63,661 bases of DNA, filler included, from Lenisia limosa (GCA_001655205.1; 7 parts of 7 records of this genome joined end to end with filler, not necessarily neighbours in it), one strand, 5' to 3'. Shown: positions 1 through 63,661, counted from the whole stretch's first letter. The notes: generated from the sequence alone by a model not told the origin. Numbers and translations: made by a program.

Positions 1-54
1 CTATGTTTTTTTTTTTTTCCAAGATCCTTGTTCAAAAAAAATAATGCTCTTCAG

Positions 55-1165
55 CTGCCGAAATTTCAAAGGAGACTCTGGCGCAATACATTGCGTTCGC
101 GCGCGAAGAGGTGAGTAGTATTATCGGCTCATCTAAAGATGGGAGGGGGGGTATCTTTAGCTTCTGTAGTAAAGTGATAAAAGTGTTATTTTTGTGTGTA
201 TTATCTGAAAGTACAGTGTCCGCGATAAGGACTGACACGATGGATGATGAAAAAAGCATCGTCCGATTTTCAACATCATCTTTATTTTTTACATATCCTC
301 CAACCATTTTCAACATTATCATTTTTTTTTTTTTATTCCCAAAACATGCCTAACCACCATATAGGTGTCCCCGGTACTAACTGAGGACGCTTCGTCTTGC
401 CTTGTGGAAAATTACCTCGAAATGAGAAAGAGCGGTACTTCAGGAAAGACCATTACTGCTACTCCGAGACAGGTAGAATTTAGGAATTGTGAAAATTTCA
501 GGAATTGTAAAAATCTAATTTTGGTATTAGCGAGTCGGATTGTGTTGATTGCTTCACTCCGATCCTGATAATGACTGGATTTCTCAATCAATTTTGATCA
601 TCTCAACATCCACAAATTCGGTTTTCTATGCATCTCATACAAATCCGCAAATATTCCGTTTTCCTTCGCTGACTCATCAGCTTGAGTCAATGATCCGTAT
701 TTCCGAAGGCCTGGCTCGGATGCACTTCCGATCCGAAGTGCTGAGAAGTGACGTCATCGAGGCCGTTCGTCTCATGAAGGCCGCTCTCCAGGTAGGGGAG
801 GGGTGGAATATGGGTGGCTGTGTGTTAATGTTATCAAAGCCGTTCACTTTCTGAAAAGGCTCTGGGTCAGTTAATCCTAGTCTATCGGGGGGTGGGGGTA
901 GAAGGGGATGAGTTTTGACATATTTTCCCAACTAAAAAGCAAGGTCTTTTGTATCGTAGTTTCATTAAATTTTCGTTTGTTTTTTTGTTGGTTTGGAGTT
1001 TCAGTTCGTGATTAGTACCTTTGCGCCAATATTCTTCATCAAAATTTCCTTCGTTTTACTCACCCCCCATTTTGTGCGCCACTTTCCCATTTTACCCCCC
1101 AGGTTGGTGCTACAGACCAAACGACAGGCGCCATTCTGATGGATGATGCCAAGGCGAGGCAGTGA
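55..1165 (+). CDS. MCM4: DNA replication licensing factor MCM4, 3' part (4 exons: ~55-110, 365-472, 681-791, 1103-1165)
   Basis: Phase-0 GT-AG exons splice to AEISKETLAQYIAFAREE-VSPVLTEDASSCLVENYLEMRKSGTSGKTITATPRQ-LESMIRISEGLARMHFRSEVLRSDVIEAVRLMKAALQ-VGATDQTTGAILMDDAKARQ*. ITATPRQLES..R.SE (arginine-finger/sensor II region) plus ATD..TG is the MCM4 pattern. Confidence 0.88.
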
Positions 1166-1571
1166 TGAGTGTATATTTTGTATATTATGAAGGTCTTTCA
1201 ATTGGCACTGTGTGACTCTTTGTAACCAACTTATTTCTAAAATAAAGAAGATTTTGTTCAGTATGACAATCAGAACATTTGTTCTCTTACGTCACAATTA
1301 CTGTCTACAAAATTGCCACTGAAACAATTCTTTCAGTCCATTCAGAATCTTTGGCATATCAGATATGTCAATGAAATAAACTAATCGCACGCGAGTACTT
1401 CTATATAATAAGAAGTATGACTGTTCCACCATTACAAACCCTGCTAAATATAGCTCATCAATTCTATACCAATTGAAATTACCATAAAATGTAAGATACA
1501 GGAAACAATTCTATTAAATCAAAACAAAACAAAGCACCACCAGTGCAATAAAAAAAGAGAGATAGACTCAC

Positions 1572-1903
1572 GAAAACGCTCTCAGCTGCTCCCTTCGACG
1601 ACGTGAAGCCTCCAACAAGGCTGAATCTGAGGGACTTGGCTCGGGCCTGAAGTATTAAGAAGACTTCAACTTTTTGTTCAAAAAATACTCTCGACTATGA
1701 CACTCAAGTCGAAGGTTCGATTTATATCTACTTGTGCCCCCAATGACCGCCATTGAAGTCGAAATGGTAAAAAGATAGCATGAGTGGTCATCCCAAGTTT
1801 AACTGAAAGGCCTCATTTCAGTAATTTATCGAGAAATTAAGTCCATTTTCGTCACGAAGTGAAGCCCAACTTGTTGGTCAATTATTCCGAGTGGCTTGAG
1901 GTC
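1572..1903 (-). CDS. Hypothetical protein, partial exons
   Basis: Exon-like segments with splice signals (e.g. PEPSPSDSALLEASRRRREQLRAF ending at a GTGAG donor at 1571). Phases could not be fully reconciled. Confidence 0.3.
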
Positions 1904-2667
1904 TTTGCGTGGAAAACTATCCCAAAAAGTGACATGAATAATACGTGTGTTATGGTTAAGTCGGTAAAATATCGATATTTGTCGAGGTTTTATCGAGAAT
2001 TTCAGTCTTTTTTTGGGACCGGAGGGAAGCCATAGTTATGATGTTAAAAAAAAAACATAAGCTGTGGTGGCGCGAAAAGTTAGACTGATTGATAAATAAT
2101 AAATCTGTGAAAATCGATTTATGACTTTGACTATGTAAAATCCTTTCCACCCCCCCCCCCCCNNNNNNNNNNNNNNNNNNNNNNNNNNNNNNNNNNNNNN
2201 NNNNNNNNNAAAACATTTGCCAAGAGCAGCATCCTCTTCAGAACGCACAAACAGTGCAATAATTTACTATACCTCTAGATTAAACCGCTGCCTTTAAAAC
2301 TAAAATATATGCTTACTACATAAAATCGTGTGATTCGGGGAGGTGAGCGCCAAGGAGCGTGGGCGCGGAGGTATGGTAATTTGTTTGATATCACATGTAT
2401 TTATTTGTTTCCCTGGATTTTTAAAGTATATTATTTCTCTTGCTCAAAAAAATCGTGACAATCCATTGCTTACGTTCCCTTCTCGGTGTATGCCTTGATA
2501 CTCGTGAACGTTTTGCGAAGCATTGCCTTGTATTCGTCTAGAAAATGAGAGAAGATGGGGGGAGGGGACTTATAGAAAGAGGGGGAGGGATTTCGAACCA
2601 TATTTTTGAAATGTGGGATGGGGGGCTTATCGAAGTAAAAATAAAGCAAACTGAATCATCATCCATG

Positions 2668-5034
2668 TCATGATATCAAGCATTCCAGATCCGCATCCGT
2701 ACTCAGAGAAGTTGCCTTGGCCTCCATTTTGGCCTCGAATGTCGTGGATAGTTCTCGTATTCGCCAGTTAACAACGGAGAGAGAGCCTGATTCGGCGTTA
2801 CTCGCGAGGACCGATGACAGGGCGTTGATGGTGTTTTCGCTGGACGGTAAAAGGTGGACCATTTATTATGGCTAAATATGGGAATCCCATGCAAATATAA
2901 AATTGAATTACCAAATACTACATATACTATATACATGTATAATCCCAAGTCGATGTGCTGTAGTAACTGTACATATCCTTACCCAAACCCACCGATGCTT
3001 GATTTTGAGCCCCTCAATGGGAGACTCTGAAATGGACGAAAATGACTCAGTAGAAGAATGGGTATTTGAATATTGGGTATTGGAAGAGGGGTACTTTGGA
3101 GCGAAGGGTGTAAGGCTCGGGTCTAATGGAGGCGATGCGTGGTTTGCATTGTTTTGTGACGGATTGCCAACACGAGCAGGTGGCTTGAAGGGTTTGTTGG
3201 GACTTGTTTCGAAGGAGGACGGGGGCGGAGGTTCATCATCGATGGGCGAGATGTGGCGTGTGGGGAGAATTAGAGGTTTTCGAGTGGAGGAAGCAGAGAC
3301 AAATCCAGTGGTAGACGACGGGGCTTGGTTGAGATAAAGCGTTTTGTTGATGGAAGGCTTCTGCGAGGGGTCAGACTGACCAGGCACCTTGTGTTCCATA
3401 GAATCTCCCATTGAGTTGACAGACAAGCGTCGTTCGGAGTTTCTGGAGGAGTCAGACTCGAGTTTAGACTCGCAAAAACCACTTGAGTTCACATACACTC
3501 TGGAAGAATCAGACTGGATGGTGCGCGTGATTGACGCCACTTTGCCTGCCGAGGCGCGAAGTAACGACGGCGGCTTGAACTGGGTCTTGGCACTTGCCGA
3601 GGCTGGGGTGTCAATTGTCCCGGTACGGCGGCGGAGGGATCCCTGGGAATTTAGCTGGGGGTATCTTCGATAAATAATGATATTCAACAGGGTTTTTTCC
3701 GGACCATAGGGAATATAGTGTTCTATTCATACGTATCCGAAGTCGACGAGCAGCAGCATTGTGCCTGGTACTTCACTTCGGTTCGAAAAAAGACTGAATT
3801 TCTCGATAAGTCCTCGAAAACTTTCGATATTATACTGGTCTTTTTCGAGACGAAGTGAAGCACTAATTGTGCCCACCAACCTTAGGCTTTGGTTTGTTGG
3901 CATTTTGGACGATTTTGGCCTTGAGGGCCGCCATACCCGATACTTCAGGTCTCTCGATGATCCCCCTTCCAACATGCTTGCCTGTAAGGAGGGGGGGTGA
4001 GGGATTAACGGAGGTGACGGTAAGGACGTAAAAAGATGAAAAAAAAAACAACTCTGTTTGAGGGCAAGTCATGGTGTTGAGGGGGTGAGATCCTTATCAG
4101 ATCCGGCTCCGTGAAAATAATTATTTGTAGATATAATTGACGAAAATCAATAGGGTTTCGTCACAATAAGTCACATGTTACAATTCATTAATTTACTATT
4201 TGATTGCACGAAGTCTGTGTCATATATCAGATGTAAATAACGACAATGATGTGAAGGAAATAAAAATAGTATTAAATGCAGAAGTGTGTTTAACAACGGG
4301 TTTTTTTTCAGAAATGGCTCTATGGTGGGCTTGTGTTTTGGTCTTTAGACCTTAAACACGGGAAGTCCAACATGGTTGTCCTCCTGACACTGCAAATTAT
4401 GGCTAAATACAACATTAATCTATGAGTATACAAATTTGAAAATAAAAAATACGAGGTTGAATGTGATAATCCATCTCTTACTAAACCTCAGAATTTGTAT
4501 AAGTGAGATAAACAGTTGGAAGGAAGATGAAGAAGGTCCAATCGAACCCTTTAACCCCACCGGCATACCGACTAACGAGGGTGGGTTGAAGGCGGTTTTC
4601 GATGAAGCTCTACCCCTTGAAAGGGCACTGGAAGTTACCATGACGCTTGCAGGAAGGAAACCTGGAATTTCAGGGTAGGGCTTGAACCTGGTACGAAAAA
4701 GATTTGACAAAACATCGATATTTATCGTGAATTCATCCCTTCTGGAACCGAAAATGAAGCTCAAAAACAACATATCGTACCACATTCACCTTAATAAATG
4801 GCGAACATCATTGAATCAGAAATAACTCAAATATTATGATGTTTCGTTCATGTATATAATATTATCTTACTTTCAAACAAAAACTCAACATACCATCACC
4901 GCATTCATCATCATCAGAGGCAACCATCGAATCAAACGGCCTAGCTTCAACAATTCCCGCGCTATCTTCTTCATCATGGTCAAGAAGACTGTCGCGTTTT
5001 GCCCGTCCGGAGTATAGGCTTCTTTTCTTGGGTG
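2668..5034 (-). CDS. Hypothetical Ser/Pro-rich multi-exon protein, 5' end off contig
   Basis: Exons with GT-AG ends: PKKRSLYSGRAKRDSLLDHDEED (5034-4898), FKPYPEIPGF (~4689), GKHVGRGIIERPEVSGMAALKAKIVQ (~3985-3884), a long S/P-rich exon (~3650-2990) and terminal ENTINALSS...LECLIS*. Confidence 0.65.
3770..3863. mobile_element. MITE family A (ACTT subfamily), intronic
   Basis: CTTCACTTCGGTTCGAAAAAAGAC...GGTCTTTTTCGAGACGAAGTGAAGCAC followed by TA; imperfect terminal inverted repeats around a TCGA-rich core. Confidence 0.8.
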
Positions 5035-5190
5035 CTGAATGAGTCAGAATTGTGAGTGTTTTGTAAGAGCTTCCCTTTTGGTTCCAAATATATGCTGCTG
5101 CACCAAAACCGTGTCATTAATTCAGAAACCGTGTCATTAATTCAGANNNNNNNNNNNNNNNNNNNNNNNNNNNNNNNNNNNNNNNNNNNN

Positions 5191-5202
5191 TTAATTAATT
5201 AA
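5191..5202. other. Artificial contig linker TTAATTAATTAA in N padding (also 23088-23099, 29281-29292, 30864-30875, 60830-60841, 62381-62392)
   Basis: An identical 12-mer with stops in all six frames sits in the middle of N runs six times. Confidence 0.97.
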
Positions 5203-5576
5203 NNNNNNNNNNNNNNNNNNNNNNNNNNNNNNNNNNNNNNNNNNNNACACCTTTCCCTCCATACATATTGTGATAGATACAAAAAAAAAATAACTTCACG
5301 GTGTTTTTTAGGCTATTTCATAAATATACATGTATATGTATAAAAAAAAAACACTTTGTAGAAAAACCACGCCTTCCATTGCTCTAGGAACTTCCAAAAA
5401 CGTAGATGATATAAAATAACACAACAGAGGCCCAATATACACAAAAGAAACTTCAGAATGGCCCAATATACACTTCCCGAGATATAATGTCGAACAACGC
5501 CATTTGGCGAGATTTTTTTCATCGAGGGTTGGACAAACTATTCAGCAAAACAGTTCAACAACTTTTCTACAACATA

Positions 5577-5654
5577 CAGTGACAGGGATAAGTCTTGACC
5601 GATTTGCTATGTGAATTACCAAGGAAAATAGGTCAAGACTTATACCTGTCACTG
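5577..5654. mobile_element. MITE family D (Tc1/mariner-like CAGTG ends, TA flanks)
   Basis: TA-CAGTGACAGGGATAAGTCTTGACC...GGTCAAGACTTATACCTGTCACTG-TA; ~24 bp TIR. A related 43-bp copy lies at 54619-54661. Confidence 0.8.
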
Positions 5655-5692
5655 TATATACAGTATATATGTAAACATCACGGTTACCAGTA

Positions 5693-5789
5693 GGGCTTCC
5701 CTATCGTCCCAAAAAAAGACTGAATTTCTCGATAAATTCTCGATAAATATCGACATTTTGACGGTCTTTTTCGAGCCGTAGGGAAGCCC
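5693..5789. mobile_element. MITE family A (CCTA subfamily), near-complete copy
   Basis: TA-GGGCTTCCCTATCGTCCCAAAAAAAGAC...GGTCTTTTTCGAGCCGTAGGGAAGCCC; ~28 bp imperfect TIR. About 18 full or partial copies occur in the window. Confidence 0.85.
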
Positions 5790-6503
5790 TGTTAAAAGAG
5801 ATATTCGCTCATACCCCCCTCCCTTCCCCTACAGCGGGTTTTGCGTAGCGGTCTTGGTTGAGGAGTTGAAGAGTGGGTGAAGTCATGATTTGGGAAATGG
5901 GAGAGGATCTGAACCGTAAGCTCCGAGGGTTGAAAATGGATGGCCATTTGTGAAGAAAAAAAAAACAGCACTGCTGCCCAATACAACATTACACACACAC
6001 ACACGCGCGCGCGCTCACAGTCACAGACACACAAACACACACAAAAACAAAACATACACACAAAAACAAAAACATAACAAAACACAAAACATAAAAAAAG
6101 GGTAAAATTATAAACAACAACAACACAGAGGGAAAAAAGGAAACATAAGGCTAGGCCAATAGGAAAATCTGTTCAAGCTTGTTAATGAGAAATAATAAAG
6201 TAAGAATCTGGCCAAGACCGTTGACGTACATCAAGCTGATAAGAAAATATGAACATCATCTAAGAGGAATATTCACCAAGCTTGATATGCCAAGTTCGAC
6301 ATTTAAACATGTAATTCATCATGAACGCAGCTGTTTTACACACTGACTATGATAGGTCTTATCCGATATAATCATATTTCCTTGAGAAAAATCGTTTAAG
6401 ACTGTCTCTATCAACCCCCATTCTCGCTCTGCTTTAAACTCTCAATGAACCCATAACAAAATACAGGAAAGAGCTGAAAGAAAAACAGAAAGCAAGCACG
6501 AAC

Positions 6504-6943
6504 CTGTTGGGAGAGCTCCGAGCTGGAGAGGCAAGGTCAAGCGGTGGCGGTGATAACGGCCCTGATGGAGTGTACTCCTTCTCTAAGGGGAACAGAGGGG
6601 ACCGGTCAACAAATCCTCTGCGGGGATCGGGGGAAATTGGAGGGGTTGGCTGGCGACTCATTGCTGCCATATAGGTAGGCGATTTAACTTGGCTACGGCC
6701 TCCCGAAGGGGCGGAGCGAGGTCGATAGGTGGTAACATCTTCTAATGAAATAATGTGCGATATGAAGAATCCGCGGGGAGGTTCCGATGCGGTAAAGTGG
6801 TTAGCTATGGTCAAATCCAATAGAGTTTCCCAAATAAGCACCACATGCCTACTGCTTGGAGCAACAGTTGTGTTCGCAACACCTTTCGTTCGTTTACATC
6901 GCGGAGGCGTCATTAATAAATAGAACCTGCTATAGTTAGCCAA
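6504..6943 (-). CDS. Hypothetical Ser/Pro-rich protein exon
   Basis: Long open frame (…PRSAPSGGRSQVKSPTYMAAMSRQPTPPISPDPRRG…) ending at an AG|GTTCGT donor at 6503. Downstream exons are unresolved. Confidence 0.5.
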
Positions 6944-7798
6944 CAGGAGGTAACCGACAGGGCTTACAAGAAAAGATTGAGATGGAAACTACATTGTACA
7001 CCTGGTTTTTTATTTCATTTTGCATTTTCTTCATTAACAGTATTGACTCCAAAGTTTGTTTTACATTTTGAATAGATTTTTTTGAAAAAATTTTCAGTCA
7101 TCAGTCAGCTGCGGCACCGTACTTATTTTACATGATTTCGCAGTTCTCTTTGCTGCTCTTTAATCTTTTTTTGCCAACTTTTTGCCATAGAAAGAAGGAC
7201 TAAGAAGGAAAGAAGGAAAGAAGAAGAAGAAAGAAACAGAATACAAGAATTAAGGAAAGAGAAGTATTGACAGACGTTCATCCTCTTATTTCAAGTTATT
7301 AACAACCTCCTTGTTCTCCATGTGTTCTCTTTGTTAATGAGACAGAATTACGACGGTGAGCCGACTTTATGGAGAATGCCATGCATATAAACAAATTTAC
7401 TTCAAGCATTATGGCGTCTAGACAAAATTCCCTCTTCTCGGTTATCTTCCAATTCCAAGTTTCATGTGGGTGGGTAGTATGCTTGCAATAAACACTACAC
7501 TATGGCGCATTGACTTGGAACGCTTGTGAAAAGTTGGGATTCCATTATTTGCATGGGAGGACATTTATCTGTCAAATCTGACCATCTTATTCAAATTACC
7601 AGGGACACCGCATATGACAGCTGAAACAAATCGTTCACTGTTTATTTGAACACAATTAGACAATTAGAGCCCCTATGATCCTTGAACTAGTAAAAAAAGT
7701 CTATTAGGACGAATATATCACAAATATTTAAACATTGTTAATTATGATTATTTCAATCACCTTATTTCCAAAAATTCGAATTTTGATAACTCCTGAAG

Positions 7799-10700
7799 TC
7801 AATTCTGCATCAAAAATGCTACGAAGGGGACGTGGAGGTGGTGAAGGCTCTCTTAAAAAGCGGAACTAGAGATCTGGAAGCTAGCTCTGCTCAGGTAGGA
7901 AACTAATAACAAAGTTGCTCTCTCTGAATGGAGATCCACTTTCGGTAATAAAAATAAATTGAATTTATCAATTAATCCTCGAAAACTTTCAATATTTTTT
8001 ACCGTTTTTCACTCTTAGAAATAATATAATCTTAGAAGTAGTGGTTCACTTCGATCTAGAAAATATATGAATGTCTCGATAAATCATCGATATACTATAT
8101 CATATTATGTAGTATAGTATACTAGTAATTATATCTTTTTTATGTTATATTTCGATAGTTTCCCGATGGTGTTTGTACTAGAGTGAAGCCCTAAATAAGT
8201 ATGATACAGTTTCACCTTCAGGTCTCAGAAATATATTTAATAACGCACGTATTATTTTAAAGCATGTTTTTACCATGCAGTATGTGACCCCCTTACATAG
8301 GGCATGCCAGGGAGGCAGTCTAGAGATTGTACAGCTACTACTGGCTCATGGAGCCAAGGAAGATCCTGTTGATACTGATGTAGATGGGTCTGACGATATT
8401 GTTTTGGGGTCTGATGATGTGATGTGTAGATTGATGATGATGTGAGGTAGGGGTTCAATTAAGAAGGGTTAATTGTGTTGATGTATTACAAGACTTGTTG
8501 ATACCGATGCGGGTTACTGAGCTTCACAATATCAATTTCATCGAAATATTCATTTGTAAGTGAAGCGATTCAATAAGCATTTTCGTCACCCCACCACCTA
8601 CTTCAGAAATACCCACTTTTCTTTTTAGAGCTTCAACTAAGGTTCCAAAGAACTGATGAAATATCGATATTTATCGAAGATTTATCTTAAATTCAGTCTT
8701 TTTTTTTGTGAATATTACACTTGTGATTTTGTAGATTTACACTCCTCTCTTTTGGGCTGTGAAGTTTAACCGGAGTCCAGTGGTTCGGTTTTTCTTAGAA
8801 AAGGGCGCGAGTCCAAGCAGCCGTGGCGGGGNNNNNNNNNNNNNNNNNNNNNNNNNNNNNNNNNNNNNNNNNNNNNNNNNNNNNNNNNNNNNNNNNNNNN
8901 NNNNNNNNNNNNNNNNNNNNNNNNNNNNNNNNNNNNNNNNNAAGTTTCACATTATAAATATAAAAGACAATGTAAGGGAGGGGGATGTCCCTGCTGTGAA
9001 AGATGCTGATTAGGAATTGTTACTAACAACATTTTTCTATTGTCTAAAGTAATCCATTACCTTACTGTATTACAATACACTACGGCGCATTGACTTGGGT
9101 TTCTTATACAATTCTTCAAATTTCCATATTGCACCATGGGATTCCCATTAAAATAATGGGACTCAACTTTTTCAGAAGAATCAAGTCGAAAATCCTTTTT
9201 TCATCACATCCCAGTACATCACGCTGTTACATGCGGCCTGTTCTGTGAGCTTGAAAATGGTTGAGTTGGTAATCTCCTTCGGTGCTGATGTTCAACTACT
9301 GGACAATCTGGTTGGTGGAGTTGTGAGCCACTTTAGTTTCAAATCAAGATAATACAACAACTATAGGGGGATACCATAAAAACAAATTACCATTTTCCCG
9401 CGCCCACGCCTCTTGGCTCCCTCAAGACTAAGTTGCAATACAAATATCCAGGAAAAAGTAAAATTTCCGTATACTTTTTGTCGTTTCTCACGAAATACAC
9501 AGTTACTTGGCCACAGCAACTAGGCTTTGCTTCTTTTATGTTTCATTTTGTTTTTGTATTCTTTTTGTGTCTTTGTTTTGATTTGTTTTGATTTTGTGAT
9601 TTTTTTATGTTTGTTTATTTGTAAGATGAATGTTTTTTTCAGGTCAAACAGTTTTTTGATCCATAATTTTCAATACTTTTAGGAGGCTCGTTTTCATTTA
9701 ATTTCTTATATTTCCTCAGAACAGAAGCGCATTGTTTTATGTCACCGAAGACGGGCGCATTGTAGATCTTCTAGTCCATCTTGGAGTGGATGTTAACGGT
9801 GTCGATACTTTTGTAAGCACCACGGGAACCGTAAGAACTGATACTAATATTGAGCTTTGTCTTGTATTGGGCTTCCCTATGGTCCGAAAAAGACCTTTTA
9901 AATATCGAGATTTATGGAAGATTTATCGAGATATTCGGTCTTTTTGGGACCGTAGGGAACCAACCCATGTGCAATAGGAACGGTGGTGTTTTTGTTAAAA
10001 TATACTGAAATTAGAAGTTCACTTCGGTCAAAAAGACCGATAAATATCGGTAGTTTTCGAGGATTTATTGAGAAATGCAGACCAAAGTGAAGCCCTATCT
10101 GAAATCCTCTTCTTGACCATTTAGAATAGACCCCCTTTATCAACTGCCGCTCTCAAAGGAAGGTATGTAGCTATATATGTGTATGCATATCATATTATAT
10201 ATGTAGCCAAAATAGTTTGATCTCATTATCTATGTAGAAATGAGAAAAAAAATAAGATTATCAGGCCGAAGCCGTCCACACCATCATATTATCTAGCTAT
10301 ACTTGACATATCATATGTATGTATTTATAATGCAGGTATAGATGATATGTAATAGGATATGTGATATAAACGACTTCGACCAGACACAATCTTGTTTTGT
10401 ATCCCATCTCTCTACATAAAAAAAACACCAGATCAGCAGTTGTGAAAGCGCTGTTTGAACATGGCGCCAACATCAACCTGAAAACAGCATCGGTAAGGGA
10501 GTAAGGGGTAACGCTTAAATAATGGTCTTGGAAGGACTGAACTTAAGCCCTCCATTCCCCTTTATCCTAACGCCTGACAAATACACATAAAAAGCTGTGT
10601 GTGCAGAGATGTAAGGCAAAAGATTGCGTGAATTTATATAATACTATAATCCAATATCTCTCTTAGCGTGATGGTGTGGACGGCTTCGGTCAGACAACCT

Positions 10701-11667
10701 TGTTTTTTTTATTTCTCATTGCTATAGCTATAATATGTAGAGAATCCCTAAAGTAGCTCTTGTTAGGCACGTAGCAGTTTTGCTACTCTAGTGATCATTC
10801 ACCCCTGCCCCAGGGCGCAACACCTTTCGAAGAAGCGTGTCATGGAGGTCACGTGGACGTAGCTGATTTCCTAGCTCCTCCTCCAGGAACTGTCTCAAAC
10901 TCAAGATCTGATATCGAGGTTCTTGGGATCCTCGTAATAATATGCTTGTTGAGTCTTTGAGGAACAGATTTCATTTAACATTTAACCTGATCTTCAATAT
11001 CGCCAGCATAACGTGCTTATTGGGGACAAGATAATGAAATTTCATACCTGGTTTTTAGACAAATATTATATTAGGGAAGCCCTAATTATAACCTCTTCAG
11101 TCCAAAGCGCTGTTCTACGCCTGTTATGACGGGCAGCATCCAAACATTGTCGAGTACCTTGTCGACACTCGTTGGGTGGATGTTAACTCCACCAAGAACA
11201 AATATTGTGTAAGGTGGATGGACTGCCACACAAGTCTTGTCATACATTGTTGATTCTGGGTTTTGATTCATATATTTTCCATTTTCACTCTCCCTCAGAA
11301 TGAAACTCCCCTGTTTTGTGCTTGTGATGATGGCCACTCTGATATTGTGAAGTTTCTCATTTCCCGAGGAGCCAAAGTTAACATCAAGTCAAACTATGTA
11401 GGTAGCGATCCAATATCTCTTTTAGCGTGATGATGTGGTGGACGGCTTTGGTCAGATCTAACCTTCCCACATCTCTAGTACAGTCTTTTTTTACCTTAAA
11501 TTTCTACAGCGCGTAATGAAAGATGTTTGGATTAATAGTATCTTAATATGTAGAACAATGGCCAAACGCCCCTGCATTATGCAGTTGAACACCCATGCCT
11601 CAAGTCGATCATTCATCTCTTGGAGGCGGGTGCGAGTATCCATCTCAAAGACAAACACGTGGGCTAA
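7799..11667 (+). CDS. Ankyrin-repeat protein (~10 repeats), 5' end uncertain
   Basis: Exons 7799-7894, 8281-8379, 8735-~8833, 9215-9310, 9720-9812, 10125-10162+10432-10492, 10814-10918, 11101-11208, 11299-11397, 11554-11658. They encode repeats such as YVTPLHRACQGGSLEIVQLLLAHGAKED, NETPLFCACDDGHSDIVKFLISRGAKVN and GQTPLHYAVEHP. Confidence 0.92.
9869..9960. mobile_element. MITE family A; a second copy follows at 10015-10095 in the same intron
   Basis: GGGCTTCCCTATGGTCCGAAAAAGACC...GGTCTTTTTGGGACCGTAGGGAAC; the second copy ends GTGAAGCCC-TA. Confidence 0.8.
10232..10287 (+). repeat. Interspersed repeat family C (~75 bp); other copies at 10650-10730(-), 11408-11465(-), 15030-15090(+), 19275-19325(+), 62610-62690(-)
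   Basis: Shared core TC(T/A)G(A/G)CCGAAGCCGTCCACACCATCA preceded by AGAAATGAGAAA(A)n, in both orientations and all intronic. Confidence 0.8.
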
Positions 11668-11693
11668 TTATTTGTTAATCTTTTGTACTCTGA

Positions 11694-11787
11694 GGCGCAT
11701 CGACTTGGGATTCTTATGATAAGGTGGGATTCCTATTATTTCTATGGAAATCTAAAGAAATTTATGGGCTTCCCAAGTTCATGTGCC
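11694..11787. mobile_element. MITE family B; partial copies at ~2880-2965, 7497-7560, 9075-9150, 63290-63320
   Basis: GGCGCATCGACTTGGGA...TCCCAAGTTCATGTGCCG-TA inverted ends; the consensus left end TA-CGGCGCATTGACTTGGG is seen at 9080. Confidence 0.72.
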
Positions 11788-12468
11788 GTATCGTGTATAG
11801 AGAGAAACCCTATTCATGATATACTATGTAAAATATCTATTTATTAAGAGTTAATTGAACTTCTGGGAAGCTGTTTATTTTTCTCTCTTTTCGTCATAAT
11901 CTTTCTAAAATATGCACTGCTGTATTAAGCATTGCCTTCGGTTATCAAAAAAACACTACTCCTCGGTATATTAATATTATACATTGCTTTTTGAACCGAG
12001 ACAGGAGGCACCTTTGTCTACATGGTTGACAGAATTAGGGAAAATCACCTTTAGACAGAGCAAAGCAAGGGAGTGTGACCGCTCTTCTGTTGGACTATCA
12101 ACCTCAACGAAATTGAGTTTATTCTTGTATTCGTGTCTTCATGTTTATTTAATGAAGTTGTTTATCATGGATTGGGCTTACGGGGAACAGTCTTCGGCCG
12201 TACGTGGGCGGGGACGCCGGTTCATTCAGTAATATAGCAATGAGAAATAAAAATANNNNNNNNNNNNNNNNNNNNNNNNNNNNNNNNNNNNNNNNNNNNN
12301 NNNNNNNNNNNNNNNNNNNNNNNNNNNNNNNNNNNNNNNNNNNNNNNNNNNNNNNNNNNNNNNNNATAGATCCATGAATGAATAAGGAATAGCCCCTGCC
12401 AGAGTGGAGCTTCACGGGAGACATATAGAGCCGCAGAAGACCCACCAAAGCCCGACACTCGTTTTCTG

Positions 12469-12667
12469 TTATTGGGAGGGATATCGCTCAGTGTGTGAGT
12501 AGGCATAATACTTTCGCAGTTGGCTCATGTACCCGTTGACGACTTTGGTGAAGCTAATCTGTTTGTCCACTAGAGAGCACATAAGGCGGTCGGGTCGAGC
12601 AATGATGATTCATGTGAGGTTTTGCCAAAATGCCACGACCTGCGGGCGGCGGGTCAGTAGATGAATA
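12469..12667 (-). CDS. Hypothetical protein, last two exons (12640-12667, 12469-12569)
   Basis: Splicing a 70-nt GT-AG intron gives YSSTDPPPAVDKQISFTKVVNGYMSQLRKYYAYSHTERYPSQ*, with consistent phase 1. Confidence 0.45.
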
Positions 12668-13431
12668 CTTTAGGAAATGAATATTGGTGTACGATACTAT
12701 AGGGAATTCACCATATTCTTCATAAAATTATCCTTTACCTACAATTTACCAATTTACCTATCCCACCCCCGCAACAACAGCCTATTGGGCTTTATTGTTA
12801 TAACCCAGATATAATGACCCTGTGAGTTTCAAGCTGCAACAAAGTTGAAGTTGATTCTGAGTTTTTTTTCACATTTGGTTGATTCAAAGGCTGGATAATA
12901 TCATTGTTGTTGTTTCGACGATTTATCGAACTGAACCCCAGTTTTCCCTTGTAAAACGGTTGAATACATTGACAAAAGCGGAAGCACAAGGCATTATGCC
13001 TGAAAAGCTGATTTCTACATGACAAGCACTCTTTCAAGGGGATGTTACTTCTTACCCCCTCCCGCGAACCCCACCATTGATCTAGGGGTGGGTATACATG
13101 TAGTATATATTATATAAACTTTGTACTATATAGCATAGAGAGGTTGTCTTTTAATATGTCGGAGCGATGGGGTGAAGTTCTAGCAACGCATCAATTCTGA
13201 GCTCTCTGGAGGCAAGGGGTGTGTTCTTGTCGAAGAATTTCTAAACTGGTAGCAGAGCCAGAATTCGGGTTAGATTTTTACCTTCCTGAGTTGTAATTCG
13301 AATCAAAATTCTATTTTGGAAAAGTGGGTCAGGCTTTGTTGAGGAGCATGTATTATTTGACTTCATCTTTCTGGCTCCATATATGGAAAAGATCATACAC
13401 AGACCACGATAAGTGGGAAAGTCTAAAAAAC

Positions 13432-13617
13432 AGCCTTTTCTCTTCTGACAGCCCTTTAAAGCTTATAATGACGTTAGAAACAGAAAGTCAGACCCCCAAA
13501 ACCAAAAATGGTCGAATCAGATTTTAAAATGACGTTAGTAGGCTCCAGATATGAAGCCTGACATTTTGACTGAAACGTCGTTATAAGTTTTAAAGGGCTG
13601 TCAGAAGAGAAAAGGCT
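13432..13617. mobile_element. 186-bp MITE with 44-bp TIRs
   Basis: AGCCTTTTCTCTTCTGACAGCCCTTTAAAGCTTATAATGACGTT versus the reverse complement of the right end: 42/44 identical. No clear TSD. Confidence 0.8.
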
Positions 13618-14590
13618 TTCAAAGCCCTATTTTCCTAATTAGGCAAGTAAAGAACTTTCTGGAACTTTCGAGGTCCGAATCACAAAAATATCGCAAAAGT
13701 TATGAAACTTCCACAAACTTAATTCCAAATTTGAGAACATCCCAAAATAACAAAAAGAGCAAGATTTTTGAACTGATTATTTCAGAAAATGACCCCGGGC
13801 GCCCGGCCCGAAGTGCCAATTTTCCTGCAATTTGTCTGGCTTGTGGATCGTAAAGGATAGGTTTTTGAGGGCCAACTTCAAGGCTACAGGAGGCGATATG
13901 TTGTTAACCCAGTTTTTCAACTAAATAGTTATCTCTTATTAAAAAAATAAGATATTTTGCCAAATATCTTGGTTTTTAGCATGCATATCTATACATATAA
14001 TATTATAACACATGTAGATATTATATTGTAATATATATGTAGCTATATTATGTACTATTGCTAAAAAATCATTCATTGAAGATCGAAAATATCATGCAAT
14101 GTTTAAAATTCACTTTTAAGTATATCAAACCTGTATTTGAAACTTGATTTTGTTGGCCTCATCGTCAAAACACCCTCAACTTCAGAGCCGAATCCAAAAT
14201 AAAGCTTTTGCATGGATTTGGGCAATACACTTGATTGAACAACAAAAGGCAATTTTTTTTTGAACAATATACAGCAGAGGGATTAATACAAAAACAATAT
14301 TCTAAGTCAAAATAAAAACTCCAAAAGCAAAGTACTGCGTATCTGAAAATGAACCTTATCGTGTATTTTATTTTGGGGAAATATCTTTCAATGTTCTTTN
14401 NNNNNNNNNNNNNNNNNTCTAATCTTGATGGATGATGGCAAAAATACGAAGTTGGATTTGATAGAATATCAATTCACGCTGAGACGTTATATATTATATG
14501 GTATAATATTATAATATCTCGATGAATCGCAGTGAGACTATGAGACTACAACAAATATTCATAATAAATAAAATACATAACAAATAATCA

Positions 14591-17500
14591 TCAATAGTAG
14601 CCAGAGTAATTGTCTTGATAGCAATCATTGTACGAATTGGCAGGGCTGGAGTGATGGTGGGAGCCTCTTCCTCTTCCCCTTCCACGGCCTCTTCCGCGAC
14701 CTCTTCCACGACCACGACCTCCTCTCACCTGGAGTGATAAGACAACAAAAGGATGTCAAAGGGCAGAAATGATCAAAGAGCTGTAGAAATGAAGCTATTA
14801 TGGCTGATCGGGCTGTGGATACGGGTTATGAGGGATGTAAATAATATGGGTATTTTTTATCAAATGGCTTCAGATGGTTATTATGATCAACATGATATGC
14901 TCGTTCTATTCCTTACAAATAACAATGCTAAATGAATTTCACTTCAACCTACAAATTTATACTCCTCATCGGTAGCATAATGTTGTGAGTTCCTGGCCAA
15001 GAAGTCCTTCCGAGACTGATGAGGTTAAAAAATAGAAATGGGAAATAATTAGAGTATCAGGCCGAAGCCGACCACACCATCACGTGTATAAGGGATATAA
15101 TGATTAAAAGTACATAAGAGTCCAAAAGTCAAATTTCAGTTCCCTTAGAAAATGACCCGTAGAGTCATTTTCATTGAATAGACTCGAAATTTTACCAGGT
15201 TTTACCAGCGAAATAAAGACCACAAATCATACTTGAGGATGCATGATGAACCAACCTGAGACTTTAACCAGCCCTTGGAAAGCCCAACCAAGTGCTGAAC
15301 AACACTAAGTAAATCGTCTCTTTCTCCGTTGCTGTCCTAATGAAATTACATATTAATAAGTCCTCAATAAACCCTCAATAAATTCATTATAGATCCTCGA
15401 TAAACCCTCAAGAGCACCACGATATCCTTTATTGAAAAAGTGTATTTTGATGAGAAGAAAAGAAACCAGCATTGATGGGGTGAATTTCGAAAGTTCAAAT
15501 GACTTTAGCACCAAAGCCTCATTTATGATCACAAAAAGATGAACCAATTTCATACTCCGTAAGAAGAATTCCTGAACTTCGAGTGACAAAAAACGAACCA
15601 TTAGTGTAAAGCCAAACTCACAATGAGTGTGCAGTTTTCCGCCTCGGTGAAAGAGTCCACGCTTGGTGCTCTTACAACAGCCTCTTCCTAATATGGTAAA
15701 TAGTATCAGAGACTTCCTAATATGGTAATAGTGCCAGAGAATTCCGAATATGGTAATAGTGTGAGACTTCCTAATATGATATATTCCTAATATGGTAAAT
15801 GCCAGAGAAAACTACCTCCTCACTTGCCTCTCAAACACGTTGGCTTATAATGATGATAAACGATATTAATCACCTCCAAAATCACTATATAATACAGTGA
15901 ACTGTAATTATATCATAACAATAAATCTTCGAACATACTGCAAGAGTTGGCTTGAGAAGCTTAAAGTATTCCATATGCCAGCCCTTGTTTGCAACACCGT
16001 TGATAGTTTCGCCCATTTCTTCGTGGTCATCACTATACTGATGAACAAAGACGAATCACTATGCTGATGACACAAAGTCGAATTTCATGGCCATCACAAG
16101 CACAGTGGTGGGGGTACATTTTCCGCACACTTTCAGTAAAAAAGATACGAAAATAGTAAATTAGGGGTGAGAAACTGTCTTATTAGGAAAGAAAGTGTCC
16201 GGGAAAAGTGCCTGTACCCAAGCAAAGTGTCCTAATGAATTAAGAACAGACCTTAGATCTTGATACTCAGTATGGTCATCCAGGTCGAACTCGAACGTGC
16301 GGTCAGCTATTGCAGCCAAAGGTTGGTCAAATGCAAGGCTCCGAATCTGTACTGTTAAACAGGATTTGATACAATGATGGACGCTATTTAAATGTTTGTC
16401 CCTAAGGAATGTCAGAGTTTGATAGAGACCTGTCAACCAATCTATCCGTGGGGAATAGGGTTAACATGCATGGGTAGCAAACATGAGGATTCACCTTAGC
16501 AATATAACCGAATATGATGTTTATTGCAATCTTTTTGGGAATAATAGTAAAATCATCATTTGGCGTGCCCCAAGAGTATGGAGATTTGGATTTACCACAC
16601 ACATATGGACTGGCCAGACAAACCCCCTACAAATGACCACAATACTATCCTGATGAACGCGTACGGTTGGAAGGTCGTTTCTGTTGCTTCCAATCGGCAG
16701 AATAAGGAAAGTCATTCGTTTCCTAAGAAAATGTAAAATCACTAAAATTTGAGCAGTGGGTACACTGCACTTCGCTTATAAACGCTCATAGGATATATTG
16801 ATCATAAACTGGTCAAATGAAGAGGTACTTCTAATCGAAAATCTCCTTCTCCCTTCAGCATTCCATCATACAGGCACTTCTAATATCGAAAATCGCCCCC
16901 CCCCCATCAGCATTCCATCATACACGTCTTGGAAACCACCATCCTCAAGGTTGGCACTGGAGATGTAGCGAGGCAATAAATTGATCCATTCCACAATCTA
17001 AAGAAGTTAGAAAGAGATACGTAAGGGGTCATCCTAATTTTACAGTAAAAAATGTTACATGTTAATTGTCAGTTATCGAAATGAAGTTATATTACTAATT
17101 GTTACAATGGAGCATCATGTCGAAGTTCAAACCTCTCTAGGGTTGACCAAGGGGTAGTAGAGCATTTGGTAGCAAGAATTGGGGCAGAAATATGTTCTCA
17201 ACTGGATGGTTACATATTCAACGGCATGGGTACTCGATATGTTTACCCATATCTACAAGTAATATGATCATATGACCGACTATCGAGTCGAAATGATAAA
17301 CGAAGATAACGCGAGTGTTCATCACGAGTGTATCATAGTTTCATTGAGACTTGTCAATCAATTATCACACGAGTGAATATGAGGTATCATATCACTGCGT
17401 GGAAAATGATAGTTCACACATGTGAAAATGACCCAAAAGTGATATAATCCCGGCAGTATGTTTATTGTGGTTACACTTACTTCATGGTAGGATGTAGTGT

Positions 17501-19720
17501 ATCCCTCAATTCTCTCGTAAATATCTTGGGCCAAAAGTTCACCAGTTTCATCTTCGACCTAAAAAGGATTCCGATATCATACTAAATATGAACAATTCAC
17601 GAAAAAAACAGAAATGCCGGAAAGTTCACTCTCACGGCCTGGAAAAACAGTGTAATTTTCCGGAAAAACACTCAAAATCCAGTCAAAATTCGGGAAATTA
17701 GACAGTTTATCTCACTCTACAACTTAGAATGACTAGACAAACCCTCAATAAAAGGGACTTTAATAAACACTTCAACCGTTCTCAGTTATTTCCAGCAAAA
17801 ATACCCTTGCCTCCAGGATCAGGACCTTCTTCTGATACGCTAACTCGAGCTTTTCCCGCGAACATTACTCGTATACTCCATTATCGTTACGTACACTCGT
17901 TAGCTCCGCGACAGAAAAACCCGAAGCCGGAGGAGAGGGTTTTTCTGAAAGGAAAATTCTAGTCTTTTCGAAGATAGTGTTCATTTACTCCTCTACAGGG
18001 CTAGAGCTCACCTTTTTGCGAATGGCATATCTCCAATTGACATCCGTTTCACTGATCTACAGTGTCAAAATCTATTCAAATAAGCCCTAAAAAGTTCTTC
18101 ATGAGGTACTGCGGCTACATTCTGAATATATAATTGCAGTATTTTGCGTGGCCCAAGGATATGGATATTCTCTCACTTTCCCTCCAATAGAATCAAGATA
18201 AGACCTGGCGCGACTCAAAGTGTCCTAAAATGATAAGTATGTGGAGGACTGTTTTCTATATTTTGCAATAAAATTAAAGGGTGGAGACACAAAAACCAAA
18301 AAATAGAATTGAAAGCAGTTATTAACAATTAGGGCTTCCTTCGTCCAAAAAACTCATCTTTGTTTTTCAATAAATCCTTGATATATTTTGACTTATTGAC
18401 TGTTCCTGAAACAAAAGGCACCCCGGAAAATAGTAACAACGAAGAACTAGGGCCCGACTCGTAGTGACATACTTGGAAAATGGCAAATGACTGTCCGTTA
18501 ATTCTGAAGACTGGAATCAACCCGGCAGCGCAAATGCCCTTGTTGTTCTAAAGGTGTCAAAATAAGAAAGCCACTCTGAACCGACCAAGGCCCACAGCCG
18601 TTGGTGCCAGGGCAGAAACAGAGTTGAAGGGAGGGATCAAACCCAAAAGCAGCGCAATTGAGTTTTATTTTTAAAAACTATTTTAGCAATTGTTATCTAC
18701 CCTCCTGAGTAGGTAGATGACAAGTAAGTTAAAGTTTACTTTTTAAAAAATTTAACAATAAAATATTACTATATTACTTATTTTATCAATCGCTCACTTA
18801 AATTTGTCAGTCATATTTGTCAATCGCACTTAAATTTGTCACTCATATTTATCAATCACTCACTTAAATTTGTCACTCATATTTATCAATCGCTCACTTA
18901 TATTTGTCACTAATATTTATTAAAATAAAATCAATCTCGCCCTTATTGGGTCAACAGTCCCCGTGTCGGGCTGTGTTAGGGGCTAATGATGATAAACAGA
19001 TAAACAGCGATGATACCATTAATTAGGGCTTCCCTTAGGTCAGAAAAAGACACCAGCTTATCTCGATATATTTCGATAGAATATCACCCATTTTTTCGTC
19101 TGAGGGGAATCATGTATATTACACAACAGTTTCTTGCCCCCTCTTACCACGGCACGTGGGTTAGTGCTGTTGATCTTGAAAAGAGTTTCCTGTCCACCTT
19201 CAGGCCTGAAAGGATCAAGAGAGTTTTGTTAAAAAGACACAACCATAATAGACCCATACACAGGGGACAGGATATGTAGAAATGAGAAATAGAGAGAAAG
19301 TATCACCGAAGCCGGACACCATCACGTTTATAATGGTTCTAATGAGTTTGTACAAAATAGGGACCAGAATAGACATATAATGTAATCTGATAAATTGAGG
19401 AAATGGCAAATCAACCAGTTGGGGCAATATTACAAGTTATGCCCAAGAAGGCCCACGTGTGTCTCATTCGGCGGAATTCGGCGGAGCTCTGAACAAGTCA
19501 TTATCCAATCAAAATGTCAATCAATGTTCAACTAATCAAGACAAGGGGCAAAGAATCTGTGAAAGAGATTTTTATTGTTCGCAGTTGTAGCAACCAGGCA
19601 AGGAGGAAGAATACCTATTATATACACATGATATTGATATGACGGATTTGTTACAGTTGGCGGCAAATTTAGGAAGAAAACAGAGAAAACGGAAGAAACA
19701 GATGATGATGCAATCGCCAT
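14591..19720 (-). CDS. Multi-exon protein: divergent Nudix domain + Trl1-type polynucleotide-kinase-like domain + C-terminal RG repeats
   Basis: Phase-consistent exons 19434-19488, 19148-19205, 18473-18547, 18177-18224, 18012-18056, 17481-17558, 17133-17252, 16924-16997, 16665-16722, 16495-16626, 16252-16346, 16074-16128, 15939-16037, 15622-15687, 15256-15336, 14953-15015, 14591-14728. Motifs: ICAAGLIPVFR, GGKISETDVNWRYAIRKKVEDETG, VEWINL; MTFLILPIG, SWGTPNDDF, AIADRT, GVANKGWH; (RG)10. Start codon 19720 is tentative. Confidence 0.7.
18783..18920. repeat. Intronic minisatellite, ~34 bp x4
   Basis: TTATCAATCGCTCACTTAAATTTGTCA(C/G)TCATAT in direct tandem with no spacers. Confidence 0.9.
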
Positions 19721-20042
19721 TTTTTGGCTCAAAAGTTTGGAGGAAAGGTAAATAGCTGAAACAGAAAACAGCCATTGATGATACCAGCAACAGTAGAGCA
19801 ACAGATAAGAAACAGCAAAGAAAGTCACAGCCCTTCTTACATTGTTGTGGAAAGGGTTAGGGATCATTCTGACTTAATATTGTTTGTTGATTGAATGGAT
19901 GGGGGTCGTTGCAGTTTTGCTGTTCTGCTCTGTAGTGTTTTAGTTCTGTAGAAAAAGCAAACTTAAAAGGAGAATAAACGGAAGAAACGGAACTAGCAGA
20001 CCAGATCACAATTGGATCACAAGATCTGCTCTCCGTTTGTGC

Positions 20043-21126
20043 TCATTCTTCTTTGGTATCAAGCTTCTTTAACATATTTGTATTACTTGCTGGCTTTGCA
20101 TTTCCTTGGTTTAAATCTAGATACCTTGCGGAATCTCATTTCTTTAGGACCCCTTTTCTCGTCTGGTACAGACCATGATGCTACTACCGAGTAGAGGTAT
20201 TCGTAATTCCGGTAAGGTAGAGCCTGTAAATGTTGATCCCTCTCACAACTACGCACGGCGTGATGAATAAACCCGAAACCCGACACCCCGAATTTTCGGA
20301 TGATTTCGGGTTTAGTTTACGGGTTTATTCATCCAGGCTGCATGTGCATTGCATGTTCTTTCTAACGTCTAAAGAGTCTAAATTTCGTTAAAAATACAAA
20401 TGGAAATATAAAAAGTAACTGGGTAGATAACAAACAGGCAAAGATGGAAGCCACAGCTAACCCAAAAACCCGAAATAATTTTTCGGGTTTTCGGGTGTCG
20501 TGTTTCGGGTTTATACAGATCGCCCTACACACCACATAGACTTAGTGTGAAATCTTCCATTGATCATCATTATTAGGTAACGAATGCTTCGTGGCCAGGT
20601 CCAGGCTCTATATCACCATTCATAGTTAGACAAATTGAGTTTGGATTCTGGGGATTTAGTTCTCTTTTAGTGCGATGTCCCTTAAGCTTAAAATGATTAA
20701 ACTAGTTTAAATGTCAGTAGAGCATTAAAGAGTTGAGTTACTATGCTTTCCCTGCCTTCTTTTGGAGTCCTCTCTTTCTTTCTCCAAGTCTACTGAATGT
20801 ATTTCACTGGGGGCAATTTTATTCTGCTTTAGGAACATGCTATACCGCTACTTCCCATGACCATTCCAATCTCGGTTTAACCTATATATCATGCCGAGAG
20901 GGGGGGGGGGGTCAAAGGANNNNNNNNNNNNNNNNNNNNNNNNNNNNNNNNNNNNNNNNNNNNNNNNNNNNNNNNNNNNAACAAGTTTTTGTTGAAAAGA
21001 CTCTTGCCTAGTGTGTACTTTACAGTCAAGATTGTTACTTCCTACCTCGAAATCCTCCCTGATACTTTTCAGGACTGTGGTGAAACAAGCACTTGCCAAG
21101 AGAGTTTGCCTTGGATTGTATGTCCG
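20043..21126 (-). CDS. Hypothetical protein, 3' exons
   Basis: Exons RTYNPRQTLLASACFTTVLKSIREDFE, VKPRLEWSWE / NKIAPSEIHSVDLEKER (28-nt intron 20824-20851), ALPYRNYEYLYSVVASWSVPDEKRGPKEMRFRK, probable end KLDTKEE*. Confidence 0.45.
20262..20333. mobile_element. Small palindromic MITE with AAACCCG sub-repeats; a second partial copy at ~20460-20517
   Basis: Perfect 14-bp TIR GATGAATAAACCCG / CGGGTTTATTCATC. Confidence 0.7.
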
Positions 21127-22263
21127 CTGTTAACACAGCAAAATCGGTTAGATTAGTGTAATTGAGGAATATAACTTTTTGTTGAAACTTTCATCGTCCC
21201 CTTGTCAAATCAGCCAACTCCACAAAAGTTGAAGTTACATGTTAAATTTCACCTTTAGATGACACAAATACCATTAGTTAACACAGGTAGCAACCTGAAA
21301 GGGCTCGATAAAATCAAGCTGAGTTCAAAAGTCTTTCACTAAATTACTATCTTGCTATTGTTTTTTTATAGCTCCACCATGAGTACTTTGAACCTCTCCT
21401 TATCCGTTCCAAATTACAATTAATACTTAATTGAGGTTATATCCTTCACAGAAATCTCACTTAGGGTCTCCCTTACTCTTCTGTAATTTAGTGAAAGATA
21501 TAGTGCTCAGAACCAGCTTTTTTAGTAGTAACGCACTCTTGACGCTGCAAACCATTTTACTGTAGTATGTTTCCTCCCCAGGCTATACAGAAGACCTTTT
21601 TATCCATTCAATTACCTGGGAACCAAAAACAGTGTTCTTCCGAGAGCATCTGAACTCGACCGACTGTTACCACTTTTTGATATAGAAACTAGATTTGACT
21701 ATTAGTCTTCTATTGAAACCTCTCCCCTATGACCACAGTGCTTTGTCCACTCCATCTAGATTTGATTCAACTCTACACAGAGCTCTGTGTCCCTTTCATA
21801 ATAATACCATGAGCTTTGTATTGACGATTGCGAATTGGTTTTTGTTTTCACCTCAAAATGCTGGCCAAGTTGATTTTGTTTTATAAAGATTCCATACCAC
21901 CCTTCCAACAATTAGAAAGTACATCGAAATATAAATAACCAGCTACAGAGAAGAAACACCCAATTTGAGGCTAAAACAGTGAGGANNNNNNNNNNNNNNN
22001 NNNNNNNNNNNNNNNNNNNNNNNNNNNNNNNNNNNNNNNNNNNNNNNNNNNNNNNNNNNNNNNNNNNNNNNNNNNNNNNNNNNNNNNNNNNNNNNNNNNN
22101 NNNNNNNNNNNNNNNNNNNNNNNNNNNNNNNNNNNNNNNNNNNNNNNNNNNNNNNNNNNNNNNNNNNNNNNNNNNNNNNNNNNNNNNNNNNNNNNNNNNN
22201 NNNNNNNNNNNNNNNNNNNNNNNNNNNNNNNNNNNNNNNNNNNNNCACCCCCTCCCACCAGAT

Positions 22264-22647
22264 TTAGTCGTCATCAACATTGACAAAGCTGAGCAGACTG
22301 TCATCTCTAGTAGCTGTAAGCATGCGGTCGAAGAGGGCCCTCCACTCCTCCACTGTGTGGACGTCTCCTGGGGGGGGGGGGNNNNNNNNNNNNNNNNNNN
22401 NNNNNNNNNNNNNNNNNNNNNNNNNNNNNNNNNNNNNNNNNNNNNNNNNNNNNNNNNNNNNNNNNNNNNNNNNNNNNNNNNNNNNNNNNNNNNNNNNNNN
22501 NNNNNNNNNNNNNNNNNNNNNNNNNNNNNNNNNNNNNNNNNNNNNNNNNNNNNNNNNNNNNNNNNNNNNNNNNNNNNNNNNNNNNNNNNNNTTGGTCCCT
22601 TCTCCCGGAATAGCGAGAAGAATGTCTCGATTTGACGCTTCCTTGAT
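22264..22647 (-). CDS. Hypothetical protein fragments between N gaps
   Basis: IKEASNRDILLAIPGEG and DVHTVEEWRALFDRMLTATRDDSLLSFVNVDDD* follow AG acceptors. Confidence 0.35.
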   Translation of the reverse strand: MKEASNRDILLAIPGEGTXXXXXXXXXXXXXXXXXXXXXXXXXXXXXXXXXXXXXXXXXXXXXXXXXXXXXXXXXXXXXXXXXXXXXXXPPPPGDVHTVEEWRALFDRMLTATRDDSLLSFVNVDDD

Positions 22648-23268
22648 CTAAAGTGTTAATATTATACTTATCTACAGTTGTAGTATGATGTTTAATTTTG
22701 ATCTTGAGAGTTATTATTAATATGTATGTTTATCTACAAAATAAAGAGAAATTATTATGTTTATCACAGTGTATTATTATACATATTTATCAACAGAGTT
22801 TTCACCTAACCATTAATATTATGTGTGATCTTGATCTAATGTGTTATTTACGGACAAAGGAGACCGGCCCTGAATTTTTCGAGCCCGGAAACCGGTATTT
22901 GTTTTAGTATCCCATGTTTTTATATGATTACCAAGATTTTTAAGTTCAAAAATACAACATTTTTACCGCTTACTTTTACACAGTTCTCCTTTTCCTCGAA
23001 TTTACTTTCGGAAAGCTGGGCTCCAGAAAACTACATTGTCAGANNNNNNNNNNNNNNNNNNNNNNNNNNNNNNNNNNNNNNNNNNNNTTAATTAATTAAN
23101 NNNNNNNNNNNNNNNNNNNNNNNNNNNNNNNNNNNNNNNNNNNAGAACTTTGTGAAAAAGAAGCAATGAATCTGAAATTTCAAGACAATGAAGTGGCGGT
23201 AAGAGAGAAAAAAGCAACCCATCTTCAATTGTGTGGAAAATGGGGATCGAGGTCCCAAACCAACCCAC

Positions 23269-26200
23269 CTTGCGGACTTGTAGGACACTACCTCCTGGAG
23301 ACATGGACTGTAGGGTTAAAGGGAGTGGGTTAAAAACAGTGCGTGCCTCGACCACAGTTACATGTAGTCACATTATTCGTGAAAAGTCTCCACCAATTTG
23401 TCTGAAGGGAAATATGATTCTATTAGGAAGGCTCGTTAGTCCGCTTAATTGAAATATGTACATGTAATACTTCAGACAGTCGCAAATTAGTTAAACAAAA
23501 TCTTCAAAAACAAAATAAAACGGCATGATATATATACATATATAGTATGTATTTTATATATGTATATAATCACCTTCCTTATTTGGAAACCTCACAGCCA
23601 GCCCCTACGCGTTTCTTCTCCTTGGCGTTCTTGGCTCGGAGACTGATTTTGTTCTTCTCCTCGAGAGCCGTACGGATCCTGGCGATGCGCTCCTCCTCCA
23701 TCCGCCGCCGCCGGTCTGAGACGACTTCCTCTTTTGTGGTCGTAGCCTCGGCTGCCCTGAGGGGTAAAGGATATCTCCAAAAATGATATAAAACAAAAAT
23801 AAAAGTAAAACCAGAAATTTAAAAACTGAATTTTTTTATTGGGAGGTGGAAAGAAGACTTCAATGAAGTACATATAATATATGACGATATAGGTGGGGTC
23901 ACATGAACGCGCCCAGTAACATAAACGCGCCCACTTTTTAGAAAATGATCATTTTTTGGACAAAAGCCCGTTATAAGTCAACGGAGTATGTTTTAAAAAT
24001 TACTTTAAGTAGCGGAAAGCAAAAATAAACAAAAATGATTGTTTTAGAAAATTCTAGAATAGTCTCTGAAAAATAAAGTTCAGTTCATTTCCCTTTACTC
24101 GAGATTTTTTTGTTTGAAGACCCCCTTTTTCATTCCAGAAGTCAATTTTTAGGTAGGCTTGGAAAGTGGCGGGTTTGATAGGGGGGCTGTATGTCGATTG
24201 ATTTCTGGAATTTTTTTGAAAACAAGCATTATTATGACGACCTATAAAGGAGAAAATATGGCCAATCAATCAGTATAATTAAGCCGCTTTTGAAAGAAAT
24301 TCACCCGCTTTTGCAAGAATTAGTCCGATTTCGCCAATATTTACTCAAATTTAGGCTGAATACACGGTTGTACCATTAAAGGATTTGGTAGGGAGGTCAT
24401 TGGCTCTAGTTTTGATAATTGTTTGAATGTTGGTGTTTATATGTTGTAACTATAGTATTACTAAATTCAATTCATGTAAAGACACTCCAGTTAAGTAAAG
24501 AATACACATAATGTCTGCACGTTGAGGCTGATTTGAATGATTTTTCGGTTACAATTTCAATACTAATCACTTCTAGAGAATATCTTCAATGGATTCCTTT
24601 GAAGAAGGCTTCAACAAGCTTACTGATAAAGTTGGCGGGCTTTATTTACAATTATCTCTTTTTGTTTCTATCTTATCCTTTATTTTCCATTTTCAGAGCC
24701 AGTATAAATTGGAGTACCTTCGATTGGAAGTTAGGCACCAGCGCGACAGTTTTCAAAACCTGAATGACCATGAAAAGATTTTCACTGTGTTCTCCATTGC
24801 TCGAGACTTGAATAAGCCTCCCATCAGAGCGTGAGGTCCAAACAATGCTCCAAGTATGATTACCTCCTTGAAGATAACCTTTTTAGTTAAAGTCAAAGGC
24901 TACTGTTCACAAGTATAAGGATGGCTACGTGCCTACTAAGCCAAAGGGAGGGCAGGTAAAGCTTGACCCAGGCCTTGAGCCAGTATTACTGTCCCAACTC
25001 TATGAGCTAATTCTAACTGGAAACGCACCTGAGTCATCAAAAGTACGTGAAATGGTATGTTTCCCAAGCCTTTTTGCTCATTTTAGGCCGAAAAGCTTAT
25101 TTCTCGGCATGTTGGCAAAGTTATCAAGTTATCAAGAATGTGGATACCAAGGTTTTTGAGGAAGTTTCCCGTTCTTAAAACTGCTGTGAGATATTCTAAG
25201 CTACAACTTATTATCTAGAAGCCGAATTCTCTTGATAATGCAAGATCCAATGCTTATGACCCAGCAAGGTATATGCAACATGCCACTGCTCTTGCCAATG
25301 TCTTACATGATCATGATATTCATCCGAAACTCATATATACAATTGTGATGAAACGATGGTTGAAGTATCAGAATCAACCCCTGCCAAAGTCATCACACTC
25401 AACGAGGCAAAAAATGTTTACAATCTCTCTTCTGGTGGAGGACAGCTATCCCACATCACCTTGGTGGCGACCATAAGGTAAGTATCCAATTTCTGTAACA
25501 GCCACAGCACCAATCTGGAAAATGCAAGGCCTGTATTTTTGGTAGGACAAAAAACATCCAAAGCAGAAAATGCAATATTGGAGGAACATGGAGCAATAAT
25601 GATAGAAGCTTCGAATGGCTGGCAGGTTTGTGAACTGAAATTTTTTGAAGAATTCAGAATGTGCAATCATTTACAGAATATATCATGGGTACCCTAATAC
25701 CACAAATTGAAGCAGATCGTGTGAGACTTGGCCTATCAAAGGATACATGGGCACTTTTCAAATCTGATGGACACTTATCAAGATATGCGTTTGTTGCCCT
25801 TGAGGCCCTTTTGAGACATAAAATCCTCCTTTACCTTTACCCTTCCCACACTTCACAGTGTACTCAGCCTCTGGACTTGGTAATATTTGGCATCCTCAAG
25901 AAAGCACTTCACAAGAATCTCAAAGAATTGGCTCTGAAAAACGCCCCTGACATGATGTCAAATGCTGCTGTTCATCGCTGTAAAGCTATGGAAGCCTGTC
26001 TCGAAGCTCTTCATGTTGCCACTTCTAAATCGAAAACCAAGGCCGCCTTTGCGCGTGGTGGAGTTATTCTTCATGAAAACAAAGTCATTGTTGATTCCAG
26101 CAAATTTGCCGAGCATCTTCCAAATCCTGAACATGTATTTGACATCCCTCTTGAGCCGCCTCCAAGATCCGCCTTGTACTCTTGTGTTTTGAATACTCCA

Positions 26201-28958
26201 GCTATAATTCAAGAAGTGAAAACTGCAAAGAAGGAAAATCAAGACCCTCAAGTTGCCAAAGATGCATGGTTGAAGCTGGCAGCGATACGAGATGAAATTA
26301 CGGAGGCTGAAATCAAGTTTTTCCATGATCACCCTGACGTATTGCCCTGGTCCTCCAACCCTCTAATAGGAAAGGACCCTAATTTGGCTTTTAGTCCTGG
26401 GACTGGTTCGCGGAGGTCAATTGAGCCGACTAAAGAGTTGCAATGGTATGAACGACTCCTGGAAGAATTCAAAGAAGAAGTTGCCAAAAAAACCGAGAAT
26501 ATCTCAATCTTTTAGGTACAAAGCATCGTGAAAATATGAATGAGAGAAAAAGGAAGGATTTAAAAAGACGAACAGAGCCAACCATAGTCCCTGGTAACAA
26601 AAGTATGCTTAAATTGTGGTTTACTTTTCAGAACCAAAAAGAACAACTCGTTCAAAAAAAGGAAAAGGCACTCAATAAAAAAAAACATGGTATGGAAGTC
26701 ACATTTTCTATCACATCTTTAGGCCATTTTAGTTCCAAATTAGTTTATTGTATTTGTTTTTTTGTTTTAGTAAAGAATTTGTTGTAATGTAGAAGATTGT
26801 TTTCAAAGAGTTATAAATTAAGGATTTTTTACTGGTTATTTTCTAGCCATTAATGACAATCCAAAAAGTGGGCGCGTTTATGTTACTGGGCGCGTTCACC
26901 TATATGATATGATATAAATATAGGTGGGGTCACATAAACGCGCCCAGTAACATGAACGCGTTCCTTTTTGGGCCAAAAATATTTGTTTTTTAAAGTAAAT
27001 AAACAGTTGGACATTTGGAAAGCAAAAATAAGTCAATATTTTTGATGTAGAAGCCCAACTCTCTTGACAAATCAAGATCCAATGCACATGACCCAGCAAG
27101 ATATAAGCAACATGCTACTGCTCTTGCAAAGGTTCTTCATGAAAACAAAATTCATCCAAAACTCATATACAATTGTGACGAAACCATGGTTGAAGTATCA
27201 GAGTCAACCCCCGCCAAAGTTATCACACTCAATGAGTCAAAGAATATTTACAAGCTTTCGTCTGATGGAGGACAAGTATCTCATATCACCCTGGTGGCTA
27301 CCATAAGGTAAGTATCCACTTCCTGTATCACCCCCCCCCTCAGCACCAATCTGGAAAATGTAAAACCTGTCTTTCTTGTTGGACAAAAAACATCGAAAGC
27401 GGAAAATTCTATTTTGGAAAAGCATGACGCAATCATGATTGAAGCTGCTAATGGCTGGCAGGTTTGTTAGCCTTGTGTTTTGAAGACTTCAGAACGTCCA
27501 ATCATTCACAGAGTATGTCATGGCTACACTCATTCCACAAGCTAAAGCAGATCGTGTGAGACTTGGGCTGTCAAAGGATATATGGGCACTGTTCATCTCT
27601 GATGGTCACTTGTCAAGATATGCCCTGGAGGCCCTTTTGAGACATAATATCCTTCTTTACCTTTTCCCTTCACACACTTCACTCAGCCTCTTTTTTTGAC
27701 TTGTTGATATTTGGCGTTCTCAAGAACGCGCTCAACAAGAATCTGAAAGAATTGTCTCTGAAAAATATCCCAGCCATGCTCTCAAATGCTGCTGTTCATC
27801 GCTGCAAGGCTAGGGAAGCCTGCCTTGAAGCTCTTCATGTAGCCACTTCTAAATCAAAAACCAAGTCCGCCTTTGCACGTGGTGGAATTATTCTTCATGA
27901 AAACCAAGTCATTGTTGATCCCAGCAAGTTTGCAGAGCACCTTCCAAATCCTGAACATGTGTTTGACATCCCACTTGAACCTCCGCCAAGATCTGCGCTG
28001 TTTTCTTGTGTTTTGAATATTCTTGCCATTATTCAAGAAGTCAAATCTGCAAAGAAGGTCCGAGACACAATTACGGAGGCTGAAATCAAGTGATTCCATG
28101 ATAACCCTGACTTGTTGCCATTCTCATTGGAAAGACCCTAATTTGACTTTTAGTCCTTCCTAACATTTGGATTTTGTGCGTTATTGTTTTTTGTCAAAGT
28201 GTTTTGCTGTAATGTAAAAGTTTGATTCAAAGAATTGCAAAAACGAATATTTTTTTTGAATACTTTCCTGACATTAAGAAAAATCGAAAAAGTGGGAGCG
28301 TTCATGTGACCCCACCTATACATATATATATATATCCATTTTCGAGAGATTATGACCATGCCCTATTCAAACATACTTTCTTCGCTCTTCAAGATGAGCC
28401 TGTCTTCGAACTTCGCTCTCAGTTTGCTTCACCTTCAAGGCGGTTTCCAGTTCCTGGTGGACGGCGGTCAGATGCTGTATTATATGGAGAGATGAGCATA
28501 TTATTAGGCTCTGGCCGAAGCCTTCCAGATAATTTCGATTGCAGTATAACAATAATCCACTCAAACGATTGCATTATCTGTTGTTTTATTGCATTAATAT
28601 TCGGCAGCTTACTGATTTGCGGTAGCTATCAGAGAGAGAATTGATCATCAAATGCTCAGACACCTGAAATGGTTAGTTATAAAGATTACAACACTTCCAG
28701 AAGTTAATCATAATTTGAGAAACGAAGGTAAAACAAAGAGAAAACAAAAAAAGAAGAAAGGAAATCTTTTCTTCTTCAAACCATGATTGTGCTCAAAAAA
28801 AGAGACTGAATATTCGATAATTAATGTCAAGATTGCAAACTTTGCCACAGCAGGGAAGCACCCCCCCCCCTCACCTTAGCCACCTCCTCGCCAGCCTTGG
28901 AAGACACAGTTTTGATGAAATCGGCTCGATGCCTATCCGAGGTTGCTTGTTTTTGTTT
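23269..28958 (-). CDS. Charged coiled-coil protein (partial); hosts two transposons in one intron
   Basis: Exons KQKQATSDRHRADFIKTVSSKAGEEVAK, VSEHLMINSLSDSYRKS, HLTAVHQELETALKVKQTESEVRRQAHLEERR(K) (28377-28474, phase 2), then AAEATTTKEEVVSDRRRRMEEERIARIRTALEEKNK (from 23756, phase 2). Confidence 0.7.
23892..26900 (+). mobile_element. Pogo/Fot1-like (Tc1/mariner superfamily) DNA transposon, full-length copy 1
   Basis: TA flanks on both sides. Left TIR GGTGGGGTCACATGAACGCGCCCAGTAACATAAACGCGCCCACTTTT; the right TIR is identical except for a 10-bp deletion. Contains a DDE_1-type transposase. Confidence 0.93.
24589..26515 (+). pseudogene. Spliced pogo-like DD35D transposase, frameshifted by 2 nt just before the first catalytic Asp
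   Basis: HTH/CENP-B-like SKATVHKY...LEPVLLSQLYEL...WIPRFLRKFP; IY[+TA]NCDET; SNGW; FKSDGHLSR-(35 aa between Asp residues)-PSHTSQCTQPLD. Several GT-AG introns. Confidence 0.85.
26923..28316 (+). mobile_element. Second, internally deleted and degenerate copy of the same pogo-like element
   Basis: TA-GGTGGGGTCACATAAACGCG...AAAAAGTGGGAGCGTTCATGTGACCCCACC-TA. It lacks the HTH exons and retains IYNCDET, NGWQ, DGHLSR and the C-terminal region with frameshifts and a TGA at 28091. Confidence 0.92.
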
Positions 28959-29356
28959 CTACACGGGTAAATTACTAAATTTGTTTCTCCAGTCCCTATC
29001 ATTGTTTTATGGAAATTACCTTACTTCTATGTAAACACGACCTGCACTGTCTGTGCTGTGCTCCTCCCTTCCTCCACTGTCATCTCGTTTACCCCTCCCC
29101 CCTCCTTCTATTATCTCTTCTACCTACCTTGTAAAGAGCTCCCCTTCCTCCACCATAATTTCTTTCACGGTTCGTGATTAGTACCTTTACGCCAATATTC
29201 TTCATTGAAATTTCCTTCGTTTCACCCCCCCCCCCCNNNNNNNNNNNNNNNNNNNNNNNNNNNNNNNNNNNNNNNNNNNNTTAATTAATTAANNNNNNNN
29301 NNNNNNNNNNNNNNNNNNNNNNNNNNNNNNNNNNNNCCCCCCCCCCCCCCTTTCAG

Positions 29357-30648
29357 GTGACAGTTTCGGTGAGCATTCTTTACTCTCCGGTGCCCCTCGC
29401 GCCGCCTCAGTCAAAGCGCATACTGATTCAACGGTAAGGTGTATGTTGTTGTGGGGATTGGGGTGGTGATGCGGGGGGATCAAGTCTTCACTTCGGTTAG
29501 AAAGTAGACTGTTTTACCGGACTTTTTCGAACCGAAGTGAAGCCCTTGGGGGGGGGGGGGCAAAATTCGATTTTTGTATTTAGGAAATTTAAAGGNNNNN
29601 NNNNNNNNNNNNNNNNNNNNNNNNNNNNNNNNNNNNNNNNNNNNNNNNNNNNNNNNNNNNNNNNNNNNNNNNNNNNNNNNNNNNNNNNNNNNNNNNNNNN
29701 NNNNNNNNNNNNNNNNNNNNNNNNNTTGACATTTCAGCTCTGGTCTATTGACAGAACACAATATCGGCGGATTTTCATGTCCGACCCAGGCAAACTCGCT
29801 CTGGCCGCCAATGGTGGGCTGGGAACTAGGGCTTCAGTTCGGTCCGAAAAAAAGACTGAAATTCTGGACACATCAAGTGGTTCTTGTCATTCGTATCAAA
29901 CCATATTTCAAGTATTATCAAATGTTGCGAATGATATTAATGCCAATATGGGTTTTATTTAACCATCTATGATACATTTCTGATACAACCAACGATCTCT
30001 GATACAACCAACCATCTCTGATACAACCAACCGTCCAGGATATCGCGTGGAGGACGGGACGGAGTCGAATCGCCAGGCTGGTGATGGAGCCTTTTCTCTG
30101 TTCGAAAGCCTCGGTTCCGCTGCCGTGGTCGAGAATGCCGAGTTTTCAACGTGGGCATTGGTTTCCATTACTCTTGTTTAAAATTTACTTTCTTATTTTT
30201 CTTGCCGTTTTCTTTCTCCAATGTGAGGCTCAACCGTTTTATTCGTTGATAGTTTGGTTACTGCTTAACTTTCCACTTGTTATTCCCCTCACCAACCAGG
30301 TCGTGGTACCAAGCCTACTTCGAAAACCATGCCCATGTCCACTACCTTGCCGACACAGAAGAAGTTGGGCAGATTGTCTTCAGCATTGTGAAAGAAGAGG
30401 ATGTTGGCCACTACAGAACACTGTGCTGGACTAAAGTGGGCAGAGGAGTTAAATTCTTCATTTGATTGGGTGTGTTCTTTTCTTATACCCTTCCTGGGGG
30501 TTTTCATTGTTTAATGAAACATCACTAACAAAAAACATAATAATAAAAAAACACCATTTTAGATTGTCAACTTACTCTATTAGGAAGGTACCGAGCGACT
30601 CTGTGTTCCCCTCACCGAAAGGAGGTTAAGCCCGGAGGCGCTGATCAA
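29357..30648 (+). CDS. Cyclic-nucleotide-binding domain + Rap-GAP (N-terminal/dimerisation region) protein, both ends off contig
   Basis: Exons 29357-29433, 29738-29813, 30039-30150, 30300-30435, 30584-30648 are phase-consistent. They give [40 protein letters not shown] (cNMP), then WYQAYFENHAHVHYLADTEEVGQIVFSIVKEEDVGHYRTLCWTKEGTERLCVP (Rap1GAP-like). Confidence 0.75.
29979..30035. repeat. 19-bp tandem repeat x3 at an intron branch/acceptor region
   Basis: TCTGATACAACCAAC(G/C)ATC repeated directly upstream of the CAG acceptor at 30038. Confidence 0.85.
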
Positions 30649-31178
30649 GTGGGTTTCAAGGGCAGGGACCTCAGGGATGATTTGTGCTTCTCTACGGTCC
30701 GAAAAAGACCATATAGCTATATATATATATTTTTTTCACCGCAGGGAATCCCTAGGGATGATCTATGCAATCTTTTTTTGCAGCAAAGTCTCTATTGGAA
30801 ATAGGATCATATAGATTTGNNNNNNNNNNNNNNNNNNNNNNNNNNNNNNNNNNNNNNNNNNNNTTAATTAATTAANNNNNNNNNNNNNNNNNNNNNNNNN
30901 NNNNNNNNNNNNNNNNNNNTAATTTTGATCAATTTTTCCCAACATTTGTTAACAGAAAGTGATTTGTTTGCAGGCTGGAGTAACATTTTCGATAATGAAA
31001 TAGGAAACAAAGAAATAATCATAACCGTCACAGTTTTTCAAAACCGTCACAGTTTTTGTTCGGGAGCATATGTCACATGATGTTATGAAATTGAGAAATT
31101 GTCACACTGAGTCTGCAACAACAAGTTTATCAAGGTTTTGAAAAGGTGTCAAGAGGCATGATAATTTTCCCTGCTCAC

Positions 31179-34100
31179 CAAAGATGAATTGAACCATCAC
31201 AGGAGACAACTGCTGAACCACAAAACGACGCAAAGAATAGAGGCTGAAATTGTTATGAACGTCTCAAATATTTTTTTACATTCTCAGTTGTAAACCTCAT
31301 TTAAATTCTACTATCCCCCATTCAACTCTTTACATAAAACGCATTGAGTTACAAAAATATCAGATACTACGAATTAAAATAGCTAAATCAATAATCTAGG
31401 ATTACCCTTACCAAAGAATGGCCAGTGTAGGATGAGGATGCAGCAGACGAAATCTGCATTACCTGTTTATAATCAAAATACAGAAAACAAAATAAACTAT
31501 CACATAGTATTCAAACAAAGGTGAATAGAGTAAACATAAATGTCTTATTTTGTTTTATCATTTCACAATATCACATGTTGTGTAATGTCGTCGTAGTATA
31601 TAAGACAATATCACATCTTTTGAAAATCCTCCCAACCTTAGCCACAGAGTCCCTTCCACAGCTGAGAAGTGAAGTATAAGACCTAGACAGTTCCAGGGAA
31701 CGAACACCTCCAGAATGATAAGACTAAAAATAGTGAAGACCTCATTATTTGAATATAAAAAGGGTTGGTTAAACGAAAGAGATGCTTCGTTTGTATTGCT
31801 TTACAGCAAACCTTGAATATCTCAGCAGGCTTCGCACGTATTGCGTCAAGACTCTCAGATCGATATGTTGAAATACAAGAAATCCAGGGTGCAGTGGGGT
31901 GGAGATCACTAAGCGCCGGGCCTAAACCAAGTCAAAGAATGCGATATGTGAATTCACAAATAAATTAGAGACTACCTGTTGGTTGTCTTGGAGACTCATG
32001 AGAACTTTCTGGCTCCAAAAGCTTCTGTACAATAAATAATTGCCATATCATATTTAAGTGATGTAAGCGAAGGAAATTTAATTTGCCTCACCTCAACCTC
32101 TATATTCGATGTTTTAGCACCGAGTACAAAAGCTTCCATTCGGATGAAGCCAGGAATTTCAGTCAACGCTGCATTTCTACCCACTAAAGAGTGAAATCAA
32201 TGTTCCAAGAAAAAATACTAGTCGTATTATTGACACCAACTGACATAATTGTGCGATATGTGTACAAGTCAACTCGGCAAGCTCGGCAGTGAACACTGGT
32301 AGTCCTAAAACAAGTTAGAAATGAGCGACCCCCCCCCCCCCNNNNNNNNNNNNNNNNNNNNNNNNNNNNNNNNNNNNNNNNNNNNNNNNNNNNNNNNNNN
32401 NNNNNNNNNNNNNNNNNAAAAGCGGTTTAAAGTAGAAAGGAGATGTGGGTCAACAACTCCGCCAACACTATGCTGACAAAGCAGAAAGAAAGTTCTGAAA
32501 CAATAAAACCAATTATACCAGTCATAATCTATATATCGATATGTTTGACTATACTAGTATATAATATGACATTATTTGTTGTATACGAAATATCATAAGT
32601 AAGAAGTAGCCCCCCACTGTACTACTGCAGCTGAGACATGGTGAGATTCGTGGGGGTTAAGCATCAAATGACATAAGCTGTCAGATTCTGTGACGAAAAT
32701 TGCTACGCTTTGTGAACCCAAAATTGGGATCAATCCTAATACGTCAGGATAAAAGATTACCTGTATGTTTTTGAAAAGCTAATCACCTACTTTGTGCAAC
32801 ATTGAGGGTGGCCAATAATGGCTCTTCTCCCCGTGCCCCTTTGTTTAGAAGGCTCATGAAAAGCCCAGCTACTGCCTCGGCTGATCGAAGTGCCACTTCC
32901 AAACCACTGGCACAAATCGCCTGGATCATCAGCAAAATACGATATCAACTTCAAACTTAGAGCTGAGACGAGGAATATCACGCCACCCTCTCCCCTCAGG
33001 AGTAAAGATAGAAATATCACCCCCTGCCATCCCCTTTCCCAGCAATCCTTGAAAGATTGGGAAATTCTGAATAATCTGACACATCAGTATTGGAGTAAAT
33101 ATGCTGTCGAATAAATCAGAAAGAAAACACTGTTGTATACTCCCAACTTACAGTACACAGTGCATCCGTGAATACCAAAGCTCCCGGTCGGCTAAGTGCT
33201 TCGAGAAGTGGTGACAATATGAAACGCTGAATATGGCCCGGCCCCATAATGTGCACTAATGTTAACACAGCCTTATGTGGTCAGAATATATGTTGCTTGA
33301 AAACTCAAGCATACTTGGTTAGCTGCTGACGAAATATCTTCGTCTTCACTCATGATAAAGTGCAGTAAAACTGGTAAAAGATCGGAACATACGTCATCAG
33401 AGCCAACAACGTTAATAAGCGTCTAAAAAGTCAGTTACTCTCTCAATTTTAAGAAAAATAAATCTACATTTAGTGAACTCTATGCGGCATAGAAACCCCC
33501 GAAGCGCATACATCAAGGACAGAATGGTCACATATCGCTACTTTGAAGGCTGGAGACTGAATCTGGTTGGTTAAATCTGTGTAAAGTAGTTTTTTTTTCC
33601 CTCTCAGTGTACTTAAACAGTTCCAGCTGACTTGAATACAGTCAATGATGGCAGGCCAAATAGTTTGTTTGGTAATACTGCGACCGATTTGGGGAAGCAA
33701 AGTTGGGACCACTTGAAGTATCACAGTGGGGCCGACCTAAGAATGAGATATGAAAATCATTTTCATTGAGTCGATTAGTCGCAAAACCCTATTTCCCAAA
33801 TGTATTTAGACTTACAAGAGAATCTTTGAGAAGAAATCTCATTTGGGGGAGCAAGAGATCCAGGATCTGGACGAGATTAGAATCAAATTTAAACACAGCA
33901 AGCTATAACACAGCATTCAAGCATTTTATAGCAGATTAAAGCCCTGTTCACATTTTTTCCTGATTTCATAAAAAATGGCAGTGGATTGAGAGCCCTGCGT
34001 AAATCAGCTATTCTATGAGAAGATTTCTCAAGCTCGCAGCAGAACAAATGAAGAGGTCTGGAGTGGTAAAACTTTCAATAAAATGCGCTATTATATCTGT

Positions 34101-37100
34101 ATGACCCACTTTATCGAAGTCGGGAAGGCAGATTCGGCATTGCTCCTTAAAATGTGCTCTTTAATAATGAAAAAAAATGATAAATAAATCCAGGAGATTG
34201 TCCAAATAGCTTACCTAAGAGCAAACTGTCGGGTATCTGTGCGTGACTATTTTTCGAAACCATTTGAGAAAGAAGATGTTCTGGAATCCGAGAATTCTTC
34301 TTGTTCTCGCTGAAATATAAAATTTATGTTTGTATAGTAGGTGACAAACTGCTGAAGTAAGAACCAACGCACCGTGGTTGAGCAGATCCTCTCAATAAGG
34401 CTAGGACCATATTTTGAATATGGGGTTTTGGCAACAGGTGAAGCGCAGGACAATCTTCAGCTGAGAGAGGTGGCTTGGCTGAATATTGTAAAGAATGAAG
34501 GTATAAAAGACAAGAAAAATAAGAATAAACATACCAGGTGGTGGGGTTTTGTCAGTGAAAAGAGGTCTAAAAATGGGTAAAAGATACGATTTTACAATAC
34601 ACAATAACAATCCAACTCTTACTTCATCTGAAACACTTCAAAAATCATACATCCCAGAGAAAAGAGGTCAGCTTTGATGGTATTGGTTACCCTAGGTTGT
34701 GAGTGTATCAATTCCAATTCTGTTAAATATGAGCAGTGCACTGCCAGGGTGATTCTGTAATAAAAACAATTATTGATCTTTATTAACTCACCCATCATCT
34801 GAATCCCAATCAAGTGGCCGACTGTAAATACCGTCGTACATTCCTGAAAAATCAGATTGAAAAAGAGGGCTTTTCTGAAGTAAGCTCACCTTGAGAACAA
34901 TTCTGTTGGATTTTTGCTTGTCTGTAAGTGTCAAATTGTGCCAAACTTCTCTGGCCTTCTGGTCCCAAACTGAACGGCTTTACCAACTCCGATTCTCTAA
35001 AAAGGTCAACCCATAAAACATGAGATAAACTTGCAACACCTCACATACGAAGAATTCTGTGGAATTGTCACACTAAAACTTGTGGAAAGGGGACGTGGGG
35101 AATTGGGTTCGGATATTACTTCGTCAGTTAGAAAGGAGCTCGACAGCAAACTATAATAATTACCACCAACAACAAAGATGTTTTACATTAAAACTATGAC
35201 GAAATATTGATATCTACAAATAACAACATATCATCTATGACGTTGATTTTGAGTCATTTAAAAGTTGATTTCGCTCAGCGAATAAATCTTCAAACATAAA
35301 CGCACTTAGGTTGAAGAGGGATCATTGTGCCATCAGTTGGGAATGAGGCATCGCCAGTATTCTAACAAGTGAGGAAAATGAAAATGTGAGAATAAAATAA
35401 AATATGTTCCACTGAATGCAAACCTTTGACGGGGTAACCATTATTGGAGAAGTGGTGATTGGTTGCGGTGATAAAGCTGAAATGAATTAGTTGAATAACA
35501 ATCACAAATCATTTGAAAATGTAACATTTGATTTACCCACTTTTCATTGGAATACAGGATTTTGGGGGAATTTGTTGGGGTGAACTTGGCAAAACACGTG
35601 GTATCGTTTTTGGCTGATTTGGTGAAACAGGCGCAGTACCTAGAGAGTCATAATAGGCCATAAAACAATAGAGAAGGGATAATCCTAGTATTATATCGCC
35701 CTACCTGTCAAGGATTGAGGTGTTGGAGAGTGGGTAAGTGCAGGAGAATGGGTGAAAAAGGCAGCCGGTTTAACTGGATTGTCGGGAGACATCGGGTCGG
35801 GTGACTCCGGCGAAGGCATCTAAAAAACAATAAAGAGAATGACCAGTTACATACCATATACATATAGCTATATATACATATGATATAGTATATGATATAT
35901 ACATATACATGTACATATTATATGATACGCATATAATACATATATAGTATATAGCTATATCATATACAAGTACTACATTGGAAAATAATATACCATAATA
36001 CTCTCAAAAAAAGAAAACTCGTACCTTAAGACTTTCAGGGACTGATGTTGGAGAAAACACAACACTCAGAGATCTGACATGTCTTCTCTTTTGGAGCTGG
36101 ACTGCAGAAGGGGTTTCTACAAAGAGAGAGTCATCTATAAAATGAGTGTAAAGTCCAAGTGAGTTCATGAAACTAAACATTAAATAGCTGAGTACTACAT
36201 CGATTATCAACATTAAATTTCTGCATTCCCAAAGCAAACCACAAGCAGACAACTCGCCGTCTTCAGGGAGTTTTCCTCTTGGAGAACTGCCTCCTGAATC
36301 TGGACAATGAGATAAGAAGAAAAAATTCAATACCCACTACTCAATGGGGTTGAAACCGGAGATGGCTCATTGTTTAGTACATGATGGCCTTCCTTGAGAG
36401 GAATGCCTTTTTGATAGGATGACGCTGATGCTGACACTGGGTGAGGTTCATGGAATATCTAAAGAATTAGAGTTACGCTCAAACAAGCAACTAAAAACTC
36501 CTAGCAAAATCAAAAGTGAGAATTACCTGTAAAAAGTTGGTACTGTTAGGCTCAGGGCCGAGTTTCGGGAGAGGGACATTGAGACAATCCACTGCTGCTT
36601 GCCCTGAAAGGCAGTAGCCAAAGGTAATGTCGATCCATTGTGGGAGGGCAACTCTGACCTAATGGTGTCAATTTTTGCAGCTAAATAAGAAAAGACGTCA
36701 GAAATTCAAGCTGTGAGCAAACCTCAGAAGATTCGAGCGCTTCACGATGTTGACGAATAAACTACAATGTGAATTTGTAACAGGTCTTGGAAAATACAGT
36801 GTAGATACTGCGATAACATATTCCAATGATTCTCTCTGCACTCAATTCAGCAACTTTATCTTACATCTTCAGGTGAACTGGCCCATTTGGGAATTTTCAG
36901 GTCTGGAAGATCTTCATGAATGGATCTAAAGATTCGAGAGTCAGTGAAAAACTCGGGAATAGCTTCATCAGGCGTCCATGTGCTGGAGGGGGGGGGGGTT
37001 AAGTTGGNNNNNNNNNNNNNNNNNNNNNNNNNNNNNNNNNNNNNNNNNNNNNNNNNNNNNNNNNNNNNNNNNGTATGCATCTACAGAAGACACGTTAGCA

Positions 37101-40100
37101 TACTACATAGACTCCATGGAAATGGGATACTCCCCTGCATGGAATGTCGTACGAACCAGTCTGGGATAGTGATATTTACAAAAAAAAGGAAATCCCTCGT
37201 TTGTGTTCATGATTATCATGATTGAAGTTCTTAAAACAACATGACAATGAAATATCCGAGAAATAAACACCAACTTTCTTAATAAAGGAAGAGGAAGACG
37301 TCGAGCAAAATAAATGCAACATGTCCTGAAAAAGTTAGCAGTGCTTTAGAACAGAAAAGTAGTCAGAGATACACATTTGGGTTTCATCCATTTCCTTTCC
37401 TACAGATTTGACATCATTTCACTGATATGATGACGATTGCAGAAGTCGTTATCTTCGAAAGTAAACGCTAGTTGATCGTCTCCCTATGACAATCAAACAG
37501 TATTCATATTTGCCATAGTAATCCTGAATACCAACATGACAAACCTTTTGGAGACGGTATTTTGATTTGGTGAGATCTCGAGGGAAGTCAAGTGGGCTAT
37601 CCCCTTTAAATGTCGAAATCTATAGCGTAACATCAGTCAGACACATATGTATGTAAAATCTCAATATGAAATTATTATTCTTACCCAGGGGACAATGGGG
37701 TGTCTGTCGAGGTCTCCCGGTCGTCTCCCTGCAACAGAGTTCAGCCAAAGGAGATACTCCAGGTTTGACATCGTGCCATCAACCCAAGAAGCCGTAATTG
37801 CGCTTAGTCCTCCCTTGGGTTGGAAAAGTGGCAAATCTAACTGGGTCAGAAAAAAATAGTGATTATGAAATATGTCCTATGATAGAAAACCTAACCCTAC
37901 CATTTTTTGGACCAGAGGTAAAGTGTGGGAAGCTTTCATGATAATCAATTGGAGAAAGCCCTTCCAAGGAATACACCTGCATATCACAGCGACACTCATC
38001 ACAAGGACTCGCTGTAGGCTGCATACCGGATTGCTTCTGCCAAATAACCTGTTGTATTATTATGAAATATCTGGGGTATATTGAATACATTCAAAAAGCA
38101 GCGCCACGTACCTCTGGGTTTTCAAAAACTTCTCGAGACTCTAGGGCTGCGGGGGAACTGTACAGCCAAAGGGTGGGTGAGATGTAAACGGTTTGAGGGA
38201 AAAGCCGTCCATGCGGCACACCTCTCTTGTGGAGAGCATTGACCGACTATAACAATTAGAAATTCTCACCAGGGATGAAAAAAAGAATAACTGAACTGGT
38301 CTATCAACTGACCTGAACCAGTTGGTAGCTAAGGAACAACTTCGATAAATTTGAAGATACAAGGTGCTGAATAGGTCAAAATGATAACGGAAAATAGAGA
38401 ACGGTTGCACCTGCCACTGCCGCCCACTTTATGCCAAAATGCAGTGATAAAAATAGAATCACTTCATTTGTATAAAATAGAGAAGTACAGATCTCTTAAC
38501 CAACCTGTGACATCATTAGTAGTTCAGCTAGATTAGCAGCAGGCTTTCGACCAACAATGAAGAGCCAATCATTTGAGATCACCACGGCAAAAGAAGGAAC
38601 TTGAAGGTGAACAACAAGGAGTGAAATTGCATTTTCCATTAATTAAGTTCAGGTGACCTTTCTATCAACAATTTCAAAATACAATGATTCCACTCACAGA
38701 TATTAGCATGAAAACTGTGTCCATTCTTTTTGGAGTACGATGCTAATTTCTCCACCTTCAGATATAAGTTATCTTTCATTTTTTATCTTCTATTTTGAAA
38801 TAAGCGTACCAAAGACGAAGGTGACTCATCAAAGGTCACGTTATTATCATGTAAAATTCCAGGAAATTCACCAGTTGTAGATTCTTCAATTTCATTTCTA
38901 TGGGGTTAAAACAAATACAGAATTTGTGAGTTGAATTTACTCGATGCTTAAATCCAAACTAACTCTTTGCACAATATAATAGGAAGATCTGGTCCGTACT
39001 GTCGCAAGCAAGCGTGAATTAAAAACTACACATTTTATAAAATAAAAATAAAAGCCAACAATAAAGCCTTTTCTGAACCCTAACTTACTGCCTTCGCGTT
39101 TTTTGAAAATGCAGCAGTCATTTCTGGGAATCTGAATTCCTCTGTGGGCATTAAAGATCAACCCTTGCACAAATTGTCAAAGTGTCAAATATATTGCAAA
39201 TATGATAAACAATAAGAAAAGAACCAAAAAATTATTAACCTTCTGTAGAATCCAAACCTTGGACATCATGAAGATTCGGATAATAGGGAAGTGATTCCTG
39301 AAGGTAAGACATTTAATTAAATCACAAACCGAGTCTTCTGAAAGTGATTTATTCACAGCCTGTAGAATATCAAACTCCTTCAAAGGATCAGAAGAGGCAT
39401 CCAGAAGAGTTGACCTGAAAAATAATGTTATATTTTTTAAAATGAGAAATAAAATACTTGAAGGAGAATATACAATTTATCATGTCTCCAAGTTACTTTG
39501 CTTTCAATGGAATTAAAAGTAGCTAAATCTAGAAAAACACTTTCAAGGTTCATACTGATTGGATGGCTGAGCTGTAGGAAAGGCCGAAACAAGAACCTAA
39601 AAAACAATCAAGGTGGGACAATGTTTCCTTTGTTTCCAAATTTTCCAAAAAAACATCCTTATTTACCAACATCAATACTAGCATCAATTTGAACATCAGT
39701 ATGCGGTCTATACTGTGGAATCTGTGAAGTTAACTGTGGCTGTCGCTGAAACCAGAAATGACTCAATCACCTTCCCCTTGAAAATACCAAAACCATCCAC
39801 ATACAGAGCAAAGAAACGTGTTACTTTGGAACCCAACTGGGCAATCCAGGCTTATGAATGAAAGGCCAGGGAGGCATGTACTTACAAGATCCCGTGCCTT
39901 CTGTCTCTTCAATAGAATGGCCATTTGCACGTGAAACTAAACAGTCAAAACAGTCAAAACTCCTACCCAATAATTATTCAGTTTGTCATCTTCTCCTTAG
40001 GCGAAGCACAATAAGGACAAGAAAAAGTTCAATCCCTTCAATAAGTTCAATGATTCACCTTTACTACTTAAAAAATTGTGGTGGTGCATTCCAGAGTGAG

Positions 40101-40245
40101 AGAAAGAAAAAGCAAATAGTATTGATGGGTGTGCTGTGTGCTGTGGGAAGGTATTTTCAGGTGGATTTTCCCAGTATGCTGTATGAGACTATCAGACAGA
40201 AGAAAACAGGAAAGAAGAGCGAGGGAGGAGGGGGGAAACCTCCAT
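31179..40245 (-). CDS. WDR81: WDR81-like BEACH / pseudokinase / WD40 protein, 3' end off contig
   Basis: Spliced exons give [46 protein letters not shown] (37685-37840), [88 protein letters not shown], and WD40 segments [10 protein letters not shown] and [11 protein letters not shown]. Confidence 0.9.
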
Positions 40246-40421
40246 AATACAAAGCCTGAAGCCCGGTCGCGGTGACAATCAAATGCTGACATCACCTTTT
40301 TCGAGACCAAAAACGTTCTTCTGTCACACATTATAAATATACATGAAAAAACTATTAACGTATGGCTTCTTTTCTATTCAATAATTTTTTAACGAGTATT
40401 CTCCCTACCATAGTAGCCTAA
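40246..40421. promoter_or_regulatory. Probable bidirectional promoter between divergent WDR81 and bZIP genes
   Basis: Only ~176 bp separate the two inferred start codons; no specific element was identified. Confidence 0.35.
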
Positions 40422-42332
40422 ATGACACTCTACGAACCAGATAATGGTTACTTGGCGCCGCTAGAAGGCAATGATCAGCAGTCATCTTTCACTGAAACTG
40501 CTTCTGATACCTCCGACCCTATGGCCTCAGGTTTGTTGTTTCACAGGCAGATTGATGAAATCCTCAGCAAAATAAGATGAGTTTATTTCATGACTGGCCA
40601 GTGTCATAATTGTGCTTGTTTCTTTTTAATCTTCATGTATTCTTCTCCGAGGAGTCTTATAATCACAATGATATTGTATTGAAGTTCTTTTTTGAAGACG
40701 TTACTGCTTCATGATCTCACAGAAAAATCAGGTTACCCAAACTCGAACGAGCCTGATTTCGCACTTCTCGATGACAATGATCCCAATTTTGGATTTGATT
40801 TTAATTCAAATAATGGCCTTATGGATTTGAATACCCTCAATGCCCCTCTTGATGCCATTGACCCAAGTCTTGTTCCAGATATTGAAGGTCAGCCTGCCTT
40901 GCTCTTGGTACTTGTGCACTTGCTTATTTTGAAAGCCAGTCTGCCTTTGTCATAACTCTTCAGTTGATATATTTGGCTGCAATCCAGTGGACTCAGACAC
41001 ATTTCCTGTTTTTGAAAACTCTACAATACAGGTAGGGGTTTTTTGTTGTTGTTGCTATTTTTAGCCCCATCACCTGGTCTTTCATGTCTTGCTGAAACTA
41101 ATCCGTTAGTTCCCTGCCCCAGCCAGCCCCGAAAGCCTTTCGTTTGAAAACAGTCCCCTTTCAGGGTTAGTAGGAAATGTGATATATGTATTACATATTA
41201 TACTAAAGCTTCGCATGTATTACCATATAACCCTTGCAACCTTATTTGTCTCCAGACTTTGAAAACAGCAATTGTCTGTAAACTTATTAAATATTACACC
41301 AACAGTTCAATTTAATCATCTCAGTACTTATTCATTTGTGAATGACAAGTCATCACCACCACTTGACCACGATCTCTACAATAAGTTTGATGGTATTACC
41401 CCTCATATTTTTACTTTTGACACTTTGGACACCAACTTCACTATTCAGTAACCTACTTTCTCCCGACACCCCAAGCCTTTTCTCCTCCAATGAAATTGAG
41501 AACAGTAAACTGTCCCCTGGTCTTGGTAGCATTACGTCGTACGAAATCAGCTCCACACAGACTTCTCCTGAAAGAAGAATGGTAAATGGAAGCAATATTA
41601 CTTTTCATAACATTGTTTTTGTGTTCTTGATTGTCTACTCGTCTTGTCGACGCAAACTCACCTTTCATAGAATCGACCAGGGTCGCCAGAATCAGTTGAG
41701 TCCACATATACTCCAACAGAAGTCCTTGGAGACAACCCTTATGTTTACGAAGTTGGTCACAGCTTCAATGATATTACAATAAAAGCCAAAAACACAAATG
41801 GTGCATATATATTTTATTTATTTCGTTTCAGCAGCATGTTCCTATGGAGCCGATACCCAATACAAAGAAAAGAGGAAGACCTAAGGGCGCTGTCACAGGG
41901 TCAGTTTTTGGCAGTATTGATTCACGTTTCAGATCTGGAATTACGGATTCTGAGGAGAAGAAGAAGCGAAATCGGGATGCTGCTAAACGTTCACGTGCTC
42001 GAAAAAAAGCCAAAGAGGTTAGATTCAGTGATATTAATTCCCTTTACATTTGTGTTTCTAATTTTTTTTTAAGAACCAAGAAAAGAGTATCTTGGAACAA
42101 GTCAATGACAAGTGCACTCTGCTTAAGTCTGAAAATGAACAACTTCGGTTTAACCTCCAGACTGCTCAGGCCCAGATCATTACCTTACAGTAAGCTTGAA
42201 GTTTACAGAACCTTGTTTTTTTATTATTCAATTACCGCGTGAGTCCCCTAACAATACAGGACAATGAACCAGCAACTTAGGGCTGAAATAGAATCCTTGC
42301 GTCTAGGAGTAACTGTCTCTTCTGGTTGGTGA
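40422..42332 (+). CDS. bZIP transcription factor with an AT-hook
   Basis: Acidic N-terminus MTLYEPDNG; KKRGRPK (41865-41885); basic region EKKKRNRDAAKRSRARKK; heptad zipper ILEQVNDKCTLLKSENEQLRFNLQTAQAQIITLQTMNQQLRAEIESLR; stop at 42330-42332. Confidence 0.88.
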
Positions 42333-42551
42333 GGCTCTGATTTCTATGATACATATTATGATTATTGCCGCTGTATTCAAGTTGAAAAAATATTTACTTT
42401 TACACTTCAGCCCCTTCACCAATCACTCCAAAGAATATTACTATGTTTGTCTTTTGTATCTGTAAGTGGATGGGGAACCATTTTAACTATTTCTGATGTT
42501 TTAGTTTTGGTTGCTGCCTGTTTTACTACATACCATAAGTTTTCACCAAGA

Positions 42552-43369
42552 ATGTCGTCTGATGTTGTTCTTCACCCAACTTCAATGAGAGGGTGGGCGT
42601 TGGACACCTGTTTACTGAAATAGTTTGAAATACCTAATTTATAATAAGACAACTTCCTTAATATATGTTTGACCATTTGACATCTTCCAGAAGACGATTA
42701 AACAGCATTAATGAGGCAGCGCAAAACCATCACCTTTTGAGCAACGGCTCCGATACTCTTGTTTTTCCCGATCAGGTTGGTGCGATTGCTGAATCGCTAC
42801 ATAGTAATAAATACTGTGACTCCTTATACTAACTATTCAGAACATTAGCAAACCAAACGGACGGCCACTTGTACTCCTGGGTGAATCAGATGTTATATTC
42901 TTCGAAGGCTCCACTGATGGGGTATGCCCGGATGAATTTTAAACAATACTAGGAATGGTCGAAAAGGAACCTTTTGACCAATACAGTCTGCTTTCGGAGG
43001 GCGTGCAATGTTTGTTATCCCTCGCTCTACTCTTTCTAGCTTCGGACTCTCTGTTTCTGTGAGTGGAAACCAAACCAAAAATGCAGATTACCTCTTTCTT
43101 TTACATATATTTTCCTGCTTTTGTTTGACTGTTTTCAGGATATGTTACCCTGGATCACCACAATCCCTGCCAACTCAACAGAGTGTCCCCCTTCTCAATC
43201 CACTTCTCCTGATTATGAAGTATGCTAACAACAACCGTTTTTTTTTCTGATTAAAAACCCCACTCACCACCAATAGGGAGTATATGTTGAAGACGACGAT
43301 GATGAAGGAGAATGTGATGACCCGTCAGATGACTTAGTAATTCATTCAGATCAACCACAAATCCAGTAA
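42552..43369 (+). CDS. Small hypothetical protein (~150 aa, acidic C-terminus)
   Basis: Phase-consistent exons from MSSDVVLHPTSMRG through GRPLVLLGESDVIFFEGSTDG and SAFGGRAMFVIPR to EDDDDEGECDD...IQ*. Confidence 0.6.
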
Positions 43370-43779
43370 GCCTTTCGGTGCCTTTTAATCCGGAAAGACC
43401 TGTCACAACTATAGAAAAATCTCATTGACTTTGAAACATTTGATTAATTCATTAGAACACAACCAATGTTCAACTGTTCAACGTTTGACCTTGAGAGAAT
43501 CTACAACATTTGCCTTTCAAAAGGATTTGGTTCTGATGTTGTTCTGGTAGGAGGTTTATCTGAAAACTGCTGAGCGTTGTTCCTTTATTGTTTAGGTTGA
43601 GGCTATTGTGACGGGGTACCGAGACCTTCCAAATAAAACAATACGGTCCTGAATTTTGAGTATCAGACACGTTTGCATTCCAATTGGTATGCCTACAATT
43701 CCTTTTTCAAACCTGCAACATATGCTGTAATAACATTTTTTAGATACCGCCGTGATTGTATCTCTTAGTTCTTATTTAA

Positions 43780-46700
43780 TACAGTTGTGTGAACAACCTA
43801 TAAAAGAAGCTATTTCAAAATCATTAAACAGAAAATATATCAATACTGTACACTAAAACTTTACTACCATATAACCTAAAATACAATCAAATTAACGATA
43901 CTTCATCAACCGTAAAGACTCGTTCCTTAAAGGCTTCGTTTTTTTTCTGGACACAGGGAGTAGATCAAACGTGGCACTTCCCTTACTTCGTGTCATAAAC
44001 TTGCGAGTCTAAAAGGTAAACACGACTAAATGAAGACGGTTTCAGGTCATCCACAAGCAACAGACATTATAATCTCAAGCGATTCAACAATTCAGATAAC
44101 AGGACGCAGGCCTACAGGTGTTGAAGACTTCTTTTTGGGAGTGCTTTTCTGGATTCTTTGAAGCGGCCCCAAGTCAACACTCTTGAGGTATAAATTGTTT
44201 TGAAAGAAGTGAAATAAAGGAGGTTAATTGTCTTCCATCGATGTGAGGAATAATTTACATAAACTGTGATGAGGAGTAATCTGTACGAGGTGGCGGGCAG
44301 AGGGGAAAAGACAACACCCTCCAACCATATTTCTTAGCACATCTCTATTTGTATTGGTGATCTTCTTAGTCCGGGTCCTTAGCATTTTGATGACGGAGAG
44401 TGGTATTTCGGGTGGCCTCACGCTAAACTGAACTGAAAAATGCTATAGTGTAAGAATTGAACCAAAGCTGGGTAAGAGATTAAAAGTCCACATTGCTTAC
44501 ATCGGGTAATGGGAAAAGCCGTAACTGAGGAAGTGGTTGGGTAGCTGGATTACCTTTCCTTGAAAATGAGAACAATGACATGATAAAAGCTAGAATTGAG
44601 AGAATTTCGAATGATGATCAAACTTTCCTACTTTCCAGGTTTTGAAAACGTGGCTTCTGAAGACGAAACCAATGAATACTGTGAGCTTGTTTCTCCTTTT
44701 TCAGACTGTTGAGACTGAAAGGTTACTGACTGTTATGTTATAATCCGGATTGTACCATTAAAACCACGGTGCTCAGATATAATCACACGAATAATTTCCC
44801 CACTCACATTAACAGGGTTTGTGATCGTAATTGATGTGTCATTACGCGAACTAAAAGGTTAAAATGGGTACACATCGGGTGTAGGAGACATTTTGAAGTC
44901 GTCAACAAGAAGGAGAACAGTTAATAAAGGTTGAAGCGACAAACCATTGCTCTTGGGAGTCGGGAATTGCTGTTTGGGAGTCCGAGACCACTTCTGACTC
45001 CTAAAATCAGTGAAATGCTGACGGCCGGGAACACTAAAACAGGAAAAAAAAAAAATTCATACCATCAAAGAGGAAGGAATGACTTGTTCTGTTGGAGAAG
45101 GTGGCACAGCTGACACTGTAGAGAACGCTGGGGAAGGTTTTGGTGGCGACAGTGGAGTAGCACTGTCAGAAATATGCGATGGGGATGGAGCGAATTGATG
45201 TGCTAAATCTTTACCTTGAGATGAATTTACAGGAGACTTCTCCCCTAATGGTGATTTTACTTCCTTATAAAATCCACTCATTATCTGTTGTCGCTTAAGC
45301 TGCTTCTCTGCTTGTTTTTTGACCCTCTTTTCACGCCTCACTTGGAGTACCTCTTCACGAGAAAGCGTAGAGTGCTGTGAATAGGCCTTCTTTGGAGTAG
45401 CATTGCTGGCGGCCGGCTTGGTTGATGCCTGCAGCTTGTTTCGAAGTCTTGAAGCTATTGATGATGGCGAACTATTATCAAATTGAAGCTGAGAACAACC
45501 AGGAGAAGAAGTTGCTACCACGTTGGACTGGTGGCTTCTCGTTGAGGAGCTTTGAAATTCAGCATCAGCTGAGTGCACAGAGGGAAGAGAAGCAGAACTG
45601 GAACTTTGGGACTGTGAGCTTGGACTGGAAGGTGACTGGGAACTAGACAGCTTTCGAGGGCGACCTCTTGGGCGTGTTGGGCTCCCTACTGCCACGGGTA
45701 CAACACGCTTGAGACTGGTCATATTGGGGGTATGGTGGCTGTCAAGAGAGTCTGGATACCCCGGCTGGACAGTTCCCTTTCTTCGCAACTTTGATTTAAC
45801 TTCTTTTCGAGGGGAAGTGGGTCTAGCCTCTTCCATTTTGCTTTTTGTGGTGATTTTGTTTGCAGGAGTGGATGGAGAGGGGGAGGAGAGTTGCGAACTT
45901 GACGATGAACGTGTAATTGTCAACATTGGCGAATATGGTACTGGAACTGCTCTTGGACGATGACACGTCTGGTATTCAGACACGCCGGGGGCACACAACA
46001 CTGACAGTGAATAGGTTGGCTCCTTAGTATTGGGAATACTAACCTGAGTACCTGGGGGACTGATGAAATCATCCGACTCTTGACTGCTATCAAAATGAAG
46101 AGAATCTGGACGAGAGCTTGCTCCGGAGCTTTGAGTGAGACTATCAGCAGTGAAAACCGTCGTGCTGGAAGTATTGACAAGAGAACTTTTCTCGGAGAAA
46201 TCGGTGCTTTGGGGACAACGGCATTTCTGAGCATCAGGCTGAGAAAGACCTAAACTGGGAACATCGGATATTGAAGAAGAAGTAAGGGTGCTGAAAGTGT
46301 CTTGAGTTGAAAGGGATTTGTCAGAAACGAGACCATGATCCTCTACTGCGAAAGGAGACTTGGAAGGAGATCGGAAGAAATCACGTTTTGTCTGCACAGC
46401 TTTTACTGTTGGATGACTGGCTCTGTTTGACTCCGTGCCAATGTGAGGTATGTCAGGGGGTGCGGCATGGACAACAAAGGTATCTTGTGATGGAGAGCAA
46501 GGTTCAGACCTTCCAGCAAGGAAGGATGAAATGCTACTTCTGGGTGGTTTCGTCATTGCGTCTTCTTCTTCGTCAAGGGAAGAAAACACGGTGACAGATT
46601 GTGAGGCAGGACTGTCAGAGGAGAGCCCTGAACCAGACACAACCGGACTGAACACTTCAGTTGACTTAAGAGTGGATTTTCGGGTCAAATCTGGCTTCGG

Positions 46701-49700
46701 CGTCAGGTCGGGTAAAGGGAGAGACGATGGCTAAAAACAGGTCAAACTGAAAAAGGAGGGAAAACAGGTTGCCACATATCCTCCGACCCAGCCATACCGT
46801 AGTAACTGGTGTTGGTGGAGCAAGCTGAGTGTACTTCTGTATCGGGGTCAGTGGTTCTGGGTTATCCAGAGTTGACCGGTTAGACTCCGACTGAGGGGTA
46901 AAAAAAGCCCGGGATAATGAGAAAAAGGTAACTTGAAGAGTGTAACAAATTAGCTCTTAACGCCGCCGAATAAGGGATTTACTCTACGAACCCTCATACA
47001 TTCTGGCTAATGACGGCGCTCAAAATGGGGTCGAAAGACACAGGATCAACATCAACAGTCATAATGGAGGCAACATCGTTTTGCGATTCCATGGACAACA
47101 CTGTTGGACTTTCCACCTCCAAAATCTAGGTTAATTTTAAAATTGCAAAAAAAATGTAAGGAGATTTTAAAAGCAAACAGCGAAAAAAAAAAAGAAAAAA
47201 AAAAGCAAACCTTTGGTTTTAAAGATACTGCTTTGTCCGATTCCTGCTGTGCTTCAATACGGGGAGCTTTGTAGTGCAATAAAGACTGGGGATGTGAGTT
47301 GCCTCGTTTCCTTCGAGGGGACGCGAAGGGAGCGTGCTTGGGAAATGATCTGTTTGGGGAAGAAACATCTATAATCTAAATCATGAGAAAAATCAAGGAA
47401 GAAATAAATTACCACAACAAATTCAAATTTATAAATTTGAAATGTGATGAATATGTAGAAATGAAAAAAACAAGGCGTTATCTGCCCAAAGAGATTCACA
47501 CCATCATATAGTTTTACCTAATCATTTATGCACATAGCTTTCCATAACCCCCAGAATACCAACATGATGTAAATATCTCTGTCACAAAAACAATCTCCAC
47601 AAACAATATGTTTTGAAGGTTCAGAAAATTCAAAGCTCTTGTCTACAGAAGAATTGTTTTCAATGCTGTCAGCAGGCTCCAATTTTGCATGCGTAGATTT
47701 AGACGTAGGAGAAGCCACAGGGTGGACAGCAGACATGGGGGACAAGGGCTTCCGACTCAAATAATCATTGAGCACTCCCAGAATTCTGTTTTCTTTAGCC
47801 TTGGCTTCAGACTCGATCTTCTCCTTCTCTTCCTGGCTGATAATTTCCGGCTTTGGGCTCCTTTTGGGGAACTAGAATGTAAAAGTGAATACAATAATAA
47901 ATCCTTGCTATTTCCCAATTACGCTCGAGCTTGCAGAATTATGGAAGAACATCATACCTCTGGAGATGTTCCGTCTTTCGTTGAAGAGACATAAAGAGGA
48001 GATGTAAGAACGCTTGCCTTAATTGGGCTTGATGAGATAATAGGAGGAACAGCTGAAGGAGATTTACTGGAGAGCGCCAAATGATTTCCATGACGCAGGG
48101 GTGAGGACGAAAAGTTATCTTTTTGCTGGGGGTCTCGACGAAGTGGGGAGCCAGTGGCCGCTTCAAACTGCCTGTTTCGCCGCTGACTCAGAGTTCCGGC
48201 AGGCTTTGACATGGATATGGCAGGATGTCGTTGGTGTGAAGGTGAGCTTCTGAATTGAGCTGATGAAATCGTCATATCTTTTCTTTTAAGGTGTGGAACT
48301 GAATCAGATTCTTTGCTTCCTCGTGGCTGTGACTTATTTTCTTGAGTACTTGCGAACAGTGCTCTCTAAACGTCATTACAATTCAACAACATGAAAGGCG
48401 GTATGACTTTTAGTCGAATTCACAGACTCTTTCGCCAAAAAAACAGGGGCTCAGAGGTAAGGGGTTTGAGAAACAATGATACCCACCTTGACTCCATGAG
48501 GTGGTGAGGCGGCAGCAACATTAGCTCTGCACAAAGATAAAAGCGAGGGAAGACGTTTCTTAACCAAACAATACAGGTTGCTCATATTTTTCGTCCACCC
48601 CTCAAGCCACACTTTGTATTGAAGAGTGTTTTCGTTTTGACAAAGCTATTGGGAGAGCGTGATGATGGTGTCCTGGTTTAATAAAACAGAAATAAGAAAC
48701 TAAGGAATACAACACTGATCCTACCTTGGCATCCTTGATTGGTTTTCAATGAGTAAGTGAGCCTTGAGAGAATGCAATGACGTTGGAGAAGCAGCTGAAC
48801 AATAAAACAGTAGTCCGATTAATTACCACAATAAAACAGTAATACTTTCGTAAGTTGTACAAAAAACCCACTTGAGTCGCCCTTAGAGCCAAGAACCGGC
48901 CTTGGACTCGCTAAAGGACGTAAGTGGAAGTCGGCTTGAAACAATTATTTTTAACAACACTCATTTTTCAATATGTCCCTTGATTGTCCACAAAAACCGG
49001 TGCTTTNNNNNNNNNNNNNNNNNNNNNNNNNNNNNNNNNNNNNNNNNNNNNNNNNNNNNNNNNNNNNNNNNNNNNNNNNNNNNNNNNNNNNNNNNNNNNN
49101 NTCCAAAAAGCACCGGTTTTTGCGGACGGGGATATATACATGTATATAATTATATGATTATATCGATATATGATAAAGTATGATATATACCTATCATATC
49201 ATATAATATATACTATTACTATCAAATATATCATAGCATGATACAATACAATATCATAAGTCTACCAAATTCCCACGAACCAGCTTTTTTGTCAAACAAC
49301 TTAGTGTTCAAATTCGGGTGACGAGGTGATGACAACTGTTGAGAAGGAATAAGGTCTCCAAACTTCAGTTCGTCAGAGGACAACACTTGTGACACGTCAT
49401 CACTAGAATATAAACAAAAGAAGAGGCAACAACAAAGCCACTAGCATTCGACAATGCTCACTTGATAAATCTCACACGCCGAGATAAAGGGAGCTTCGGG
49501 GTTGTTGCCACTGACTGATCAGTGATTATCTTTTCTGACACTTGAAGAACAGGAGTTTTTACATCGGAATTATTCTTTTTGGGTGGTGGGGTGGTGGCCA
49601 GTTCTACGATATAGCGTTAAAAAGAATGAAAATTGGTGGGGGGGGGGGGGGGNNNNNNNNNNNNNNNNNNNNNNNNNNNNNNNNNNNNNNNNNNNNNNNN

Positions 49701-51710
49701 NNNNNNNNNNNNNNNNNNNNNNNNNNNNNNNNNNNNNNNNNNNNNNNNNNNNNNNNNNNNNNNNNNNNNNNNNNNNNNNNNNNNNNNNAAACCCGAACAA
49801 GAGGAGTAAAATTAAAGCAATTTCTATGAAGAATATAGGTGGAAAGGTACTAATCATGAAGCGAATAATCTGAAACTCCAAAAACAAGCAACAACCAACA
49901 TGAGCACACAAATAAACAGACAAAAACCAGATGACACAAATCCTTAATAGAGTCCTAATCATCGGTTACTCACTTGAAGGGAACAGTGTTGGATTCTTGG
50001 ACTCAGAAGTTGGATCACACGCAGAAAGGCTCAATTCAAAGTCATCAGAAGGAACATATTTCTTCTACAGTATTACTTGCCAATGTTGAGTACAACACAT
50101 TCATACACATGTATATATAATCTTGAGCTGATTTCAATTGCTCTGTGGAAATACCTCTTTGATTGAAATAACTAAATAAACAGAGTGGAAAGATTAGAAC
50201 ATAAGAATATGGTTTGAAACCAAAATGGGCAATATGCCTACAGGTGATGCTAGAGCCGATTTGACTGCAGAGAGTATCTTCTAAAAGGAATAAAAAGAAT
50301 GCTCGACTGCTGAAAAATATGAGAAATTAAAACAAGGTAAAATTTACAAACCTTCGTTGGAGACTGGTCATGAGAGATGATTACTTTCTTTGGGCGCTGA
50401 AGAACATGAGCTAAATGAAATGTATGTAATATGCATTTACATTTATGCAAAAATATATTACATAATTTCAATACGTGAGGAAACCATACCTGTGGTGACT
50501 TAGCATTCGTGGTGCCAATTAGTGATTTAAGAGACGGGGTATGTACTGCAACTCTGGCCTGAAGAATGACGGAATTATGGATGATAGTTGAGGGGAGGGT
50601 CATTGAATACAATAGAGCAGCACCTCTGGTGAACTCTTCAACGAACTCTTCTGAAGAGTTCGCATCCTCTGTGTAATAATGTCCTGGATTTGGGGACTTC
50701 GTTGCGGTGGAGGGGCTTGTAGATCACGAGTCTGTTTGGAGGAAGCCTGAGTGGTGACTGATTGACCAACAGCTTTCAACAAATACAATAACTTTATTTC
50801 AAAAACCCCAACCTTTGACACATCAGAAGTAGTTTGGCTGGGTAAGACATGTTTGAGATCGGGTACAAGTGGATCAGCATGTCCTTTATGGGGAGGTGAC
50901 AAAATAGGGAGATCCCTTAGTTTCCTCCTTTCTGGTGTCCTGGATTCAACATTGCACCATGACTCTGGTATGTTCTCGGAAAGCGAACTGTAAAATAAGT
51001 ATTTCAACGAGCAATAATTTCACAATTATCAGTCGAAATATGCATTTTCTACCTACTGTAAGGGTTTGGATGGCACGTCTGACGGAGTTGAAACCACGCC
51101 TCTACCAGAAGAAGCCTTAAAGGTCATGCTTGACTTATTTATATTTATAAACCTAGTTTCGCATCAATTTAAGCTACCTGCCGTTGAAAAGAGGAATGAT
51201 TAAGAGGTTGCATTTGGCCAAAGTATATTTCTCAACATCCCATAAAATACTAGTGAGTGGGATATAATATAAAATACTACTCCACTTAACCATTTACCTA
51301 ACTAATGCTATGAATCACATACCTGTGAACTGGGTGGAGGGAGCATAATTGACGTTTGAGTTGATGAACGTGTGCCTGACGATGATGTACTCAATAGAGT
51401 TGCCTGAAGCAAGATTAATTGACACTTAAAAAAGGAACCCTGTTGGAAACGACTGAAAACGACGAGTACCATGCAAGCTTAAATTGCACATCCATACCTG
51501 TGTTACAACTGGCAGGTTCCCCAATTGTGAATCATCATTTGATTCGGGTGGCAAACGGAAAGCGCGCAAAATATCTTCAGAAGTGGGAGGGTCTGTCTGA
51601 CAAGAGGTCTTATTTCCTTTAAATACGTACTGCCCTATTCGTCTTTCAAGCATGAAAGCACCTCGCTGCTGAGCTTCCATCACACAATTGTTTTGCAGTT
51701 CATAGTTCAT
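43780..51710 (-). CDS. Very large, mostly disordered Ser/Pro/Thr-rich protein with an AT-hook
   Basis: More than 20 exons, including the 543-aa ORF at 45057-46688; RPRGRPRK at 45651-45674; many SP/TP motifs. The ATG at 51710 and the 3' end are tentative. Confidence 0.65.
48986..49127. mobile_element. MITE spanning an N gap
   Basis: GTCCACAAAAACCGGTGCTTT / AAAGCACCGGTTTTTGCGGAC: 21-bp TIR with one mismatch. Confidence 0.65.
49807..49860 (-). repeat. Interspersed repeat family E; also 1005-1055(+) and 29171-29222(+)
   Basis: TTC(G/A)TGATTAGTACCTTT.C.CC.ATATTCTTCAT..AAATT is shared by three loci on three different contigs. Confidence 0.75.
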
Positions 51711-52002
51711 CTATCTTCCATTTCAAGGAACTTTCTTGAGATTAATTTATTATATTATTCAACTTGAATCTCTCTCTTGGACCTCGTTGGCCTTTTCTTT
51801 TGCTCTTTTGCAGAGCGCAAAACTGGCAACTATCCGCTTATTCCCCAGTTTTTATTTTATCCCACTATTGCGTTCAGCCTTTTCCGCCTTTTGTCTCCGC
51901 CAATCAAAATATTAAATAATAACACAAAAATATTATATATAGTATTGTAATCTTCTGATTGTTTGTCACAGTAGTAAGTCTGGTGATAGTCATCACATCA
52001 TA

Positions 52003-53080
52003 TCATTGTTGTTTTTCAAGATGAAGAACCATCATCTTATCCTTGTCTGCCTTATTCCATGCATATTCTGCATCAAAATAGATATAGCAAATCAAGGTTT
52101 GTTGAGGGGAGCTTTCCTTTCAATCTGAACATATCATCTGAAGAGTCTAATCCTGCAGTCCATTTTGATGGAGTTATTGCCGACTCCTTGTCTCTCAAGC
52201 CCACCATTTCTTCTGCATGCACAAATGATGAAATTATGTTAGTGGTGTATCAATTAATAAGAGAAGCGAAATCATCTCACCCCTGAAGGTCAACATCGGA
52301 TATGGGACTCATCGAATGCGCTAGTGGAACACCTAAACAAATTGGAGTGGACGCTTTCAATAGTAGTGAGAGGCGTTAATCTTTGAAATCTGTCTTTTGC
52401 GAAGCTCTGACCTGTTCAGGAATATGCTATAACCCCCCGTCAACCAATTACCACGAATCGCTTTTCTGTCTGCCCGTTGAAGGTAAGAGCTCTATTCCTT
52501 TTCCACCAATAAAGTTGAGTCTCTCAGATATGATATGTCCATATGATATGATTATATAATATACTATCTTATATTATATAATATATGATATAATATAAAA
52601 ATACTATCATGCTACTTTTTTAGTCTTAGCTTCTTCTAATTCCCCCAGGTGATGGATCGCGTAAGTGCTCATATAAGTGCGCAGACCAGTATCAGGTATG
52701 CTTTTATAGTCAACAATCTCAATTCACTTGTGAATAAACTTTAACCACCAGCCCGATACAAGCCCTGCTGTGATATGCAACATAATACACGGGTGGTCCT
52801 CGCTTCCTTCGTGTGTACCCACTTCCACGACTGGTATGACACCAATTGGAAATTTTATCATTTGCCTTGGTTCGCTTTGTTTACCAGAACCTTTAACGGT
52901 TCGATATTGTTTCTAGAATAGTTAACTTTTACTGGCTTCTGACTTAGAAACGGTACAAATTGGGAAACCCCCAAAACTCTTGGAAAATGGCCTCGCTGTT
53001 TTCCTGGAAAACTCCCATGCTCCCATCTTGAATGTTCAGTTCCACATTTATTTAATACAAATAACTGGGAAGATGATTCA
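52003..53080 (-). CDS. Hypothetical protein
   Basis: Exon KQYRTVKGSGKQSEPRQMIKFPIGVIPVVEVGTHEGSEDHPCIMLHITAGLVSGWWLKFIHK, then IPDTGLRTYMSTYAIHHLGELEEAK. Both ends are uncertain. Confidence 0.5.
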
Positions 53081-53311
53081 AGAACAATCCGTATGAAATG
53101 ACCCAAATATAGCCCATATGCAGAGTAAACATATCATATGCATAAGTACTATAATAGATCATCTCCTATATGCTGAAAACTACGTCACAAATTATGAAAT
53201 TGCATTCAGCTATATATAAGATATGTAGTCTTTAGTAATATCGTATTTTAAAACAATAAACAATAATTATTGCCAAAAGTACTGGAAAGCCTTTCCTCCT
53301 TATGCCTCTGT

Positions 53312-56210
53312 ATGCACTTGTTGCCCTTAATTCAATTATATTATAGAGGTTAGTATTGATAAACTACTGCAAATTTTGAGGTTTTCCCGCTTTCAAACTT
53401 CTCATCCTCGATCGAATTGTTCTTTTTTCGGAAAATTTGTATATTTTTTTGATTGATTGAAGGAGTTGAAGGCTGTGGAGTGACTGACTACAATATGTTT
53501 GGTCTTGGCGCTACCAGAACAGTGGGACATAGGATATCAATATTTAACAATGCCATCAGGCTTATTTATTATAGTCTCCTGATTGACCCCTTATCATAGC
53601 TTCCAACATCTGATGATACTGACCCTTTCCCCCCCACCCTATCTAGAATTATCCCAAGCATCCGCTTCCGCAACATATGATATGTATCGCGTATGATTTC
53701 ACTTCTTTAGGTTTTGGATATCAACACGGATATGACAGATGCATACAACATTTCGGATTCTCGGGTACTTGATGTTCAACACTTATATTGGAGTACTATT
53801 GTCTTTAGAAGTTGGCGGTTTAAATAGTATAATAGAGTATTCTAAATATTCAATATTCTTTGCCACTGTCCAATTGGTGTGACCACTTCATGTCCAATGG
53901 TATTAACCCATCAGCTGACGGATATGTTTTCAGTGGAAAGGTTCAGGACTATAATGGTGACCTCACTGATGACGAAATTAACACTTATTCTGTCGGGAGG
54001 GGTTTGAAAATAAATAATGGTGTTTCTGTTAACTTTTTGAACATATTCACGCTATTATGTAACTCTAGCTCTTTTACAATTTCAGCCAGTGGGCTATACA
54101 AGTGCATTCTCCCGTCTCCTAATGATTTCAAGTGGATATAGAGCCTCGCTTATTTTAACATGTAAGGTGAAGAACCACTTTGTACTTTCTTTGTTTCACC
54201 ATTAACTAACCTTGTTCTATAGCTGATGGAGAAGTTTTTGGTATGGGATGCTCAGCAGATAATGAACTTGGAATTACTGCCGCCTATGTAGCCTGGCTTC
54301 AAATTGTGAGTGATATTGTTTCAATCCATTTTTTACGTTCATGAAATTATTATCACATTATGATATCCTCTCACTTCTTGGATCATTTTCACATGTGTTT
54401 ATTACCATTTTCCACTCGGTGATAAGATACCTCATACCCACTCGGTAGATAACTTAAATAAAAGTCTTGGTATGGACCCTCTCAACATTTCTACTTGAAA
54501 GTCGGCCATGATCAAATCACTAGGGGATTCGGGGCAACAGATATACTATCACATCTATACTAGATCATATGAAATGTATTACCAAAATACTAGATGATCT
54601 ATGCATAGAGTAGACATACAGTGACCGTGATAAGATCGGTCAAGACTCATCTCGGTCACTGTATAATTTATCATATGATATTCATCACAGGATACCTATA
54701 TCGCGATAAGTCCTGACACGATGTACTAAAGATAAAGCTCAATATCCATGTCAACTTATCGTGGTCAGTGAGTGTATAGTATGCTTGTACATAGTTGTAA
54801 GGCAAATGCTTGGACAAATTAGTAGCCTTAAATATCTGCTTCTCGACTGATGTATCAATAGGACCCAGAGGGAACCCCGACTGCTGTCCAGTTTATTGGA
54901 CATAGTGCAATGATTGTGTTAGGTATGTTCACTGAATATTCAATAGGATTGGTCAACTTTGTTAAATGTCACTGTTCCTCAACTCTATTTAGCGGACGGT
55001 ATTGCCAAACACATGGGCGGCAGAAGCTCTTCGTTGTGGGTGGGTTTTTCTTGATTTTGACGACGCCAATAGAAATTGAGTTGCATTGCCAATTTGCATC
55101 TGTGTTTTTGATAGACAATAGGTTTAAACCTACAAGTGATAATCAGATCATTCCAATGCCCGAAGCTGATGCCTACCCCGAGGTCTGTTATAAGGAAAAA
55201 TATATCAGCATTGTCTTTTTCACCTTACCTATTCAGATGTTTGGAGCTAATGCTTATAAACTTGTCGTCAAAACCCGTATGCCTTTCAGAACTGTTTATT
55301 ATTTCATTCAGTCAAATTGAACTTGCCTTAATTTCTTCAGGCTCAGGCCGCCTCTACTGCAGAGGAAGAGCGTACACTGGATCTTGCTTGAATGCGGAAT
55401 CCTCAGATCTGGTTTGGGAATAGCGTTGATAGTTTGAAAAAGAAACATTGTGATAAATGACCGCACACTAAATATTCACAACGCAGAAAGACAAATGGTA
55501 TGGACTGGACAACTTTAACAAATATGACTCACCTACGGTTTGCATCAAGTCTAATTGGAATAAAATCACCAAACAGGTTCTCACTGTTGCAAACGCTGTT
55601 CATTTTACCATTCTTGTTTTGGGTAGGCTGTGTTTTTTTTTTTTTTGTTTTTTTTTTTTTNNNNNNNNNNNNNNNNNNNNNNNNNNNNNNNNNNNNNNNN
55701 NNNNNNNNNNNNNNNNNNNNNNNTATGACATTTATTTTAATATTTAATAACCCCTTGCAGAAAATGGTAATATTTTGCGCCTTCAAAACGGCGATATCGT
55801 TGATATCACTGATGATATTCGCTCCCAAGGATGTTATAAGTGAGGAGGATCCTAAAGTGGAGTTGCGTTTTTTGTTTTTAATATTCCCAGGATTTCAAGA
55901 GTTGCCGCAGGACACAACGATATCGCCCTTTGGGGACGTGAGGGGGGAGGGGTGCTTCACTACACCCATTCGCATTTCTCCACGATTTCTTTTGACACTT
56001 CTTAACATCTCAGATTGTGAGACCAACGCCGCCCTCCTGATCTCCAAGGACACAACCACTTGCAGTTCATCTTCTGTTCCCATCTACACTCCACATAAGG
56101 TTTGCGTTCGGAATAATGTCTGGGCTTATTTGTAGTTGCCCGAACCTTCAGGCCCAATCAGTGACATCCAGCTGTCAAGAGCTGCAGTTTTCTTCAGGGT
56201 TCGAAAGTAA
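53312..56210 (+). CDS. RCC1/BLIP-II-like beta-propeller repeat protein
   Basis: Exons give VEGCGVTDYNMFGLG, MISSGYRASLILTSDGEVFGMGCSADNELGI, SGRLYCRGRA, VANAVHFTILVL.ENGNI and ISRVAAGHNDIALW; stop at 56208-56210. The first exon is tentative. Confidence 0.75.
54619..54661. mobile_element. 43-bp deletion derivative of MITE family D
   Basis: TA-CAGTGACCGTGAT...ATCTCGGTCACTG-TA, inside an RCC1-gene intron. Confidence 0.75.
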
Positions 56211-56307
56211 TGCACAAGTGAAATATGTATGATATCATATATTATTATTATCCCAGAGTTTGTTTGTGTGTGTGTCTACCTCCCAAACTCAAGAAATTAA
56301 TAATACA

Positions 56308-59300
56308 TTATTTAAGCTGATAATATTTGTTGGTTTTCGGATCAAAGTAGCACTCCAAGACGGGATCATAAAGAAGTTCAATTTCTAAAGTTATAAGCGC
56401 CGGTTCTTTAATAGCATTCTCTAAAGTGAAACATACCTTCGTCACCCTCATCTGCCTCATCTTCGCCATCATCCTCCATCACGTCTTCTTGGTCTGTTGG
56501 AGGGTCTTCAGCTGTGTAAGTTGGGGTTTCTAAAATAATAATAAAAACGAAGAAAAGGTTAATCAAGCAACAAGAACAAACCTTCGGTGTGCTCAATATC
56601 ATTAGGAGGGGGCGTTCGAGTCATTGCAGATACTGGAAGGACCTCGGGTGTAAATGGTCGGTTATCAGCTCCAACCGCACGAGCGCTAAACTGTCAAAAG
56701 GTCCGTCTACAGAACTGAAGAGCCCTATTATTACCTTTCATAGCTCTCATCGTCGTCAAATGAGTCGTCCCCATGTGATCCCTGAATTTAGTTACTCAAG
56801 AAAAAATAAATATCTCAGCAAGGCAACAGTTCATAAAATCAAAACGGTTCATCCCCCTACAAATCCGGAATCCAGATAAATGGATTCAGTCACACCAGCA
56901 TGTCGGGGAGACAAGGCTCGATACCCGTCAGCTCTTGATGGTAAAAGGACTTTATGAAGGCAACTCAGACAAAATTCAATGATCCATAGTCACAGAAAGC
57001 ATAGTCGATAGGGTGAAAAAAAACTGAAAGGCTGTCATACGATCTGGGTGGAGTGGTACGGCCAGGCTCTTGTTGACTTGTTGGAGAGAGAAAAGGGGAC
57101 TGTGAAGGTGCTACAGAATAAGAGTCTGAATAATACTCTTATTGAAATATCCTCTTCTTACTATTGGGGTTTGAGATTTCAGCAATTCGGCTATTTACCT
57201 AAAGCATAAGAAAAACGTAACATTTTATGATATGTCTGATAAGATAGATCCAGATACAAAGAACACCAACCCACATCATCAGGCGTGTAACTTTTAGCAG
57301 GTTCAGGGGTACTCCGCTCCCGAGTGAAGTCCTGAGATCTTCTTTCTTCCGCAGACACGTTGATAAAGTTGACTTGATCTATTTTGCAATATTAAAATGG
57401 ATTGAATTGATACAGTTACAAACTTACCGTCATAATTGTCATCTTCCATGAGTACGTCAGCATCAGCATCGGCTTCACTGCGATGTGGTCAATACAAAGA
57501 AAAAGAGATCTATCATTTACTTCAAACTAAATTCCCCCATTCCAAATAGAAACAATTATCCTACCCCCACCAATAATGTGCAGTGCTGGTGTTCAAAACC
57601 GACTCTTCTACAGGAGAAGCTGTTGAGAGTACTTGGTCCATGAGAGCCTAATGCTGATTAATAGTGTTGGTGAATTGGAGATCCCATAATATCTATTCAC
57701 AGTAGACCCCTAGTTGTGCTACAACGTACCGAAAGTCCGCCTGGGCCAATATCTACAACACCACCGGTACCAAAACTCCCCATATGGATGGGTGACTCCA
57801 TCTCCTGAAACGTTATCATTTGGTACACTCTTGAAATTCACATCGAAAAGACACTAAAAACAACCACAGCCATTCCCACGACTGGCTCCTGGGGCTCTGC
57901 TTTCATTTCTCTGATTTCATCTTCAAGATCCAAAACACGTTGTCGTTGAGCCTAATATTGTAACATAATGATATAAGACACATGCTTCAATACAAAACCC
58001 AACCAACATGCACATCTTGATCTGAGGGGCCAAGTGGTGAGTCTAAGTCTTCACCGCTATCATCAATGAAACGAACAGAACGCCCATGTGAAGTGGTCAT
58101 TGGTTGCTCCTTGAAGATGAAACAGCCAACTCTAAATCTCACGCAAGAAAAATACAATAGATATTCATCATACTGGTTCAGGTTCATCATAATCATCTGT
58201 TTGATTCTCCTGGTAACGCGAAGGTATTCCTGGAAATGAAATAAAAAAAAAATCCAATTCAGCCTTCAAAAATACAGAAGAACACCATGTGATATTGTAA
58301 ACTGTAAACAAACTCACTGTCATAAGAAGAAGCTGGCCGCCCAGAAGTTGGTCTACTCCCAAGAGAAACCACAGTACTTGAAACCCTGAAGCAATGAAAA
58401 AATGGTGTTGTAGTTGTAGTTGTAAATATCATTTGCAAATCAAACATTCAATTCACGAAGTACAATTCAAGAAGTATTGTGCTTAACTCTTTTTCAGTCC
58501 TTCTGCCAGGTGTTGAAGTGCGTCGTGAAGGTGATGTAACAGGAGGAGCTTGATTGGTCCTCTTTATGATGGTCAAAAAAGTAAACAAAGGGGGGAAACT
58601 ATCATAAGCCTGCTGTACAAAAAAATGAGACATAAAAAAAACCTTCAAACACTTACCATCTGTCCAGTCGGCTCAGCTGCTCGTTGACTGCAAGCATTAA
58701 ATAATAGAAAACGTTGTCAGAATGTCCTACAACGACGTCCTAATACCCCCATTGCAATATGGTACCTACGTTGGTCTACGTCCTGCTGTGGGAATTCGTG
58801 AGGTTGCTGTGCCTGAAACAGTTATAATCCAAAGCCAAAAAACAAAAACTTATGTCGGATACCCACTTCCCTCAAACCAGTCCGACTTGTTGCAGTATGG
58901 ATACGTGAGGAGCCTGCTGTGGGCACGCGAGAAGAGCTCTGAAAGGATGAAAAGATAAATCATTTTGAAAGAAACCAAAGTGAAACCTGTTGCATTGAAC
59001 AATTGTCTTCACCCTCTTCTACCGTTGAAAGGCGGGAAGGAGGTGTCTGGAAGCGTGAAGGAAATACTGTCAAAAATAGACTTTATAATCATTAAACAGT
59101 AAAAGTGAATCTTATCAAGATTCCAGAACTGAATACTCATCCAGCTCACCATTGATGTTGCAGGGGATTTGTTTATTCTGGAGTCAGCAGGTAGCCTCCT
59201 ACCAAACGCCAGTTTGACAGCAGACTGGTTTATGAGTAACCGTCTTCGGAAAAATAACAGAGTATACACTAAAAAAAAGTGGTAATGTTCTATAAATACA

Positions 59301-60785
59301 GTATGTATGCTTTATAATATATATCATATATTATATATACTATGTATATCATATACATATACTACATAAAATAAAATAGTATATGTGTGTACATATATAC
59401 AGTGTATTTAATTTAGATTTCAAATAACAAACCTCAGTTTTGTGAATAGGCTCGTCGTGTTGAACCTGTATGGTCAATTACTAAAAAATGCGAAAAAAAA
59501 ACTACCTGAGACTGCTCTTCATCAAGATCCGCAATGATGTCATGAACAACAGTAACCTTGAGTACTCCAGACTAAAGAGGTAAACGCCATGAGTTCAGTA
59601 ATAGAAGAACACAGAAGATCTGTTCTGCCCTGACTACTGTGAAATCCTGTGCTCTTGGAATAGGATCATGTCCGCCTCCAGGTATCACTGTATCGTCACC
59701 ATAGGCTGTCAGATCTAAACCTTCAATTTGAAAAACGTAACAGTGGCTGTACACGTACAGATATGAACATAAACATTATAAAGGTGAAATCAACAGTAGA
59801 AGTGTAAAATATGACTATTGATGTAGAATACGCTCATCTACACTCAATGAACTCTCCTCACCTTCGGGAGGCATATTTTTCAGTGTGAACAGTTTACGAA
59901 GCTGAATAGTAAGAGAATTCATTTTCATAAAGGACAAAAAAAAATACCTTGCAAGATGCCTTGATAATGATAGTGTCAAGAGAGGCACAAGGTTGTCCCC
60001 AGCCATGAGTAGCAATAGTAGGAAGGTCCACAACAAAATTTGTCCAGATATTACGCGGTAATTGATGGAGTGGTGCCTATAAAGAGTAAAATTAAAAAAA
60101 AAAACAAAAAAAAAATGAATTACCTGCAACAACTCATCACCTGTAAATGAAGAGGATGGCTTTCAACTTTGTTGAAGGCGGTAGACAGGACTATTCGCCG
60201 CTTTGCTCTCTTCGAGTCGGTCATCCTGATAAGTAATAAATTGCACTTAATAAGTCTAAATAAATGATAGCATAAACAAGAGACTCACAAAAGCTCCACA
60301 GAGAAGGACGTTCCAGGGCCAACGAGAACTTGTAACACCAAAAAGGCTTGTACAAGTTGCACTACTCCTCATTAGTATAATCTCCAAAGATTTTATAAAA
60401 AAAAAACTCGTTCAATGCCGAAATCTTATAACTTTAATAATAAACCTAACATACATGGCTTTTTGTCGTTTTTTGGTAGTTGCAGCTGCGTTGTTTTGCC
60501 CCCTTCAATCTACAGATCGAGTCAACACGTAAAAGGAAACCTGCAGACAAAATTGTATTCAAATCGCACAAACCTGAAAAACATAACCTTTGCTTGGCTT
60601 GTCATATATCTTCTTCACATTGCCGGAAACCTTGATAACATTAAATAGGATGATAAATACAAGCTGCAATTCATAAAACCCTCTCCAACATATCCTTACA
60701 TAAGACGTCGCTTCAACATACCTTACAGTCACCAAGGGGGTTACTACCCTGAGGGGAAAGGATTTCAACACTTGGCCCTCCCTGG
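56308..60785 (-). CDS. CFAP20DC: CFAP20 domain-containing protein (C3orf67-like), first codons off contig
   Basis: QGGPSVEILSPQGSNPL...VSGNVKKIYDKPSKGYVFQIEGG...QLPK...LVQAFLVLQVLVGPGTSFSVEL...KRRIVLST...HLQAPL...WTNFVVDL...CKLRKLFTLK. A long low-complexity middle is followed by the C-terminal ELLYDPVLECYFDPKTNKYYQLK*. Confidence 0.92.
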
Positions 60786-60896
60786 NNNNNNNNNNNNNNN
60801 NNNNNNNNNNNNNNNNNNNNNNNNNNNNNTTAATTAATTAANNNNNNNNNNNNNNNNNNNNNNNNNNNNNNNNNNNNNNNNNNNNTCCGCCCTTAG

Positions 60897-62269
60897 GAAC
60901 CATTACTTTCGACTACACCTCGACCAACATCACTAAGTGCAACATGATGGGCACCAAGGAGATTGTTATGAAGGACGGCGATGAGGTGGGAGCTTGTTGC
61001 TATTATGGCTTCTCTGCGGTAAAAAGACGCAATTTCTCGTTAAATCCTCGATAAATATCGATAAATTACCTTCGGACCGTTGAAGGATGGTTATATTTGG
61101 CTTTTTTTTTTTTTNNNNNNNNNNNNNNNNNNNNNNNNNNNNNNNNNNNNNNNNNNNNNNNNNNNNNNNNNNNNNNNNNNNNNNNNNNNNNNNNNNNNNN
61201 NNNNNNNNNNNNNNNNNNNNNNNNNNNNNNNNNNNNNNNNNNNNNNNNNNNNNNNNNNNNNNNNNNNGTGACGATGGCTACTATGGCACGAGCTGCCTGA
61301 GGGGACGTTGTGACCCTGCCTTGGGCTATCCGTGGGGGGTTAATATTGATATTACTCTTTTGTGTTTGGAGGATTGAGGGGTTTTGGTGGTGGTGGTGAT
61401 GGTTATTCCTGCTGCTGCTTGAGGAGGCGTTGCTTTCACTTCCATTTCCCCCCTCTCCCTCACCATAATATTCCCTTTTAGTAACCCCGAAACCGGAGAT
61501 TGTCTGGTTTGCTACGACCGCTCCACCTCCCTCCTCCCCGTCTGTGACCAGGTGAGTCGGTGGCAGTTGAGAGCTTCTCTACGATCCCAAAAAAGACCGA
61601 ATTTCGAGAAATACCAATATTTGACCGGTCTTTTTCGGACCTTAGGGAATAAAAAGCCCAAATCAACTCAGTTGGCTCGCAACACTCCTACAACTTGGAA
61701 ATACCCGCATAACCATCCAGGTCTGTGGAGCCCCTCAAATGGCCGACCCCACGAATCTGGTTGACAACGTCCTCGACATTTCCCTCACTCTTAACGGGAC
61801 TCTTTACGACGGAAATTCAGCGTGCATGTATTTCTATCAGGGCGTGTATGAGGGGGGCTTCCTTTTGTTCTTGTTTTTTTTTCTTTCTTAATCTTCTTTG
61901 AGATCAGTATGAATTAGGTATTTACACTCATCCCTTAAAACCGCTTCAATTTTTGAAATTAAATTTTCAATCAATTATCAATGGGGAGCTACATTGGAAT
62001 TCAACTGACCCTTCACCAATATCTTTTTTATTGGGGATTTGTACGTCGATTTCTCTCTCAAGGGAAACCTCACTGACAACTAGATACAATCAGGAAATCT
62101 GTGTTTACTTTACATTATGGCTCTCTTCAAATTCAATCAATTGCATGAAGTCCCTTAGAAGAGAGCATTTCTATTGGGGGTTTTACGTAGGAAATAGTTG
62201 ACCCCTTAGAACCGACACCAACATCAACAAGCTTCGCATTGTGGTTGAGAAGCCGTCAAAGCTTAATGG
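60897..62269 (+). CDS. Extracellular/surface protein fragment with EGF-like Cys motifs
   Basis: Exons GTITFDYTSTNITKCNMMG, CDDGYYGTSCLRGRCDPALGY, NPETGDCLVCYDRS...VCDQ, VCGAPQMADPTNLVDN and TDTNINKLRIVVEKP. Confidence 0.6.
61571..61650. mobile_element. MITE family A; further copies at 29484-29545, 29829-29870, 30683-30750, 61008-61085, 63521-63615
   Basis: GAGCTTCTCTACGATCCCAAAAAAGACC...GGTCTTTTTCGGACCTTAGGGAA. Confidence 0.78.
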
Positions 62270-62707
62270 GTGGGGGAGGGCTATACATATTATGAGCTTA
62301 GTGTGGGGGGGTAATGTGGGCTTAACATCCCCTATCNNNNNNNNNNNNNNNNNNNNNNNNNNNNNNNNNNNNNNNNNNNNTTAATTAATTAANNNNNNNN
62401 NNNNNNNNNNNNNNNNNNNNNNNNNNNNNNNNNNNNGGGGGGGGGGGGGAGGATAAGGATAATGAAGTTGAAATACACGTTTTTAGAAACGCTTGCCATA
62501 GAAAACATGTGATTTTCATACTTGTATATTATGCTTTAATCCTAGTTGAATGCAGCATGATACATTTCATGCATCTGTGTATAAGAATGCTTTTCTATCA
62601 GAAATAATCCAGTATCTCTTATTAGCGCTCTTTTAAGCATATGATATGGACGGCTTCGGTCAGATGCAACCTATTTTTAATTTTCATCTCTTATCTCTGA
62701 GACTTAC

Positions 62708-63506
62708 CTGATCTCTTTGCGGTCATCATGAACAAAACGGCTGACAAACGCCACAGCAAGAGTGGTGGGGAATACTATAAGGATTCCAGCGCATTTGATC
62801 ATCCAATACTGCGGTGTAAATGGCTAATCGTAAGAGTGTAATATATTGTTTCCCATTTTTTCAATGAATATCACATTCTAATACCAGGATGTTAGAATTA
62901 TCTTATTATTTCTTCATGTGTATCACTGTATATTGGGCAACATTTGACATTCCACCACATTACCGTGAAGAATGTGAACTCACTCGCGAGTGAACATTCG
63001 GGTTGAGCAACCTGAAATGTGAATGTGTATCGGGGGGGAGGGGGAGGGGAGGACGCAGAAAGCTGTGTACACAGAGTTATAAGGCAAATGATTGGGTGAA
63101 TTAAGATTACACTATAATTGAATATCTCATTTAAGCATGATTCTCTGTTGGCTAGTAACACATAAGGGTTGAAAACAACAAAAGAAGCCAAAGTCATTCT
63201 GCAGCACTGAATCCATAGTTTGGGGATGATAACTGGAGGGAATTCCGTTATGATAATGAAATCAGAATCATGGGATTGAAAATTATATAGGAATCCCAAG
63301 TCGATTCGCCGTTGTGTCACAGTATCCTAGTCTATACCGTATATCATATGTGAATCTCAAATCGATACGCCCTCTCCCACCTCTAAGTTGAAGTTCACAG
63401 CTGACGCGATTGAAATGAGTTTCAAGAAGAGAGGTGGCCAATTGAGGTTGAACTCCGCTAATAAGGCGATAATCTGGGGATGTGAGTAGGCTAATAAGGT
63501 GATAAT
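62708..63506 (-). CDS. Multi-pass membrane protein fragment
   Basis: Phase-0 exons give IIALLAEFNLNWPPLFLKLISIASAVNFNLE-VAQPECSLASEFTFFT-YWMIKCAGILIVFPTTLAVAFVSRFVHDDRKEI; hydrophobic segments with a WP..PEC pattern. Confidence 0.6.
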
Positions 63507-63661
63507 CTGGGATGTGAGGAGGGATTCACTTCGGTTCAAAAAAAGACTGAATTTCTCGTTAAATCCTCGAAAACTATCGATAATTTAGTGTTCTTTTTTG
63601 AATCGAAGTGAAACCATAGAAGTGAGGCAACTGTATAGCTATACCCCCCCCCCCCACAACC

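Follow-up and report, generated by a model that had tools for sequence, protein, structure and literature searches.

We found that a 16-exon gene of the breviate protist Lenisia limosa encodes a 366-residue protein, and we consider the chances about even that this is a lineage-restricted, RNA-associated protein composed of a divergent, catalytically impaired Nudix-like domain, an acidic region, and an RG/Tyr tail. The Nudix fold, the loss of catalysis, and the association with RNA are what we infer here. Residues 1 to 39 would form a short leader, residues ~40 to 168 a Nudix-fold-like domain that has diverged strongly and whose catalytic motif is incomplete, residues 169 to 321 the acidic region, and residues 322 to 366 a low-complexity tail with an RG repeat and a His/Ser/Tyr-rich end. 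Either a nucleoside-diphosphate-type ligand or an RNA 5' end would be the target of the Nudix-like domain, whose hydrolytic activity would be weakened or lost, as in NUDT16L1/Syndesmos. The tail would bind RNA nonspecifically, self-associate, and offer a site for arginine methylation.

The gene lies on the minus strand, from 19867 to 14591, of the window (i.e., the whole 63,661-nucleotide stretch of DNA that was analyzed), and its exons form a single 366-codon frame. All 15 introns had GT..AG ends. An 823-nt polyA RNA contig corresponded to exons 5 to 16 and carried an open frame; 11 intron joints were seen directly in this contig, where they appeared as CT..AC (GT..AG on the minus strand). 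Exons 1 to 10 were covered by two L. limosa transcriptome proteins, P0001 and P0002 (EukProt EP01086), to which the gene model was identical over 96 and 190 residues, respectively. Isoform P0001 retained the intron 3' of exon 6. The start codon was the ATG at 19867-19865, preceded by an in-frame TAA at a distance of 9 nt; a start at the ATG at 19501 was dropped after P0001 and P0002 supplied the 5' end. The locus is a real, spliced, and expressed gene whose exons belong to one transcript.

The first four exons were identical to P0001 and P0002. Specifically, exon 1 (19841..19867, 27 nt, residues 1-9) carried the start codon, matched the N-terminus of both proteins, and ended at the donor GTAAGA; exon 2 (19457..19488, 32 nt, residues 10-20) had a CAG acceptor and a GTGGGC donor; exon 3 (19148..19205, 58 nt) encoded residues 20-39; and exon 4 (18473..18547, 75 nt, residues 40-64) encoded AAGLIPVFR, in the putative first strands of the Nudix-like domain. 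Exon 5 (18177..18224, 48 nt, residues 65-80), which was identical to P0002 and present in the RNA contig from 18209, ended in GGK, the start of the Nudix-box-like motif. Exon 6 (18012..18056, 45 nt, residues 81-95) was flanked by the RNA joints 18056/18177 and 17556/18010. The RNA contig then ran through exon 7 (17481..17558, 78 nt, residues 96-121), exon 8 (17133..17201, 69 nt, residues 122-144), exon 9 (16924..16997, 74 nt, residues 145-169, with VEWINL), and exon 10 (16665..16722, 58 nt, residues 169-188, with FLILPIG and RNDLPT), the last exon shared with P0002. It continued through exon 11 (16252..16346, 95 nt, residues 189-220, with AIADRT), exon 12 (15939..16032, 94 nt, residues 220-251, with an acidic stretch and GVANKGWH), exon 13 (15622..15687, 66 nt, residues 252-273), exon 14 (15256..15336, 81 nt, residues 274-300), and exon 15 (14953..15015, 63 nt, residues 301-321). 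Exon 16 (14591..14728, 138 nt) encoded residues 322-366 and the stop codon at 14593-14591; it was present in the RNA contig up to 14663, and the rest was contiguous open frame.

The original prediction described a multi-exon open reading frame that six-frame lists miss, and the joints in the RNA contig and the identity to P0002 bore this out. Its splice model was mostly right and erred in the start position and in an exon encoding SWGTPNDDF. It called for 17 exons, whereas the model built with the RNA contig and the transcriptome proteins has 16, and it placed the start at 19720, a position within intron 1 (19840-19489); translation actually starts at 19867, outside the range given earlier. 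The Nudix-like exons and the exons thought to be kinase-like were on the same RNA contig and belong to one gene rather than to separate genes. The landmarks listed exon by exon above were all present in the mRNA, as were GGK, ISETD..VNWRYAI..RKK, and VEDETG, which were encoded by exons 5 to 7.

The assignment of residues ~40 to 168 came from features of a protein language model (ESM Atlas). The best cluster, a PF00293 cluster from Nucleocytoviricota, scored 0.97 with 177 of 256 features shared, and NUDIX clusters made up 73 of the 100 matches listed. When the domain alone served as the query, NUDIX and Nudt16-like clusters together accounted for 88 of the 100 matches listed. The top match was still a Nudix family (Sa_NUDIX, 0.89, 90 shared features) after six Nudix Pfam families were excluded, and families without Nudix in their names reached at most 0.87 and at most 88 shared features. 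A first match of at least 0.95 arises with about 1 in 100 shuffled proteins. Language-model similarity is not the same as homology.

A Nudix profile match was among the checks suggested by the original prediction, and none that was significant was found in Pfam, PDB sequences, PHROGs, or NCBIfam, with our own HMM, or with hhalign. In the case of Pfam, neither P0002 (residues 1-190, even at E ≤ 10) nor a 59-residue piece containing the box matched NUDIX. Our HMM, which was built from eight E. coli Nudix proteins, gave -1.3 bits, a score equalled by 169 of 2,000 shuffles, and hhalign gave P = 0.09 for the Nudix-like domain, identical to its value for the unrelated C-terminal half. The best HMM and hhalign paths, although nonsignificant, aligned to the box with the proper register. 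The Nudix fold is an alpha/beta/alpha sandwich that carries the box as a loop-helix-loop. AlphaFold2 single-sequence models had pLDDT values of 33.7 and 34.8, which were too low for a fold search.

Such results could also mean that the protein is a fast-evolving breviate orphan outside the Nudix families, with an RNA-binding-type low-complexity tail and with a Nudix-like motif and language-model neighbors that are convergent or spurious. The alignment-based tests were all negative, no homologues were found, and the structure models stayed below a pLDDT of 35. A subthreshold likeness to acetone carboxylase gamma (PF08882, E = 0.004; 5svb_C, E = 0.0065) covered the same residues. We regard this non-Nudix origin as unlikely because a first match of at least 0.95 arises with about 1 in 100 shuffled proteins, 177 features were shared here, the signal stayed within Nudix families after the main ones were removed, and the motif was located at the expected distance beyond two short hydrophobic strands. 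The acetone carboxylase gamma likeness itself was rejected as chance, since it was below the curated cutoff, spanned only 57 to 69 residues, and had no support among the language-model neighbors. The possibility that the C-terminal half is a second Nudix domain arising from internal duplication was also rejected (local alignment score of 29, compared to a shuffle mean of 27; hhalign at noise level). Thus, on the basis of language-model features and a degenerate motif, which together constitute a lead rather than proof, residues ~40 to 168 are probably a very divergent Nudix-fold-like domain.

The Nudix-box-like motif spans residues 78-102 (17538..18185, minus strand) and has two introns inside it. 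The canonical Nudix box, G-x5-E-x7-R-E-U-x-E-E-x-G-U, had no match in the 366-residue product. A relaxed pattern, G79-x5-D85-x7-R93-x3-E97-D98, which was set after the sequence had been seen, matched the product and 66 of 20,000 shuffles (0.33%). The glycines of the motif are intact, as are one basic residue and two or three acidic residues of the helix, and the first acidic position is retained as Asp. If the canonical G-x5-[E/D]-x7 spacing is applied, R93 occupies the Arg position and the sole substitution in the RE pair is Lys (K94) for Glu; in the register picked by the HMM and hhalign, KK stands in place of RE. A one-residue shift of the box is required in either case. The original prediction held that RE was replaced by KK; the replacement of Glu by Lys stood in both registers, whereas the loss of the Arg applied only to the register of the HMM and hhalign.

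These residues also bear on whether the protein, with its variant box, could be a functional Nudix hydrolase (e.g., an RNA decapping enzyme or 5'-pyrophosphohydrolase) that is recruited to RNA by its RG tail, that tolerates the Lys, and that uses E97, D98, E99, and D85 as metal ligands. Acidic residues E97, D98, and E99 persist in the box region and could still bind metal. With D85, four acidic residues are left in or beside the box helix, and the language-model placement, the relaxed box match, and the presence of Nudt16-like decapping enzymes among the nearest named clusters are all consistent with activity. In contrast, the box is shifted in both registers, and the absence of any profile match suggests strong divergence. 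In MutT-type enzymes, kcat falls by orders of magnitude when the RE pair loses its Glu. On balance, we consider an active enzyme rather unlikely and favor a domain whose catalysis is impaired.

The remainder of the original prediction concerned the region beyond the Nudix-like domain, which was proposed to be a degenerate kinase domain of the fungal tRNA ligase (Trl1) type. In the Trl1-type kinase, a domain of ~230 residues, a P-loop (GxGKT/S) lies between strand beta1 and helix alpha1, a general-base Asp motif follows ~20 residues past the P-loop, and a lid carries an essential Arg and His (R..RGNNH) (PMC5728400). In the Candida enzyme (CalTrl1), the distance from P-loop to lid is ~106 to 110 residues, and the kinase construct comprises residues 401-636, about 236 residues (PMC5728400). 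The proposed counterpart of the general-base motif, SWGTPNDDF, was encoded by a 132-nt stretch of the minus strand at 16626-16495 that is stop-free and in frame, has AG..GT ends, and lies inside intron 10. The RNA contig joined 16665 straight to 16346, and the contig depth over the stretch was zero. Hence the SWGTPNDDF exon of the earlier model is spliced out of this transcript. The stretch itself had no Pfam match and no meaningful PDB match. It contains CGKS as well as SWGTPNDDF, and a distance of 4 residues between the GKS and the NDD motif is too short to accommodate helix alpha1. A rare isoform that includes this cassette could nevertheless exist, the evidence on this point being RNA contigs alone.

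Residues 169-321 form an acidic region of 153 residues with a net charge of -12. A Walker A motif ([AG]-x4-G-K-[ST]) was found nowhere in the 366-residue product, the only GKS being in the intronic stretch, and NKGWH lies ~55 residues beyond the loop at the presumed P-loop position. Of the pieces of the region that were searched (residues 150-197, residues 189-248, the single exons, and the intronic stretch), none matched PF08303, AAA_33, or a Trl1 PDB entry. Exon-by-exon Pfam scans returned nothing but low-complexity noise on the tail. Short likenesses to the Trl1 kinase (PF08303; PDB 5U32; PMC5728400) can be pointed out, namely, the hydrophobic strand and loop at FLILPIG, the D-R dipeptide after a hydrophobic strand in AIADRT, and a G-x-H resemblance between NKGWH and the lid RGNNH, and the intron 10 cassette is formally spliceable in frame. 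Set against these likenesses are the general-base counterpart that is intronic and missing from the RNA contig, the lack of a P-loop, a region of roughly half the size (153 versus ~236 residues) with half the motif spacing (~55 versus ~106 to 110 residues), a cassette that cannot hold helix alpha1, and the negative searches of every piece tested. Because an intron contains one of the four anchor motifs of the proposed domain, the kinase reading is not supported, and a relation of residues 169-321 to P-loop kinases was not detectable in these comparisons. A fusion of a pseudo-Nudix domain with a Trl1-type pseudo-kinase, both serving as RNA-end sensors, is therefore very improbable. In the case of the proposed double pseudo-enzyme, the Nudix half may indeed be a pseudo-enzyme, but the transcript evidence contradicts a second half of the tRNA-ligase kinase type, leaving an uncharacterized acidic region in its place.

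The predicted composition of the tail, ten RG dipeptides and a Tyr-rich end, was confirmed. The RG dipeptides occur within residues 323-343 of exon 16 (14725-14663, minus strand), a run that is in the RNA contig up to 14663. A His/Ser/Asn/Tyr-rich end follows (14662-14594, minus strand) in contiguous open frame. The tail has a net charge of +8, its final 23 residues contain 5 Tyr, and it forms a closely spaced repeat cluster of the RG/RGG low-complexity kind. The DNA of exon 16 showed an imperfect 12/24-nt periodicity. Sequences of this RG/Tyr type typically bind RNA, undergo PRMT methylation, and form condensates.

The protein is a lineage-restricted orphan in the collections that were searched, in which no homologue was found. 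Protein searches with P0002, including a search for alignments overhanging its C-terminus, recovered only its own isoform cluster and neither an orthologue nor a full-length isoform. Exon 12 (31 residues) had 0 matches in a HMMER search of 1.84 billion representatives; thus, the C-terminal half is absent from that collection. Scans of viral and metagenome contig collections with P0002 yielded no relatives, tblastn against phages yielded only noise, an exon-exon junction had 0 matches in metagenome contigs, and a contig record encoding P0001 or P0002 was not found. At present, a single plausible domain assignment can be offered for this orphan protist gene. Breviatea is a poorly sampled lineage that is sister to animals, fungi, and apusomonads. 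If the protein does have a Nudix fold that lost catalysis, it would represent a further independent reuse of a nucleotide-hydrolase fold as a binding module, joined in this instance to an RG/Tyr tail, and would be of moderate relevance to the pseudoenzyme and RNP granule fields.

The nearest language-model neighbors suggest a decapping-type lineage. The Nudix decapping-type branch (Nudt16/X29, PF22327; giant-virus and phage Nudix proteins, PF00293) shares with the L. limosa protein a core of ~130 residues, two short hydrophobic strands, and GGK-x-x-E-x-D ... basic-x-x-E-D-E-x-G in the place of the Nudix box. The L. limosa protein differs from this branch in that it has no significant profile or pairwise match, has Lys for the Glu of the RE pair, has a box shifted by one residue, and has ~200 additional C-terminal residues that end in the RG/Tyr tail. 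With 15 introns, the gene is not a recent viral insertion.

CFIm25/NUDT21 is a catalytically inactive, RNA-binding Nudix protein. In Syndesmos/NUDT16L1, the Nudix domain is inactive yet retains RNA binding (PMC6294507). Like CFIm25/NUDT21 and NUDT16L1/Syndesmos/TIRR, the L. limosa protein has a Nudix-like domain with the catalytic Glu replaced, and we propose a similar use as an RNA-binding module. The replacements are Gly/Leu in Syndesmos versus Lys in the L. limosa protein, and these proteins are single-domain, lack an RG/Tyr tail, and have no demonstrated sequence relationship to it. A more specific scenario, which we regard as quite doubtful, is that a breviate-specific, noncatalytic Nudix protein that "reads" RNA 5' ends or NDP-X metabolites acquired a new acidic domain and a condensate-forming RG/Tyr tail independently of Syndesmos/TIRR and CFIm25, which would be analogous and unrelated, to give an architecture without a counterpart in current protein collections. 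RG/RGG RNA-binding tails are known in FUS-, hnRNP-, and Scd6/Sbp1-type proteins. Compared to those tails, the L. limosa run is strictly RG rather than RGG, and it is joined to a Nudix-like domain rather than to an RRM, KH, or Lsm domain.

Two sets of Logan contigs, one from a polyA RNA run (X1) and one from a DNA run (X2), were aligned to the region from 14450 to 19900. A single 823-nt contig of the RNA run crossed eleven introns, each bounded by CT..AC when read on the plus strand and hence a GT..AG intron of a minus-strand gene. Once joined, the twelve RNA-covered exons read as one uninterrupted frame of 274 codons, and the multi-exon gene that had been proposed from sequence was thereby borne out. 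The 5′ end was fixed by two Trinity/TransDecoder proteins from one Trinity gene in the Lenisia limosa transcriptome (EukProt EP01086): P0001 (103 amino acids), which was recovered from a 5.8-billion-protein collection with a 59-residue query around the putative Nudix box, and its cluster mate P0002 (197 amino acids). The final model, which ran from 19867 to 14591, contained 16 exons of 27 to 138 nt (1101 nt, 366 residues) and 15 introns of 120 to 600 nt, all GT..AG, and it was identical to P0002 over the first 190 residues and to P0001 over the first 96, which identifies the source as the breviate L. limosa. The Trinity proteins accounted for exons 1 to 10 and the RNA contig for exons 5 to 16, and the overlap of six exons showed that there is one transcript; the RNA data behind the Trinity proteins are probably those of X1, so these proteins represented a separate assembly rather than independent data. 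Most landmarks of the original prediction were present in the mRNA, but the ATG at 19720 and the SWGTPNDDF motif were not. The former was located inside intron 1 (19840-19489), and the real ATG, at 19867, was preceded by an in-frame TAA. The gene itself is real, and its architecture is unusual.

The Trinity assembly contained alternative or aberrant isoforms of the gene. P0001 retained intron 6 (18011-17950 was the start of this intron), which added 8 residues before a premature stop. P0002 diverged from the model after residue 190 and may be derived from a chimeric contig because its 7-residue tail was encoded nowhere in the window. A separate 200-nt contig of the RNA run (depth 4.2) was wholly within intron 13 (15406-15604) and carried an extra A after 15587; it could represent unspliced pre-mRNA, DNA carry-over, or another repeat copy.

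Several introns contained repeats. At about 17359-17440 in intron 7, a high-copy dispersed repeat broke the DNA-run contigs and left many loose ends, and the summed word depth reached 865 and 5923 in two bins, up from about 32. The more moderate bump at 14996-15177 (given as intron 15), where the DNA-run depth was 204 versus about 32, suggests another repeated element. Short tandem repeats were found in intron 3 (18782-18920, 34 nt x 4.1) and intron 9 (16823-16924, 52 nt x 2), as well as at the exon 13/intron 12 (15684-15778, 28 nt x 3.4) and exon 12/intron 11 (16029-16083, 26 nt x 2.1) boundaries. Upstream, in the opposite orientation, was a plus-strand ankyrin-repeat gene (8182-11427) with roughly one repeat per exon, introns of about 0.7 to 1 kb, and Pfam Ank matches down to E = 2.7e-8 on single stop-free stretches. 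A Pro/Ser-rich stop-free stretch of 184 codons on the minus strand (6437-6988) had no match in a Pfam search.

The predicted RG tail was found at residues 322-366, where ten RG dipeptides preceded an end rich in His, Ser, Asn, and Tyr (Tyr at 5 of the last 23 positions); the tail DNA showed only an imperfect 12/24-nt periodicity. The canonical Nudix box had no match in the 366-residue product, and a relaxed box pattern with canonical spacing, which matched from G79, was present in 66 of 20,000 shuffles of the protein. A custom HMM built from eight E. coli Nudix proteins (loci L001-L008) and hhalign both placed their best path on residues 78-102 (GGK-ISETD-VNWRYAI-RKK-VEDETG-E), and neither result was significant (-1.3 bits, with 169 of 2000 shuffles as good, and P = 0.09, which was also reached by the unrelated C-terminal half). 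The proposed replacement of the RE pair by KK held in this register, in which V occupies the aliphatic position, DE replaces EE, and G101 serves as the Gly; under canonical spacing (G79-x5-D85-x7-R93), however, R93 was kept and K94 took the place of the Glu, followed by K95, V96, E97, and D98.

NUDIX was absent from the Pfam matches of P0002 and of the box piece, no Nudix match was obtained in PDB sequences, PHROGs, or NCBIfam, and single-sequence AlphaFold2 models were unusable, with pLDDT values of 33.7 and 34.8. The lack of profile and sequence matches could reflect a protein outside the Nudix superfamily, a reading that we consider unlikely given the ESM Atlas feature search. The top match there (0.97, 177 of 256 features in common) was a giant-virus cluster with PF00293 in 74% of its members, and 73 of 100 matches carried NUDIX, with Nudt16-like clusters also among them; for residues 36-170 alone, the count was 88 of 100. 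When six Nudix Pfam families were removed, the best match was Sa_NUDIX (0.89, only 90 features in common), and families without Nudix in their name reached at most 0.87. Based on these features, the N-terminal domain probably has a Nudix fold with Lys in place of the Glu of the RE pair. The sole alignment-based match of the protein was to the acetone carboxylase gamma subunit over P0002 residues 61-133 (exons 4-8; PF08882, E = 0.004, 17.8 bits versus a cut-off of 21; PDB 5svb_C, E = 0.0065), with a ..R.YFCP.. stretch in common; it was sub-threshold, and we judged it to be due to chance.

The C-terminal half had been read as a tRNA-ligase-type kinase domain. The four functional elements of the Candida Trl1 kinase are the P-loop (422-GCGKTT-427), the general base Asp445, the lid loop (532-RGNNH..), and the G-loop, in a KIN construct of residues 401-636, about 236 residues (PMC5728400). 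In contrast, the Lenisia region (residues 169-321) has 153 residues in all, with a net charge of -12 and a very acidic stretch at 205-232. The P-loop is missing, the product as a whole lacks a Walker A motif, and the lid-like NKGWH is ~55 residues past the loop position versus about 106 to 110 in Trl1. The counterpart of the Asp motif, SWGTPNDDF, is intronic: it falls within intron 10, in a stop-free stretch of 74 codons, and stretches of comparable length were common on the minus strand of the region (152, 99, 84, 74, and 72 codons). One could place an in-frame 132-nt cassette bounded by AG and GT at 16626-16495, but the RNA contig joined 16665 to 16346 and had a depth of 0 in this bin. Since rare isoforms can be lost from contigs, one that includes the cassette may exist at a low level. 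No kinase family or Trl1 structure was matched in Pfam and PDB searches with the intronic stretch, stop-free stretches around exons 10-12, single exons, residues 150-197, or a 60-residue piece covering residues 189-248. With one motif outside the mRNA and the other resemblances too short to count, a fusion of Nudix and Trl1-type pseudo-kinase domains is highly improbable.

Exon 12 had zero matches among 1.84 billion cluster representatives, so no stored protein carries the C-terminal half. Protein word-index searches with P0002 and with an overhanging alignment recovered nothing beyond the isoform cluster of this gene, scans of IMG/VR and JGI metagenomes found no relatives, and phage tblastn gave only noise. 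Word seeds, length filters, and exact 8-mers limited the reach of these searches. The term "orphan" is used only for the lack of a close relative in the collections searched.

Both the original observation and its interpretation hold in part: what remains is a divergent Nudix-like protein that ends in an RG tail. An active variant Nudix hydrolase, in which the Lys would be tolerated in place of the Glu, is doubtful. Our best reading, to which we give about an even chance, is an RNA-associated protein. The RG/Tyr tail would provide RNA binding and self-association, and a nucleotide or the 5′ end of an RNA would be the ligand of the divergent Nudix-like domain, in which hydrolysis would be weakened or absent. 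Syndesmos/NUDT16L1, an inactive Nudix protein that has kept RNA binding (PMC6294507), is a precedent for the mode proposed for the Lenisia domain.
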